Source: Microcoleaceae cyanobacterium (lineage in GTDB: Bacteria; Cyanobacteriota; Cyanobacteriia; Cyanobacteriales; Microcoleaceae). Taken from it: a DNA stretch of 64,000 bases. Of the stretch, positions 1 to 64,000 are shown piece by piece. Both the position numbers and the translations under genes were made by a program. The notes below the pieces were generated by a model. It was not told where the DNA came from and did no database searches. It worked only from the letters and a program-made list of their open reading frames with translations. Location: assembly GCA_051652765.1 (NCBI GenBank), contig JBOFUV010000074.1:1-64000 (forward strand), in the 5' to 3' direction. Positions within the stretch are counted from its first letter, which is position 1. Every line of letters starts with the position of its first letter.

Positions 1-2
1 CA

Positions 3-671
3 GAACTTGAAGACGCGGAAGTGCCTTCAACAGAAACTGAAGGCATCGAAACGTCTACAGCCGAGTTGACATCGGACGTTACAGAAGTTGCTGAACCTGA
101 AGTTAGTGAACCCAAGGTTCCTGAGGCAGTTGCCGAACCTGAAGTTAGTGAACCTGAAGTTAGTGAACCTGAAGCTCCTGAGGCAGTTAGTGAACCTGAA
201 GTTACTGAAATTGAAATTGGTGAACCTGAAGTTACCACAGTTGCTGAACCTGAACTCCCTGAAATTGAAGCACTGCCCGAACTCAAAACACCTGAAGTTT
301 CAGAATCTTTGACAACGACAGAGGTTCCTGAACCGACCGAAATCCCTACTGAACCTGAAGTGCCTGAAGTTTCAGAAATCTCTTTGAGGCCCAAGCTGAT
401 CAAGAAATCTGCCGGGAGCGAGTTATTAGGGGCGATCGCGAACCTGCAGGTTTCTGAATCCGCTGAAGACCTTGAAGCAACTGACTCACCCAAACCGATC
501 AAGTTTGTTGAAGTTCCTTCAGAACCTGAATCCAAGGCAACAGAGCCCTTGGTTGTTGAAAGATCGATTGAAGCTGTTGAACTACCTGCCGTTGAGATCA
601 CAGAGGAGGATTCAGAAACTCCCTCGAACCTTGAACCCCCTGAAGTTGCAGAAGCTTCTCCAGAGGCTTAG
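3..671 (+). CDS. C-terminal part of an acidic Glu/Pro-rich repetitive protein (5' end outside window)
   Basis: Frame is open from position 3. (E)PEVSE/PEVT repeats are encoded by GAACCTGAAGTTAGT-like 15-mers. Confidence 0.75.
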
Positions 672-771
672 TTGTCTGCCAGTTTCCAACGAACGCTGCC
701 CGCTAAGAATACTATTCTAAGACTGTGAGTGGTTTGTCCCACTTGATGGGGGTTACATGGGTTGGTGTCGG

Positions 772-815
772 GCCAAAAAACCAACCATGCCTTCGAGCAT
801 GTTTGGTTTTTTGGC
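772..815. terminator. Long stem-loop between convergent genes, probable bidirectional terminator
   Basis: GCCAAAAAACCAA-C-CATGC/CTTCGA/GCATG-T-TTGGTTTTTTGGC inverted repeat. Confidence 0.65.
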
Positions 816-861
816 TCCTGGAACCTTGAGTGAAAAGCAGTGGTAAAAACAAATTGCCAAG

Positions 862-3800
862 CTAAGGTTTGGGCCAGGGAATGGTTGAATTTTCTGCAAG
901 ATGCTGAGACACTGCCGCAGCCCCTATCTGATTCAGGTGACTCGGGTCAGAAAAGTAAGTATAGGCATCCATCCACTGAAACGCCAAGTTCACAAAGGTA
1001 AAGTTTGTTGAGGCGGCGAGTTGCTCCATGGACTGTTGGAACTTGTCCTCATAGGCAACCCGAACCTCATCCAAGTAGTCATGGGTGAGGGGCATATTAA
1101 CAAATACTAAGCCAACATCGTGGGTTTGGGTGTACTGGGCCAATCGTCGCAGAGCATCCATTTGAATTCCGTCTAACTCAAATGATTGATAGTCACTGTC
1201 ATAGTAACCAGAAACCCGAGAGTGATTTTCGTAGTAGGTTACGGGGTCAAATTGAATTTCGAGTGGCAGAAAGCCATTGCGTTCAAGCCTAGGAGCCTCC
1301 TGGGTCACTTTGACCAATTCTTCTAGCTGGTCAGGTGCTTCAACAGACTGCTCTTGGACGAAAATTTTTTGCCTGACTAGGATTTGGAGGGTTTGCTTAA
1401 GGCGATCGCGCTGGGGATAGGCCATTGAAATCTCCGTCAATCTCTGATCCAGCCAGCCTTGCCCCAGACTCGATTTAGAGGATTGAGATGGATCTGACTG
1501 GGTCTGGGTCGCCTCAGGCTCAGATTCTAACAAAATTCTGAATTGTCCCTGAGCTAGTCGCTGATACCCTTCAGAGGTTGCAATAGTCTCATAGGTGCGA
1601 TCAGCCCGTCCTCCATTCAAGGCTCGCACCCCATCTGCAATAATCACCAGTTTTGGCAGTTGTTCTGGGGGAAGAATCCGGCTCAAAATCAAATCAACGA
1701 CCTGTAAGGTTGCGCCATTCACGCCAAAGTTAAAGACGCGAAGTTGATGTCCCTGACGAGCAAGAGCCTGTTCTAGCACCCTTGGATCAATGCCTCGCAA
1801 AGCTCGAGAACTGCCTAAAATCAAAATATCTGGTGGGCGCTTCTCCGTCGCCAAGTATTGTTGATAACGGATGAGTTGCTCGTCAAGCTGTTCACTGTCA
1901 AAGGTAGGGTAGGCAAGGTGATGCAAAGCTCCACTGACTGAGGCAGACGGGTCTGACATGCCAACAAACTCAGACGATTGAAATACCTCATCCCGTTCAG
2001 GAGGGGACGGTTGCGACTGGGGCAACACAGCTTGCAGAGGTGAGAACCTTGAAAGCACTTCATTCTCTGTCTTTGGAGTAGAGGTAGCTGGGGGATCTGT
2101 TCCTTCTATTGGACGGGTTTCAGCAGAAATTTGAGTCAACTGGGTCGGCTGTAACAGTTGACCCAAAATCAAGTCTGCTTGTAAAGCTAATAAACATCCC
2201 AATGCTCCCCAGACTAGGGCCAACCCAGTTTTCTGATACCGGCTAGGGGTTGAGGTTCCAACAGGAACTAGCCTGTCCTGACTGATGAACAACCGAGAGG
2301 CAATTAACCCCTGTTGCCATCTGTTGGACAGTTGTTCGATGCTTCGCTGCCATAGCGGCTCTACGGAGTGACCTTGAAAAGAGACTTCATCCTCCAAGAT
2401 CTCAGGACGCACTTCCGAATGGAGCATAAATTCATCCGCTGAGGGTGCCCCGTCCTCAACTTCAGGGATCGGTAGGGTTAGTTCAACTTGTCCAGATGCG
2501 ATCGCCAGACTAGAACTGAGTGTAAATCCATAGCGCCACAGAGGGTATTTCTGACCGGCGCGGCGACCATAAACCCGAATTTTTTCAAGACTGCCAATCG
2601 GCTGGTCATGCATTGCCTGAACAATGCGCGGAACAACTTTAGATTGAGAAGGGCAGGTAGGAGCCTCCGTCATGACATGGAGCACCTTACCCTTTTGCAG
2701 CAGCAAGACTCGGATACCTCCCGTGGCTAATTTTGTGGTCAGATCTGGGTTGATCAGGCGGCTCAAGATAAACTTCAGCGCTTCTACATTTCCTTGCTGA
2801 GCTAGAAATGCTGCACTGGGCTGCAAATCTGACCGCACTGAAGCTGGCAGGTTTAACCACTCAATCCACCCTGGAGCATCAGTGTACTCCGCGATTGCCT
2901 CAACACCATAGAGGGCTGCAGCATGAATTCCCTGAGGAGCAAGAGCCTCCAGCAGAGGAGCGATCTTATCTCGAACCTGCTGTTGATCAGGAACCGCATC
3001 TCCCCTGACCCGTTGACCTCTTTTTTTTCGCTGCTGTCCCCTCGCTCTACCCTGAGCAGGGCTGAACTGCGAGAATACATACAAGGTTGATTCTTTCAAG
3101 GTTGCTCGCACGCTCACGCCCATGACCATAAGCTGTTGGTTGAGCAGATGGGCGATCGCTTGTTCGTCTCCCCAACGAGCCCAGTCCTGCAAAATTTGGT
3201 CAGGGGGGGTTAAATCTACCCGCAGCATCCAATCTGGCTTGGACTCTCCCTGGACTTGTAGCAAAATCAGGGCATCCCGAATGGGGTGTTGATACAGACT
3301 CTCTAATTTGAGTTTCCGCAAATGTTCGGCAATGGGTTCAGCCAAAAGAGAAGGGTCTGGGCTGTAGACTGATTCACAAACGATCCAAAGCCTCTGAGGT
3401 TGAGCTTCAATATCCACCAAGGGAGCATCAAGGGTAGAGGAATCCCGAGATTGCCTTAGGGGTCGTAGGCCAACTTTAATCGTTACCCCTAAACTGCCTA
3501 AAATTTGACTGAGGGATTGAGCGATCGCCTCTGAAGTGGCTTTCTGAGTTGCTTTCGAGCTTGAGTCCTGAACACTAGGGGAGCGAGAGGCAGATCGGGT
3601 CTGAGGGGGTAGGGTTGGATTTCCTGGAACAGTCCGAGAAGTTCCTACAGGTGTTGAACTATCAGGCATTGAACTGTCGGCAGTTGGGGAACCAGAAGGC
3701 AACTGAGCAACCTGAGGCAGAGGATTAGTTGGGGCGATCAGGCTTGAGGCGTGAACTGAATGAGACACAACTGGGTTCTCAGCGGTCTTAACCTTGGGGA

Positions 3801-4455
3801 CTGTAGAGTCGTTCTGTTGAATGATTGAGGGCAACAGAGGCAGAGATCTAGGGGAAACGGCAGAAGCGGGGGCGTGAATGACTGGAATAGAATTAACCGG
3901 GCCAATGATAGATTCAGAGGTCGGTTGAGCGGTTGATAGAATGCCGTTGATCCTTGCCTGCTCCTGTTCCTCTGAGTCTAGAGCGAGAATGGCGTTCAGT
4001 TGGTTAGAGGAGCTGAGTTCTAGTAACGAACTCGCGGTTCCTAATCCAGAGGTCGAGGAAAATGTGGCAGTCGAGGCATCGTAACGCATCTTGACTGTCC
4101 ACTCAGGGCGCTTGGCTCCTTGACCTCGACCCGAAAGAAAAATCTTGTCAATCGATTGAGTTTTTGATCGGAGCAATGTTTCTAAGGGGGCGTGCTCCAA
4201 GGTATTGGACAACTTGGACACTGTGAGCTTTTCAGGTGGACAGGGAAATGCCTCGCACATGATATGCAAATCTGAGCCCCGCAGCTTGACCTGAACCTGA
4301 ATCCCCTCGAACTGAATCGCGCTCTCTATCCACTGAGTTAAGACTGACCAGTCCTGTGTTAACACGCTTTCACCCTGCTCCGCAGACCTATTACGAGAAA
4401 TTGGTATAAAAAGTCGGCTTTTAGCATTTCGCTTAACTTGCCCTTTGCCAACCAT
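862..4455 (-). CDS. Large cyanobacterial membrane-anchored protein with C-terminal DUF1574 (SGNH-like) domain
   Basis: 1197-aa ORF with a TM segment near aa 745-770. C-terminal motifs LILGSSRALRGIDP, FNFGVNGAT and FSDPSHLN are SGNH/DUF1574-like. Start uncertain. Confidence 0.75.
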   Translation of the reverse strand: MVGKGQVKRNAKSRLFIPISRNRSAEQGESVLTQDWSVLTQWIESAIQFEGIQVQVKLRGSDLHIMCEAFPCPPEKLTVSKLSNTLEHAPLETLLRSKTQSIDKIFLSGRGQGAKRPEWTVKMRYDASTATFSSTSGLGTASSLLELSSSNQLNAILALDSEEQEQARINGILSTAQPTSESIIGPVNSIPVIHAPASAVSPRSLPLLPSIIQQNDSTVPKVKTAENPVVSHSVHASSLIAPTNPLPQVAQLPSGSPTADSSMPDSSTPVGTSRTVPGNPTLPPQTRSASRSPSVQDSSSKATQKATSEAIAQSLSQILGSLGVTIKVGLRPLRQSRDSSTLDAPLVDIEAQPQRLWIVCESVYSPDPSLLAEPIAEHLRKLKLESLYQHPIRDALILLQVQGESKPDWMLRVDLTPPDQILQDWARWGDEQAIAHLLNQQLMVMGVSVRATLKESTLYVFSQFSPAQGRARGQQRKKRGQRVRGDAVPDQQQVRDKIAPLLEALAPQGIHAAALYGVEAIAEYTDAPGWIEWLNLPASVRSDLQPSAAFLAQQGNVEALKFILSRLINPDLTTKLATGGIRVLLLQKGKVLHVMTEAPTCPSQSKVVPRIVQAMHDQPIGSLEKIRVYGRRAGQKYPLWRYGFTLSSSLAIASGQVELTLPIPEVEDGAPSADEFMLHSEVRPEILEDEVSFQGHSVEPLWQRSIEQLSNRWQQGLIASRLFISQDRLVPVGTSTPSRYQKTGLALVWGALGCLLALQADLILGQLLQPTQLTQISAETRPIEGTDPPATSTPKTENEVLSRFSPLQAVLPQSQPSPPERDEVFQSSEFVGMSDPSASVSGALHHLAYPTFDSEQLDEQLIRYQQYLATEKRPPDILILGSSRALRGIDPRVLEQALARQGHQLRVFNFGVNGATLQVVDLILSRILPPEQLPKLVIIADGVRALNGGRADRTYETIATSEGYQRLAQGQFRILLESEPEATQTQSDPSQSSKSSLGQGWLDQRLTEISMAYPQRDRLKQTLQILVRQKIFVQEQSVEAPDQLEELVKVTQEAPRLERNGFLPLEIQFDPVTYYENHSRVSGYYDSDYQSFELDGIQMDALRRLAQYTQTHDVGLVFVNMPLTHDYLDEVRVAYEDKFQQSMEQLAASTNFTFVNLAFQWMDAYTYFSDPSHLNQIGAAAVSQHLAENSTIPWPKP

Positions 4456-4508
4456 CTACTTTTTCGACTATATTTTGGCATAGTTAGGACAGAGTTGAAA
4501 AAATCTAG

Positions 4509-4742
4509 ATGCAGTCTTCTCCAGATCCGTTCTCCGAGTCTCAAGCTTCTCACCCTGCTTCAGGTAAGATTTCGTCGAATCTACTCTTGGGCATGGCTAC
4601 AGCTCCTGTGATTTGCTTCCTGACTGGAGGCAAGCTTTTAGGTGAGTTGTTGATTGGAATCAGTCAGAGTAGTGAGGAAATTTTTCGGGGCGATCGCCTG
4701 CCCTTGCTGCACTTTCCCCAGGCCACTTTTGAGGAAGATTGA
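4509..4742 (+). CDS. Small conserved cyanobacterial hypothetical protein
   Basis: 77 aa ending in SEEIFRGDRLPLLHFP, a motif of a common small cyanobacterial family. Divergent from the DUF1574 gene. Confidence 0.65.
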   Translation: MQSSPDPFSESQASHPASGKISSNLLLGMATAPVICFLTGGKLLGELLIGISQSSEEIFRGDRLPLLHFPQATFEED

Positions 4743-5016
4743 CCTGTTTAAGGTAACAGATCAAATAGTTGATACAGCGATCCTAAATCAATCATGGGCA
4801 AACCATAGAGGGGTTTGGGGACTTGTTCCTAAGAGGCAACGCTCCACCCCCTTTTCGCAAATCATTTAGCATTGTCACAGTTTGTCACTCATAGTTTGTC
4901 AAACGTAGGGTGTGTTGTGTCGGTAGTGTCAAGCTTGCCAGCCCCAACACTCTCAAGCTGAAACTCTCAAGGGCTGGTTGGGTTTCCTAGGGTTCAGCCA
5001 ACCTACAAAACTGCTT

Positions 5017-5108
5017 GATGAACTCTGTAGATGAACTTTGTAGATGAACTTTGTAGATGAATCTTATCGGTCAGTTTTATCAGTCAATCTTATCGGTCAG
5101 TTTTGTCT
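5017..5108. repeat. 13-bp short tandem repeats upstream of ppc
   Basis: GATGAACT(C/T)TGTA x3, then A(A/G)T(C/T)TTATC(G/A)GTC x3-4. Confidence 0.8.
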
Positions 5109-5327
5109 AGACAAATCACTAGTGAGACCCCTGTTGTTCCTGTCTATGTTGATTGGAGTCGTTGCCTAGACCTAATGTCATGAAATGCTTAACTTTCCCT
5201 CAGGATTCTTATGTCTGAAGGAAGGTTGCTTGGCTTTTCTGGGGAATTAAGCCATACAATTAGGTTAGATTAATGGCGAGTTAAGTTAATTCGCTTCTAG
5301 AGATATTGCTAACGAGGAACAGGCCCT

Positions 5328-8300
5328 ATGAGTTCATTGCTTCAGTCCTCAGATCCCTTATTCAATACTGCTACTCTTAAACAAAATCAATCCAAAAGCG
5401 CCGCTACAAAAACTTCCGAATTATTTTTGCGGAATCGTCTCAAAATTGTTGAGGATTTGTGGGAATCCGTTCTGCGGCAAGAATGCGGTCAGGAATTAGT
5501 AGATTTGCTGCAAAAAATGCAGTCCATGACCTCCCCAGAGGGACAAGCTTCTCACTTTCAAGAGTCCAATGTACTGGAGTTAATCGAGCAACTGGATATT
5601 AACTCTGCGATTCGGACAGCCCGTGCCTTCGCGCTTTATTTTCAGTTGATCAACCTGGTTGAACAGCACTACGACCAACAAGAGCAGCAAAAAATTTATG
5701 CCTCTGTGCGCTCAGCCGGGGAATCTGTAGATCTCTATTCCAGCAACTCAGATTCTTTCTTTGAAACTCGTAATCGACGGTTTTCTGATGCTCAAGAATC
5801 TCCTGTCTCCCAGCCTAATCCTTCTGCCGTTACAGATGAGCGGGAGTTGGCAACGTTTTATCATTTGTTCGCGGTGCTCTATCGCCTGAACGTGCCTGCT
5901 CAAGTGATTCAAAGATTGCTAAACAACTTGGATGTTCGCTTGGTGTTTACCGCCCATCCGACTGAAATTGTGCGGCACACAATCCGAACCAAGCAGCGTC
6001 GAATTGCCAAAATTCTCCAAAAACTGGATCAAGTGGATGAACAATACGGCAAGCTTCTGCCAGAGGGATCTGAAGACGCTCCTGTGATTTCGTCTTGGGC
6101 CACAGAGTTAAAGGAACAATTGACTGAAGAAATTCGGCTCTGGTGGCACACCGATGAGCTGCATCAGTTTAAGCCTTCCGTGTTGGACGAAGTGGAGTAC
6201 ACCTTGCACTACTTTCAAGAAGTGTTGTTTGATGTGATCCCCCAACTGTACCAACAGATCAAGCAGGCTTTAAACCATTCCTTTCCCAATCTGCAACCGC
6301 CGAGCTACGACTTTTGTAAGTTTGGTTCCTGGGTTGGGGCAGATCGGGATGGCAATCCCTCAGTCACACCCGAGGTGACTTGGCAGACTGCCTGTTACCA
6401 ACGTCAAATGGTCTTGAGCAAGTACATTCAGGCCGTTGAGAAGCTGAGTGAAGTGTTGAGTTTGTCCCTGCACTGGAGTGATGTCCTCCCGGAATTGTTG
6501 GAGTCTCTGGATCGAGACCAGGTACAGTTGCCTGAAGTCTATGACAAAGTTGCAATTCGCTATCGTCAGGAACCCTATCGCCTGAAGTTGTCCTATGTTC
6601 AGAAACGCCTGGAAAATACCCGCGATCGCAACTGGCGGCTCTACAACAGCACCGAACCGAACCGAGGGCGGGAAGTCTTGGTGACCAAAGACAAGGTGGG
6701 CAACCTTTACTATTCTGGGGATGACTTTCTAGCGGAGTTAAAGCTGATCGAGCACAACTTGCAGGAAACTGGCATTAGTTCCCGTGACTTGGAGAACTTA
6801 ATTTGCCAGGTGAAAATCTATGGGTTTAGCTTGGCGCGGTTGGATATGCGGCAGGAGTCCTCGATTCATTCCAATGCTCTGACTGAAGTGGCAGAATATT
6901 TACAAATTTTGCCCAAACCCTATAACGAGCTGACCGAATCTGAACGGACAATCTGGTTGGCAACTGAGCTACAGACTCGTCGCCCCTTGATTCCGGCAGA
7001 ATTGCCCTTCTCTGAGAAAACCTGCGAAACTATCAGCACGTTCCGAGTCATGCGGGAACTGCAACAGGAGTTTGGCCCAGAAATTTGCCAGACCTATGTT
7101 ATCAGCATGAGTAATGAAGCCAGTGATGTTTTAGAGGTGTTGCTGTTGGCCAAGGAAGCTGGACTGTACGATCCGGCCACGGGCATTGGGAACTTGCAAG
7201 TTGTGCCCCTGTTTGAAACGGTGAATGACTTAAAACGGGCACCTGATGTCATGGGGGTGTTGTTTGAGTTGCCGCTCTATCGTGCCCTGCTAGCTGGGGG
7301 CTATGAGTTATGGACGCAGGAACAAGAACTCAACCATGGGCAGAATGCCCAGACCTTGACTGCTCAACTCCACAATCCATCTCTCCAGGAAATCATGTTG
7401 GGATATTCTGACAGCAACAAAGATTCTGGCTTCCTGAGTAGCAACTGGGAAATTCACAAAGCCCAGAAATCCCTCCAAACTGTTGCCGAGGCCCATAACG
7501 TTAGCCTACGGATTTTCCACGGGCGGGGAGGTTCTGTAGGACGGGGCGGAGGGCCAGCCTACAAAGCGATTCTGGCGCAACCGGGCAAAAGTATTAACGG
7601 TCGAATCAAGATTACGGAACAGGGAGAGGTGCTTGCCTCCAAGTATTCCATGCCTCAACTTGCTCTGTACAATCTAGAAAGTGTTACAACAGCGGTGATT
7701 CAGGCCAGTTTGCTCAATCAAGGCTTCGATGCAATTGAACCCTGGAATGAAATTATGGAAGAGTTGGCAACACGTGCTAGGACTCACTACCGAGCATTAG
7801 TCTATGACCAACCTGACTTAGCTGAATTTTTCCATGAAGTTACTCCCATTCAGGAAATTAGCCAACTGCAGATTAGTTCTCGTCCAGCCCGCAGAAAAGG
7901 AGACAAGCGCAAGGACATCGCTGGATTGCGGGCGATTCCCTGGGTATTTAGTTGGACACAAAGTCGGTTTTTGTTGCCCTCTTGGTATGGGGTTGGGACT
8001 GCATTGCAGGGGTTTGTGACAGAAAAACCCCAAGAACATTTGAAGCTGCTGCGCTATTTCTATCTCAAGTGGTCGTTCTTCCGTACCACAATTTCTCGGG
8101 TAGAAATGACCCTAGCAAAGGTTGACTTGCAAATTGCCTATCATTACATGCGAGAACTCAGTAGTCCTCAGAATCGAGAGCGATTTGAAGCCTTGTTCGA
8201 ACAGATTGCGGAGGAATTCCATTTGACACGTCAGCTCGTCTTACAAATCACCGAACAAGAAAACTTGCTAGACAATGATCCGCCCCTACAACGTTCGGTG

Positions 8301-8486
8301 CAACTGCGAAACGGAACCATTATTCCCTTGGGATTCTTACAAGTAGCCCTCTTAAAGCGACTCCGACAACATGGAGCATCGGCTGCTCCTGGAGTGATTC
8401 AGTCTCGGTACAGCAAAGGTGAACTCCTGCGGGGAGCCCTGTTAACCATCAATGGCATTGCTGCCGGAATGCGAAACACAGGCTGA
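5328..8486 (+). CDS. ppc: Phosphoenolpyruvate carboxylase
   Basis: [46 protein letters not shown] and C-terminal MRNTG motifs. Confidence 0.98.
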
Positions 8487-8742
8487 TTTAGGTGAGAACC
8501 AACTGTTTAGACAATAGACCCTGATCTGATTCAATCCTGAATCAGGTTAGATGTTTTGTTATTGCTGTTTTCCTTGCTAGCGTTAACAAAACATGTTATT
8601 CATGAAGAGGTGAAAAACCAAGGTTCTTTGACACCCAAGGTCAAAGCATATTCAGTTGGAATGACACAATTGAAATTGTACAATCGGGGTAATAGTACTT
8701 TAAAAACCTGTGCTAGCTAGGTTAACTTGACGAGTTTTATTC

Positions 8743-9372
8743 ATGGCTGCAAAACTTTTTCCACTGAATATTCCAGGGGGTTGGGCAGTAATCCGCAACG
8801 GCTTTACGGATGAAGATCCAGTCATACAAAACGGCTGGATTGTGAATTCCCCTGCCTACAGTGAGGACTTACTTTTAATTCATTCCTTGTCTCTTGAAGC
8901 AGCAACTTGGGTCGTTAATCCCCAAGGATATTGGATTCATCTCGGTTGGTATCCTCACGGGAATCCTCAAGGCCATTATCAACTGACGTTGGGACAAGGA
9001 AACAATACTACTCCACAGGTTCAGTATGAATCTCAACAGCGGGAGTCCATCGGCAAAGTGATTGAAACCTGTTTTAACTTGATTCATCAGGGGAACTCAG
9101 GGCAGTTTATTCAACAGCATCTCGAAGCAAATACTCAAGCCCTCGAGCATAATCCTCGCCTTTTTTCAGGGACTCGCAAAGTACTGATCAGACACCCTGT
9201 AGATAAAAAAAATCGCCTAACGTATAGTCAGGTCAGCCTATGGTCTCCCTTCTACTACGAGGTAGCAAACTTGGTTTATAGTCCTCAGAAGCCGAATCAG
9301 GCAACCTACAATGGATTTGTTCCTGAAAATATTGTTTCTGAAACTATTGTTTCAGAAAATATCAAGTTGTAA
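8743..9372 (+). CDS. Hypothetical protein
   Basis: 209-aa ATG ORF. N-terminal ~125 aa look globular (PGGWAVIRNGF, EDLLLI, IHLGWYP). Confidence 0.6.
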   Translation: MAAKLFPLNIPGGWAVIRNGFTDEDPVIQNGWIVNSPAYSEDLLLIHSLSLEAATWVVNPQGYWIHLGWYPHGNPQGHYQLTLGQGNNTTPQVQYESQQRESIGKVIETCFNLIHQGNSGQFIQQHLEANTQALEHNPRLFSGTRKVLIRHPVDKKNRLTYSQVSLWSPFYYEVANLVYSPQKPNQATYNGFVPENIVSETIVSENIKL

Positions 9373-9378
9373 GGAATA

Positions 9379-9476
9379 TCGCAATCTGATTTGAAGCGTG
9401 AATGTGGAGTGAGTCTCTTGCCCGCGCAGGTTAAAAGTTTGCACCACAGACTTTTATAAATCATTGCTGATTGCTA
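9379..9476. repeat. Dispersed MITE/REP-like element, copy 1
   Basis: Ends (TC)GCAATC...GATTGCTA. 5' part GCAATCTGATTTGAAGCGTGAATGTGGA is nearly identical to 43153-43179. Confidence 0.6.
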
Positions 9477-9554
9477 TCAATCCGAGAAATAGATCTGTGC
9501 TCGAGAGCATACTTGAAGAAACTTATTGATTACTGATGAGTGAGGAGATCAACC

Positions 9555-10061
9555 ATGGTTGCAGCCCAACAAAATCAAGACATGAACCCTGAAACTGAGA
9601 TCGCAGATGACCGTCCCTTGTTTGAGACCTTAGTTGAATTTTTAGACGAGGACGGCTGGGTCTATAAAGAAATTGAGCATCGACAAGTTTTAGTCCTAGG
9701 AATTGAGGGAAATAACGGTCGATTTGATTGTTATGTCGTTGCCCGTGAGGCCGAAAAGCAAGTTACAGTTTATTCGGTTTTTCCAGTCCGAGTTCCGGAT
9801 CAGAAGCGCCATACTGTTTCTACCTTTTTGATGATGGTCAACTATGGCATGATTATTGGCAATTTTGAACTGAATTTTTATGACGGTGAAATTCGTTATA
9901 AAACCAGCTTAGATGTGGAGGGCGATCACCTCACCTCTGCTTTGACAAAGCATCTAATCTATACCAATGTGACAACAATGGATAAATATCTGCCGGGGAT
10001 CATGTCTGTAATTTACGGCAACTTGTCAGCAGAGGAGGCCATCTCTAGAATCGATCAGTAG
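9555..10061 (+). CDS. YbjN domain-containing protein
   Basis: ATG at 9555 after AGGAG. NYGMIIGNFELNFYDGEIRYKTSLD is typical of the YbjN/T3SS-chaperone-like family. Confidence 0.85.
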   Translation: MVAAQQNQDMNPETEIADDRPLFETLVEFLDEDGWVYKEIEHRQVLVLGIEGNNGRFDCYVVAREAEKQVTVYSVFPVRVPDQKRHTVSTFLMMVNYGMIIGNFELNFYDGEIRYKTSLDVEGDHLTSALTKHLIYTNVTTMDKYLPGIMSVIYGNLSAEEAISRIDQ

Positions 10062-10078
10062 TTCAGTCAGTAGCTCAG

Positions 10079-12592
10079 TTAGTCGTTTTGCTGAGGTCGA
10101 GCCTGTTCAAGCTGAAGGTGATGTTCGGCTTGGGCGATCGCCTGATAAGTTTTGTGGACAGCATCAAGGTTCACTGAAATTGAGGTCACACCCCAGCGAA
10201 TCAGGGAGATAATCAGCTCTGGGTAAAGCACTGGCGCATCCCCACAAATTGAGCAGGGAATGTTCAGGATTCTGGCAGTCTCAACCAGTTGCTGTACCGC
10301 TCGAAGGCAGGCTGGATGTGTTTCATTCAAAAGCCTAGGGGCGGAGTGATGATTGCGATCCACGCCAAGCAACAACTGAGTGAGGTCGTTGGTTCCAATA
10401 GCAATGCCCTGAACCCCTGCCTTCACATAATCCGGCAACAAGAACAGCACAGAGGGAACTTCTGCCATGATCCACAACTGGAACTGCGGATTGGAGGGCA
10501 AGCCCGCTTGTTCAACCCGGCGACGGTAAACTGAAAATTCTTCAACAGAGCGGACAAAAGGCAAGATCAGGTGAGTGTTAACATAGCCAAGCCGATGAAG
10601 TTGAGACAACACTGCTAACTCTAGGTCAAACAAGGTAACCAGTTGGGGGGTGGCCGTCAACAGCGAACTCTGGCTGAGAGCCTCAAACTCCAGGGAACTC
10701 TCGCCCCAAAATGGCCGAACCTGTTGATGAAACTGCCGCAAATCCAAGGCTCTATAGAATAAAGGTTTCCCCAGCAAGGGTGATGCAATCTGTTGTAAAC
10801 TCCGAACCATTTTCTGGACAAACTCCAATTGTGCGTTAGGCTGCAACCATCGACTAAAATCACACGTCATCGGAACTAATGTCGTGGGGGCGATCGCCGG
10901 TTCTAAATCAGGTGTGCCATAGAGAACATCTAGCGCTAACAGTTCAGATCGCAGCAATCCCACTCCCTCAATTGGCAACTTTTGGAGTCGTGGAATCGAA
11001 CGGGTTTGACTCAGATTCACCCTCAAGCAAGTGTTAATTGATGGCAGTTTAGCAGGCCAACTCGGCATCTCAAGATTTGAACCCGGAGCGTCAACAGCAT
11101 CAACAACACCATGACTAGAAGTCTGAACCGAGGGAAGTTTTGTTTTTGCCGGAGACCTTGGCTGCAAGTGAACGTATCCCCGCTCCCCATCTACCAGAAT
11201 CTTACTCCCGGATACAATTCGTGTTGTCGCTTGAGCAATCCCCAATACCGCTGGAATTCCCAGTTCACGGGCTAAAATCGCTCCATGCCCCGTCATGCCC
11301 CCCGTTTCCGTCACTAAACCAGCGGCAAATTTTAACAGCGGCAACCAATCCACCGTTAACTCAGGCATCACTAAAATAGAACCAGAGACAAAGGGCTGAC
11401 TCGCATCCGTCTCAGCCCGAACGACATGGGCAGGAGCGATCGCCCGACCGGAAGCGGCGGCCAAGCCCTGAAGCACCCAAGCATTGGGTACGCCAGACGG
11501 ATTAGACAAGGAGTCCGGTTGACTCAAAGGTTCAGGCTGAAGGAAAACTGGGTTCAGGCGCGTGAAATAGAACTGAGCCACAGTCGCAGCAGTTGGATCT
11601 GAAGTTGAATCTGAGATGGGACAGAGAATCCAGTTGATTGTCCACTGTCCTGGAATTGTCACTGCAATCTGGTGGATCAACTGAACCAAGGCTTCAATCT
11701 CTCCAACCCTGAGGACAGGAGATGCGGGTTGAGTCTCCTGAACAACGTCTACCTGAATCATGCCAGGAGGGACAGCAGTGGGCAAGCCGCTAGCCAGCAA
11801 GTTCCTTTGGGAGATTGCTAGTGCTTCATGTCCCAGAATTTCATCTGGCTGCCGCATCCAATACACTAGGGTTTGACCGTCAGATTGATCCGTCTGGAAC
11901 CCTTGAGTTTGAGGATCAACTCGAATCTGGGATGCTTGGTCTACTGACTGCCCAAGCATCCCCCCCAGACCTCGAACAGCCTGGATAGTCCAAGATTTTG
12001 GGTTAACCTGGACAGATCCCGATGCGATCGCATTTTGCAGGGGTTGAACAACAACGACAGGTTGAAGCTGACGAATTTGCAAGCCATACGATCCCCAGTA
12101 AAATAAACTTTTTGCCCGAAAGAGCTCTGCCCAAGTCTGCTTCAAGGCCAAAGCAACGGCTTTAATTTCAGTCAAGCACCAAAAAGTATTAAACCATCCC
12201 TGGGCAGGTAACCCATTAGAAGAGAGATCCAACTCAAAGCCCAGAGCTTCTGCTTCTAGCCCCTGTAATGCTGTGCTAAGGGTCGAGAGCAGGCTTTCAG
12301 ATAGGGACGCTGCCAGGATTTGTCGCCGAATCTGACGGGAGATTGCCTGCAACTGACGAAAATTCTTGATGTCCAGATGCAGCAGAGATTGAGGAAAGTC
12401 TACGAACAGTGGATCTGACAACTGAATCGACTCTAAAAATTCCCAAAAAAGCTTAGCCGTTAAGACACAGCCAGCCAGCACCGGATAATTTCTCTGCCGC
12501 AAAGAACTCAAGTAAAATGCAACGTCCCCCACAGTCTCCTGATCCGAGGGCCGAATTTGATGGAACCAGTAGAAAGTATCCACAAGCGCCAT
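10079..12592 (-). CDS. Divergent PEP synthase (PpsA)-like PEP-utilizing protein
   Basis: Mobile phospho-His domain GGMTGHGAILARELGIPAVLG, plus C-terminal GLLRSE, MAEVPS, IGTNDLTQ and SICG. N-terminal ATP-grasp region is degenerate. Confidence 0.85.
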   Translation of the reverse strand: MALVDTFYWFHQIRPSDQETVGDVAFYLSSLRQRNYPVLAGCVLTAKLFWEFLESIQLSDPLFVDFPQSLLHLDIKNFRQLQAISRQIRRQILAASLSESLLSTLSTALQGLEAEALGFELDLSSNGLPAQGWFNTFWCLTEIKAVALALKQTWAELFRAKSLFYWGSYGLQIRQLQPVVVVQPLQNAIASGSVQVNPKSWTIQAVRGLGGMLGQSVDQASQIRVDPQTQGFQTDQSDGQTLVYWMRQPDEILGHEALAISQRNLLASGLPTAVPPGMIQVDVVQETQPASPVLRVGEIEALVQLIHQIAVTIPGQWTINWILCPISDSTSDPTAATVAQFYFTRLNPVFLQPEPLSQPDSLSNPSGVPNAWVLQGLAAASGRAIAPAHVVRAETDASQPFVSGSILVMPELTVDWLPLLKFAAGLVTETGGMTGHGAILARELGIPAVLGIAQATTRIVSGSKILVDGERGYVHLQPRSPAKTKLPSVQTSSHGVVDAVDAPGSNLEMPSWPAKLPSINTCLRVNLSQTRSIPRLQKLPIEGVGLLRSELLALDVLYGTPDLEPAIAPTTLVPMTCDFSRWLQPNAQLEFVQKMVRSLQQIASPLLGKPLFYRALDLRQFHQQVRPFWGESSLEFEALSQSSLLTATPQLVTLFDLELAVLSQLHRLGYVNTHLILPFVRSVEEFSVYRRRVEQAGLPSNPQFQLWIMAEVPSVLFLLPDYVKAGVQGIAIGTNDLTQLLLGVDRNHHSAPRLLNETHPACLRAVQQLVETARILNIPCSICGDAPVLYPELIISLIRWGVTSISVNLDAVHKTYQAIAQAEHHLQLEQARPQQND

Positions 12593-12767
12593 TCCCTAGT
12601 TCCTGCCGGGTCTACACTCTTAAACCCTACAATGATTTCTGAGATTTAACCAATCCTGAGCCATTTCAGGAAAACTGTGGGGAATTAATCGACCTCCGCC
12701 ACGCATCAGGACTGCTCCTGAACCCCAAAATTTGGGACGGGGCTTTTGGGCATTCGCGCAGGATGTC

Positions 12768-13814
12768 CTAGGGCCGGGTAACGCCCAACCCTGGCAAATC
12801 CCCAGGAATGAGTCGCCCCTGTTGCACTGCCGCCCCCTGGAAGGGATCATCAACCAGATTCAGGTGAGAATCCAAGTCTAGGTAGTCTGCCAGAGGAGAC
12901 AGATGGGCGGCGGCAGTGTTGGCTAAGGCACTATCTGAATAACAGCCCAACATGACTTGCAATCCCACAGCCCTGGCAGTGTGGATCATTCTTAACGCTT
13001 CCCCTAGACCGCCCGACTTCATTAACTTAATGTTGATGCCATGGACGTAGGGGGCAAGGGAAGGAATTTGTTGGCTATTAAAACAACTTTCGTCTACAAA
13101 GATGGGCAAGGGCGATCGCTGATAGAGCTGCAACCACTGATCTTGAGCCATCGTTGCGGGAAGAGGCTGTTCAATATACTTCACCCCTTCAGCCCCTAGC
13201 CATTCGCTCATCATGAAGGCATCTTCCAGGCTCCAACCGCCATTGGCATCGACGTAGAGGGTAGTATTGTTAGGGGCAACCGCCTTAACAGCCCTGAACA
13301 TCGCCTGATCAGCAGCAATGCCAGCCGGACTTCCAAGTTTGATTTTTAAAACCTGAGCGTCGATCCAGTTGAGCCAATCTTGGGTTCGATGAGCAGCGGC
13401 TTCTGGGGTATTAATGCCAATGGTGACTGAGAACGGCACAATGCGATCGCGACTCAAGCCCCAGAGTTTCCACAGGGGCAGCCCCACCTGTTTGCCCAAC
13501 CAGTCATGCAATGCCATATCAATTGCAGCTTTAGCAGCAGAGGGAATTGCCAGATTTTCGAGCACCTGTTCGACGGCTTGACGTTCCCAAGGATTCAACT
13601 CAACGAGGGCTGGAGCCAAGCGTTGCAACGCCATCTGCAACTGTGCTGTGGTTTGGGACTGGGTCTCCACAGAAAAGGGAGACGCTTCCCCCCATCCCTC
13701 AAGGCCATCCTGTTCGATCCGCAGCCAAAGGTTGGTCGATTGGGCCGTTGTACCTCGGCTAATGGTGAGAGGAAATCGTTTATTGACGGTAAAGGTCTGA
13801 ACGTATAGTTTCAT
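12768..13814 (-). CDS. Dipeptide (L-Ala-D/L-Glu) epimerase, enolase superfamily
   Basis: GWGEA, KIKLG, VDANGGW, EQPL, DES, NIKLMKSGG and DLDSHL motifs. Confidence 0.9.
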   Translation of the reverse strand: MKLYVQTFTVNKRFPLTISRGTTAQSTNLWLRIEQDGLEGWGEASPFSVETQSQTTAQLQMALQRLAPALVELNPWERQAVEQVLENLAIPSAAKAAIDMALHDWLGKQVGLPLWKLWGLSRDRIVPFSVTIGINTPEAAAHRTQDWLNWIDAQVLKIKLGSPAGIAADQAMFRAVKAVAPNNTTLYVDANGGWSLEDAFMMSEWLGAEGVKYIEQPLPATMAQDQWLQLYQRSPLPIFVDESCFNSQQIPSLAPYVHGINIKLMKSGGLGEALRMIHTARAVGLQVMLGCYSDSALANTAAAHLSPLADYLDLDSHLNLVDDPFQGAAVQQGRLIPGDLPGLGVTRP

Positions 13815-13824
13815 AGTGATCCGA

Positions 13825-14784
13825 TTAATTCCCCGCTTGACGGGCTTCTACCATCATCTGAACCACCTGAGGCATTTTGTAACGAGCGCTCCATCCCAGT
13901 TTTTCTTTAGCTTTTGCTGGGTTTGCCCGACCGACTGCAATATCTGTGGGTCGCAACAGCTCAGGGTCTGTTGCGACATGATCCTGCCAGTTCAGTCCAA
14001 CACAATCAAACGCAGCAATGACAAAATCCTGCAGCGCATAGGTTTCCCCCGTAGCAATTACATAGTCATCGGGGGTTTCATGTTGCAACATCAGATACAT
14101 GGCTTCGGTATATTCGGGGGCCCAGCCCCAATCTCGCTTGACAGAGATGTCTCCCAAATACAATTTTTCTTGACTTCCAGCGGCAATCCGACAGGCTGAT
14201 CCGACGATTTTTTGGGTGACAAACCGCTCGGGTCTGAGGGGGGATTCGTGGTTGAATAAAATTCCAGAACAGGCGAACAACCCATAGGCTTCCCGGTAGT
14301 TGGCCACCACCCAAAAAGCAGTTGCTTTTGCTACAGCGTAGGGACTCCGGGGTCGAAACGGGGTATCTTCATCCGCTGCGAGATCACCGGTGTTCCCGAA
14401 ACATTCACTGGAGCCAGCGTTATAGAGTTTGATTCCCTTACCCAAAAACCGAATCGCTTCTAAGAGGTTGAGAGTCCCCGTTGCAATACTTTCCAGAGTC
14501 TCAACAGGCTGCTCAAACGATAACCCTACCGAACTTTGAGCGGCTAAATTATAAACTTCATCCGGTTGGAATTTGGTGAGTACCTGCAAAACACTGCGAA
14601 AGTCCGTCAAAATCACGGATTCAAGCTTGACTTGATCCCGGATACCCAGTCTCAATAAGTTTCGGAATGAAGACATTTGAGCATCCCGCGAGGTTCCACA
14701 GACTAAATATCCTTTTCGCAGTAGCAAAGAGGCCAAGTAGGCACCGTCTTGGCCTGAAATTCCACAAATGAGTGCTTTTTTCAT
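13825..14784 (-). CDS. gmd: GDP-mannose 4,6-dehydratase
   Basis: ALICGISGQDGAYLA, YNLAAQSSV, SPYAVAK, LFNHESPLR and RDWGWA. Start set at MKKAL. Confidence 0.92.
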   Translation of the reverse strand: MKKALICGISGQDGAYLASLLLRKGYLVCGTSRDAQMSSFRNLLRLGIRDQVKLESVILTDFRSVLQVLTKFQPDEVYNLAAQSSVGLSFEQPVETLESIATGTLNLLEAIRFLGKGIKLYNAGSSECFGNTGDLAADEDTPFRPRSPYAVAKATAFWVVANYREAYGLFACSGILFNHESPLRPERFVTQKIVGSACRIAAGSQEKLYLGDISVKRDWGWAPEYTEAMYLMLQHETPDDYVIATGETYALQDFVIAAFDCVGLNWQDHVATDPELLRPTDIAVGRANPAKAKEKLGWSARYKMPQVVQMMVEARQAGN

Positions 14785-14928
14785 TCGAGCTAGATCTGAA
14801 TCCTTTCTCAAGATTCTGGCACATCCACGCTGACTGCTCTCAACTCTTAAGCAAACTTACGGGGCTTGGCAAGGATTGGAGCGATGGACGGCCTTAACCT
14901 TTGAATCCTATCTCTCAATAGAGTTGCA

Positions 14929-16275
14929 TTAGGAAACACTAACAGACGCTGACAGATCAATTAACCAGCGCACCGTTTGGGGGAAAATAATCACAATCAT
15001 CAACACAATAAACTGCAGAACCATAAAAGGAATAGCACTTTTATGAATATCTAGTGTGCTGATTTCCTTAGGGGCAACGCTCTGGAGATAAAACAGGGAA
15101 AATCCTACCGGAGGTGAAATAAAGGCCGTTTGTAGATTAATCGCCATAATCACCCCAAACCAAACCATATCAATGCCTAAAGCTTGAGCGGCGGGAACAA
15201 ATAAGGGCATTGCAATAAAGCAAATCTCAATGAATTCCAAGAAAACGCCCAGCAGAAAAATCGCGACATTACTAACGATTAAAAAGCTGACGTAGCCTCC
15301 GGGTAAATTCGTCAGCAGACTGGTAATTAAGGTTTTTCCACCCAATGCATCAAACACCAAGCCAAACAGGGAAGAGCAAAATAAAATCATCAACACCAGA
15401 GCCGTAATCACAGCCGTAACATGGGCTGAGTCCCGCAGCAGTTGGGGGGTCAGTCGCTGGTTCAACGCCGCCAAAAAACAGGCTCCAACCGCCCCCACCG
15501 ATCCAGCTTCCGTTGGCGTTGCTATCCCAAAGAAAATACTTCCTAAAACGGCAAAGATTAATAACAGCGGCGGTAAAACGGCTTTAACGACTCGGTTGAT
15601 CAGTGCCCACCCTTTGGGAATTTCAATATCCGCAGGCAACGCCGGAACCTTATCAGGTTCAAAAAAAGCTAGGGCCAAAACATACAACATGTAAGACCCA
15701 GACAGCATTAACCCTGGAATTAAAGCGCCCAAAAATAAATCCCCCACCGAAACCCCAATTTGGTCACTGAGAATCACCAGCACCAAACTGGGAGGGATCA
15801 GTTGCGCCAAAGTTCCAGCAGCGACAATCACCCCAGCCGCCAACTGTTTGTCATACCCGTAGCGCAGCATCATCGGCAAAGACAGCATTCCCATAACAAT
15901 CACCGTTGCTGCGACTACCCCCGTCGTTGCGGCCAACAGAGTTCCTACGATAATCACCGCTAGAGCCACCCCCCCCCGTAGCCGCCCCAGCAGAATGCCA
16001 ATCGTTTCTAGCAATTCCTCTGCGAGTCCTGACTTTTCTAACACTGCCCCCAGAAACACAAAATAGGGAACGGCGAGCAGTGTAAAATTTGACATCGTGC
16101 CAAACCAAAGGTTCGGCAGTAGCAACAATCGGTTCAGATCAAAAGCTCCAACCCCTAAGCCGATCAATCCAAAAATAATTGCTGTCCCTGCAAAGGAGAA
16201 AGCGACAGGATAGCCACTCATCAAGATCAAAAAAAAGCCAACAAACATTAAAATGGCTAACCATTCAAACCCCAT
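14929..16275 (-). CDS. dctM: TRAP transporter large permease (DctM)
   Basis: Highly hydrophobic, with [19 protein letters not shown] and [11 protein letters not shown]. Confidence 0.93.
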
Positions 16276-16284
16276 GTTTTTTCC

Positions 16285-16908
16285 CTACTCAGCGTTGATA
16301 TGTTCTGAAGTTTCTAAACGGATTTGATCCGTAATATTTGGATAATTTTGCAACACAGCCCAGTATTTAATCGCCTGTGAGATCCCCTGGATTAACAGTA
16401 GAAATAAACTAATCGGCAGCATGGTTTTAATCGGAGCACGGGGTAACCCGTTCGCATCTGCCGAAACTTCCCAAGTTCCCCATGTACCATCGGACAATCG
16501 TCCCCAAGATTGTAAAACCGGATTAAACGTCACCCAAATTCCCAATAAACAAAAGGGAATTAGAAATAAAATAGTTCCCCAAAAATCAACCTGAGCTTGC
16601 TGCTTCTCACTGAAACGAGAGTACAGGAAATCAACCCTGACATTGTCCCCATGTCTCAGAATGTAGGGAAATCCAAGGAGAAAAAAGAGCGAGAATAAAT
16701 ACCACTGAAGTTCAATAAAAACATTTGAAGATAATGTTATTCCAACAAACCGCCCAATGTAGCGAGCCACAACATTGTAAAAACCAACTCCCAAAGTTAA
16801 TAGCACCAACCAGTTCGCGAGCCCTCCCAATTGATCCGTAAAGTTATCAATCCCTTGAGAAAGTTTTAGCAACCTTCGTAATCGAGGAAATTGTCTGGAG
16901 TCATGCAT
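16285..16908 (-). CDS. dctQ: TRAP transporter small permease (DctQ)
   Basis: ELQWYLF and NVRVDFLY motifs, four TM segments, directly upstream of dctM. Confidence 0.92.
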   Translation of the reverse strand: MHDSRQFPRLRRLLKLSQGIDNFTDQLGGLANWLVLLTLGVGFYNVVARYIGRFVGITLSSNVFIELQWYLFSLFFLLGFPYILRHGDNVRVDFLYSRFSEKQQAQVDFWGTILFLIPFCLLGIWVTFNPVLQSWGRLSDGTWGTWEVSADANGLPRAPIKTMLPISLFLLLIQGISQAIKYWAVLQNYPNITDQIRLETSEHINAE

Positions 16909-17074
16909 TTTTTTATAAGCTGTATTTTATACGCTTCAGATTAACGGGATAAACGTTGTAAACCTTTACAAGATCGAGAATTGATACTCTATTCTACCGA
17001 AATTGTTCTGGTGTCATGATATTGTGAGAAAGTTTATTACAGAGTCAGTATTTTAGTTTATTAATATTTGGGTT

Positions 17075-18235
17075 ATGAAGCGTCGATCAGTTGTTCAAAG
17101 ATTGTCCCAAGGAGCAATAGCAGCGACCGGAGTCGCTGTCGTCGGCGGCTGTCAAGCGGCTCAAAATGCTTCTAATCAGAATACTTCCGCGAATAATCAA
17201 ACCAGTAGCCCAACTGATCCGACAAACTTACCTGATATTGAATGGCAAATGGCGACGAGTTGGCCTCCATCCCTCGACACCATCTTTGGAGGCGCTCAGG
17301 TGATGGCAGATCGAGTGGCTGCTCTCACCGGAGGCAAGTTTAAGATTGTTCCTCGGGCTGCTGGGGAAATTGCTCCGGGACTGGAAGTTCTGAATGTGGT
17401 TTCCCAAGGAGCGGTTCCATGCGGTCATTCTGCCGCCTACTACTATATTGGGAAAAGTCCTGCCTTGGCTTTTGGGACGACTGTTCCCTTTGGGTTCACG
17501 GCCCAACAGCAAAATGCTTGGCTTTACGAGGGGGGTGGTTTAGAGGCTCTACAAAAGATCTACGCCAGCAAGTTTAATGTGATTCAATTCCCGGCTGGAA
17601 ATACAGGCACCCAGATGGGAGGATGGTTTCGGCGCGAAGTGAACACAGTGAATGACCTCCAGGGACTCAAAATGCGGATTCCTGGCTTGGGAGGTCAGGT
17701 GATGGCCAAACTGGGTGTTACCGTGCAAACACTACCCGGAGGAGAAATCTTTCAGGCTCTTCAAACTGGGGCAATTGATGCCGCTGAGTGGGTTGGCCCC
17801 TATGACGACGAAAAGCTAGGACTCAACAAAGTCGCGAAGTTTTATTACTATCCGGGCTGGTGGGAGCCCGGAGCAACCTTAGAGATGCAGATCAACCTGA
17901 ATGAATGGAAAAAGCTGCCTACCATTTATCAAGAGGTGATTAAAACAGTGGCCCATGAGTCGAATACTATTATGCTAGCTCGATATGACTCTCGCAATAA
18001 TGAAGCTCTCCAACGCCTCTTGGCCAGTGGAACCCAGGCGCGCCCCTACAGCGGAGACATTCTGGTCGCTGCTGAACAAGCCTCTTTTGCCCTTTACGAT
18101 GAATTTTCGGCCAAAGACCCTGACTTTAAGACCATCTACGAACAGTGGAAGCAGTTCCGGGAACGAATTTATGCCTGGAATAACCTGAATGAGGGCAGTT
18201 TTACCACGTATTCCTATGCCAAATTAAAAAAATAA
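17075..18235 (+). CDS. dctP: TRAP substrate-binding protein (DctP/TakP-type, 2-oxo-acid/monocarboxylate-like)
   Basis: MKRR signal peptide, [30 protein letters not shown] and [10 protein letters not shown]. Divergent from dctQM. Confidence 0.92.
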
Positions 18236-18277
18236 ACCTTTTTAATTTCTGCATTGAATTTTGATTTTTGATTGCAC

Positions 18278-19201
18278 TTACTCTTCTCCGACCAGACTTG
18301 CCAGTAATGCTTTCTGCGCGTGCATTCGATTTTCAGCTTGCTCCCAAATGCGAGATTGTTTTCCTTCCATGACTTCATCCGTGATTTCTTCATCCCGATG
18401 GGCAGGTAAACAATGTAAGACGATGGCGTTCTCAGCCCCTTGCTTCACCAAGGCTTGATTGACTTGAAAGGGCTGAAACATTGGCATTCGGTCGGCTGCT
18501 TCTGATTCTTGCCCCATACTGGCCCAGACATCCGTGTAGAGCACATGACAGTTCTGAACCGCTTCCTGGGGATTATCCGTCACCAATACTTCCGTTTTCC
18601 CCTGAGATAACGTCTTTGCCTGTTCGACGATCTCGGAGTTTGGTTGATAGCTAGATGGAGTAGCAATTCTGATGTTCATCCCCACCATGGCACACCCGAG
18701 CAATAGAGAGTGGGCCATGTTGTTTGCGCCATCACCAAAATATGCCAGGGTTAGCCCCTGAAGCTGCCCAAAACATTCCTGCGCCGTCATCAAGTCTGCC
18801 AAGACTTGGCAAGGATGTTCCCGATCAGTGAGGGCGTTAATCACTGGGATTTCAGCATAGTTGGCAAAGGTTTCCAAATCTTTTTGCTCAAAGGTTCGGA
18901 TGGCCATGATATCTAGATAGCGGTCAAGCACCCTGGCTGTATCTCTGAGGGGTTCTCCCCGACTCACTTGAGTCACATTGGGGTTGAGATCAATCACCTG
19001 CCCGCCCAATTGATACATCGCCACTGTAAAACTGACTCGGGTTCGAGTTGAAGCCTTGGAAAACATCAGTCCCAAAACTTTATTGCGTTGGAGTTTGACT
19101 TTTCCAGACTTTAAATCAACGGCCAAATCAAGCAGAAAGTGCAATTCTTCCACACTAAAGTCCGCCAAGCTTAACAAGTCTCGTCCTTTAAGCGATTGCA
19201 T
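18278..19201 (-). CDS. argF: Ornithine carbamoyltransferase
   Basis: STRTRVSF, HPCQVLAD, YTDVWASMGQE, HCLPAHR and AENRMHAQKA. Confidence 0.97.
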   Translation of the reverse strand: MQSLKGRDLLSLADFSVEELHFLLDLAVDLKSGKVKLQRNKVLGLMFSKASTRTRVSFTVAMYQLGGQVIDLNPNVTQVSRGEPLRDTARVLDRYLDIMAIRTFEQKDLETFANYAEIPVINALTDREHPCQVLADLMTAQECFGQLQGLTLAYFGDGANNMAHSLLLGCAMVGMNIRIATPSSYQPNSEIVEQAKTLSQGKTEVLVTDNPQEAVQNCHVLYTDVWASMGQESEAADRMPMFQPFQVNQALVKQGAENAIVLHCLPAHRDEEITDEVMEGKQSRIWEQAENRMHAQKALLASLVGEE

Positions 19202-19250
19202 CCTAGATCCCCTTTTTATCGGCTTTTACTGGCTTTTATCGGCTGGTTTT

Positions 19251-20297
19251 CTAGTCTCTGGATAATTGCGATAACTGGGCGATCGCCCGCTCAATTAACT
19301 CCCATCCTTCCTCAACGGATTCAATTTGAGCCAGTTGATTACGAAGCTGATTCGCTCCAGAGAAGCCCCTAGCATACCATGTCATGTGTTTACGAGATTG
19401 ATACAGACCTCGCTTGCCCTTGTAGACAAAAAGTGCTTGTAGATGGTCTTGAGCGCATTGCAGTCGCTCAATCACCGTTGGAGTTGGTTTGAGTTGCCCT
19501 GTTTTTAAAAAACTATCAATTTCACCCACTAAAAATGGATAGCCTAGGGTTCCTCGGGAACACATCACCCCGTCGGCTCCAGTTTCTGCCAAACATTTTA
19601 CAGCCGCTTCAACAGAGTCAATATCTCCATTCGCGATCACTGGGATTGTCAGCACGTCCTTAGTCTGTTTGATCCATTCCCATCTCGCCCGACCATTGTA
19701 GCCCTGGGCTCGAGTACGAGCATGAATCGTGATCATCTGGGCTCCCGCAGCTTCCATGCGCTGAGCAAAATTGAGAATATTGATATCTTGATCATCCCAT
19801 CCAATTCGGGTTTTAACCGTGACTGGCACATCAACAGCCTCAACCACAGACTGTACAATATGCTCGGCAACCTGGGGTTGTCTGAGCAACGAGGAACCCC
19901 CGCCATTTTTAGTAATTTTGTTAACAGGGCAGCCCATGTTGAGATCGATTGTATCGGCCCCTTCCTGAACTGCCCTCTGAGCTGCTGCGGCCAAGAAATC
20001 AGGACGACAATCAAACAATTGAACACTGATAGGACGTTCATTCGGATCGACTTCCATGATTTGGGGCAATTCCCCAAGCTGGTTAATCTGACTGGCATGA
20101 ACCATTTCTGTGTACATCATCGACTCTGGAGCGTAGCGCCGCACCAAGTGCCGAAACACTAGGTCGGTCACCCCAGAAAGCGGAGACTGCAGCACTCGAC
20201 TCTGCACTTCAACCCGACCGATATTCAGAGGGGTGGAGAGCTTCTGTTGCAGTTCAGGGGAGAGAGCAACCATGGTTACTAGGGATGAGTCCCGCAA
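19251..20297 (-). CDS. dusB: tRNA-dihydrouridine synthase B
   Basis: IDLNMGCPV, VTVKTRIGWD, IHARTRAQGY and IANGDI. True start may be a few codons downstream. Confidence 0.93.
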   Translation of the reverse strand: MRDSSLVTMVALSPELQQKLSTPLNIGRVEVQSRVLQSPLSGVTDLVFRHLVRRYAPESMMYTEMVHASQINQLGELPQIMEVDPNERPISVQLFDCRPDFLAAAAQRAVQEGADTIDLNMGCPVNKITKNGGGSSLLRQPQVAEHIVQSVVEAVDVPVTVKTRIGWDDQDINILNFAQRMEAAGAQMITIHARTRAQGYNGRARWEWIKQTKDVLTIPVIANGDIDSVEAAVKCLAETGADGVMCSRGTLGYPFLVGEIDSFLKTGQLKPTPTVIERLQCAQDHLQALFVYKGKRGLYQSRKHMTWYARGFSGANQLRNQLAQIESVEEGWELIERAIAQLSQLSRD

Positions 20298-20325
20298 GGA
20301 AAGGGCTATAAGACACGGGATTTAG

Positions 20326-20883
20326 TCATGACTCCGATTCTGTTGAGGCTGCATCAGGAATGCCCAACCGTTTGCGGAGGGATTCGGCTTTTCGTTGGGC
20401 GATCGCATTACTAGGCTCATATTGAATTGACTGCTCGTAAGCTTCCAGGGCTTGAGCGGTGAGCTTCTTGCGTTCGTAGGCATAACCCAAATTATTGAGG
20501 GCTACCACGTAATCTGGGACTGATTTTAAAGCTTCTTTGTACTGTCGAATGGCAATATCATACTGCTCACGACCGAAGTAAGCATACCCCAAAGCGTTAT
20601 AAATCATGGCAGAGTTCTGAGGAGCTTCGTTAGACTCCATTACTTTCAGCGCTTTTTGTAGGGTTGTAACCGCCTGGGAATAGAGATTTTTATCATTGTA
20701 AATACATCCTAGCTCATAATATTCCTGAGCATTGCCCTGCTCTCGACTGAGCTTGCTTTCAAGTTGAGAGAGGGAACCTTCGACCCGGCGAGTCTTAAAA
20801 ATTTGGCGCACCACAAAAAAGCCTGCTCCCAGAAGCAAACCCAGTAGCAGCAATACGTAAACAACTCCTAAGTTGCTTTCCAT
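20326..20883 (-). CDS. ycf37: Membrane-anchored TPR protein Ycf37/Pyg7 (PSI assembly)
   Basis: N-terminal TM helix followed by three TPRs. Lies in the conserved position downstream of rpmI-rplT. Confidence 0.8.
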   Translation of the reverse strand: MESNLGVVYVLLLLGLLLGAGFFVVRQIFKTRRVEGSLSQLESKLSREQGNAQEYYELGCIYNDKNLYSQAVTTLQKALKVMESNEAPQNSAMIYNALGYAYFGREQYDIAIRQYKEALKSVPDYVVALNNLGYAYERKKLTAQALEAYEQSIQYEPSNAIAQRKAESLRKRLGIPDAASTESES

Positions 20884-21042
20884 CAGTTTCAACCCAATTC
20901 ATTGTATTAGAAGCAGAATATCAGGAAGCAGGGGATCAAAAATTGGAAATAATTAAGGGGGCTTAACTCATTGCTCACTGTTTGTCGCTCACTGTTATTG
21001 CTAACGGTTCATTCTGACAATGAGCTAAGCAGGACTCCCCTT

Positions 21043-21399
21043 CTACTTCCGAGCTTGGGCTGCAACTTCAACAACTTTTTGAAAGGCTGCTGGGTCAAGA
21101 ATAGCAATCTGAGAGAGCATCTTACGGTTAATTAAGACGTTGGCTCTCTTGAGATTGCCAATCAGTTGGCTATAGTTCATGCCATGGGGACGAACAGCGG
21201 CGTTGATCCGAGCAATCCATAGACCCCGGAAATCGCGCTTGCGCTTGCGGCGATCGCGATAAGAGTTTTTCAGGGCCTGCATCACCCGCTGATTAGCGGT
21301 GCGGAACTTCTTAGACTGTGCCCCCCGAAATCCTTTGGCAAGCTTAAGAATTTTTTTGCGGCGTTTGCGAGCAACATTACCGCGCTTAACTCTGGTCAT
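21043..21399 (-). CDS. rplT: 50S ribosomal protein L20
   Basis: [26 protein letters not shown]...LWIARINAA. Confidence 0.98.
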
Positions 21400-21484
21400 C
21401 GTTAGTTATCCTTGCAAGTGCAATAAGCTACTGTAAATCAATCTTGAAAAAATCTTGTGAATGAGCCATTCACACAACCTACCC

Positions 21485-21682
21485 TTACAGGTAAGGCATC
21501 ATCAGCCGAACGTTTTCGTCGTTGGTTTCGTGAACAGCCTGCATTTTGGACAGGCGGCTCTTGCGTGAAGAACTTTTATGCTGCAACAGATGATTCTTAA
21601 ACGCTTTTCGCCGAACGAGCTTGCCGCTGCCTGTAACCTTAAAACGACGAGCGGCTGACTTCCGAGTTTTGAGTTTTGGCAT
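21485..21682 (-). CDS. rpmI: 50S ribosomal protein L35
   Basis: [21 protein letters not shown] from the ATG at 21682. Confidence 0.98.
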
Positions 21683-21879
21683 AAACTTGCCTAAATTCGA
21701 CACAGTCTATAATTCTAGCAGATCTTTTAGGTCACAACCCTATTTCGAGTCAGTAAATTTTTGCCCTGGGACATCTGCTAGTATCTCTGTCTGGCTTGCA
21801 TTTGCGCTAATTTGGGGAGTTCTAGAATTTGCAGACCATTGTATGAGACTTTAATAGCAGTTGTTTTTGGTAAACTCCT

Positions 21880-22743
21880 ATGGCTGCGATCGCTGTTGAA
21901 CAGCAGCAATATCAAACTTACATTCTCTCTGATGGCGCTTCTGAGGTTCAGGTCGTTCCTGAACGGGGCGGCATTGTCACAGAATGGCATGTCGGTGGAC
22001 AACGGATCTTTTATCTTGATGCAGAACGATTTACCGATCCGGCCCTCTCGGTTCGGGGCGGGATTCCCCTGCTCTTTCCAATCTGTGGCAATTTGGGGGA
22101 TGACACCTACGCCCTAAATGGGAAATCCTATAGTTTAAAGCAACATGGTTTTGCGCGAAACCTACCTTGGACAGTGACAGAACAGACGACGGACGATAGA
22201 GCCAGCGTCACAGTTAGCCTCAAAAGCAACACCGAAACCCTGGCGAGCTACCCGTTTAAGTTCGAGCTGAACTACATCTATACCCTGAGGGGCAATACCC
22301 TGGAGCTGCGGTATCGCCATACAAATCTGTCTCAGGAGCCAATGCCCTTCGCAGCAGGAATTCATCCCTACTTTTTTGCGCCAGATAAAGGCCAGCTACA
22401 GATTGACCTGCCTTCAACCCAGTTCAAGGTAAAGGGAAATGACACAGTTCAAGGGTTTGCTGGAACATTTGATTTCGAGCAGGAAGAAATCGACTATGCC
22501 TTCATCAACTTATCGGGTCAAACCGCGACGGTGACTGATCAGAGTCGCAATCTCAAGTTAACCCTGAGCTATGATACTCACTATTCAACTTTGGTGTTTT
22601 GGACGGTCAAAGGTAAAGAATTTTACTGTTTGGAGCCTTGGACAGCTCCTCGCGATGCCTTGAATACGGGAGAATTCCTGCTGACGGCTCAACCGGGTGA
22701 AACCGTCGAAACGATGATTCAGATGACGGTTGAACTGGGCTAA
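21880..22743 (+). CDS. Aldose 1-epimerase family protein
   Basis: VRGGIPLLFPICG, QHGFAR, GIHPYF and FYCLEPW. Confidence 0.92.
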   Translation: MAAIAVEQQQYQTYILSDGASEVQVVPERGGIVTEWHVGGQRIFYLDAERFTDPALSVRGGIPLLFPICGNLGDDTYALNGKSYSLKQHGFARNLPWTVTEQTTDDRASVTVSLKSNTETLASYPFKFELNYIYTLRGNTLELRYRHTNLSQEPMPFAAGIHPYFFAPDKGQLQIDLPSTQFKVKGNDTVQGFAGTFDFEQEEIDYAFINLSGQTATVTDQSRNLKLTLSYDTHYSTLVFWTVKGKEFYCLEPWTAPRDALNTGEFLLTAQPGETVETMIQMTVELG

Positions 22744-22751
22744 ATCCCGGT

Positions 22752-23678
22752 TCAGGATGACCCTTTGACAAAATCTTGAATGCGCTCCCAGACCTGTTCC
22801 AACAGGTTTGGGTGTTTGGCATCAAACCATTCAATGTCTGGGTCAGCCCGAAACCAGGTGCGTTGACGCTTGGCAAATTGGCGGGTGTGCAATACGGTCA
22901 AATCTATTGCGGCTGATAACGTTAGATCTCCAGCGAGATACTGTTGGATTTCAGCGTAGCCTAAGGTTTTCAGCAAGGGCAAGTCGAGGCCGTATTTCTG
23001 ACAGAGGGTTTTGACTTCTTTGACCAAGCCCAACTCGATCATCATTTCAGTCCGGCGCTGAATACAATGAGTTAGGTCGTCAATCTTCATGGATAGTCCA
23101 ATTTGCAGCACCGGATAGGGAGGCGGAGACTCCCCTTGTTGTGCAGAAATAGGATGGCCCGAGACATAGAAGACTTCCAAGGCTCTTTGGGTGCGAGCTT
23201 CATCGTTCGGATGAATTTTTTTGGCCGCGAGTGAATCAACCTGTTGCAGCAGTTGATAACAGAAACCTTGCCCGAGGGCTTGAAACTGCGATCGCAATTC
23301 TGGCTGAGGCGCGACACGTGGGATTTTCATGCCCCGCAGAATTGATTTGATATACAGCCCTGTCCCACCCACGAGTAAAACCGGAGTCGTTAAATCAATC
23401 AACTTTTCTGCAATTAAAACTTGAGCTTGGGCTTGATAATCTGCTAGAGTTAAAACCTTGGTTGGATCACAAAGATCTATTAAATAGTGAGGAACAAGGG
23501 CCTGTTCAGCCTGAGTGGGTTTGGCAGTACCGATGTCAAACTCTCGATAGACTTGGCGCGAGTCAGCGCTGAGGATGACTGTCTCTAATCGCTGAGCTAG
23601 GGCAATGGCCAAACCCGATTTTCCAGTTGCTGTAGCGCCACAGATTGTAACTAACCCCATCCCACAATACAGTTTCAC
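22752..23678 (-). CDS. miaA: tRNA dimethylallyltransferase
   Basis: GATATGKS, SADSRQVY, IGTAKP, VGGTGLY and TRQFAKRQRTWF. Confidence 0.97.
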   Translation of the reverse strand: MKLYCGMGLVTICGATATGKSGLAIALAQRLETVILSADSRQVYREFDIGTAKPTQAEQALVPHYLIDLCDPTKVLTLADYQAQAQVLIAEKLIDLTTPVLLVGGTGLYIKSILRGMKIPRVAPQPELRSQFQALGQGFCYQLLQQVDSLAAKKIHPNDEARTQRALEVFYVSGHPISAQQGESPPPYPVLQIGLSMKIDDLTHCIQRRTEMMIELGLVKEVKTLCQKYGLDLPLLKTLGYAEIQQYLAGDLTLSAAIDLTVLHTRQFAKRQRTWFRADPDIEWFDAKHPNLLEQVWERIQDFVKGSS

Positions 23679-23877
23679 AATGCACTCTTTCTCTATCTCT
23701 GGATCACTACCCTCAGGATACCTTTAGAGCCAGCCTTGCAGCGATCATTTCTGATCGGAATCGACTTTCACCCATCCCCACACTCCCTAGATTGTCTTAT
23801 AAACGGTGCACCCTAGATTTAAATTCTTAATGAGAAGCCTCTCAAGTCGTTTCTAACCCTTTTGTGTTAGAATTTGA

Positions 23878-25878
<2,001 letters not shown>

Positions 25879-25988
25879 GGCAGGATTGCTAACGAACTCC
25901 TCAATAACCAAATTTACTTTGAATTTACTTTGAGCTTTGATGCAACTTGTCGATTTGAACCCGATTTTTAGCGTCCATACCGGGAAAG

Positions 25989-26807
25989 TTAAATTGTGTC
26001 CGGGTCAACTCCCATTTCTCGGAGTTTAGCTTTTAGCCTTTCATTTTGCTGTTCAGCGGTTTCGAGTTGTTGCTCTGCTGCTTGGGCTTTTTGCTCAGCG
26101 ATCGCCCGTTGTTGCTTTTCAGCCCTTGCTTTTTGTTCAGAAAGTTTGGCGGCTTCTTGAGCGGTGGGAGCCATTTCTCCTTCAGGGGTGAAAAATCTTA
26201 ATTTCCCCTCATGCACTCCCAGGAACAACTCCAACTGTTTGCTCCACATCCATCCGTTCTCGTTGGGTTGAATGTCTTGATATTCCCCACCCAACAGCTC
26301 CAATCCCTGAAATTCCAATGTGTCTGGGGAAAACCAAAAATACTCTGGCAGACGGAATACATCTTGGTAGATTTGCTTTTTCTCACCCCGGTCAACCGTC
26401 TGAGTGGAGTCCGAGAGTAGTTCGATAATCACATTGGGATACTTGCCCCCTTCCTCCCAGACTGTCCAACTTTTGCGAGTCTTGCGCTCTGTGTTCAGCA
26501 CCACGAAAAAGTCTGGCCCGCGAAACTCCTCCGATTTCTTCTGGTTCAGACTGTAGTAAATGGTCAGGTTGCCAAAGGCATAGAAATCCTGGCGGTCTTG
26601 CCAGAGGTATTCCAGCATGTGGATGAGCAGGATAATTTGGCGCAGATGTAGTTCCGTTTCCAAGGGAGGCTCCTGACTTTCTAAGTTGCAAGGAGGATAT
26701 GCAATGTCCATGAATTCAGACCCCGCCTGCTGAAGTTGCTCAAGCTGTTGGGATTTGGCCTGTTCAGATTCAGTTGTTTGAACGTCCAAGGCTGGGGTTG
26801 TAGTCAT
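25989..26807 (-). CDS. Uma2 family (PD-(D/E)XK) endonuclease with C-terminal coiled coil
   Basis: FRGPDFFVV, VIIELLS, EKKQIY and EYFWFSP. ATG at 26807 is preceded by GGAGGA. Confidence 0.92.
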   Translation of the reverse strand: MTTTPALDVQTTESEQAKSQQLEQLQQAGSEFMDIAYPPCNLESQEPPLETELHLRQIILLIHMLEYLWQDRQDFYAFGNLTIYYSLNQKKSEEFRGPDFFVVLNTERKTRKSWTVWEEGGKYPNVIIELLSDSTQTVDRGEKKQIYQDVFRLPEYFWFSPDTLEFQGLELLGGEYQDIQPNENGWMWSKQLELFLGVHEGKLRFFTPEGEMAPTAQEAAKLSEQKARAEKQQRAIAEQKAQAAEQQLETAEQQNERLKAKLREMGVDPDTI

Positions 26808-27299
26808 GGTGTCCTCCAGGGCAATAGTTGTAGTATAAACCATCAACATGGGTTGAGGGCCAAAAGTAGTTGCACATCGCATTGGGTTGTATTCTGAACT
26901 GTTCTTGTAAAAACTCAACGCGGGTTTGGCGTGAGATCAACCTGAACTTAAATGCAACCCACCACTGATCTATGCAACAATCAAACCAGAAATAACCTCT
27001 TCCATTCTTGACCGAGGAAATTCAAGTCCTTCATCCCTTCAGGGATGTTAACTCAGCCGAAAGTCGTTAGTAGCTTCTGTATTTTAGAAGAAGTAGAGAG
27101 TGGTAAAAAGCTTCTAGATTCCCACAGCCCATACTGTATGAAAGTCGTCGTCACCCATAGGCCCTAAGTCGATCTGCTTTCTAGCTTCTCCATCACCCTT
27201 CAGGCTTAAAGTGAATCTATTAGAGTGAATCTATTAGAATACAGACCAAGCGCACTCAAATTCTGGCTTCAAGCTGATCCCTATCACTAGATCATTAAG

Positions 27300-27497
27300 A
27301 TGGCTTATTATTTCACAGGATTTACAATTATTTTTTTCCTGCTATGTTACGGATATAGCTACACTATCGTTAAGATGGCCAAGAAGTGGGGCGATCAGGT
27401 ACTGTTTTATGGGATTTTTGGGGGCTTGTTTGTGTTCATGGCGTTTTGTGCCGTGTCAGTTCCTGTGCTGCATTGGCTGCTCGATAGCCCCGTCTAG
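27300..27497 (+). CDS. Small two-TM membrane hypothetical protein
   Basis: 65-aa ATG ORF with two hydrophobic segments, upstream of phoD. Confidence 0.55.
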   Translation: MAYYFTGFTIIFFLLCYGYSYTIVKMAKKWGDQVLFYGIFGGLFVFMAFCAVSVPVLHWLLDSPV

Positions 27498-27605
27498 GAA
27501 CTCCGTTTAGAGGCTCCGTTTAGAACTTACCGAGGACAACCGAAACCCCGGAATATTGCGAATGAATCATGCCATAGACTTCACTAAAAAGCACGGAGAA
27601 AACTG

Positions 27606-29186
27606 ATGAAACGCCGCAAGTTCCTGATCAGTTCAGCCCTTCTGAGTGGAGGAATGATTGGAACAAGCCTAGGTTCAAAGCAAGGATTGGCCCAATCTCC
27701 AGGCATTGTCTCCTCGGATCGGATGCGTCCTAAGATTCCCTATGGGGTTGCGAGTGGAGATATTGGAGTCGGTCAAGCAACGATTTGGAGTCGCAGCGAT
27801 CGCCCCGCCCGGATGATTCTTGAGTATGGACAAGAAGAATCCTTCCGCAATGCAACGCGGGTTATTGGCCCTGCGGCACTGGAAACCAGCGATTTTACAG
27901 CTAGGGTCAATCTCATTGATTTGTCAGAGGGTCAGCAAATCTTTTATCGTGTGACCTTTCAGGACTTGTCAGATCTGACGCTCTACAGTGAACCGGTGAC
28001 TGGAACATTGCGTACTGTTCCCAAATCTGGACAGGATATTCGATTTGCTTGGTCAGGAGACACGGCAGGTCAGGGTTGGGGCATTAATCCGGATTGGGGT
28101 GGGATGAAAATCTATGAAACCATCCGTCAGTGGAATCCTGACTTTTTCATCCATTGCGGTGATTACATCTATGCCGATGCTCCCATAAAATCTGAAGTTC
28201 AGTTGAAAGATGGCACAATTTGGCGCAATCTGGTCACAGAGGCGAAGTCAAAAGTTGCAGAGACTTTGCCAGAGTTTCGGGGAAACTATACCTACAATTT
28301 GCTGGATGAACATCTGCGTCGCTTCAATGCCCAAGTGCCGCAGTTGGTACAGTGGGATGATCATGAAACGACGAATAACTGGTATCCGAATGAGCAATTG
28401 TTGACAGATGAGCGCTATCAGGTCAAAAGTGTTGCGTTACTGGCTGCGCGGGCGAAGCAAGCCTTTTTGGAATACACCCCCATGCGCTGGAATGGTCATG
28501 ACCCAGAGCAAATCTATCGCTCATTTAGGTTTGGCCCAATGTTGGATGTGTTTATGCTGGATATGCGGAGTTACCGAGGTGACAACACCGCTAATCGCAA
28601 TCCAGTTCCTAGTCCAGAGACCGCCTTTCTCGGCGATCGCCAGATCAACTGGTTAAAGAACAGTTTATTGAATTCTCGTACAACTTGGAAAGTGATTGGC
28701 ATTGACATGCCGATTGGTTTGATAGTGCGGGATGGGGAAACGGCCTTTGAAAATCTGGCCAATGGAGAGGGTGTGCCTTTGGGGCGGGAACTCGAAATGG
28801 CAGAGTTGCTGCGATTTATCAAGCGCAACCAAATTCGTAATATCGTTTGGCTGACGGCGGATGTGCATTACGCCGCTGCCCATTATTACCATCCAAATCA
28901 GGCTCAGTTCCAGGATTTCTTGCCCTTCTGGGAGTTTGTCTCTGGCCCCTTACATGCAGGGAGTTATGGCCCTAGTAAATTGGACAACACCTTTGGCCCT
29001 CAGGTTCAGTTTCAAAGTACTCAAGTAGAACTTTCCAATCTTCCTCCCAACGCCGGGTTGCAATTTTTTGGAACGGTTGAAATTGACGGCTCAACTGGGT
29101 TGATGACGGTTTCCCAACACAATTTAGCAGGAGAAGTGGTGTATTCCACCGTCCTCGAGCCTGACCTGACCTCAGTCCAGACCTAA
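27606..29186 (+). CDS. phoD: Alkaline phosphatase D family protein (Tat-exported)
   Basis: MKRRKFL Tat motif, GVASGD, HCGDYIYAD, QWDDHE, LDMRSYR and LTADVHY. Confidence 0.93.
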   Translation: MKRRKFLISSALLSGGMIGTSLGSKQGLAQSPGIVSSDRMRPKIPYGVASGDIGVGQATIWSRSDRPARMILEYGQEESFRNATRVIGPAALETSDFTARVNLIDLSEGQQIFYRVTFQDLSDLTLYSEPVTGTLRTVPKSGQDIRFAWSGDTAGQGWGINPDWGGMKIYETIRQWNPDFFIHCGDYIYADAPIKSEVQLKDGTIWRNLVTEAKSKVAETLPEFRGNYTYNLLDEHLRRFNAQVPQLVQWDDHETTNNWYPNEQLLTDERYQVKSVALLAARAKQAFLEYTPMRWNGHDPEQIYRSFRFGPMLDVFMLDMRSYRGDNTANRNPVPSPETAFLGDRQINWLKNSLLNSRTTWKVIGIDMPIGLIVRDGETAFENLANGEGVPLGRELEMAELLRFIKRNQIRNIVWLTADVHYAAAHYYHPNQAQFQDFLPFWEFVSGPLHAGSYGPSKLDNTFGPQVQFQSTQVELSNLPPNAGLQFFGTVEIDGSTGLMTVSQHNLAGEVVYSTVLEPDLTSVQT

Positions 29187-30224
29187 CACGGTTCTAGCTG
29201 CGACACAATCGGCTTGAATCTGAAGTTTCAGCTCCTCCAATCCAGCAAAGCGGCGTTCAGGGCGCAAAAATTCTGCCAGGGTCACCGTTAAAGTGTGACC
29301 ATACAAATCCCCTGACCAGTCCAACAGATAAACTTCTACCGTAGGCAATTGTCCGGCAATCGTAGGCCGACAACCAACGTTCATGACTGCTGGTCGGTTG
29401 GTCAACGTTAACGTTTCTGCTTGCAGGGAAACTCGAACAGCATACACCCCATACTGAGGTAAAAGCTTTTCTGGGGGAATATCTAGATTTGCCGTTGGAA
29501 ATCCTAGGGTTCTGCCCAGTTGCTGCCCGTGAATCACCTGACCCACAATTTGATAGGGTCTACCTAAAAGTTCATGGACTCGGTGTAAATTTCCCTGTTC
29601 TAAAGCTTGCCGGATCATCGAGCTACTGATTCGCTCTCCTTGGTCTGAAGCATACAAGGGAATGATGTTAACTTCAACGCCAAATTGATGGGCAATCCTC
29701 TGTAAATCTTGGGGATTCCCCATTCGGTCTTTGCCGAAATGAAAATCAAATCCAACGCTGATATATTGGGCCTGAAGGGCATCTACTAAAATCTGCTGCA
29801 CAAATTGCTCTGGGCTGAGGGCTGCCAAGTCCTGATTAAACGGGAGCAAGACCAGTTGTTCTACTCCCATGCCCTGCAAACAGGCAACTTTTTCGTCCAA
29901 GGGGGTGAGTAACTTCTTTTGTTGACCTGAAAAAAACTCTTGAGGATGGGGGTGAAAGGTAACAACTGTAGAATAGAAATGATTCAATATCGTTGAAGCA
30001 GGACTCTGAGGCAAGCCCCCTTCAAGGGCTGAAGTTGACTGCTCCGGGGTAAATCCCAAACGGCCTGCCAGTTGCAAGGAGTGAGCAAGGATGCCTTCTC
30101 CTGAAACAGGATATTTCAGCACAGGCGAAATGACCTGTCCATGGCCTCGGTGAAGCCCATCAAAGTTCCCTAAGGCAAGGGCGGTTGGAGTTAAAGCAGT
30201 GTCTAGAGATGAAGTTATCCACAC
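29172..30224 (-). CDS. ribF: Bifunctional riboflavin kinase/FAD synthetase
   Basis: ALGNFDGLHRGH, VGFDFHFG, ISSSMIR, GRTLGFPTAN and NVGCRPT. Confidence 0.96.
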   Translation of the reverse strand: MWITSSLDTALTPTALALGNFDGLHRGHGQVISPVLKYPVSGEGILAHSLQLAGRLGFTPEQSTSALEGGLPQSPASTILNHFYSTVVTFHPHPQEFFSGQQKKLLTPLDEKVACLQGMGVEQLVLLPFNQDLAALSPEQFVQQILVDALQAQYISVGFDFHFGKDRMGNPQDLQRIAHQFGVEVNIIPLYASDQGERISSSMIRQALEQGNLHRVHELLGRPYQIVGQVIHGQQLGRTLGFPTANLDIPPEKLLPQYGVYAVRVSLQAETLTLTNRPAVMNVGCRPTIAGQLPTVEVYLLDWSGDLYGHTLTVTLAEFLRPERRFAGLEELKLQIQADCVAARTVLGLD

Positions 30225-30472
30225 GCTTTACATTTTGACATAAATCCAACGTAAATTTGACATCAACTGGTTATACCCAATCTTATCGCCAAAGTAGGGT
30301 TACCCCTTCGCCTAGGGCACTGTTCCTTGCTCAAGCTACCCTTTACCCAGAGCTTGCCTAAGAACCCTCACCCCTTTGTTCCCCTCTCCCAAAAGTGGAA
30401 AAAGAAATTGGGGAAGACGGGAGGCTGCCTCAAGTTGAATAAAGTCTGTAGTCCAATCCTCAGGCTTGGCTA

Positions 30473-31345
30473 TTAGCTCAAGTGGGTGTCTGGGGAAATC
30501 AACTGAATCGAAAGTCCTTCGCGAGCCATCAAGCTATCAGGAAATTGTTGGGCCACTTGTTCTCCGATTTGATCGAGAAAATCATCATTGTGCAAAGGAT
30601 CGTGGTGAAAAATAACCAAGCGCTTAACCTTTGCAGCCCGTGCAACTTTGACAGCTTCTTGCCAGGTTGAATGCCCCCAGCCAACTTTACTCGTTTTTTC
30701 TGAATAGTACTCTGCGTCTGTATAGGTAGCATCGTAGATCAGGACATCAGCATTCCGGGCTAGGAATAGTACGTTCTCATCCAATCGATCGGCAAAATGC
30801 TCCGTATCAGTCACGTAGGCTGCGGCATAACCTTTCCAATTTACCCGATAGCCAATGGCCTCTCCAGGGTGATTTAATAATGCAGTTTCAACTTTAAGAT
30901 CTTCTGTAATGTCAATCGGGTCTCCAATCACTACGTCAAAGAACTGCAAATTGGCTCTCATGGTTTGCAGGGGAACCGGGAAATTGGGATGCAACATCTG
31001 ATCATTGAGGCGTTGCTGCACAGTGGAGTGATTGGGGGCGATCGCTCCGTAGATATTAAAGGTGTTGACAGGAACAAACGCTGGCACAAAGAAGGGAAAC
31101 CCTTGAATGTGATCCCAGTGTGCATGAGTGAAGAAGAGGTGGGCTTTGACAGGCAATTGAGCCAGCATCGCCTGCCCTAAAACCCGTAAGCCCGTGCCTC
31201 CATCAAAAATCAAACGTTCTGAGCCAACTCGCATCTCAACGCAGGACGTATTGCCGCCATATCGCACTGTTTCTGCCCCTGGGCAGGCAATGCTTCCGCG
31301 AACGCCCCAAAAATGAACCGTAAATTGATTAGGAAAATCAGACAT
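30473..31345 (-). CDS. MBL-fold metallo-hydrolase
   Basis: FWGVRGS, YGGNTSC, THAHWDHIQG, DTEH, GWGHS and FHHDP. Confidence 0.92.
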   Translation of the reverse strand: MSDFPNQFTVHFWGVRGSIACPGAETVRYGGNTSCVEMRVGSERLIFDGGTGLRVLGQAMLAQLPVKAHLFFTHAHWDHIQGFPFFVPAFVPVNTFNIYGAIAPNHSTVQQRLNDQMLHPNFPVPLQTMRANLQFFDVVIGDPIDITEDLKVETALLNHPGEAIGYRVNWKGYAAAYVTDTEHFADRLDENVLFLARNADVLIYDATYTDAEYYSEKTSKVGWGHSTWQEAVKVARAAKVKRLVIFHHDPLHNDDFLDQIGEQVAQQFPDSLMAREGLSIQLISPDTHLS

Positions 31346-31884
31346 AAGCCTCACTGCAAATCAAACTCAGAACGTGATTTTACCGAATTAAAACACTCAA
31401 ATGCTTCGATTTTTCGCTTAAACTTGCAAATCAAACCCAATACTAACAGTTAAAGGGTGATTCAAACCACACCAATGATAGCCTAGGTTAAGTCAAGGGT
31501 CATATTCGACATTGATATAGAACCTACACTCTATCTTAAACCATAGAATGAACAGCAGTAACCGACTCCCAGACCTAATCCCCCTTTTAGACTGGAAAGA
31601 TTGAATTTGTAGAGAGGTTCGTGATGCCTTTTTGTCTGCAGACAAATCCAGGTAGCTCTGAGCAGACAGGAAGATTAGGTTAAGAGGGCAACTTGCTCTG
31701 AATTAACAGACTCATTTCCGATTAATGTCTAGGCATTCACGAAAAGTATAGTTATCGCCAATACCTTAGAGAGAAAAACCTTAGCAATAATGACTTTGAA
31801 GTTGCAGGATCTAGTACCATCACAACTTGGCTCCATACTGTAGGAATAAGAGATAGAAATTTTAGGCAAAAACGTTAAGAGCAA

Positions 31885-32268
31885 TCATTGATCGATTCGA
31901 GCTTTCTCAGCATTGTCTCTGAACTTATACTCCTTTTCCAATTCTTCATTTAAGAAATAGTTAAGGAATGTACGAATCACTGCAATTACCCCTAACTGAA
32001 TTAGAGCCTCCGTACTCGGTGCAACAGTAGTTGCCAGGATGTCTGCCCCAAGCTGGAACTCTAGAGCTAATGACAGCCATAGTCCCAATTGAATTCGGAT
32101 CTGGATAAAGTAGAGATCATTATTTTGCCAACGGAGTGACTGAAAAACAAGCTGAATGGTTTTGACAACGCCGAATAGCACACAATAAACTGAAATTGCT
32201 TCCAAACAAAACTTTGCAACCTCCACAAGCTCAGTCAAGCCTGCTTTGAAGAATTCTAGCCATTCCAT
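31885..32268 (-). CDS. DUF1622 domain membrane protein
   Basis: LGLWLSLALEFQLGADILAT and IAVIRTFLNYFL. Confidence 0.9.
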   Translation of the reverse strand: MEWLEFFKAGLTELVEVAKFCLEAISVYCVLFGVVKTIQLVFQSLRWQNNDLYFIQIRIQLGLWLSLALEFQLGADILATTVAPSTEALIQLGVIAVIRTFLNYFLNEELEKEYKFRDNAEKARIDQ

Positions 32269-32600
32269 AACTCAATTTTTCAGTCAAAAACAAGTCTTAG
32301 GTCACGGGGTCAATGGTAAACGATCAAAGGCTATGAACGCAGGTATACCGAATAACTAACCTCAGCTACTATCGAGCCAAGTTCCCTGCCAATACGACCG
32401 AAAGCATCTCATCTTCCCATATCAAACCAAGTTGTAGCCCCAACTCGTATGACAAAACATTAACGATTGCGCCTGTACCTAATAAACCTTCGGCGTTAAG
32501 GAATTAATCATTCAGACTGAGCGTTCAAGGCAGATATGGCATTCGATCAACCATGCCAAGATTGCTGTCAATCATTCTGTAAGGAAACTTTTGAGCGTTA

Positions 32601-32686
32601 AGCGCCAGTTGAAGTCACCCGCCGCCAACAGCTTTGGAGTTAATCCAATAACATTGCGGTAGGTCGGGTGCAGTCACTCGTTATAC
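32601..32686 (-). other. attC site, family A (R' end degenerate)
   Basis: - strand reads GTATAAC-GAGTG-ACTGCACC...GGTGACT-TCAACT-GGCGCTT. The TAA stop of the upstream gene lies inside R''. 58/62 nt identical to 34766-34827. Confidence 0.8.
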
Positions 32687-33379
32687 CCTTATTGACTTAA
32701 TGGCTTCGATAAGGTCATTCTTCCTCATCTTACTTATGCCAGTGATCCCCATTTCTTTCGCCAAACTTTTAAGCTCAGCAACTGTCATTTTTATTAGATC
32801 ATCTATTGGTGGGGGATCAGGGGGGGGTGGAGGATCTTGGGGCGTTAAGTAAAATACATCTTTAACTGAGTCTAGCTTCTTACCTTTAGTAATTCCACAT
32901 TTCAGATTTATAATCGGCTCAAAATTCTTCCAGTATTGACGAGGTGCTTCATCAATCCGACTCGTAGCAACAGCAAGTTTGATGGTTTTTAAAGGACTGT
33001 TGGGTTGCTCAATTAAGAACTGCAAAGCTGAATTAATTTCTTCTCTTGAAGCTGTAGAAAGATTTAGTTTCGGAGTTTCCTCCCTTGCAAGTATCTTTGT
33101 AAGGGAAGTGGTATCTTCTGTATCATCTGCAATGATACACCAAACTCTTTCTAGTCCAGCTTGTTCGGCAACGGCATACCCAAATGAATTACCCACAACC
33201 TGATATTTGTCCTTTTCAAGGATTTTAACAATCACTGGCAGCCAGTTTCGTCCTCCCTTTTGCTGGAGTTGCTTGGCCGCAGCTTTAATCAAGAAATCTG
33301 GGGCATTTGTGCCATCTGTTATCTCTATCTCGTCTAAATAGAGGTACATCAGACTGCCAATACTACTTGAATCTTTCAT
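32681..33379 (-). CDS. ParB-N-like / HhH-like / Rho-termination-factor N-terminal domain protein (cassette gene 2)
   Basis: N-terminal NWLPVIVK..YQVVGN..AGLERVWCII is ParB/Srx-like. KLNLSTASREEI resembles an HhH start. A PPPPPDPPP linker precedes C-terminal MTVAELKSLAKEMGITGISKMRKNDLIEAI (Rho_N). Confidence 0.8.
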   Translation of the reverse strand: MKDSSSIGSLMYLYLDEIEITDGTNAPDFLIKAAAKQLQQKGGRNWLPVIVKILEKDKYQVVGNSFGYAVAEQAGLERVWCIIADDTEDTTSLTKILAREETPKLNLSTASREEINSALQFLIEQPNSPLKTIKLAVATSRIDEAPRQYWKNFEPIINLKCGITKGKKLDSVKDVFYLTPQDPPPPPDPPPIDDLIKMTVAELKSLAKEMGITGISKMRKNDLIEAIKSIRV

Positions 33380-34716
33380 TGTAGAAAATACTCCTTCGCT
33401 AAGCTTTTGTAGTATTCATTGGCAAAACGATCTCTATAAACAGCAGGTATGCGAGAAAAAGCTGCACTTGCTATACTAGCGCAACTTAGGAGTTTGTGAA
33501 TATCTAAGTCTTTCTTTGCAGGGGTGTACTTGGGGTAAAAATAGGGTAGCAGGTTAAAGCCTTCTTTCTTCGCATTCAAAATAAGGTTATTGATTGCTTT
33601 CTGAGCAGCTTCTAACTGCGGTGGGGTAATTTTCTCGCCGTTAAAGAAGATGGGCAAAGCCACTGGAGTTCCGTCTTCTTTATCTTTTTGCATTTGTGGA
33701 ATAAATTGTTTGATAGTAGTAGCAGCATTCTCTAAAGAGAATAAATTATTATGCTTTGTGGGAAGAAGTACAACATCTGCGGCATAAACTGCAAGCTGGC
33801 TAATAAAGCGCCAATTTGGGGATGAATCTATAAAAATGTAATCATATTCATGCCTTGCAAACTCAAGTTTTTCGTATAGAGAGTATAACTTCATTTGCGA
33901 CCGAAGTTCTTTTTCATCTAGAGCAGCCACCTCATCATCAGTAGGAATAATATCAAAGGTAATTTCAGTCTTTTTAATATGAAAACTATATAGGCGAACG
34001 AGTGATTTTAACTCAGGGTTTCTATCAGTCAGAGCCTTTTTAAGCTCTCCTTCACTCCTCTTCATTCCCAGGACGTTGGTTAAATCTTGTTGATTAAAGT
34101 CAAAATCTAAAGCCAGAACTTTTTTACCTAGAAAAGCCAGAATAGCGGCAAGATTGACAGTTGTAGTTGTTTTGCCAACTCCGCCTTTATTATTGTAAAT
34201 CGCTACTGTCAAAGCTCGGCTCGTATTTTCAATCTTACGCTTGATACTTTCCACAATCTCATCAACATTATCTGGAGTAAGAGATTTACAAGTAGTGGCA
34301 GGGAAAATGGTCTTGCCGTGTTTTCTAAATAGTTGAATACGAGAAGAGTTGGTGATGATTCCCCATTGGCATGATTGGCAGTTGTCTCCAAGTAGTTGTC
34401 TTTTTAATTGATTAACAGTTGCGATGTACTTTGGGCTACCTTCAGACAAGTTAACGTCTTTACCTTTTATTTCTAGGAGTAGAAAGGGATTATTTTTGGT
34501 ATGCAAAAAAATGTCGTCTTCAAAGTTCTTTCTGGCAGCAAAGTCAGGAATTTCTCTTGCCGCAGTATTAAACTCGGGAACAATTTCTTCAGGCGTGAAT
34601 CCTAAAGATCCTAGAAGTTTAGTTGCAAAATTCCTGACCATAGCTTCACTTGCATTTGGTGGCAAGCTTTGAAGCACTGAGCTAAGACTGGATGTTGTAG
34701 AACTCATAAATTGCAT
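33376..34716 (-). CDS. HsdR-N-like PD-(D/E)XK nuclease fused to ParA/Soj ATPase (cassette gene 1)
   Basis: N-terminal EIPDF...LLLEIKG...QLKRQL...WGIITN. C-terminal NNKGGVGKTT (deviant Walker A), ALDFDFNQQDLT and YDYIFIDSSP. ATGA overlap with the next gene. Confidence 0.85.
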   Translation of the reverse strand: MQFMSSTTSSLSSVLQSLPPNASEAMVRNFATKLLGSLGFTPEEIVPEFNTAAREIPDFAARKNFEDDIFLHTKNNPFLLLEIKGKDVNLSEGSPKYIATVNQLKRQLLGDNCQSCQWGIITNSSRIQLFRKHGKTIFPATTCKSLTPDNVDEIVESIKRKIENTSRALTVAIYNNKGGVGKTTTTVNLAAILAFLGKKVLALDFDFNQQDLTNVLGMKRSEGELKKALTDRNPELKSLVRLYSFHIKKTEITFDIIPTDDEVAALDEKELRSQMKLYSLYEKLEFARHEYDYIFIDSSPNWRFISQLAVYAADVVLLPTKHNNLFSLENAATTIKQFIPQMQKDKEDGTPVALPIFFNGEKITPPQLEAAQKAINNLILNAKKEGFNLLPYFYPKYTPAKKDLDIHKLLSCASIASAAFSRIPAVYRDRFANEYYKSLAKEYFLQ

Positions 34717-34756
34717 TTCTAGTACTTGCCAATACTATAATGTGCTGCTGTCTTGA

Positions 34757-34840
34757 GCGCAACGGTTGAAATCACCCGCTGCCAACAGCTTTGGAGTTAA
34801 TCCAATGACATTGCGGTAGGTTGGGTGTAATGATTTATAC
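34757..34840 (-). other. attC site, family A (R'' end eroded)
   Basis: - strand reads GTATAAATC-ATTACACC...GGTGATT-TCAACC-GTTGCGC. Near-identical to the 32601-32686 copy. Confidence 0.8.
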
Positions 34841-34966
34841 CTTGTTTAAGTATTGCCGACTTTCTCTCACTCAGCAAAACGACCACCGCAGATGATGCAA
34901 ACCCTCTCTCAACATAGTCAGTCGCCCTTCGGTTCAACTCCACAGGGAAGCTGTGGTGCGCTGGCA

Positions 34967-35053
34967 AGATAACGGCTCAAATCAGCGGCAGCAGAGGACT
35001 CTCAACGAAGCAGAAAGCGTTTTGGTATGTCCGCTGCATTTGAATTGTTAGAC
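34967..35053 (-). other. attC site, family B (intact)
   Basis: - strand: R'' GTCTAAC, L'' AATGCAGC (extra G), L' GCTGATT, R' GTTATCT. Lies 10 bp after the PIN gene stop. Confidence 0.88.
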
Positions 35054-35063
35054 CGCGCCGGAA

Positions 35064-35564
35064 CTACTGCAATTCCCTAACTTGTCTGAGAGCTTCGTCA
35101 TAAACCCGCTGACTCAAACGAAATTTAGCCACAGTTTGCAAAGCATCAAGCTGTTCTTGCAAGTTAACAATCACTCCTTGACGTTTCGCCCAAATTAAGA
35201 GACCCAATGTACCAAGTATCGGTAAATTGATGCGTCGTGCAACTTGTCGCGCTTTCTTTTCATCGAGCAACAGAGCTTCTGAAGGCTGCTCAAGCAACAA
35301 TGCGATCGCCTCTGCTTCACCTTGATCCAGATCTTGTTGTAACACTGATATTAGAGTCTTGTTCTCCACTTCTTGCATGGACAGCCAAACGTTTAAGCCT
35401 GCTGCAACTTCTGCCGCTCCTGCCCGCCCTGCTCCAGTTTCCACAACTTCGTACCAGACTGCCTGTGGAATCACAATCCCGTCTGGAAATCGCCGCGTCA
35501 ATATAGACAATTGCCCAATACTGCTCAGGGCAATCAAAACAGACGAGTTGCTGATGGCTCTCAA
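35064..35564 (-). CDS. DUF3368 family PIN-domain toxin
   Basis: ISNSSVLIAL, IPQAVWYEV, LDQGEAEAIAL, LLLDEKKAR and GTLGLLIWAK. Confidence 0.9.
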   Translation of the reverse strand: MRAISNSSVLIALSSIGQLSILTRRFPDGIVIPQAVWYEVVETGAGRAGAAEVAAGLNVWLSMQEVENKTLISVLQQDLDQGEAEAIALLLEQPSEALLLDEKKARQVARRINLPILGTLGLLIWAKRQGVIVNLQEQLDALQTVAKFRLSQRVYDEALRQVRELQ

Positions 35565-35821
35565 TCTAATTGCTCCAACGTGTTTAGATCATTTTCTAGT
35601 TCCTCTAAGTCGTAACTACGCTCAATTGCCTCATCTCCTAGTAATGAGTGAAACTCCCATTTTGTCATTTGTGCTAACTCCCGTGCTTTGCCAAAAGAGA
35701 GCAAGCCTTTTTGATATAAACGAATTGCCAATTCCCGTTGCAGACGAGAGAGGCGTTCAGAAGGTGGAAGTTGAAGGGATTCTGCAACATTGTTTGAAAT
35801 CTCAAGTACTAGTCCACTCAT
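35561..35821 (-). CDS. UPF0175 family antitoxin
   Basis: LAIRLYQKGLLSFGKARELAQMTKWEF. Overlaps the PIN gene start. Confidence 0.9.
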   Translation of the reverse strand: MSGLVLEISNNVAESLQLPPSERLSRLQRELAIRLYQKGLLSFGKARELAQMTKWEFHSLLGDEAIERSYDLEELENDLNTLEQLD

Positions 35822-36162
35822 CCTATCCTCCTACTATTGCTAATCATGGTTTTAGGCAAATCACTACAATTTTGTCATAGGATCTTCTTTGGCTTGCGAC
35901 CGCACTGGAGGATTCACAAATCTCCTCTACTAAGCAAATTCTCCTTTGTAGTGAAGTTTTCGAGTGGTCAAGCTACTGCCAGCGGGACTAATCAATCAAA
36001 GAAGCACGATACATAAGGATCGAAAACCCATCCATAGATCGATCTTTGTGACTGCTCAGATCTCCTTGCCTCACCGCTTGTACTAAACATTGAACTCAGA
36101 ATTTGCCGTGCAGCTTCTGACCCCAGTGCTTAAAAAACTCCCTGTAAAAAAGAATTCCAGCT

Positions 36163-36351
36163 TTATTGAGCATTTGCAGAACCAGCATTAAGGTTTAGGA
36201 CAAGAGTGAAACACGCAATACCAGCAAATACTCTCTCTGTTTGCGCTTCATCCCTTGCTACTGAACCAAAGAGCATCAGAGACTTTACGCCAAAGTCCTT
36301 CAGCGTGTTCTGATGATTCGCCAATAATGTAAGGGCTTCCTGTTTTCGCAC
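36163..36351 (-). pseudogene. Truncated minimal nucleotidyltransferase (MNT) fused to an unrelated remnant
   Basis: LKDFGVKSLMLFGSVARDEAQT is an MNT N-terminus, but the SDID motif is missing and the sequence switches to a hydrophobic signal-peptide-like stretch. Confidence 0.75.
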
Positions 36352-36538
36352 TACCCAACCTGCAATGAAAAGAAAAATCTACTGAGAATTGTAGCTCACC
36401 GATCACCTCCCAATTACGTCTCGACCAAAGATTCATAGCTACTTGGGCATCGCGTTCTACAGATAGCTTTCCGCTTGCACCCCAACGAAGGACTCTCAAG
36501 TGAGATCGCGAATCTCAGCATCCAACGAGAAAATAGAA

Positions 36539-36931
36539 CTAAGGAATATAAACCCGACCAACACCCATGTAATTGTCAATGTCAAAAAGAATCTCAACTA
36601 ACCGACTGGCGCATCGTTCACGATAACTCTGCTCGTCAAGCCGCTCTTTGTTGCCGATCGTCACAACGGGAAGTGATGTCAGCGTATTGTCTTCCCGAAT
36701 CGCTTGCTCCAACGAATCATCTCCCTTCATGTTCCGATTTGCGGTCAAGATAATCATCTGATTGCCCTGAGCTACCTGCCAAACTAAAAGATCGCTGCTG
36801 TTTTCGAGTAAGCCGACCTCTTCAAACCCAACGAATCGAATCGGCATCAGTTCAAGCCATCCTTCAGCCGCGATCGTGCCCCAAAGTAAAGCTGCCTGTC
36901 CTCGCAAATTGTAGTCAATCAGAAAATTCAT
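36539..36931 (-). CDS. DUF5615-like PIN-domain toxin
   Basis: MNFLIDYNL, VGLLENSSDLLVW and IILTANR. ATGA overlap with the DUF433 gene. Confidence 0.8.
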   Translation of the reverse strand: MNFLIDYNLRGQAALLWGTIAAEGWLELMPIRFVGFEEVGLLENSSDLLVWQVAQGNQMIILTANRNMKGDDSLEQAIREDNTLTSLPVVTIGNKERLDEQSYRERCASRLVEILFDIDNYMGVGRVYIP

Positions 36932-37311
36932 ACCTTGGACTCAAGCCTGTCTTTCCAAGCCTGAAGTTTAGCACGGATAGCCTCTTGACTCGGTTTTGGA
37001 GATGTTGCAACAAGACGGGCAAAGTGTTCTCGATTGCGTTCTTCCCAATATTGCCGATTCTCTTCCGCAGTTTGTAAAACTTGTTGATATTCAGACTCGA
37101 CTTCAGCTTGATGAGCTTTGATGTAAAACAGAGCCGCATCGATCTGAGCATCTGTGAGACAGAGCTTTTCGCGAATGAGCTTTGCAGGATAGCCAGCCGT
37201 GTAGTAATCCATCACGTCATAAAGCGTAATGCGGGTTCCTGCGATCGTGATCCCACGCTCTGTCCGAATAATTTCCGATTGATCACTAGATGCCGAACTC
37301 ATTTTCCACAT
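36928..37311 (-). CDS. DUF433 antitoxin-like protein
   Basis: ITIAGTRITLYDVMDY...LTDAQIDAALFY. Start may be the ATG at 37302. Confidence 0.88.
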   Translation of the reverse strand: MWKMSSASSDQSEIIRTERGITIAGTRITLYDVMDYYTAGYPAKLIREKLCLTDAQIDAALFYIKAHQAEVESEYQQVLQTAEENRQYWEERNREHFARLVATSPKPSQEAIRAKLQAWKDRLESKV

Positions 37312-37377
37312 TCCTGCTTTCTGAACAGTAGTCCCATTTTATCTTGTTTTAAAATAATTGACTTCCTCAGCTTCGGA

Positions 37378-37779
37378 CTAGAAGGGGCTAAGCCAAAACC
37401 CTAGGTGGCCAAGATCGGAGACTAAGGTTACTAATGTGTAAACAATGAATAAAAGAGCGCCTAAAAACCATAGTAGAAATGTAAAAAGATTTCCTCCTTT
37501 AGTCCCCACATAAATTAAACGAGAAATACCCATGAACTCAATTATCAAAAACCGCCAGAGGTTTGCAGTAGCCTGCTCAGTAACAAATTGAATCTTTGGA
37601 GCAAATGTTGCAATTGCATTTTTCAAGTCTTGTATATTACCCATCATTGATTTACCTTTTTTGGGCAGGCCAACTCTTAATGGCTCCTGATTTGCCTGGA
37701 TTTCTGCCTTCCAGTCAAACTTCAACGGCTGAGTCCAAAATCCCTCGTAAACGTAACCTTATCCACAGATTCTAAGGAA
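37378..37779 (-). pseudogene. 5'-truncated membrane-protein gene remnant
   Basis: Frame continues upstream of the TTG (GYVYEGFWTQP, one TAA) to the broken attC. No ATG or RBS. C-terminal TM helix. Confidence 0.5.
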
Positions 37780-37845
37780 GCCGCCAACAGCTTCAGAATT
37801 AATCCAGTACTGCTATTGCAGGTCGGGTGCAGTGATTTGTTAGCT
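37780..37845 (-). other. Truncated attC, family A (L' and R' lost)
   Basis: - strand AGCTAAC-AAATC-ACTGCACC-CGACC...GGATTAATTCTGAAGCTGTTGGCGG, then similarity to the other family A copies stops abruptly. Confidence 0.78.
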
Positions 37846-37932
37846 TGACTTGGGCGAGCTGACTGTCTCTTAACTCAGCCCTGAATACTGACACACACGT
37901 TTCCGGTTGCGTCATCACCGATAGCTCAGGCG

Positions 37933-38017
37933 GCATAACGGCAAAAGTGAGCGGCGACAGACAATATCGAAACAAAGCACAAAGACTCTGCACGTCCGCT
38001 CCACTGCGTTGTTATGC
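37933..38017 (-). other. attC site, family B (intact), end of first cassette
   Basis: - strand: R'' GCATAAC, 5-bp spacer, L'' AGTGGAGC (extra G), L' GCTCACT, 6-bp spacer, R' GTTATGC. Terminal complementarity extends to 10 bp. Confidence 0.92.
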
Positions 38018-38365
38018 CGCGCAATCTGCTGTACATCAACAATACTTCGGACAGAATTAGACAGCAATAATGCTGTAAACGCTGGACTTTGTGTTGAATT
38101 TAATCGAAGTGGGTGATAGGGCGCTGAAAAATGAGCACGAGATTGTTCGCTTCTCTGTCTAATGGCTCATGTGAAAATTGTTCAAACTTTTGTACGATAA
38201 TAACACAACCGTAGCTTTTCATAATGATGTTTCCTTAGCTCCATCTACAAAGCTAGTTTGGTTTTGAGAAGCGTCAGTCGTTCGGTGCTGACCCTACAAC
38301 CTTTTGTTCAGCAGGTGAAACGCGGTTCAGATTTAAGGCAAAAATTCTTTTCCTAAAGGAGAACG

Positions 38366-38818
38366 GTGATGTTAGATATCGATGAAATGAGTTCAAAGGA
38401 AATACAAGAGCTTTTGAAAAAAGTGGGACACGGGCACCTTGGCTGTATCTTCAAAGAGCATCCCTACGTTGTGCCAATGCACTACTATCTCGAAGGCTCA
38501 GACATTTACCTTGTCACCACTGAAGGCATGAAGACGCAAGCGATGGACGCAAATCCAGAAATTTGCCTCCAGATTGAAGAAGTGCATGACCCAGCACACT
38601 GGCGGAGTGTGGTAGTGACAGGTCGAGTCGAGCGCATCACTACGCAGCCAGACCTCGATCGAGCTATGCACTTTATCAAAGAACGGAATCCAACGCTTTC
38701 GCCTGCAATTAATCGCACCTGGGTCGATAGTTGGGGACGCGCTGCGGTGATTGCCATCTTCCGCATTCATTCCAGCGAGATGAGTGGACGGACAACCACT
38801 GGAGTGAGTAGCAAGTAA
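38366..38818 (+). CDS. Pyridoxamine 5'-phosphate oxidase-like (FMN-binding split barrel) protein
   Basis: GHLGC, PYVVPMHY, TTEGMK, NPEICLQIEE and WRSVVVTG. RBS AAGGAG. Confidence 0.88.
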   Translation: MMLDIDEMSSKEIQELLKKVGHGHLGCIFKEHPYVVPMHYYLEGSDIYLVTTEGMKTQAMDANPEICLQIEEVHDPAHWRSVVVTGRVERITTQPDLDRAMHFIKERNPTLSPAINRTWVDSWGRAAVIAIFRIHSSEMSGRTTTGVSSK

Positions 38819-38821
38819 GCA

Positions 38822-39193
38822 TTGATTGCTGCAGTCTCAGTTCTGACCTATTTAAGGAATTCAACGAGCATGGTGGGCAACTTACTGCAATGTGAGTATC
38901 TTGGTTGGGGGAAATTAGAGTCGTTTCGATCGAGGTCTTTATCCGAGAATGAGACATTGATTTTCACGGAGATTGCAGGAACCGCTCCGGTATTAATTCG
39001 AGGATTTCTTGATTGTCTGCGCTCTCCAGAGCTCCACGCAAAAACTCCTCAGCAATTTTCAGAAAGTAATATGGCAGAATTCATGGTGGAAATGGTCAGA
39101 ACGCTCCCGGAAAGCCTGTTGCAGGAGTGGGCAAACCAGTCCAACACCGATCAAAATATGGTTTGTGCGATCCTACGTTGGTCAGTAAACTAA
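38822..39193 (+). CDS. Hypothetical protein (first cassette)
   Basis: 123-aa ORF 3 bp after the PNPOx-like gene. Start may be the ATG at 38870. Confidence 0.6.
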   Translation: MIAAVSVLTYLRNSTSMVGNLLQCEYLGWGKLESFRSRSLSENETLIFTEIAGTAPVLIRGFLDCLRSPELHAKTPQQFSESNMAEFMVEMVRTLPESLLQEWANQSNTDQNMVCAILRWSVN

Positions 39194-39321
39194 TGGATTT
39201 GCAACCATTAAAGAAACATGGTTTCCGATTCAAAAGTGTTATCTCATCGACTGCTTTAAGATATTGTAATTTTGAATACCAACGGATAGCTTTCAAACTA
39301 CCGCTCCAACCTGTAACCGGA

Positions 39322-39331
39322 GCGGCATAAC
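39322..39331 (-). other. Probable attI crossover core (G/TTATGC on - strand)
   Basis: GCGGCATAAC (+) is the exact complement of the R'' arm at 38011-38020, as expected for an integrated cassette. No attC hairpin lies to its right. About 230 bp upstream of intI. Confidence 0.75.
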
Positions 39332-39342
39332 TATTACTATAT

Positions 39343-39556
39343 TGAAATTTTCTGCATAACCAACGCTTTTGGGATGATTACCCTGAAACTTTCCATATAA
39401 TCCACCCTAATACTGCAACTACACTGAAACTTTCTGGGTATACATCCTAAATTTGAGGATTATCCCAAAACTTTCCGTATATTCTCCGATGAAACACAGC
39501 AATGTTCGGCCTAGCATCGATTTATTCGGAGCGTTACCTTGAAATTTTCTGTATAA
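39343..39556 (+). repeat. Phased direct repeats TGAAA(C/T)TTTC(T/C)..ATA between attI and intI
   Basis: Copies start at 39343, 39384, 39425 and 39466 (41-bp period), with a fifth at 39540. Confidence 0.75.
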
Positions 39557-39563
39557 ACCCCAA

Positions 39564-39916
39564 ATGGAACAACGCCCGAAAAAGCTGTTGGATCAGGTGC
39601 GTGATCTGATTCGGCTCAAACATTATTCCTATCAAACTGAAAAAACCTATGTGGGATGGATTAGGCGCTACATATTGTTTCATCAAATCCGCCATCCTCA
39701 AGAAATGGGGTCTGCTGAAATTGAGACTTTTCTGACTCATTTAGCAGTTGAGGAGAAGTAGCCGCTTCCACTCAGAATCAGGCGTTCAGTGCTCTCCTGT
39801 TTCTCTATCGGGAGGTGTTGCGGCAGGAGTTGGATTTGCCGATTGATTCCATTCGAGCCAAACGCCCGCATTACTTGCCAACCGTATTGACCAAACCAGA
39901 GGTGTTGGCCATTTAG
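39564..39916 (+). pseudogene. intI: Integron integrase, frameshifted and C-terminally truncated
   Basis: [56 protein letters not shown]. After a -1 shift near 39758 it continues [41 protein letters not shown]. Catalytic domain absent. Confidence 0.93.
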
Positions 39917-41838
39917 CAAATCACCCGATAAACATTCACCGGTTGTTGACGACCTCGAAGCTGCAAACGCCCAACGAACTTGGTCGGGAACTTGCCATCA
40001 AGGTACTGATAAGTGACTTCACTAATGAGAATTCGACAGCACTCGTCGTTAAACTTTTTTTCGTAAGCTTCTAACCGAGAGGCCACATTAACGCTGTCGC
40101 CAATCGTCGTGTAGTTTAACCGTTGACGACTCCCCAAACTCCCAGCAACAACATCTCCAGTGGCAATGCCAATCCGCATTCCGGTAGTCGGGAGCCCCTG
40201 TTCTTGCCAGTGGTGATTTAACGCTTTTAACTTCTCAACCATGCCACAGGCACAAGCCACCGCCGCGATCGCCTCCTGGGCGACCTCTTCTGGACTAATA
40301 CTCGGAATAGGAACCCCAAAAACGGCCATAATCGAATCGCCAATGAACTTATCCACCACGCCATTATTGTCCAGAATCACCTCAGCCATGGCATCCATGT
40401 AGTCGTTTAGCCAAGACATTAGAGTTTCCGCATCGGTTCGTTCGGCGATTTGAGTGAATCCTTGAAGGTCACTAAAAAGAACGGTTGCCGTCATCTGTTT
40501 GCCCACCATCCGTCCCTGGATCAGGAGTTGATCCCGCTCATTCCAAATAATTTCGGCAATTTTTGGAGTGACATTTTTACCAAATAGGGCCATCATCGTT
40601 TCCCGATCTTGCCGTTCAACTCGGGCTACATAGCCCATCACAACAACAGCGGAACCGATCAAGGCTAGAACGGGTGGAATTAAGGGAATCCACCATCCCC
40701 ACAGACAAGCAAGGTAAGCTGCAAGGGTCAAGCCACCTCCCAGAAGTACAAATCCAGCGATCACCCAACGTTTGGCTCGCCAACTCCAGCCGAGAGTTGC
40801 GCCAATACCTGACCATAGAACAATCCACCCCCACTCCAACGGCTCAGGCCAAACCTGAATTAAGGGTCTGCCATCAAGGGCTGCGCTAATGATTTGGCTG
40901 GTGGTTTCTGCATGAATCTCAACCCCTGGGGATGCTGAAAAAATAGTCTTGCTGTAGGGCGTAAAAAACAGGTCTTTTAAACTGGCTGCGGTTGACCCAA
41001 TCAGCACAATGCGATCGCTAAAAAAGCCAGGAGGAATATCGTTATTTAAGACTTCGGTCATCGAAATCGTGTCAAAAATCTTGCAGATCGTGAATTGGGT
41101 ACGGCAATCTTTCTGCTGGAAATTCATCAGGATTTGGTAGCCGCCAGCATCCACATTCACATAGGCACCATCATTCGGGCCTAGGGGTCTGAAAACAGCC
41201 TGACCTAGCCGGACTGCACGAGTCTCTTCGTCAATCACCTCCAAATCCACCGCCTCAGCTTCAAGATAAATCAGGGCTAACTGAGTGGATAGCGTGTAAA
41301 TCGGAGGTTCGCTTTCGTCGAGTTGAAGGGAGAGCAAGACCCGGCGCAGTTTGCCATCTTCGTCAATTTGAGCATCCACGGCTCCAACTTGGCCAAGTTG
41401 GTTTAGGACAGGAGGAGGAGCAATTGAGGAACCTGTGATATCTTGGACAACTTTCTTGACTCCAATCAAGTTGGGGGTGGACTCAAAGACTTGAGCAAGC
41501 TGTTCATGACCGGGCGGGACAGGAATATCGCGATAGAGATCGAGACCAATCGCCCTAGGCTGCTGCTGTTTAATATGAGTAATGATCTGTGCTAAAGCAC
41601 CATCAGAAATGGGCCATTGCTGGGCTTTTCTGATATCAGACTCATCAATTTCAACGATCACAATCCGGGAATCAGAAGGCTCTGAAGGTCGCCAACGTAG
41701 AAACTGATCCCAAGCTGCCCACTCCAGAAGTTGAAGAAGACCTGTTAACCGAATCCCAATGACAACACTTGCCACAACTGGAGCTGTCATCCATGGCCCA
41801 CGCCACTGCCAAAGCCTTTTCTGAAGGGATCTAAACAT
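39913..41838 (-). CDS. CHASE2-domain class III adenylate cyclase
   Basis: CHASE2 motifs ([32 protein letters not shown]), three TM segments, then cyclase motifs [23 protein letters not shown] and [15 protein letters not shown]. Confidence 0.93.
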
Positions 41839-41995
41839 CCAAACTCATTTAAAAATTGAAAATCAAGAATGGCCATGGGGGTCATTCAGAATCGGTGATT
41901 CAGCAAGAGTCATGCACTAGAGATGATTCAGAATTTGATCTGAAAGGCACAGGGTTAATTCACTATTTTGTATTCTAGCTGCTGAACTTTCCGAT

Positions 41996-42874
41996 CTAAC
42001 GCTGACCTGTTCCTTGATTACGAGCCGAACAACATGAAATCAGGGGTTCTTCAGAAATTTCTGAGAGTTGGACGAGATTGGAGCTAAGCTCAGTGACCCA
42101 TTTTGTTTTGAGGCTTGAATCCCTAGGACGAGACTGCCTCAAGGCTGCCAATGCATTAATCATGTCGTACCAAATGCCTGCCTTGCCATACAGGAACACC
42201 TGTTGTAACGCAGTTGCCGTTTGTAGCTGCTGGGTCAATTCTGGCTGTTCAACGCGCTGAATCACTCCAGAGACAAAGGGTGCTCCCGCACTCCCCGTTG
42301 GATCTTCTGCCTCGCTGCAATTGAGGGTAAAGTACCAACGATAAGAGGTATTTGTCTTTAGAGTAACCTGTTGCCGAGGAAGCTCGACACTGATAAAGCC
42401 AGATTGGGATGGTAAGGAAATTTGTGCTGTGTAAACGGTTGTTGTTTTTGCCTGCGGGTTTCTGGAGCTTGAAGACTCCTCTTCTAAATAAAACTCAGCC
42501 GTTTTGGCCAGGGTTTCAGGGAGATAAATTAAAACAGTTGGATTTTTTGAGAGGGTTAGCCCCAAGTTATTGTTGGAATCAGCCGGATTAACTGGCACTA
42601 AAGCTGTTAGAGGCTTTTGGGAGTTGTCCCGGTTCCGGTCAGAAGTGAAACAATTTCCACGAGTTCCTGCCCCTAGACTTTGCCGAGGGGCTCCCCGCCC
42701 CTTCGGAGGACTGAAAGCAGCAGGCATTTGAAAAATCTCACCCTTGACTTGCTGTTGGCTTGGGGATTGAGCGGCAACAGGATTTGGTACAGCGGTGAAC
42801 GTGGAACACAAAATGATGGATAGGATCGAGAGCGATCGCCTGAACTCGTGTTGAAATCTTGAATGAGAGCGCAT
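41996..42874 (-). CDS. DUF928 domain-containing protein
   Basis: Signal peptide, GAGTRGNC, LTALVP, YRWYFTLNC and AGIWYDMINAL. Confidence 0.9.
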   Translation of the reverse strand: MRSHSRFQHEFRRSLSILSIILCSTFTAVPNPVAAQSPSQQQVKGEIFQMPAAFSPPKGRGAPRQSLGAGTRGNCFTSDRNRDNSQKPLTALVPVNPADSNNNLGLTLSKNPTVLIYLPETLAKTAEFYLEEESSSSRNPQAKTTTVYTAQISLPSQSGFISVELPRQQVTLKTNTSYRWYFTLNCSEAEDPTGSAGAPFVSGVIQRVEQPELTQQLQTATALQQVFLYGKAGIWYDMINALAALRQSRPRDSSLKTKWVTELSSNLVQLSEISEEPLISCCSARNQGTGQR

Positions 42875-43150
42875 CAGTGATTGTTCTCCCCAAATGAAGT
42901 TTAATAAGTGCTCTAATCTGTAATGCTCAAATCTATCTTACTCAAGGGTTGGCTAGGTTGAATTGAGGAGCCTAACAAGGTTGTCTCCACCGAATCTACG
43001 CCTTTATCTGACTATCCCTACACCAACTCTCAAAAAATCATGAAGCAATGCAACCAAACCTGTAGCCTTAAACCTGTAGCCTTAAAGTTGTGACCCTAAA
43101 ACGATGACTGATGACTCAACCCTTGTGACCCTGGAGAGCAAAAATTGCTC

Positions 43151-43332
43151 TAGCAATCTGATTGAAGCGTGAACGTGGAATGGGTATACTACCCGTGTAG
43201 GCTTGCAGTCTATTCCCTACCTTAATATTAGACCTTCTCCCTAAAGTAGGTATGCAACATCCAATGCAAATTGAACAGAGATAGGAATTTTTGTATTCAT
43301 TTGCGGGGGCTAATCAGACAGGATAATTGCTA
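43151..43332. repeat. Dispersed MITE/REP-like element, copy 2
   Basis: Starts TAGCAATCTGATTGAAGCGTGAACGTGGA (matches 9381-9408). Possible right end AATTGCTA at 43325-43332. Confidence 0.5.
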
Positions 43333-43414
43333 CGGTTTAAGATTTAACTAAACATCCAACTAAACACTCAGTTAAACCTCAGTTTGAATATTAGTTTGAA
43401 TACTAGTTTGAATA

Positions 43415-45229
43415 TTAGTTTGAAGAATGAGTCTCGTTTAGGGTTTTGAGCCAATCTCTTACCCCCTCGATTGGTAAAGGACGAGAGAATAAATAACCCT
43501 GTGCCATGTCACAGTCTAGGGATTGAAGATGATCTAGCTGGGCTTGGGTTTCTACTCCTTCGGCAATGGTTTTCATCCCTAAGGTTTGGGCAAGGGCAAT
43601 AATCGCTTGAGCAATCCCTTGATGTTCCACCGTTTCAGCTAATCCTGTCACAAAAGACCGATCAATTTTTAAGATGTTCAAGGGGAATCGGTTCAAATAA
43701 GCTAGAGAAGAATAGCCTGTCCCAAAATCATCAATACTGAGCTGAATATTTAGGGCTCTGAGTTGTCTGAGACGGTGAATCACCTGTTCTGGATGTTCCA
43801 TCACCGCACTCTCAGTAATTTCCAACTTAAGACAATGAGGATTCAGTTGAGTTTCATGCAAAATCTGCTCAATTTGTGTAACTAAATCAGATAAATTGAG
43901 CTGTTTTGCCGACAGGTTAACGCTAATCGTGACAGCAGTTGGCAGCAGACTTTCCGTTTGCCAGGTCAACAGTTGGCGGCAAGCGGTTCGTAATACCCAA
44001 AACCCAATTGGAACAATCAGCCCTGTGTCTTCGGCAATCGGAATAAATTGCCCCGGTGAAACCAATCCTCGGCTTGGATGCCGCCACCGAACCAACGCTT
44101 CAAATCCCGCAAGTTTTCCGGTTTTCAGGACAATGATCGGTTGGTAATGAACCATAAATTCATCTTGGTCTATGGCTCGTCGCAAATCCTGTTCAGTCTG
44201 CAACGTGGCTAGCGCTTGCTGGTGCATTTTGGGGTCAAACACCTGATAATTCACTGTGCCCGATGCCTTGGCTTTGTACATAGCAGTATCAGCATCCCTC
44301 AGAATCTCTTCCGATCGCTGATATCCCTCCCCCAGGCAAATGCCAATGCTGAAATTAATGAAAATCTCATGGTCATCCAGATGAAAAGGTTCTTGTAAGG
44401 CTACTCGAATTTGTTCTGCCATTTGGATTGCAGTGTCTACGCCGTCAATGGCAGTCATTAACAACGTAAATTCATCTCCCCCAATCCGAGCCAAAGTATC
44501 TTCTGGACGACAACAAGATTGCAACCGATGAGCAGCACACACTAAAAGTTTGTCTCCGAACAAATGCCCCAGGGAATCATTGACAATTTTGAAGCGATCG
44601 CCATCCAAGAACAACACAGCAAACTGATAACTAGGCTCAGTTGTTTGACGACAGATTGCAGCTTCCATTTTTTGGAGTAAAAGAGTGCGGTTTGGTAAGT
44701 TGGTGAGGGGATCATGAAATGCCATATGCAACAGCTTCTCTTGAGCACTCTGAAGCTGAGCTGTTCGTTGCATCACTCGTTGCTCGAGTTCCAAATTTAA
44801 AGTTTGAACTTCAAGTTTTGCGGCGCGAATCTCAAGCTGATGCCGCGCCCGTGCCAGTACCTCTTCAACTTGAAATGGTTTTGTAATGTAGTCTGCCCCT
44901 CCAATGGTGAACGCTTTCACCTTATCTAATACATCATTTAAGGCACTAATAAATAGAATGGGAATATCTTGTGTTTTCTCATTAGACTTGAGGACTTGAC
45001 ACACTTGATAACCATCTAATTCCGGCATCATAATATCTAGTAAAATCAGATCAGGAGGATCGATGGCAATCGCATTCAGCGCTAGTTGACCATTCAAAAC
45101 TTTCCGAACTTTATACCCTTGTTGAGTCAGGATTTCTGACAACAGCTTGAGGTTCTCAGGGGTATCATCAACGATTAAAATATCTGTCCGGGTCTGAAAA
45201 TTAGGATTATTTTGATCGGTCGAAGTCAT
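43415..45229 (-). CDS. Response regulator with GGDEF and EAL domains (c-di-GMP synthase/phosphodiesterase)
   Basis: REC ILIVDD/DLILLDIMMP/DYITKPF, RIGGDEF, EALVRW and IDDFGTGYSS. Confidence 0.95.
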   Translation of the reverse strand: MTSTDQNNPNFQTRTDILIVDDTPENLKLLSEILTQQGYKVRKVLNGQLALNAIAIDPPDLILLDIMMPELDGYQVCQVLKSNEKTQDIPILFISALNDVLDKVKAFTIGGADYITKPFQVEEVLARARHQLEIRAAKLEVQTLNLELEQRVMQRTAQLQSAQEKLLHMAFHDPLTNLPNRTLLLQKMEAAICRQTTEPSYQFAVLFLDGDRFKIVNDSLGHLFGDKLLVCAAHRLQSCCRPEDTLARIGGDEFTLLMTAIDGVDTAIQMAEQIRVALQEPFHLDDHEIFINFSIGICLGEGYQRSEEILRDADTAMYKAKASGTVNYQVFDPKMHQQALATLQTEQDLRRAIDQDEFMVHYQPIIVLKTGKLAGFEALVRWRHPSRGLVSPGQFIPIAEDTGLIVPIGFWVLRTACRQLLTWQTESLLPTAVTISVNLSAKQLNLSDLVTQIEQILHETQLNPHCLKLEITESAVMEHPEQVIHRLRQLRALNIQLSIDDFGTGYSSLAYLNRFPLNILKIDRSFVTGLAETVEHQGIAQAIIALAQTLGMKTIAEGVETQAQLDHLQSLDCDMAQGYLFSRPLPIEGVRDWLKTLNETHSSN

Positions 45230-45261
45230 AGGTTAGCCTCGGGATTGAAGGGCAAAATTCA

Positions 45262-46557
45262 CTAATTATTGGGAACTAGAACAATTAATCCTTGAGGAAT
45301 ACTCTCAAATTTAACCGGAGTTGTTCCAAAAATTTCCCCATCCAGTGTAATTTTCTGGGGGGGATCGGTGATAACTTGTAAGCGTCGAGTTCTAAAGTGA
45401 TAAACATCGGGCAAATTTGGATCGACCCTAATCAGAGCCGCCCCCAACATATTAATCATGGTGGCAACAGCCCGCAGCTTGGGGCCGAGCAGTGCTTGTC
45501 CTGTGTCTGGAATCGTCGCAACCGTAACATCCAGCAAACCATCGTCAGGAATGACCTGGCCTTTGCCTTGGGCCAACACTGACGTAGCTGGAGCCGCATT
45601 CGCAACTGTAATCGCGACTGATTGGAACTGATAGGTATTGTCATCGACTTGAATTTCAGTTTCAAATTGGCCTTGTTCTCGCATCTGTTGCCATCCGGCA
45701 ATCAGGTAAGCTAGGGGGCCCCACTGATCCTTCAATTCTCGACTGGCTTTTTCTACGGTTTCAGCTTCATAGCCAATCCCGGCTAACAAAATCATTGCTC
45801 GGCCATTGCACCGGGCTGCATCTATGACTCGCTTTCGACCCGTGAGAATGACTTGACAGGCATTTCTCAGGGGAGTGACTGTTGTTGGAATCCCTAAGGC
45901 TAGGGCAAAGGCGTTGGCTGTGCCCCTCGGGATCACACCTAAAGCAATTTCTGTACCAATGAGTTCTCCGGCAACGGCAGAGATTGTCCCATCCCCGCCA
46001 GAGGCAATCACCACATCGGGACGCTTCTGCACGGCATCACGAGCCAACGCTTCAGCCGAAAGCTCAGGGGTGGTCAAGTGAACTTGTAAGTTGAAGCTGG
46101 GTTCCAACATTCTGGCAATCAAGGCTAACTCCTGATCCGGATTGCCCTGTCCCGCTACTGGGTTGAAGATCAAGTAAGCGATCGCCGTTTGGCGCAACTT
46201 TTCAATCACAGCCTCCGCCGTAGCCAGGTTGATCGCCAGAGGAACGTTATGAACGGCACAAATTCTCTGCAATGCTTGAATATCCGGTTCGTGGGGCTGA
46301 GCGTAGAGGGGATCAACCAAGAAAATAACGGCTGAAATCTTGCCTTCAGCTACTAGGGCTGAAATTTGTGCATCGCCCCCGAGGGGCCCTGACAGCATCT
46401 TTTCGACAACTAAACCTGTCCCATCCTGAATCCGTTGGCCCGTGGTTCCAGTCGCAATCAACTGATACCGACCGAGAAACTCACGATACTTTTGAATCAG
46501 GTTAACAATTTCATCTTTTTTGCGATCATGGGCAATGAAAGCAATTGTGGCAGCCAT
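45262..46557 (-). CDS. mgsA: Methylglyoxal synthase fused to a diacylglycerol-kinase-like (YegS) domain
   Basis: IAFIAHDRKK, ATGTTG, SGPLGGDAQI and QPHEPD, then IFNPVAG, SGGDGT, PRGTANAFA and LDGE. Confidence 0.92.
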   Translation of the reverse strand: MAATIAFIAHDRKKDEIVNLIQKYREFLGRYQLIATGTTGQRIQDGTGLVVEKMLSGPLGGDAQISALVAEGKISAVIFLVDPLYAQPHEPDIQALQRICAVHNVPLAINLATAEAVIEKLRQTAIAYLIFNPVAGQGNPDQELALIARMLEPSFNLQVHLTTPELSAEALARDAVQKRPDVVIASGGDGTISAVAGELIGTEIALGVIPRGTANAFALALGIPTTVTPLRNACQVILTGRKRVIDAARCNGRAMILLAGIGYEAETVEKASRELKDQWGPLAYLIAGWQQMREQGQFETEIQVDDNTYQFQSVAITVANAAPATSVLAQGKGQVIPDDGLLDVTVATIPDTGQALLGPKLRAVATMINMLGAALIRVDPNLPDVYHFRTRRLQVITDPPQKITLDGEIFGTTPVKFESIPQGLIVLVPNN

Positions 46558-46707
46558 AGGATTTCCTAGAAGTGAGTGAAGCTTTGGGAGTGTGAGGCGT
46601 TCAGGAGCCTCAAATTTTAGGAATGCCTAACCATTTTTCCAGGAAGTTGGTATATTGATTACTAGATCAAGTATTTAGCTATTTTATTGAGGAATGGAGA
46701 AAAACCT

Positions 46708-47211
46708 ATGGGAATTCTAGCTTTTTTAGGGGGAAGTGCAAGCGCCAACTCAGACTTCAATCTGGAGGGGCATCAAATTGATAAATTTGCAGTTCTGGCT
46801 CCAACTGACCCAAAGGTTCCGGCTCCTCGGAATCCAGGGCGTTTTACCTCAGTGCGTTCGACTCCTGTGTTAGAAGATCCTCGGTACTTTACTGGAGAGG
46901 AGATGAAAGTGCTGAAAGCTGTCGTCACCGAAAAAAAGCAGCAGCTTAAGTCCACCGCCGCAGGCTACGAAATCTTAAAACAGATTGATGATATCGATGC
47001 TTCGGTACATGCCACTCATTATAGTTATCGAGAGCATTTGGCGGGTAACGAAGTCAAAAAACTGGGAGCCAATGCCAAATACGCCGAAGCTCTACATGGG
47101 TTGCGTCCTCGGTATGTTGATTTGGGGACAAAGTTAGATCAAGCGAATCAAAAGGCTCAACTTAAAATTCAAGCGATGAAGTCTAAACTCCGTTCGGACT
47201 TGAATCGCTAG
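46708..47211 (+). CDS. Hypothetical protein with helical/coiled-coil C-terminus
   Basis: ATG at 46708 after GGAG. Lies 14 bp upstream of the YraN gene. Confidence 0.7.
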   Translation: MGILAFLGGSASANSDFNLEGHQIDKFAVLAPTDPKVPAPRNPGRFTSVRSTPVLEDPRYFTGEEMKVLKAVVTEKKQQLKSTAAGYEILKQIDDIDASVHATHYSYREHLAGNEVKKLGANAKYAEALHGLRPRYVDLGTKLDQANQKAQLKIQAMKSKLRSDLNR

Positions 47212-47225
47212 GTTCCTGAAATGGT

Positions 47226-47789
47226 ATGAATTCTCCCCCCGATCGGTCTACCTCTAAGTCTGAATCCAAGTCTCAACCCAAACCCAAATCGAAGTTTCAC
47301 TCTAAGCCACAGTCTCAGCAGGTTGGATGGCTCGGGGAGGAGTTTGTTGCCCATTGGCTCAAAATTCAGGGGTGGCACATTCTTCACCATCAGTACTATT
47401 GTCGTTGGGGAGAAATTGATCTGATTGCAATTCCGTCTGAGGAAAAGCTAGACGTTTTTTCGGCTCAAAGTCCTGTGCTCATTTTTGTTGAGGTTAAAAC
47501 TCGGAGTCGGGGGAATTGGGACGCTGATGGGATGCTAGCTATTACACCCGCCAAGCAGGCAAAATTAATTCAATCTGCCCAACTTTTTCTGAGCCAATCT
47601 CCAAGGCTGGCAGAACTTCCCTGTCGTTTTGATGTGGCGTTGGTGGGATGCCGTCACCTGAGAACGTCTCCTTCTGAACTGGATTGCCCATTCAACTTTC
47701 CCCTGAACGTTCAGATTGGACAAGGGGTTGAAGCTGCAGGCTATCAGCTAACCTTGCAACATTATCTGGAATCTGCCTTTGAGACATAG
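47226..47789 (+). CDS. YraN (UPF0102) family endonuclease-like protein
   Basis: GWLGEE, CRWGEIDLIA, IFVEVKTRS and PCRFDVA. Confidence 0.9.
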   Translation: MNSPPDRSTSKSESKSQPKPKSKFHSKPQSQQVGWLGEEFVAHWLKIQGWHILHHQYYCRWGEIDLIAIPSEEKLDVFSAQSPVLIFVEVKTRSRGNWDADGMLAITPAKQAKLIQSAQLFLSQSPRLAELPCRFDVALVGCRHLRTSPSELDCPFNFPLNVQIGQGVEAAGYQLTLQHYLESAFET

Positions 47790-47866
47790 GTTTAAATATG
47801 AAATCTCCTGCAGCATCTCTAGTTGCTACTGTCCTCCTTGGCAAAGGAGACTATGTTTAGTTAACC

Positions 47867-48928
47867 CTAAGGATAAAAATTCATTTTGGGTAACCCCAAG
47901 GTTTCGTCCCAACCCATCATTAAATTGAGACATTGTACGGCTTGCCCTGACTGACCTTTAATTAAGTTGTCAATGGTGGAGATGACAATCACCCGCCCCG
48001 TTCTTTGGTCTACCTCAATTCCCAGATAACAACAGTTAGTCCCGCAAACCCACTTGGTTTGCGGGAAGGTTCCGCTAGAGAGGATTTTGACCCAGGGAGA
48101 ATTGCGGTAAAACGCCCGGTAGATCGTGATTAAGTCTTCCCGGACTAACCCTGGATCTCGCAACGTGGCATAAACGGTGGCCAGAATTCCTCGAACCATG
48201 GGAATCAAGTGAGGAGTAAATTGGATGCGGATTTCATGGCCTGCGAGGTCGCTACAAATTTGTTCAATTTCTGGGGTATGTCGATGGTGCCCGCCGATAC
48301 CGTAGGTGGACAAAGAACTGTCTGCTTCAGCATGGAGTAAATGGGTCTTCCCTTGGCGACCCCCACCAGAGGTTCCTGATTTGGCATCTATAATTGCACT
48401 GTTCGGCACAACTAGCCCTTGCTTCAATAAGGGAGATAGCCCTAACAAACTTGCCGTGACATAACATCCCGGACATCCAATTAAACTAGCTTGGGCAATG
48501 CGATCGCGATAGAGTTCGGGCAGGCCGTAGACGGCTGTTGCGACTGTTTCCTGATCGGTTCGCTCAGTGCCGTACCAATTTTGATAAACCTGTAAATCAG
48601 CAAAGCGATAATCTGCCGAAAGATCTAAAACCTTACATCCCCGCGCCAACAGTTCAGGAACCATCTTCCAGGCTAGACCGTTGGGCAGGGAGAGAAATAC
48701 AGCGCGACAACGCTGGGCAATCTGGTCTAAATCGATGGGTTCAATCGTTAAGTCAACAAACGGCTCTAGATGGGGATACAAACTCGAATAGGGTTTCCCA
48801 GCACTACTATCGCCCCCTAAATAGACAATTTCCACCTCTGGATGATCCTGCAACAATCTCACCAGTTGCACTCCTCCGTAGCCGGAAGCCCCAATAATTC
48901 CTACAGGTAGACGTTCAGCATTGGTCAT
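47867..48928 (-). CDS. argC: N-acetyl-gamma-glutamyl-phosphate reductase
   Basis: [34 protein letters not shown] and [13 protein letters not shown]. Confidence 0.97.
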
Positions 48929-49053
48929 GTTGCATGACTCCTTTGGAGCTTGAAAATATAAACACTTGATCTTTGCTGCATTTTAGTATCAAACCTTGGC
49001 ATCGGGTAGTCGTGGTTGGGTAGTAATTCTAAATTCGGACTCTGAATTTGCAG

Positions 49054-50271
49054 TTAGAGCAAGAGTCCCATTTCCACTAACCCTTGATGGAGCTGCTGAG
49101 CGGCGGTGGGATTCCTCACCTTGTAAAGCGCGATCGCAGTTTGAAAAGGGGCTAGGCTGGCCTGGATCTGGCCCAGTTGCAGCAAAACGACTCCTAAATT
49201 TTGGTAAGCTTCCGCATAGTCAGGATCAAGCTGAATGGCAGTCTCATAAGCCGCGATCGCCTCACTGTATTGTCCCATAGCCCGTAGTGTCATGCCGAGA
49301 TTGTAGTAACCCATTGCAAAACTGGGGTCAATGCTCAGCATTTGTTCATACAGGGTTTTTGCCTCTGGAAGATCCCCTGCTTCTTTGTACAAACTCCCCA
49401 GGTTGTTGTAAGCGCCCAGTTTGAGCCGAGGTAAAATGTCCAGGTTGGTGGCGGCTTGGTAATGGGTTTTTGCCAGGGCTACCTGGTGCTGTTTGCGGTA
49501 TGCAATCCCCAAATGATAGTGGAGTTCATACAGAATGCTGTGATCTTGAGGTCTAGTTTTGTCAGAAGGATTGGGAGTCAGTTGATTGAGCCCCCGTTCA
49601 AGCAGATGGATGCCAGTCACAATTTCCCCAATTTCGACATAGAGGGCTCCCAACTTGCTCGCCACATAAGGATCATGGGGATACTGTCTGTAATACGCTT
49701 CCATCGCCTGTTTTGCAGTTTGCAACTTGTTGCGCTGGGCGATCGCCTGGGTCTGATAGCCATAGTGGAAAATAGCAACCTCTGGGAGAGCGGTCACTTT
49801 CCACCCCGGTTCCTCAGCCAGAAGTTGAATCACGCTATCGTCAATTAAGGCATGGTAAGGCCGAGAGAACTGCAGATTGGGATGTCGTCTAAACAGGCGA
49901 GACACCAAAGAATAGGGAGATTGAGTTGCGCCAATTTCTTGTCTGACTAGATTGACCACCAAGCAGTTCTCTAATGCTGTTAACTGGTTAACTGTTGGGA
50001 TGATTTCAGGAGCCAATCGTTCATCGGCATCAAGCACTAAGACCCAATCCTGGGTGGCATAGCTCAAGGCTACATTGCGAGCAACGGCAAAATCATGACA
50101 CCAAGTAAACTCATAAACATTTGATCCAAGCTCCCGAGCAATTTGTATCGTTCTATCAGTAGAGCCTGTATCCAGAACAACTATTTCATCAACCAACGGC
50201 TTGACACTCTCCAAACATTGCAGCAAGTTGCTCTCTTCATTTTTGACAATCATGCACAAACCGATGCTCAT
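49054..50271 (-). CDS. GT2 glycosyltransferase with C-terminal TPR repeats
   Basis: GLCMIVKNEE, LDTGSTD, DFAVARN and LVLDADE, followed by TPRs (AYNNLG, YYNLG, AYQNLG). Confidence 0.92.
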   Translation of the reverse strand: MSIGLCMIVKNEESNLLQCLESVKPLVDEIVVLDTGSTDRTIQIARELGSNVYEFTWCHDFAVARNVALSYATQDWVLVLDADERLAPEIIPTVNQLTALENCLVVNLVRQEIGATQSPYSLVSRLFRRHPNLQFSRPYHALIDDSVIQLLAEEPGWKVTALPEVAIFHYGYQTQAIAQRNKLQTAKQAMEAYYRQYPHDPYVASKLGALYVEIGEIVTGIHLLERGLNQLTPNPSDKTRPQDHSILYELHYHLGIAYRKQHQVALAKTHYQAATNLDILPRLKLGAYNNLGSLYKEAGDLPEAKTLYEQMLSIDPSFAMGYYNLGMTLRAMGQYSEAIAAYETAIQLDPDYAEAYQNLGVVLLQLGQIQASLAPFQTAIALYKVRNPTAAQQLHQGLVEMGLLL

Positions 50272-50504
50272 GATCAATAGATTTGTCTCACTCAAGCTTA
50301 TACTCTCAAACTATAACAATCAGTACTGATTGTTAACATATCTGGGGTACAAGCTTCTAGCCTATGCAGAAAGATGCCTGCACTACGTTGACACTTAAAC
50401 CGGATCTATAACACTCTCAAAGGCTTGTTGAGTTTCATAAGTAACACCCATTGTTTACATCTCGTCTCAGGATTTACTCAGTTGTTGATAGCTTTTGACA
50501 GCGT

Positions 50505-51110
50505 CTATTCTGGCAAAATCATGACTTTGTCAATGACATGAATAATGCCATTGCTCGCAGCAATATCAGTATCAATCACTTTTGCGCCGCCAATAGTGAC
50601 AGCCTCAGACCCAACATTAACGTTTGCTAGCTTTCCTGCCGCCGTCTTGACCTCTCCAGAAGCCAAATCTCCGGAGGAGACTTTGCCCGGAACGACATGG
50701 TACTGCAAAAGTTTGGCAAGCTGATCTTGATTTTCCGGTTGCAACAGCTTCTCCAACGCCCCATCAGGCAGCGCATTAAATGCTTCGTCGGTTGGGGCAA
50801 ATAGGGTAAAAGGGCCATCCTTTTTCAAGGTATCCAATAGCCCTGACGCTTTCAACGCGGTCGCTAAAATTTTGAACCGACCATCAGCAAGGACAACTCC
50901 AACAATGTCACCCGCCCCGGCTGGGAGCAAATCAGTTGGAAGTTGAGTGATTTCTAGAGCAACCTGTTGGTCTAGAGAGGAACTCATCACCGAATTTGGC
51001 ATAGAACTAGATTGCACTTGAGTCGTAGCAACAGTCAAAGAACTGATAACCGTGATCCCAACGATGCTAGCAAGCTTCCCTGATTGATTTAAGACTTGTT
51101 TAAGAGTCAT
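50505..51110 (-). CDS. Fasciclin (FAS1) domain protein, secreted
   Basis: FTLFAPTDEAF, LQYHVVPG and ASNGIIHVIDKV. Confidence 0.92.
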   Translation of the reverse strand: MTLKQVLNQSGKLASIVGITVISSLTVATTQVQSSSMPNSVMSSSLDQQVALEITQLPTDLLPAGAGDIVGVVLADGRFKILATALKASGLLDTLKKDGPFTLFAPTDEAFNALPDGALEKLLQPENQDQLAKLLQYHVVPGKVSSGDLASGEVKTAAGKLANVNVGSEAVTIGGAKVIDTDIAASNGIIHVIDKVMILPE

Positions 51111-51349
51111 GATTAAAGTTCCAATACGTAAAGTCAAAGTGGACAACGCCATAACATGGTAACAAACGTAGAGACTATTCAGCTATCAGCCTTTTGGCAG
51201 AGTTGTTTCTGTGGGTTAGGCATCCTGCCTGACTTAGATAGCCGTCCCGGCTATCCTATAGATTCAATCCATCAATCTAGGCAGCAGACAGGGTTCCCTT
51301 TTAGATATTCCGTCACCTCTTTGACCCCTGCTGCCATAGCTTTAGTGCT

Positions 51350-51379
51350 AAAAAAACTCCCAGATATGAACCTGGGAGT
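51350..51379 (-). terminator. Intrinsic terminator after pilO
   Basis: ACTCCCAG/CTGGGAGT stem followed by a T7 run on the - strand. Confidence 0.7.
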
Positions 51380-51459
51380 CAACGAAGTTTCAAACCACGT
51401 CGCCTTAATTAACATTGCCCAACTAGACCCTTGAGAACAAGGCAAATAACTAAAACAAT

Positions 51460-52266
51460 TTATTGGGGTTGAGCTTCTGCCGCTGGAGCAGGTGGGGTCG
51501 CCGGAGCTACCGCTGCCTCCAATTGCTCCTGAGTCAATGGCATTAGCGCCTCTAGATCAAAAGAGGTTTTCACCCGACGCTGAGGTTGCTGAGTTGACTC
51601 TACAAATCGCCCTTGCTTATATTCTCCTGCAACAATAGAAGTCCCCTCGGTTAGCTCAGTCTTGAGATTCCGTACCACCAACATCGGTTGCATTCGTTCT
51701 AGAATCACCATGAACTGACGAGTCTGGGGAAAGCTGCCCTCAAATTCAACTTTGTACTGCCGCCGCCGTAGTTTTCCATTGACTTCAGACCCCAAAGAGC
51801 CATCACTGACAATTTCTGTACTTGGCGGAGTCACCAGAACAGGCTCAAATTTGGTAATTCGAGCTCTTTCTTCAATCGTTGTGATTTCAGCGTTGACCTG
51901 ACGATTCAATTGCTCTTCCACATCAAACAGCAAGGTGTCCAGGGTTTGCTGGCTAGCAAACAAATCAGTCACGTCCGCTCGCCGTTGCTGCGCCTGAGTC
52001 AATCTAGCGTTGGCTTCAGCTTCCTTACTCAGACGCTCATCTTGTTGCTTGATTTCTTGCTGCTTTGTTTCAATCTCTGTCTTTAAAGTTCCGCCTTTGC
52101 TGAGGGTTGGCATCACTAGCTTGAAAAGACCAGCCAAGGCCAGTAATGTTCCTAGAACTCCAATCAGAATACCCAGATTTCGAGGAGTGAGCGTCACCCC
52201 AAAGATACTTGGGCCAGACGCTTCTAGTTCCTCATCTGCTTCAATAAACTCGTTGGCTGCTGTCAT
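51460..52266 (-). CDS. pilO: Type IV pilus alignment protein PilO
   Basis: TM helix and coiled coil, LDTLLFD and VEFEGSF..ERMQPMLVV. Third gene of pilMNO. Confidence 0.85.
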   Translation of the reverse strand: MTAANEFIEADEELEASGPSIFGVTLTPRNLGILIGVLGTLLALAGLFKLVMPTLSKGGTLKTEIETKQQEIKQQDERLSKEAEANARLTQAQQRRADVTDLFASQQTLDTLLFDVEEQLNRQVNAEITTIEERARITKFEPVLVTPPSTEIVSDGSLGSEVNGKLRRRQYKVEFEGSFPQTRQFMVILERMQPMLVVRNLKTELTEGTSIVAGEYKQGRFVESTQQPQRRVKTSFDLEALMPLTQEQLEAAVAPATPPAPAAEAQPQ

Positions 52267-53096
52267 TATTGAATAACTCCTTTACGCTGAAGTGTTTCAA
52301 TGCGATTTACTAAGCCTGCAGCACCATTATTCTTAAGCTCTGGTAGCAGTTCAGAAGCAGTTTTCGGACTCAGCTTAGTTTCGACTTTGTACTCCACAAT
52401 AGGCTGTAACTCTGGGGCATTACTTGCGTTGCCTCCGGACTGAGACTCGGCAACCAACTGGGTTGGATTATCCTTTAGAGCTCCTGAAACAAGCCTCGTT
52501 TTCCCTCCATCAACAAAGGGAGACTGATCCAAAAGCAGGATAAAGTCATTCACCTGGGTGAAAGAGTTGGCCTCCCCAGAAATTGTTAAAGTTGCAGTTT
52601 CTAGGGGAGGCGGAGGAGGGGCTGCAGCAGGAGGTTGACCTTCTGCGGGGGGAGCCGCCGGAGCCGCTGGAGCCACAGGGACTGGAGCTGTTTCCTGAAT
52701 CTGCTTGATCCGAACTCCAGCCGTTTGCATCAGCTCAGCCAATTCAACAGATAAGGCAGACCAGGGCTTAACTTTGTTAAATACACTGGCTAACGCATCT
52801 GCTTCTTCGTTGGCTTGTTTCGCTTGGGCTTCAATTTGATCCAGCGCCTGAACCTTAGCAGTTTTTTCACCCAGCCGTGCAGTCAACTCATCGAGTTCCC
52901 GCTGAAGCTGAGCATTTCGTTGACTAAACACTAACCAAACCCCACCCATCAAGGCATTTGCAGCTAGGGCAACCGCAGTTCCAATTAAAATTGGCCTGCG
53001 ATTAAGTGGAGCACCGCTAGGAGTCAGCGATCGCTTCTCAGCTTGGGGTTTGTAGTCAGGGCGGTCATTTAAGAAGTTGATATCAAGGCTGTACAT
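52266..53096 (-). CDS. pilN: Type IV pilus alignment protein PilN
   Basis: MYSLDINFL (INLL-like motif), TM helix, PWSA and ISGEANSFTQVNDF. Confidence 0.9.
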   Translation of the reverse strand: MYSLDINFLNDRPDYKPQAEKRSLTPSGAPLNRRPILIGTAVALAANALMGGVWLVFSQRNAQLQRELDELTARLGEKTAKVQALDQIEAQAKQANEEADALASVFNKVKPWSALSVELAELMQTAGVRIKQIQETAPVPVAPAAPAAPPAEGQPPAAAPPPPPLETATLTISGEANSFTQVNDFILLLDQSPFVDGGKTRLVSGALKDNPTQLVAESQSGGNASNAPELQPIVEYKVETKLSPKTASELLPELKNNGAAGLVNRIETLQRKGVIQ

Positions 53097-53146
53097 AACC
53101 TCAAACCTCTGAAAATCAAGGGGGGATGGGTGTTTAGAGCAATACC

Positions 53147-54238
53147 CTAGGTTACCCGCAATCCTAAACCAATGGCTACCCCTAAACTAGCACGTTGCTC
53201 GGGAGAAATGTCCTGATCAACCTCTAGGGCAAGGGTATTAATTGGATCAATTTGAGTTGCAGGCATGGCTAGACGTTGCATGAAAAACTCGTCAAGCTGA
53301 CCAATCGCGGCTCCTGGCCCAGTCAGCAAAAGTTGGGCAATTTCTAAGCCATCACTCTGATTGATATAAAAATCAACCGAACGACGCAGCTCATCAGCAA
53401 GGTCTGATAAGACCTTGATAATAGCACTTGTCCCTGGATTGGTGTCACTTAGTGAGCCCAGGGTGTCTGTTACAGGAAGGGTCATGGCCTGTAACTCCCG
53501 CACATCTCGGGATGGCGGTAGGTTCATGGCGTTGTTCAGGGCGCTCTGCACCTGAAATACCCCAATGGGAATCGTGCGGTTAAACTGAGGCACACCATTG
53601 ACTACAATGGAGAGCTCTGTGTTGTCAAACTCAATATCAGCAATAATCGCAGCTTCACTGGAGGAAAACTGTTCAAGTTGTCGCCGCAACATCCGAATCA
53701 GAGCAAAGCTGCTGACTTCTAGAACATCAATTTGTAGTCCTGCCTGCTCAAAGACGTTTAGATAGGTATCGGTGACTTCTTTGCGAGTCGCAACCAAAAG
53801 CACCTGCATTTTTTCGATGCCGTCTTCATCGACAAACAGCCCTAACTTTTGATAGTCTACATCTGCTTCTTCCCGAGAGAACGGCAGATAAAGTCCTGCT
53901 TCCGCATTCATGTAGTCTCGGAGTTCATCGGCGTTGAGTTCTGCGGGCACTGAAATCATCCGAGTTACCGCCTCCCGCCCAGGAATTGAGGTGGCCACAC
54001 GCTTGGACTTAATGTTTTTGTCTGCCAAGGCAGACTGAATCAGCTCAGATACCGTTGGCGTATCAATGATCTGACCTTCCTGAACCGCATCTTCAGGAAC
54101 CTCAACGCTGGCTAAGGTTGCCAGTTTAGTCACATTCCCTTTGCGCTTAAGCTCAACAATGTTGATGCGCTCAGACGCAATCTCAATTCCGATCCCTGGC
54201 TTCGGCTTTGAGAACAAACCCTGTAAAAAATTAGCCAT
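53147..54238 (-). CDS. pilM: Type IV pilus assembly protein PilM
   Basis: Actin-like fold motifs GIEI, EAGLYLPF, LLVATRKE, ELRRSVDFY and LGLR. Confidence 0.93.
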   Translation of the reverse strand: MANFLQGLFSKPKPGIGIEIASERINIVELKRKGNVTKLATLASVEVPEDAVQEGQIIDTPTVSELIQSALADKNIKSKRVATSIPGREAVTRMISVPAELNADELRDYMNAEAGLYLPFSREEADVDYQKLGLFVDEDGIEKMQVLLVATRKEVTDTYLNVFEQAGLQIDVLEVSSFALIRMLRRQLEQFSSSEAAIIADIEFDNTELSIVVNGVPQFNRTIPIGVFQVQSALNNAMNLPPSRDVRELQAMTLPVTDTLGSLSDTNPGTSAIIKVLSDLADELRRSVDFYINQSDGLEIAQLLLTGPGAAIGQLDEFFMQRLAMPATQIDPINTLALEVDQDISPEQRASLGVAIGLGLRVT

Positions 54239-54254
54239 AAATCACAGCTATAAA

Positions 54255-56162
54255 TCATTCAAATGATTCGATAATACCGGAATGGTTGACAATCTCATCC
54301 CCTTGGGGTTCACATCGTCCCCCGAGATATTTGGCCAGAAATTCCTCTGCGATCGCATAGAAATGGAGCCGATTCTCAGGACGAGCAAAGCCATGACCTT
54401 CGTCAGTGTATAGCACATACTCGACCGGTTTCCCAGCCTGTTTCATGGCCGTAACAATTTGCTCACTTTCTGCCTGCTTGACGCGAGGATCATTAGCACC
54501 TTGACCAATCAACAAAGGCTTTTGAATCCGATCAACAAAAAATAAGGGAGATCGAGATCTGAGAAACTCCTCCTCTGTTTCCAGATTGCCTACCCGATGG
54601 TAAAAATTAGCCCGAATCGGCTCCCAGTAGGGAGGAATGCTCTGCATTAAAGTGATCAGATTGCTGGGGCCGACAATATCTACCCCACAGGTAAAGATCT
54701 CTGGCGTGAATGTCAATCCCACTAGGGTAGCATATCCTCCGTAGGAACCTCCCATAATCGCAATCTTGTCCCGTTGAGCAATGCCCTGATCCATCAACCA
54801 GTTCACTCCATCGATCAGATCATCATGCATTTTTCCCGCCCACTCTCGGTTCCCCGCGTTGATGAACGCCTTGCCGTAGCCGGTTGAACCTCGGTAATTA
54901 ATCTGAAGGACTCCATAACCTCGATTAGCCAACCATTGTGCCTGAGGGTTATAGCCCCAAGTGTCCCGTGCCCAAGGGCCACCATGAACCAACAGAACCG
55001 TTGGCACTGGGGTCGGAATACCCACAGGTTTTGTGAGGTATCCTTCTAGGGTTAGTCCATCCCTGGCTGGGAAGGAAATGGGTTCCATCGGTGCAAGGGG
55101 CAGCCCTGCTAGCTTGGGTTTGTTGGTAAACAGAAACGAGCTGGTTTTAGACCCACGGTCGTAAATGTAATAATGAACTGGGCCATCGTCCGTGAGAAAA
55201 CTCACCAGCCACTTCTGGTTGCTTAACGTCCGGCTGATGCTGAATTCTCCGGCCCGAATCCCTTGAATTGCCTGAAAATCCGCCTCAATACTAGAGTCCA
55301 GGATTTGCCATTCTTTCTTAGCTCGATAAAAAGATACTGCTTCAATGGTGCGGGTGGCTAAATTCAAGAAAATTCCGCCTACGTCGTACCGTGGGTCTTC
55401 AGCAATCACGGTTTCCTGGCGCGTGTTCAAGTCCAATGCAATTAACCGTTCTGCATTAGCCTCGTGATTACCCAGAATATAAAGGGTTTGGCCATCTTGG
55501 GAAAATGCGACGGTTCCCCCTTCCTCGTCTGCTGGCCAATGACGCAAGGTTTCCCAAGGGTGTTCAGGGGTGGCCCGATGGAGCAGGTCATACCCCCCAT
55601 CCGGAGTCGTTGCTGTGGCGGATCGCAGTTGAAACTCAGCATCGGCTGTCCAACTGACAATATTGCCTGGATTTTCAGCGGAGAAGTCAACTGCACCGTT
55701 GTTCAAGTTCACGCGATACACATCAAATACTTGAGGATTTCGCAGGTTCATCCCCACCAACACTTCGTCAGGGAAATTGGGGTCAAGGGCAACGACTTGG
55801 GCCCGGACTCCTTGGAAGGGGGTTAAATCTCTGACCTGGTTGGAGTGAACATTAACCAGGTAAAGATGCCAATTCTCGTCTCCGTCAGCATCCTGGGCAT
55901 AGATTAAGAGTTCGGGGTTGTACGTCCAGAAAAAAGCTCGAATCCCCCGCTTGCGATCTGCAGTCAGTTTACGGCTATCGGCCTGTCCAACGGTTTGCAA
56001 CCAAACCTGAAGGACGTTGCTTTCATCAGGGGCGATGTAGGCAAGCAACTCGCCACTATTTGATAGAGACGGACTGGTGCGCTCCGGATTACCAAAAAGA
56101 ATCTCACGGGAAATCAACGGGGGAAGTTGAGGGGCAATTTGATCAACTGTAGCTGTAGTCAT
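54255..56162 (-). CDS. S9 family peptidase (dipeptidyl/acylaminoacyl peptidase)
   Basis: VHGGPW, NYRGSTGYG, GGSYGG, GANDPRV and DEGHGF. Start set at MTTAT. Confidence 0.95.
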   Translation of the reverse strand: MTTATVDQIAPQLPPLISREILFGNPERTSPSLSNSGELLAYIAPDESNVLQVWLQTVGQADSRKLTADRKRGIRAFFWTYNPELLIYAQDADGDENWHLYLVNVHSNQVRDLTPFQGVRAQVVALDPNFPDEVLVGMNLRNPQVFDVYRVNLNNGAVDFSAENPGNIVSWTADAEFQLRSATATTPDGGYDLLHRATPEHPWETLRHWPADEEGGTVAFSQDGQTLYILGNHEANAERLIALDLNTRQETVIAEDPRYDVGGIFLNLATRTIEAVSFYRAKKEWQILDSSIEADFQAIQGIRAGEFSISRTLSNQKWLVSFLTDDGPVHYYIYDRGSKTSSFLFTNKPKLAGLPLAPMEPISFPARDGLTLEGYLTKPVGIPTPVPTVLLVHGGPWARDTWGYNPQAQWLANRGYGVLQINYRGSTGYGKAFINAGNREWAGKMHDDLIDGVNWLMDQGIAQRDKIAIMGGSYGGYATLVGLTFTPEIFTCGVDIVGPSNLITLMQSIPPYWEPIRANFYHRVGNLETEEEFLRSRSPLFFVDRIQKPLLIGQGANDPRVKQAESEQIVTAMKQAGKPVEYVLYTDEGHGFARPENRLHFYAIAEEFLAKYLGGRCEPQGDEIVNHSGIIESFE

Positions 56163-56301
56163 GGAATACTTGAAGAAATAGGACAAAAACTTGGGAGAGC
56201 GCTCAGGGCTATAGTCACTACCGCTTGGACTAAGACACCTATAAGATGCGTCCATCCCTTCATTCTAAGTCATAGACTCCCTCGAATGTTTGCTCTTTTT
56301 G

Positions 56302-56390
56302 CCTGAAACCCTTTTCCTGAAACCCTTCTCCTGAAACCCTTCTCCTGAAACCCTTCTCCTGAAACCCCAGTGTGAAACCCTGTCTGAACC
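56302..56390. repeat. 14-bp short tandem repeat
   Basis: CCTGAAACCCTT(T/C)T x4 plus 2-3 degenerate copies. Confidence 0.85.
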
Positions 56391-56826
56391 CAAACAATTC
56401 AGAGCAAGTGGAAAAGTTATTGCGATTGAACGATAAATACACAAGCAAAATCAATCCTCGTGATGTACCGATGGTGCAAACTTCTAGCTGGCAAGCGAGA
56501 TACTTCTGAGCCTCTGGAGTTTGCTACAGTAATTTTGATGAATTGAGGGAGGGGTCATACCCTTCGGTAAGGATTTGGGTTCTCAGAGGTCATCAAAGTT
56601 TAACAGGTCAAGTCTCCGCTTGCAGGCATCTTGCCTTCATCACATTTTGTCTTCAAAATTACCGATCCATTGACATCCCCTAGTCGGGTGAATTTGTTTT
56701 CATCGGATTGATTCATCGGACTGCAGGAGGGCAAGGATAAACCAATAAACGAAGATTAAAACAGATGGTTTTATACCAATCGCTAAATTCTTCTACTGCT
56801 CAACAGGAAATTCTATGTTAATCACA

Positions 56827-57051
56827 ATGAAAACTGACATTTCTGATTTGATTTCAACGATGCGGCAGCGCTTGGGAATCTCCCAAGAAAAACTGGCTGC
56901 CGAACTCGGAGTCTCGTTTCAAACGGTCAATCGTTGGGAACGGGGACATACAAAACCTTCTCATTTGGCTCTCGGTGCCATTAAGCAAAAATTAGTTGAA
57001 ATGGGGAGAGTAGGAGCTGATTTATTAACTGAATACTTTGAGGATAGCTAG
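56827..57051 (+). CDS. XRE-family HTH transcriptional regulator
   Basis: MRQRLGISQEKLAAELGVSFQTVNRWERGHTKPS. Confidence 0.88.
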   Translation: MKTDISDLISTMRQRLGISQEKLAAELGVSFQTVNRWERGHTKPSHLALGAIKQKLVEMGRVGADLLTEYFEDS

Positions 57052-57258
57052 TCTTTAAGGTTGCCAGTCCTAAGGCTGCCGATCTAAGACGAGTCATGCA
57101 ATACGGCTACAGGTGTCTCCTTTAAAGATACCTGTATTTTATTCTAAGAATTTGTTTTAAGAACGAGTTCAAAGACTCCAACAATTGCTGGAAGTTACTA
57201 AAATCCAATCGGAAAACCGGAGTATACTGGAGAAAGGTTAAAAAATCGGCGTTTTTCT

Positions 57259-57693
57259 GTGGAACTTTCTTGCAAAAGCCAGTACGCTTTGTTGGCTCTG
57301 TTGGAGCTGGCTACTCATCATAGTGACGGCGAGCCGATCCAGGTTCGCCAGATTGCAGTCCATCAGAATATTCCAGATCGCTATCTAGAACAACTACTTG
57401 CCACTTTAAGACGGAGAGGGTTTGTTTCTAGCCAGCGGGGAGCCAAAGGAGGGTATCGGTTAGCAAAAGACCCTCAGCACATTACCCTGTTAGATATTAT
57501 TGATTGCTTAGAGGGCTCAAGCCCCGGCAAGGCCCATCTTTCCTGTAGCCGCACTCCTGAGAATTCTGTGGTTCAAGAAGTTTGGCAAGAAGCGCACCAA
57601 GTAGCCAATTCGATTTTACAAAAGTATACCTTGAAAGACTTGTGTGAAAAGTTGGATGCCAAACGGCAAATTAACCTCATGTACTATATCTGA
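57259..57693 (+). CDS. Rrf2 family transcriptional regulator (CymR-like)
   Basis: YALLALLELA, IPDRYLEQLL, SQRGAKGGYRLA and C-terminal MYYI. Lacks the three-Cys IscR motif. Confidence 0.92.
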   Translation: MELSCKSQYALLALLELATHHSDGEPIQVRQIAVHQNIPDRYLEQLLATLRRRGFVSSQRGAKGGYRLAKDPQHITLLDIIDCLEGSSPGKAHLSCSRTPENSVVQEVWQEAHQVANSILQKYTLKDLCEKLDAKRQINLMYYI

Positions 57694-57984
57694 GAAGAAT
57701 CCGGTTCAAACTAGATGTTCAAACCGAATTAGAATTTACGGCTAGGTGTAATTATTCAATGACTTGGACTCGTGATTGACCTGAGTAATTGCTACTCGAT
57801 ACCAGTGTGGATAACCCTAGAATTCATGGCTAGAAATCACGGATAGAGCATAGAGGCAGACAGCATCAAAAGCCCCTGAACCCATCCTGAAAATCTCGAA
57901 CAAGAGTTTAACTGCAACATCTTGGACAAAAGTTTAAGTTTGTGCTAATGGTCTTGCTTAAAAAGCAACTTCCAAGCAAGACAT

Positions 57985-58022
57985 CATACTTAGCGAGCTA
58001 GTTAACTAGCTCGCTAAGTATG
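57985..58022. repeat. Perfect 38-bp palindrome
   Basis: CATACTTAGCGAGCTAGTT|AACTAGCTCGCTAAGTATG. Confidence 0.9.
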
Positions 58023-58343
58023 GGACGATACAAATCCCTGCATTAATCCCCTCAGCCCCCTTTTTTAAAGGGGATACTGAAACCAAGGGGGATCTTGATC
58101 TGTAGCATGTAAAAAGTAAATTGGTATAAGTAGCCAACTGGGAAATGTTCACTGTAAAATATATTCTATGATCAAAAGAACGACTACAATTCTAAATTGT
58201 GGCCATCTGTTTTGATCTTTAATTCTGAGTATTCAGTTCTAATACTGACCCTCTGTCCTAAATGTTCCAAATCATAGAAACCATAGATCAGGTAATCTTT
58301 ATCTCAAGGGTTCTAGGGTATTATTGAAAGTCGTTTACTTAGT

Positions 58344-58403
58344 AAGTTTAAGATTTACAAGTTTAAGACTTTTAAGTTTAAGATTTATAAGTTTAAGATT
58401 TAA
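58344..58403. repeat. 15-bp tandem repeat directly upstream of the J-domain gene
   Basis: AAGTTTAAGA(T/C)TT.. x4. Confidence 0.85.
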
Positions 58404-58408
58404 CAGAG

Positions 58409-59083
58409 ATGGTATCTAACTATTACGAAACTTTGGAGGTCAAGCAAACTGCAACACAAGCAGAAATCAAGCGGGCCTATCGTCGCCTAGCAAGGCAATT
58501 TCATCCGGATAGTCAAAGCGCAACGGCTGATCATGAACAAATTGTTCGGATTAATGCGGCCTATGAAGTGCTAGGCGATCCTCTGCGTCGCAATTCTTAT
58601 GATAGCCAGATTTCGCCTCCAGTTTATGCAACAACTCGCACTGTTCAATCTCCTTCCCGTTTCACTCGAAAAACAGGTCAGGAAACCGATATCGAATTGA
58701 CTCAGTGGGTTCGTCAGGTTTATCAACCGATTAATCGCAGCTTAAATCGAATTCTTAAGCCTCTCAAACAAGAAATTGACAAGTTATCTGCCGATCCCTT
58801 TGACGATGAACTCATGGAGGAATTTCAATCTTATGTTGGTCTCTGTCGCACTTGTTTTGAACAGGCCCAGCATATGTTTCGTTCTGTCCCAAACCCTTCA
58901 AATGCCGCAGGAGTGGCGGCCCAGCTTTATTACATCTTGAATCATGTGGGAGATGGGATTGAAGAGCTAGAGACATTTTCTCTGAACTATGATGATTCCT
59001 CGCTACATACGGGTCAAGAATTGTTCAGAATGGCGGTAAGTCTGCGCCGAGTTGCCCAAGAAGAGCTAAAGAATATCGCATAA
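58409..59083 (+). CDS. J-domain (DnaJ-like) protein
   Basis: NYYETLEV, IKRAYRRLARQFHPD and INAAYEVLGD. Confidence 0.92.
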   Translation: MVSNYYETLEVKQTATQAEIKRAYRRLARQFHPDSQSATADHEQIVRINAAYEVLGDPLRRNSYDSQISPPVYATTRTVQSPSRFTRKTGQETDIELTQWVRQVYQPINRSLNRILKPLKQEIDKLSADPFDDELMEEFQSYVGLCRTCFEQAQHMFRSVPNPSNAAGVAAQLYYILNHVGDGIEELETFSLNYDDSSLHTGQELFRMAVSLRRVAQEELKNIA

Positions 59084-59177
59084 GTTGCACCATAAAGATG
59101 TCTCCAAGTTGATATTTGTCAGAAAAACCATTAAATTATAGTTACAGAACTTAACAATATGGATAACGTGTGCATTT

Positions 59178-60068
59178 ATGGAATGCATCATTAAACGCCG
59201 TGCTCAGTTCTCTGCCAGTCATCGGTATTGGCTGCCCGAACTGAACGAAGCCGAGAACTTTGAGCGATTTGGCCCAACGGCTCGTTTTCCTGGCCATGGT
59301 CATAACTATGAGCTTTATGTCTCTATGATGGGCGAGCTAGACTCTTACGGCATGGTGCTGAACCTGTCGGATGTCAAGCACATCATCAAGCAGGAAGTGA
59401 CAAGTCATCTAGACTTTTCTTACCTGAATGATGTTTGGCCAGAATTTCAGCAGACGTTGCCGACGACTGAGTATATTGCTTGGGTAATTTGGCAGCGACT
59501 TGCTCCCCACCTCCCCATCGTCAATATTCAACTTTTTGAACACTCTGAACTCTGGGCAGATTATCAAGGAAATTCTATGGAAGCCTATCTCACGGTTAGC
59601 ACTCATTTTAGTGCAGCTCATCGTCTTGCCCACCCTAAATTGAGCTACGAAGAAAACTGCGAAATTTATGGGAAGTGTGCTCGTCCTAACGGTCATGGTC
59701 ACAACTATCACCTAGAAATTACGGTCAAAGGCACAATTGATTCCTGTACAGGAATGATTGTAGATTTAGCAGCCCTGCAACAGGTGATTGATGATGTTGT
59801 TGTGGAGCCCTTTGACCACACGTTTTTGAATAAAGACATTGCCTACTTTGCTGAAGTTGTTCCAACGGCTGAGAACATTGCGGTTCACATTCGGGACTTG
59901 CTGCAAGCTCCCATTTACAATCTAGGGGCCACATTGTACAGAGTGAAGTTGATCGAAAGCCCGAACAATTCTTGTGAAGTGTATTGTTCTACTTCCAGTT
60001 CACCCTCAGAAGTTTCTCAGGCTCAAGTACCAGCCTTGACAAGTAGTTTTATGACTCTGCCCTCGTAG
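59178..60068 (+). CDS. queD: 6-carboxytetrahydropterin / 6-pyruvoyl-tetrahydropterin synthase, tandem two-domain form
   Basis: Two T-fold repeats with FSASH/FSAAH, GHGHNY (x2) and PTTE/PTAE. Confidence 0.88.
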   Translation: MECIIKRRAQFSASHRYWLPELNEAENFERFGPTARFPGHGHNYELYVSMMGELDSYGMVLNLSDVKHIIKQEVTSHLDFSYLNDVWPEFQQTLPTTEYIAWVIWQRLAPHLPIVNIQLFEHSELWADYQGNSMEAYLTVSTHFSAAHRLAHPKLSYEENCEIYGKCARPNGHGHNYHLEITVKGTIDSCTGMIVDLAALQQVIDDVVVEPFDHTFLNKDIAYFAEVVPTAENIAVHIRDLLQAPIYNLGATLYRVKLIESPNNSCEVYCSTSSSPSEVSQAQVPALTSSFMTLPS

Positions 60069-60494
60069 TCCTCCAAATTCTGGGGGGAATGGGTTGCTCA
60101 GAGCTCCAAGCTTGAGGGTACTCTGCGAGAGGCCCTTTAATCTATGGGGGTTTAGTGCTGAATTCACCTGCTGAATGGATTCATTCCTCAGTCTAACAAA
60201 GCCCAATAAATAGAGATTATAGCCAAAACAGAACGGGGTTCCAAGCTTATCCAGAACTTACGCTAATGTTTTGTTTGTAAGCTGCTTATAAAATTGCATA
60301 TATTCAACCTCTCAGTACAGTTAGGTTAAACAGGAATGCATCTAAGAAGTCAGTGTAGTTCTTTTAAAAAAGTAACGATGCGAAAAGTCTGATCTGACAA
60401 CTTCATTTACAAAGGGCAATTGAAGAATTGTTGGTAAAGGCCAACATATAGCGTGCAGCAAAACTAACTAACATAATAATAGCGCTGGGCAAGT

Positions 60495-61388
60495 ATGAGT
60501 CAGAACTTTGGCCAACAGTTACGCAAGGTTATCTCAATGCCTAAGGATAGACTCAAATCTTTATGGGGGTTTTTCCTGGCTGAAATAAGAGAAATTCTTT
60601 ATTGGAAATGGGTTTTGGATGGACACATAGGCCAGAATCTATCTGTGTCAACCAATCAGAAACTAACTGTAATTGTTCCTAGCTATCATGCTAGCCGTGC
60701 GAGAAACATCCAGCCTCTGATTCGCTCTGTTTTAAAATGTGACTTTGTTGAAAAAATCATTATTAGCAACCATAACCCTCTGATCCGGCTTGAAGATTGG
60801 GTGGAAGTGAGCGATGATGCTCGAGTCATGCTGATCAATCAACCCGTCAGACGTGGATGTGGATATGGCTGGATAGTTGCTAGTCAACAAAGCTCCGATT
60901 ATTTTGTGGTAATTGATGATGACCTACTCATCTATCCCGATCAACTTGTGATGTTGTTTCAGCGGCTGATTGAGGAGCCCGAATCTCCCCATGGTTTCAT
61001 TGGTCGTCGTTCTGATGGTGAATATGTGATGCAACAGGAGACAGAGGTTGCTTTTTTATACAATATATACGCAGTGACCAAGACTCATATTCAGAGGTAC
61101 TTGGAATACGCAGCCGCAATCGTAGCCAAGGGTTATGCATCGCAGGAATCGATTGAATACTGGAGCGATGATATTATCATTAGCCAGACAGGGGTGCATC
61201 AACCAAGAATCCACGATGCTGGCTTTATATTGCAATGTAAAACCACCCGTACCTCAGGTGTGGCAACGTTTGTAGAAGGGCAATTTGAGGGACGGCGTTT
61301 GGAAGTATATCAGGCATTACAAAAAGTGAAGAAAGATACCTCTAGTCAACAGACTGCTCCTCAACATAACTTAGCTTGCGGCTTCTAA
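60495..61388 (+). CDS. GT-A fold glycosyltransferase-like protein
   Basis: LTVIVPSY, KIIISNHNP and VVIDDDLLI (DxD). First gene of a glycosylation cluster. Confidence 0.7.
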   Translation: MSQNFGQQLRKVISMPKDRLKSLWGFFLAEIREILYWKWVLDGHIGQNLSVSTNQKLTVIVPSYHASRARNIQPLIRSVLKCDFVEKIIISNHNPLIRLEDWVEVSDDARVMLINQPVRRGCGYGWIVASQQSSDYFVVIDDDLLIYPDQLVMLFQRLIEEPESPHGFIGRRSDGEYVMQQETEVAFLYNIYAVTKTHIQRYLEYAAAIVAKGYASQESIEYWSDDIIISQTGVHQPRIHDAGFILQCKTTRTSGVATFVEGQFEGRRLEVYQALQKVKKDTSSQQTAPQHNLACGF

Positions 61389-61396
61389 CTCGTACC

Positions 61397-61445
61397 TTAG
61401 AAACATAACTTAGAAACATAACTTGGAAACATAACTTGGAAACAC
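61397..61445. repeat. 13-bp tandem repeat
   Basis: TT(A/G)GAAACATAAC x3 plus a partial copy. Confidence 0.8.
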
Positions 61446-61449
61446 GCTC

Positions 61450-62457
61450 ATGTTTAACAAACCGCAAATTGGAGTTGTGGCGATTGGCAGGAATGAAGGC
61501 GATCGCCTTAAACATTGCCTTCGTTCGATCCTTGGAAAAGTTGCTCTGATTGTATATGTGGATTCAGGTTCTACAGATGGCAGCATTGAGCTTGCCCATT
61601 CCCTCGGAGTTGAGAGTGTTGAGCTGGACTTGTCTATTCCATTCACCGCTGCCCGTGCCCGCAATGCAGGCTTCAAGAGACTCTTAGAGCTGAATCCAGA
61701 GTTGGAGTTTGTTCAGTTTGTGGACGGAGATTGTGAAATTGTTGAGGACTGGCTTGATTATGGAATGGAGATTTTCCAATCTGAACCTCAAATTGGGGTT
61801 GTCTGTGGTCGGCGACGCGAACGGTTTCCCCAAGCTTCGATCTACAACTTGCTCTGCGATTTAGAATGGGATGTTCCCAGCGGTGAAGTCAAAACCAGTA
61901 GTGGTGATGCCCTCATGCGAGCGATCGCCTTTCAGCAGGTGAATGGTTATGATCCGACCTTGATTGCCGGAGAAGATCCAGAACTCTGTATTCGTCTCCG
62001 GCAACAGGGTTGGAGAATCTGGCGGCTGGATGCCGAAATGACTCGCCACGATGCTCAGATGACCCGATTTGGTCAATGGTGGAAACGTTCCCTACGGGCA
62101 GGTCACGCCTATGCTGAGGGGGCATGGAGGTACGGGCGTAGTCCAGAAAAGCACTGGGTCAAGGAAAGTCGCAGCATTTGGCTTTGGGGTCTTTTGATTC
62201 CCGTAATTGCCCTTATTGGTACCTGGTTCTCTGGGGGGTGGACTTTGGTGCTACTGGCTGGGTATCCATTGATGGTGGTGAAGACGTTTCGATCCCTGCA
62301 AGTCCATGGTTGGAATTTTCAAGAAACGGCTTTGTACAGTAGCTTTTGCGTCCTCGGGAAATTCCCTCAGATCCTCGGTCAGCTCCAATTTCATCGAAAC
62401 CGTTTATTGGGGAAGCCCTCAAGCCTGATTGAGTATAAGGCCCAAGTCAACTCCTGA
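61450..62457 (+). CDS. GT2 family glycosyltransferase
   Basis: IGRNEGDRL, YVDSGSTD, FTAARARNAG, FVDGDC and IAGEDPELC. C-terminal TM segments. Confidence 0.93.
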   Translation: MFNKPQIGVVAIGRNEGDRLKHCLRSILGKVALIVYVDSGSTDGSIELAHSLGVESVELDLSIPFTAARARNAGFKRLLELNPELEFVQFVDGDCEIVEDWLDYGMEIFQSEPQIGVVCGRRRERFPQASIYNLLCDLEWDVPSGEVKTSSGDALMRAIAFQQVNGYDPTLIAGEDPELCIRLRQQGWRIWRLDAEMTRHDAQMTRFGQWWKRSLRAGHAYAEGAWRYGRSPEKHWVKESRSIWLWGLLIPVIALIGTWFSGGWTLVLLAGYPLMVVKTFRSLQVHGWNFQETALYSSFCVLGKFPQILGQLQFHRNRLLGKPSSLIEYKAQVNS

Positions 62458-62643
62458 ATATCTGAATATCTAGTTATTTCAATCGGTTTGAATATTGAGG
62501 TTAATCCCGGAGAGGGTTGTACAGCTAGCTTGCAATTGTCAATGTTCCAGGGTTAGAACAACTGAGTTACTCAGACAATCTGATCAGCGACAATCCCTAG
62601 CACTTGTTTACCAGCCCTGATTTTTTATTGACAACCGATTATC

Positions 62644-63843
62644 ATGCGAAGCTCTATGGTTACTATTGAACAAAAACAAGGGCCGATCCGTCCAAAAGAG
62701 AAGTTTCTGATTTTTGGTTCCCCGGCGATTGAGGAAGCCGAAATTCAAGAAGTTGTTGCCAGTATGATCACGGGCTGGCTTGGGACTGGCCCGAAGGTGG
62801 CGCAGTTTGAAGAGGACTTCAAGACCTACAAAGATAGCGAGGAAGCTGTAGCAGTTAATTCCTGCACAGCCGCTTTACATTTGGCCATGCTGGCTGCTGG
62901 GCTGGGGCCAGGAGATGAAGTGATCACGACCTCACTCACATTCTGTGCAACTGTGAATTCAATTCTCCACACTGGAGCAACGCCGGTTTTAGCTGATATT
63001 GATCCAGTGACAATGAATATCGAACCAGCCGAGATCGAGTCCAAAATTACCCCGAGAACGAAGGTGATCATACCCGTTCACTTTGCAGGTCGCCCCTGCA
63101 ATATGGATGCCATCCTTAACATTTCCCAACGCCACAATCTGAAAATCATTGAGGATTGTGCCCATGCAATTGAAACTGAGTACCATGGGCAGAAAGCTGG
63201 AACCTTTGGTGACTTTGGATGTTTCAGCTTCTATGTTACAAAAAATATTGTCACAGGTGAGGGGGGAATGATCTTGACGAGTCGAGAGGAAGATGCCGCC
63301 CGACTCAGGGTACTAGCTCTTCATGGCATGAGCAAGGATGCTTGGAGACGCTTTGGAGATCAAGGCTACAAGCACTACAAAGTGACAGAATGTGGCTTTA
63401 AGTACAACATGATGGACTTGCAAGCAGCCATCGGAATTCATCAATTGCAAAGAATAGAACCTTACTGGAAACGTCGTCAAGAAATTTGGGCCATTTACCA
63501 ACAGGCATTTGAAGATTTTCCTATCGGTTTACCCCCTGACTTGGAGCCAGGAACCCGCCACGCTTACCACCTTTACACCATTTTAGTGAATGAGGCGAAA
63601 ACGGGCATTAGCCGAGATGACTTTTTGGATAGAATGACCGCAGAAAATATTGGGATTGGGGTGCATTATCTCAGCATTCCTGAGCATCCTTACTATCAGA
63701 AAACCTTCGGTTGGAAGCCTGAAGATTATCCGAATGCAATGGCAATTGGGAGAAGTACTGTGAGTTTGCCATTGTCCGCTAAATTGACAGATGAGGATGT
63801 AGAAGATGTCATCCGAGCAGTCAAAAAACTAGTTAAGGGATAG
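62644..63843 (+). CDS. DegT/DnrJ/EryC1/StrS family sugar aminotransferase
   Basis: VNSCTAALHLA, IPVHFAG, IEDCAHA and FSFYVTKNIVTGEGG. Confidence 0.95.
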   Translation: MRSSMVTIEQKQGPIRPKEKFLIFGSPAIEEAEIQEVVASMITGWLGTGPKVAQFEEDFKTYKDSEEAVAVNSCTAALHLAMLAAGLGPGDEVITTSLTFCATVNSILHTGATPVLADIDPVTMNIEPAEIESKITPRTKVIIPVHFAGRPCNMDAILNISQRHNLKIIEDCAHAIETEYHGQKAGTFGDFGCFSFYVTKNIVTGEGGMILTSREEDAARLRVLALHGMSKDAWRRFGDQGYKHYKVTECGFKYNMMDLQAAIGIHQLQRIEPYWKRRQEIWAIYQQAFEDFPIGLPPDLEPGTRHAYHLYTILVNEAKTGISRDDFLDRMTAENIGIGVHYLSIPEHPYYQKTFGWKPEDYPNAMAIGRSTVSLPLSAKLTDEDVEDVIRAVKKLVKG

Positions 63844-63908
63844 GAAAAATCATCCCGAATTATCTCGAACTTACGTACTTTTAGGAAAATAACCTTTAGA
63901 AAAAAACT

Positions 63909-64000
63909 ATGCAAACCACAACTCACTGCTTCCGAGAAAAATTTGAAGAGAATGGATACGTTATTGCCAAAAATTTCTTTTCTCCGCAAGAAATGGAAAT
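63909..64000 (+). CDS. N-terminus of a probable phytanoyl-CoA dioxygenase (PhyH) family protein, running off the window
   Basis: MQTTTHCFREKFEENGYVIAKNFFSPQEME matches the F.ENGY..I..F.S..E start typical of PhyH-like 2OG-Fe(II) oxygenases. Confidence 0.55.
   Translation, partial: MQTTTHCFREKFEENGYVIAKNFFSPQEME

Follow-up and report, generated by a model that had tools for sequence, protein, structure and literature searches.

Two translationally coupled genes in the 64,000-nucleotide window (the whole stretch of DNA that was analysed) appear to form a real, undescribed variant assembled from known parts, in which a PD-(D/E)XK nuclease joined to a ParA/Soj ATPase (gene 1) is accompanied by a ParB-like partner (gene 2). 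The pair is a widespread cyanobacterial module, and its capture by integrons is occasional. The reading we prefer, with about even confidence, is that of a mobile and self-contained module of genetic conflict, namely an ATP-gated nuclease kept under guard in a toxin-antitoxin (TA) arrangement, which would be addictive and plausibly defensive.

Current annotations go no further than 'AAA ATPase' and 'Rho termination factor' for the two proteins. The pair is undescribed in the literature searched and in PADLOC; the family may already appear in large tables of predicted defence genes, in subscription journals or in supplements. A search of PADLOC-DB 2.0.0 gave only Walker-A matches of 48-57 residues to PDC-M28B for gene 1 and none for gene 2, and no PADLOC system model fits the pair, which bears on the question raised in the earlier note of whether it had already been named. 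In the accessible parts of a 2026 review (PMC13434031) and of a preprint on Vibrio integrons (10.1101/2024.07.02.601686), ParA/ParB has zero occurrences.

The cassette and its place in the integron array

The following features were assigned in the window:

32600..32686, minus strand: downstream attC-type site without the R' GTT (comparison with intact family copies)
32681..33379, minus strand: gene 2, ParB-like/HhH/Rho_N partner, 232 aa (ORF and domain searches)
32696..32800, minus strand: Rho_N/SAP-type tail of gene 2, residues 194-228 (Rho_N match and fold)
32840..33073, minus strand: ComEA-like HhH DNA-binding-type domain of gene 2, residues 103-180 (fold match, middling)
33071..33367, minus strand: arginine-less ParB-N domain of gene 2, residues 5-103 (fold, homologue alignment)
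33376..34716, minus strand: gene 1, PD-(D/E)XK nuclease and ParA/Soj ATPase, 446 aa (ORF and domain searches)
33379..34221, minus strand: ParA domain of gene 1, residues 166-446 (AAA_31 match, fold, conserved residues)
34222..34698, minus strand: nuclease domain of gene 1, residues 7-165 (fold and conserved residues)
34757..34843, minus strand: upstream attC-type site without the R'' AAC (comparison with intact family copies)
35064..35821, minus strand: neighbouring pair UPF0175 and DUF3368, presumably of TA type (ORFs and domain matches)
36539..37311, minus strand: neighbouring pair DUF433 and DUF5615-like, presumably of TA type, second match below the cut-off (ORFs and domain matches)
37770..37845, minus strand: truncated attC-type site from the family of the cassette's flanking repeats (repeat comparison)
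37930..38020, minus strand: attC of another family, well formed (hairpin z -3.74, equalled by 0 of 200 shuffles)
39322..39563, minus strand: attI/promoter-type region with a putative crossover GTT at 39329-39331, deduced from sequence
39564..39916, plus strand: truncated integron integrase remnant with a frameshift near 39755 (TIGR02249, E 1.8e-18)

The two genes overlap at an ATGA (33376-33379) and lie between repeats of 63 nt that are 94% identical, confirming the two coupled ORFs between attC repeats that had been described from the letters. These repeats are members of a genome-wide attC-type family (23 matches on 15 contigs). As in an integron gene cassette, the ORFs fill the space between the attC-type sites, and the array lies downstream of attI and reads away from the intI remnant (39564..39916), which is divergent from it. 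Recombination competence appears to be lost: the core triplets are gone from both flanking sites, which also fold weakly (z -1.0 to -1.8), and the local intI is frameshifted and truncated. From the missing triplet at each site and the weak folding we conclude that the cassette is probably fixed in place. Scattered integron relics are found in the genome (17 intI 5′ fragments, 23 attC-type and 49 attI-region matches).

The cassette has a low GC content (39.0% versus 46.1%), with 62 of 2352 genome windows equally low, so that its AT-richness was noted correctly. The missing HIP1 sites, which had also been pointed out, are at chance level (1.3 expected, probability of none 0.26; 576 of 2352 genome windows also have none) and were rejected as a sign of foreign origin. 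Survival amid decay turned out not to be special either, since the two TA-type pairs in the array look intact too. Scans for promoters and terminators remained at chance level.

Domain structure of the two proteins

Gene 1 matched AAA_31 (E 2.5e-31) and, below the cut-off, HSDR_N_2 (E 0.0016), while gene 2 matched Rho_N (E 1.7e-12) and, below the cut-off, ParB_N (E 0.011). Fold comparisons back both weak matches. In the predicted model of gene 1 (pLDDT 88.9), residues 7-165 resemble the type IIG restriction endonuclease BpuSI (Z 12.8, rmsd 3.1, 143 residues aligned) and the ParA part resembles PDB 8RAY (Z 28.4); Foldseek gave ParA-family matches only among those listed. One database annotation begins gene 1 at Met4 instead.

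The nuclease residue set consists of E24, D58, E82-x-K84, Q103 and N123, and the tyrosine of the motif named QxxxY is a glutamine, likewise in 11 of 68 homologues. Among the 68 full-length homologues, D58 is conserved in 67 and E82, K84, Q103 and N123 in all. D58 and K84 are also kept in 71/73 gene-1-selected copies (nine shared with the 68-homologue set), and a plasmid subfamily at about 29% identity keeps E..D..ExK..N. The ParA part carries KGGVGKTT, D204/D206 and the Walker B residue D297, and the deviant Walker A and Walker B residues K177, K182, D204, D206 and D297 are present in 68/68 homologues. Folds and near-invariant residues thus uphold the nuclease-ParA fusion of the earlier note, against which a loss of catalytic residues from homologues was to count; gene 1 is shown to have a predicted complete active site of a restriction-type nuclease, joined to a ParA switch that is intact.

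In the predicted model of gene 2 (pLDDT 95.4), residues 5-103 have a fold similar to PadC (Z 11.3, rmsd 2.6, 94 aligned) and KorB (Z 10.5). GNSF stands in place of the canonical ParB GERR/GxRR, and with N64 and F66 in 80/80 homologues the CTP-binding arginine box (GxRR) is missing, as had been read from the sequence; a canonical plasmid ParB used for comparison carries GERR. Near-invariant residues are N45, W46, P48, N64 and W80. An HTH domain and a basic N-terminal ParA-activating peptide were not found: the middle of the protein is HhH, and the N-terminal consensus has no basic motif. The HhH segment that had been called short is present, although it is really a ComEA-like domain of about 80 residues with middling scores (Z 6.1-6.2, rmsd 2.1-2.5, 61 aligned). 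The Rho_N domain was likewise recovered, and the Rho_N/SAP tail is missing from a plasmid subfamily. The polyproline linker exists in this copy but is private to it and not conserved among homologues.

Prediction of a complex between the two proteins scored 0.45 versus 0.00 for the best control, with runs agreeing in at least 84% of contacts and a partner pLDDT of at least 85. The mark used is reached by 116/157 solved and 2/215 mismatched pairs, and values up to 0.60 comprise only 18 solved pairs and both mismatches; the result is weak support and may echo solved ParA-ParB complexes.

Distribution, mobility and decay of the pair

Relatives of gene 2 number 961 at 90% clustering. Gene 1 was matched in 84/301 genomes of the order and in 8/16 in one genus, gene 2 in 12/30 related genomes, and copies are mostly single per genome and chromosomal. 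The pairing is conserved across cyanobacteria, a point on which a check had been proposed: gene 1 lies immediately upstream in 77 of 80 genome loci of gene 2, and in the remaining three the locus is at a contig end (two) or an IS replaces gene 1 (one). A tree (FastTree, submitter taxonomy) indicates inheritance within genera and mixing between genera; the Microcystis and Microcoleus copies are monophyletic, and flanks are shared, often at a fixed locus, within genera.

The copy in a same-genus genome (G002) is 63% identical while GyrB is 93% identical, and the closest copy among genome loci (72%) belongs to G417, with GyrB at only 79%; the same-genus copy is therefore regarded as xenologous. 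An attI-type region with 88% identity precedes the start of this copy by about 60 nt, with no intI and no detected attC, and integron-type sites in the genus have apparently caught the module twice. Of 80 homologous loci, only one has an attC-type match adjoining the pair, and this is a weak half-site (two more sites are 0.5-0.7 kb away); none of significance was found beside it in 40 further loci. These counts are lower bounds, since the covariance model used (R1, with 8 base pairs, built from the repeats of this genome and one Microcystis site) sees only this attC family. The general integron association suspected earlier was thus not observed, and an integron-specific system was rejected. 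Among eight plasmid records with gene 2 relatives, all seven examined have a long ParA gene upstream and five also carry a distinct ParM or ParA-type gene, either close by or at another place on the plasmid. Being patchy, plasmid-borne (on plasmids of 13-226 kb, three of them in one strain) and apparently captured by integron-type sites, the module is mobile.

The pair occupies dozens of unrelated insertion sites, and no conserved third gene was found, 430 of 508 neighbour clusters being singletons. Most of what surrounds the pair consists of housekeeping genes, TA genes and IS (104 different first neighbours; 30/58 further ones). PADLOC matches at 1e-10 were obtained for 10 of 130 neighbours (98 second neighbours and 32 of the 104 first ones, the latter chosen mainly for having no Pfam match; no control set), all of them to generic domains (kinase, AAA, NifS, Uma2, HNH, TPR). 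No defence-island signal was detected in the 130, 104 and 30 neighbours scanned, again with no control set. Both the nature of the neighbours and the generic matches count against island-type defence and against the defence-island association considered in the earlier note. A cognate methyltransferase or specificity unit is not conserved beside the pair, consistent with the earlier remark on a missing methyltransferase, and a restriction-modification enzyme adjoins it in one genus only. A classical restriction-modification system was accordingly rejected: the PD-(D/E)XK nuclease is present, the methyltransferase partner is not.

Decay of the two genes is asymmetric. The 80 gene-2-selected loci comprise 68 with a whole gene 1, seven with gene 1 broken or replaced and five cut by contig ends, and the 90 gene-1-selected loci comprise 71 with both genes full-length, three with gene 1 broken and gene 2 intact, five with both broken, one with gene 1 alone and ten that are cut by contig ends or ambiguous. 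Gene 1 is thus broken beside an intact gene 2 in 7/75 gene-2-selected and three gene-1-selected loci, whereas gene 2 is broken beside a full gene 1 in 0/71 (Fisher p 0.014; 0.063 counting the lone gene 1; length-adjusted probability of none 0.029). These samples are small, related and partly duplicated (nine loci are common to both sets), frameshifts may be assembly errors, and best-match selection favours intact genes. In the sole gene 1 that stands alone (L207), the D of the nuclease site has become H and the K has become R, and the 71 loci with both genes full-length include one nuclease-dead copy and one with a stop near the start. With modest statistics, the pattern fits decay of a toxin before its antitoxin, with no intact lone toxin.

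Proposed function, rival readings and known systems

Loss of gene 1 first is what one would predict were gene 1 to do harm whenever gene 2 is missing, and it fits toxin-guard wiring; of the unusual TA module envisaged in the earlier note, the TA-like wiring thereby gains support. ParA proteins dimerise on ATP. We infer that ATP-driven dimerisation of the ParA part would pair two nuclease heads on DNA, and that gene 2, sitting non-specifically on the nucleoid, would bind the ParA fusion and hold the nuclease off. If the guard were lost, diluted or displaced, by element loss or infection as possible triggers, the nuclease would cut DNA. A unit of this kind would be addictive, and it could plausibly serve in abortive defence against plasmids or phage. 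Here, an integron would have taken it up as a cassette, which later lost its mobility.

Some side observations speak against a conflict module: the sequences are more strongly conserved than is usual for a defence gene, loci are often fixed within genera, the integron context is rare, and one locus (L154) is nuclease-dead with both genes whole.

ParB-family proteins normally recruit and stimulate ParA, and gene 2 could accordingly be a loader or sensor that recruits the ParA-nuclease to incoming or small DNA in a cooperative restriction with no cell killing, analogous to plasmid clearance of the Wadjet or DdmDE type. The obligate gene pairing, the DNA-binding-type domains of gene 2, the conserved nuclease and ATPase and the weak complex prediction would all suit such a role, but it predicts symmetric decay, whereas gene 1 breaks first; moreover, plasmids of 13-226 kb, three in one strain, themselves carry the pair, and no self/non-self mark is evident. 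We rate it as rather unlikely. An accessory housekeeping function on the nucleoid, with ParA gradients delivering the nuclease for repair, clearing or positioning of polyploid chromosomes, we regard as unlikely. It would account for mostly single-copy, chromosomal genes amid housekeeping genes, strongly conserved and vertically inherited within genera, in a genome with neither a ParB_N match nor parS. It fits poorly with the lack of a match in 217/301 genomes of the order, among them half of those in one genus, with the many unrelated insertion sites, the copies on plasmids and at integron-type sites, the xenology within a genus and the repeated pseudogenisation.

A ParA/ParB partition module of the ordinary kind, with the nuclease domain as a passenger, is suggested by ParA and ParB folds in parAB order but is highly improbable and largely refuted. 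The GxRR CTP box, the HTH and the basic N-terminal ParA-activating peptide are missing, a parS consensus has no match in this genome (G000), where centromeres of a non-consensus type are conceivable, carrier plasmids have separate partition genes, and the nuclease site is strongly constrained. Together with the variable neighbours, this led us to reject a partition system, in keeping with the earlier view, for which parS sites or a conserved replicon or housekeeping context had been named as counter-evidence.

A library-wide search revealed 31 arginine-less ParB domains in 22 lysine-rich phage-type proteins, often in tandem, with 24-41 residues identical over 65-96; P48 and N64 are kept in 22/22 and N45 and W46 in 19/22. 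One of these proteins is fused to a Mu portal, and several have an N-terminal domain in common with cargo proteins encoded next to phage terminase or head genes, genomic context being known for a minority of the 22. Relatives via this shared domain adjoin a terminase on a metagenome contig and lie in the head-gene cluster of a Mu-like prophage (G466), where sister cargo proteins contribute a DarB-like module of anti-restriction type and a ParB domain that is also arginine-less but more distant (E 7.9e-7; hhalign 80%). When the phage-type protein P0179 was searched against 401 cyanobacterial genomes, gene 2 of G000, of G005 and of G007 was among the top matches, and the remaining matches listed were frames of similar length. 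No close full-length prophage copy with the domain was found in the 401 genomes (queries P0179, P0217 and P0216), and no gene 2 relative in IMG/VR (alignment A1, P0179, P0167) or GenBank phages, searches that reach close relatives only. In the host-phage domain tree, midpoint rooting nests phage in host, and a single long outgroup nests host in phage. The phage-borne domains are possibly a decoy, a trigger or a mere sign of shared ancestry. The residue conservation in the 22 proteins, the Mu portal fusion and the cargo beside terminase and head genes suggest a bolder version, which we consider quite doubtful: tandem arginine-less ParB domains, packaged and injected by cyanophages, would act as decoys that hold back the guarded, ATP-gated ParA-nuclease, or would be sensed by it.

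If the conflict-module reading is true, a guarded nuclease has been made out of the ParA/ParB machinery for partition, and more than one in four of the genomes sampled in a major order of cyanobacteria, bloom-forming Microcystis included, have its gene 1. A ParA-type switch would be added to the known gating modes of immune and addiction nucleases, a role of a ParB domain without CTP would be revealed, and a host-phage pair would be ready for studies of molecular mimicry.

The pair shares with type I ParABS (Soj/ParA and Spo0J/ParB) the deviant Walker-A ParA fold, the ParB-N fold and the coupled parA-parB order. It differs by the nuclease head on ParA, the missing parS, its position beside real partition loci on plasmids, and a gene 2 with HhH and Rho_N instead of arginine box, HTH and activating peptide. 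PadC, KorB, Noc and orphan ParB-fold proteins, of which PadC and KorB are the best fold matches of the gene 2 N-domain, keep the nucleotide-binding arginines, unlike gene 2. Reuse of the ParB fold outside segregation has been described (10.1101/2025.10.10.680097), and the accessible part of that source makes no mention of a nuclease-ParA partner. With HsdR-N and the type IIG enzyme BpuSI, gene 1 has the nuclease fold and the E..PD..ExK..QxxxY-type motif set in common, but it is fused to ParA and has no methyltransferase, specificity subunit or helicase motor. PARIS, Septu, Gabija and Lamassu are anti-phage systems of ATPase and nuclease and, like our pair, place an NTPase-controlled nuclease in a compact mobile operon; the ATPase here is of the ParA family, not ABC/SMC, and the neighbours scanned gave no sign of clustering in defence islands.

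Type II TA integron cassettes resemble the pair in having two coupled genes per cassette, survival in a decayed array and toxin-first decay. In our case, however, the enzyme gene is first and large, the partner is a ParB-fold DNA-binding-type protein rather than a small repressor, and toxicity is only predicted. According to the accessible part of the Vibrio preprint, TA cassettes stabilise integrons and about 10% of the cassettes in one Vibrio integron are anti-phage (10.1101/2024.07.02.601686). Finally, polyvalent proteins, which phages package in their heads, carry DdrB-like ParB domains, as stated in the accessible part of PMC5512222. The 22 phage-type relatives of gene 2 are similar to them in placing a ParB fold in head-associated multidomain proteins; DdrB-ParB, as presented there, retains the arginine of the active site and is not linked to ParA, whereas the gene 2-type domain is arginine-less and matches a host ParA partner.

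Integron debris and the surroundings of the array

Integron debris was found dispersed over 15–22 contigs of the host genome (G000), comprising 17 5′ fragments of intI, 49 matches to the attI/promoter region and 23 attC-type matches, with an example in the window at 39322-39600. This scatter suggests that the attI-promoter segment has itself spread in the manner of a small mobile element. The first genes after attI are oriented opposite to the array, and a decayed remnant resembles a small nucleotidyltransferase TA gene:

38366-39193, +, pyridoxamine-oxidase-like gene and hypothetical gene
36000-36351, -, decayed gene remnant

Neighbours of the pair and other Par-type genes

In one genus, a BsuBI/PstI-Eco57I-type RM enzyme adjoins the pair (loci L153, L155, L156 and L172), sometimes with a ParE TA pair in between, and one Nostoc strain carries three divergent copies of the pair on three plasmids (L104, L105, L107). 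Neither a ParB_N match nor a match to the parS consensus was found across the G000 assembly (99.97% complete). This genome also has a second, unrelated ParA-like ATPase:

G000:C37:487-2560, +, ParA-like ATPase and overlapping gene

The ATPase bears KGGVSKTT, and the overlapping gene (~250 aa) contains an RxxxxH motif of HEPN type; together the two resemble a defence or TA pair of the ATPase-HEPN kind.

Phage cargo proteins and possible fusions beyond cyanobacteria

Two phage regions were recognized:

L234 (G466:C99:26000-45999), strand not given, Mu-like prophage
L132 4213-18147, strand not given, phage contig stretch with polyvalent proteins, adjoining terminase

Five cargo proteins of the prophage, all within the head-gene cluster, have one N-terminal domain in common, and their C-terminal domains are swappable (DarB-like, ParB-like, unknown). 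The L132 proteins share their N-terminal domain with proteins P0213/P0220. Among the ESM Atlas matches of gene 1, one cluster from Spirochaetota scores 0.98, and clusters of Mrr_cat-ParA fusions score 0.82-0.83 and count only as leads; these matches suggest that nuclease-ParA fusions also occur outside cyanobacteria.
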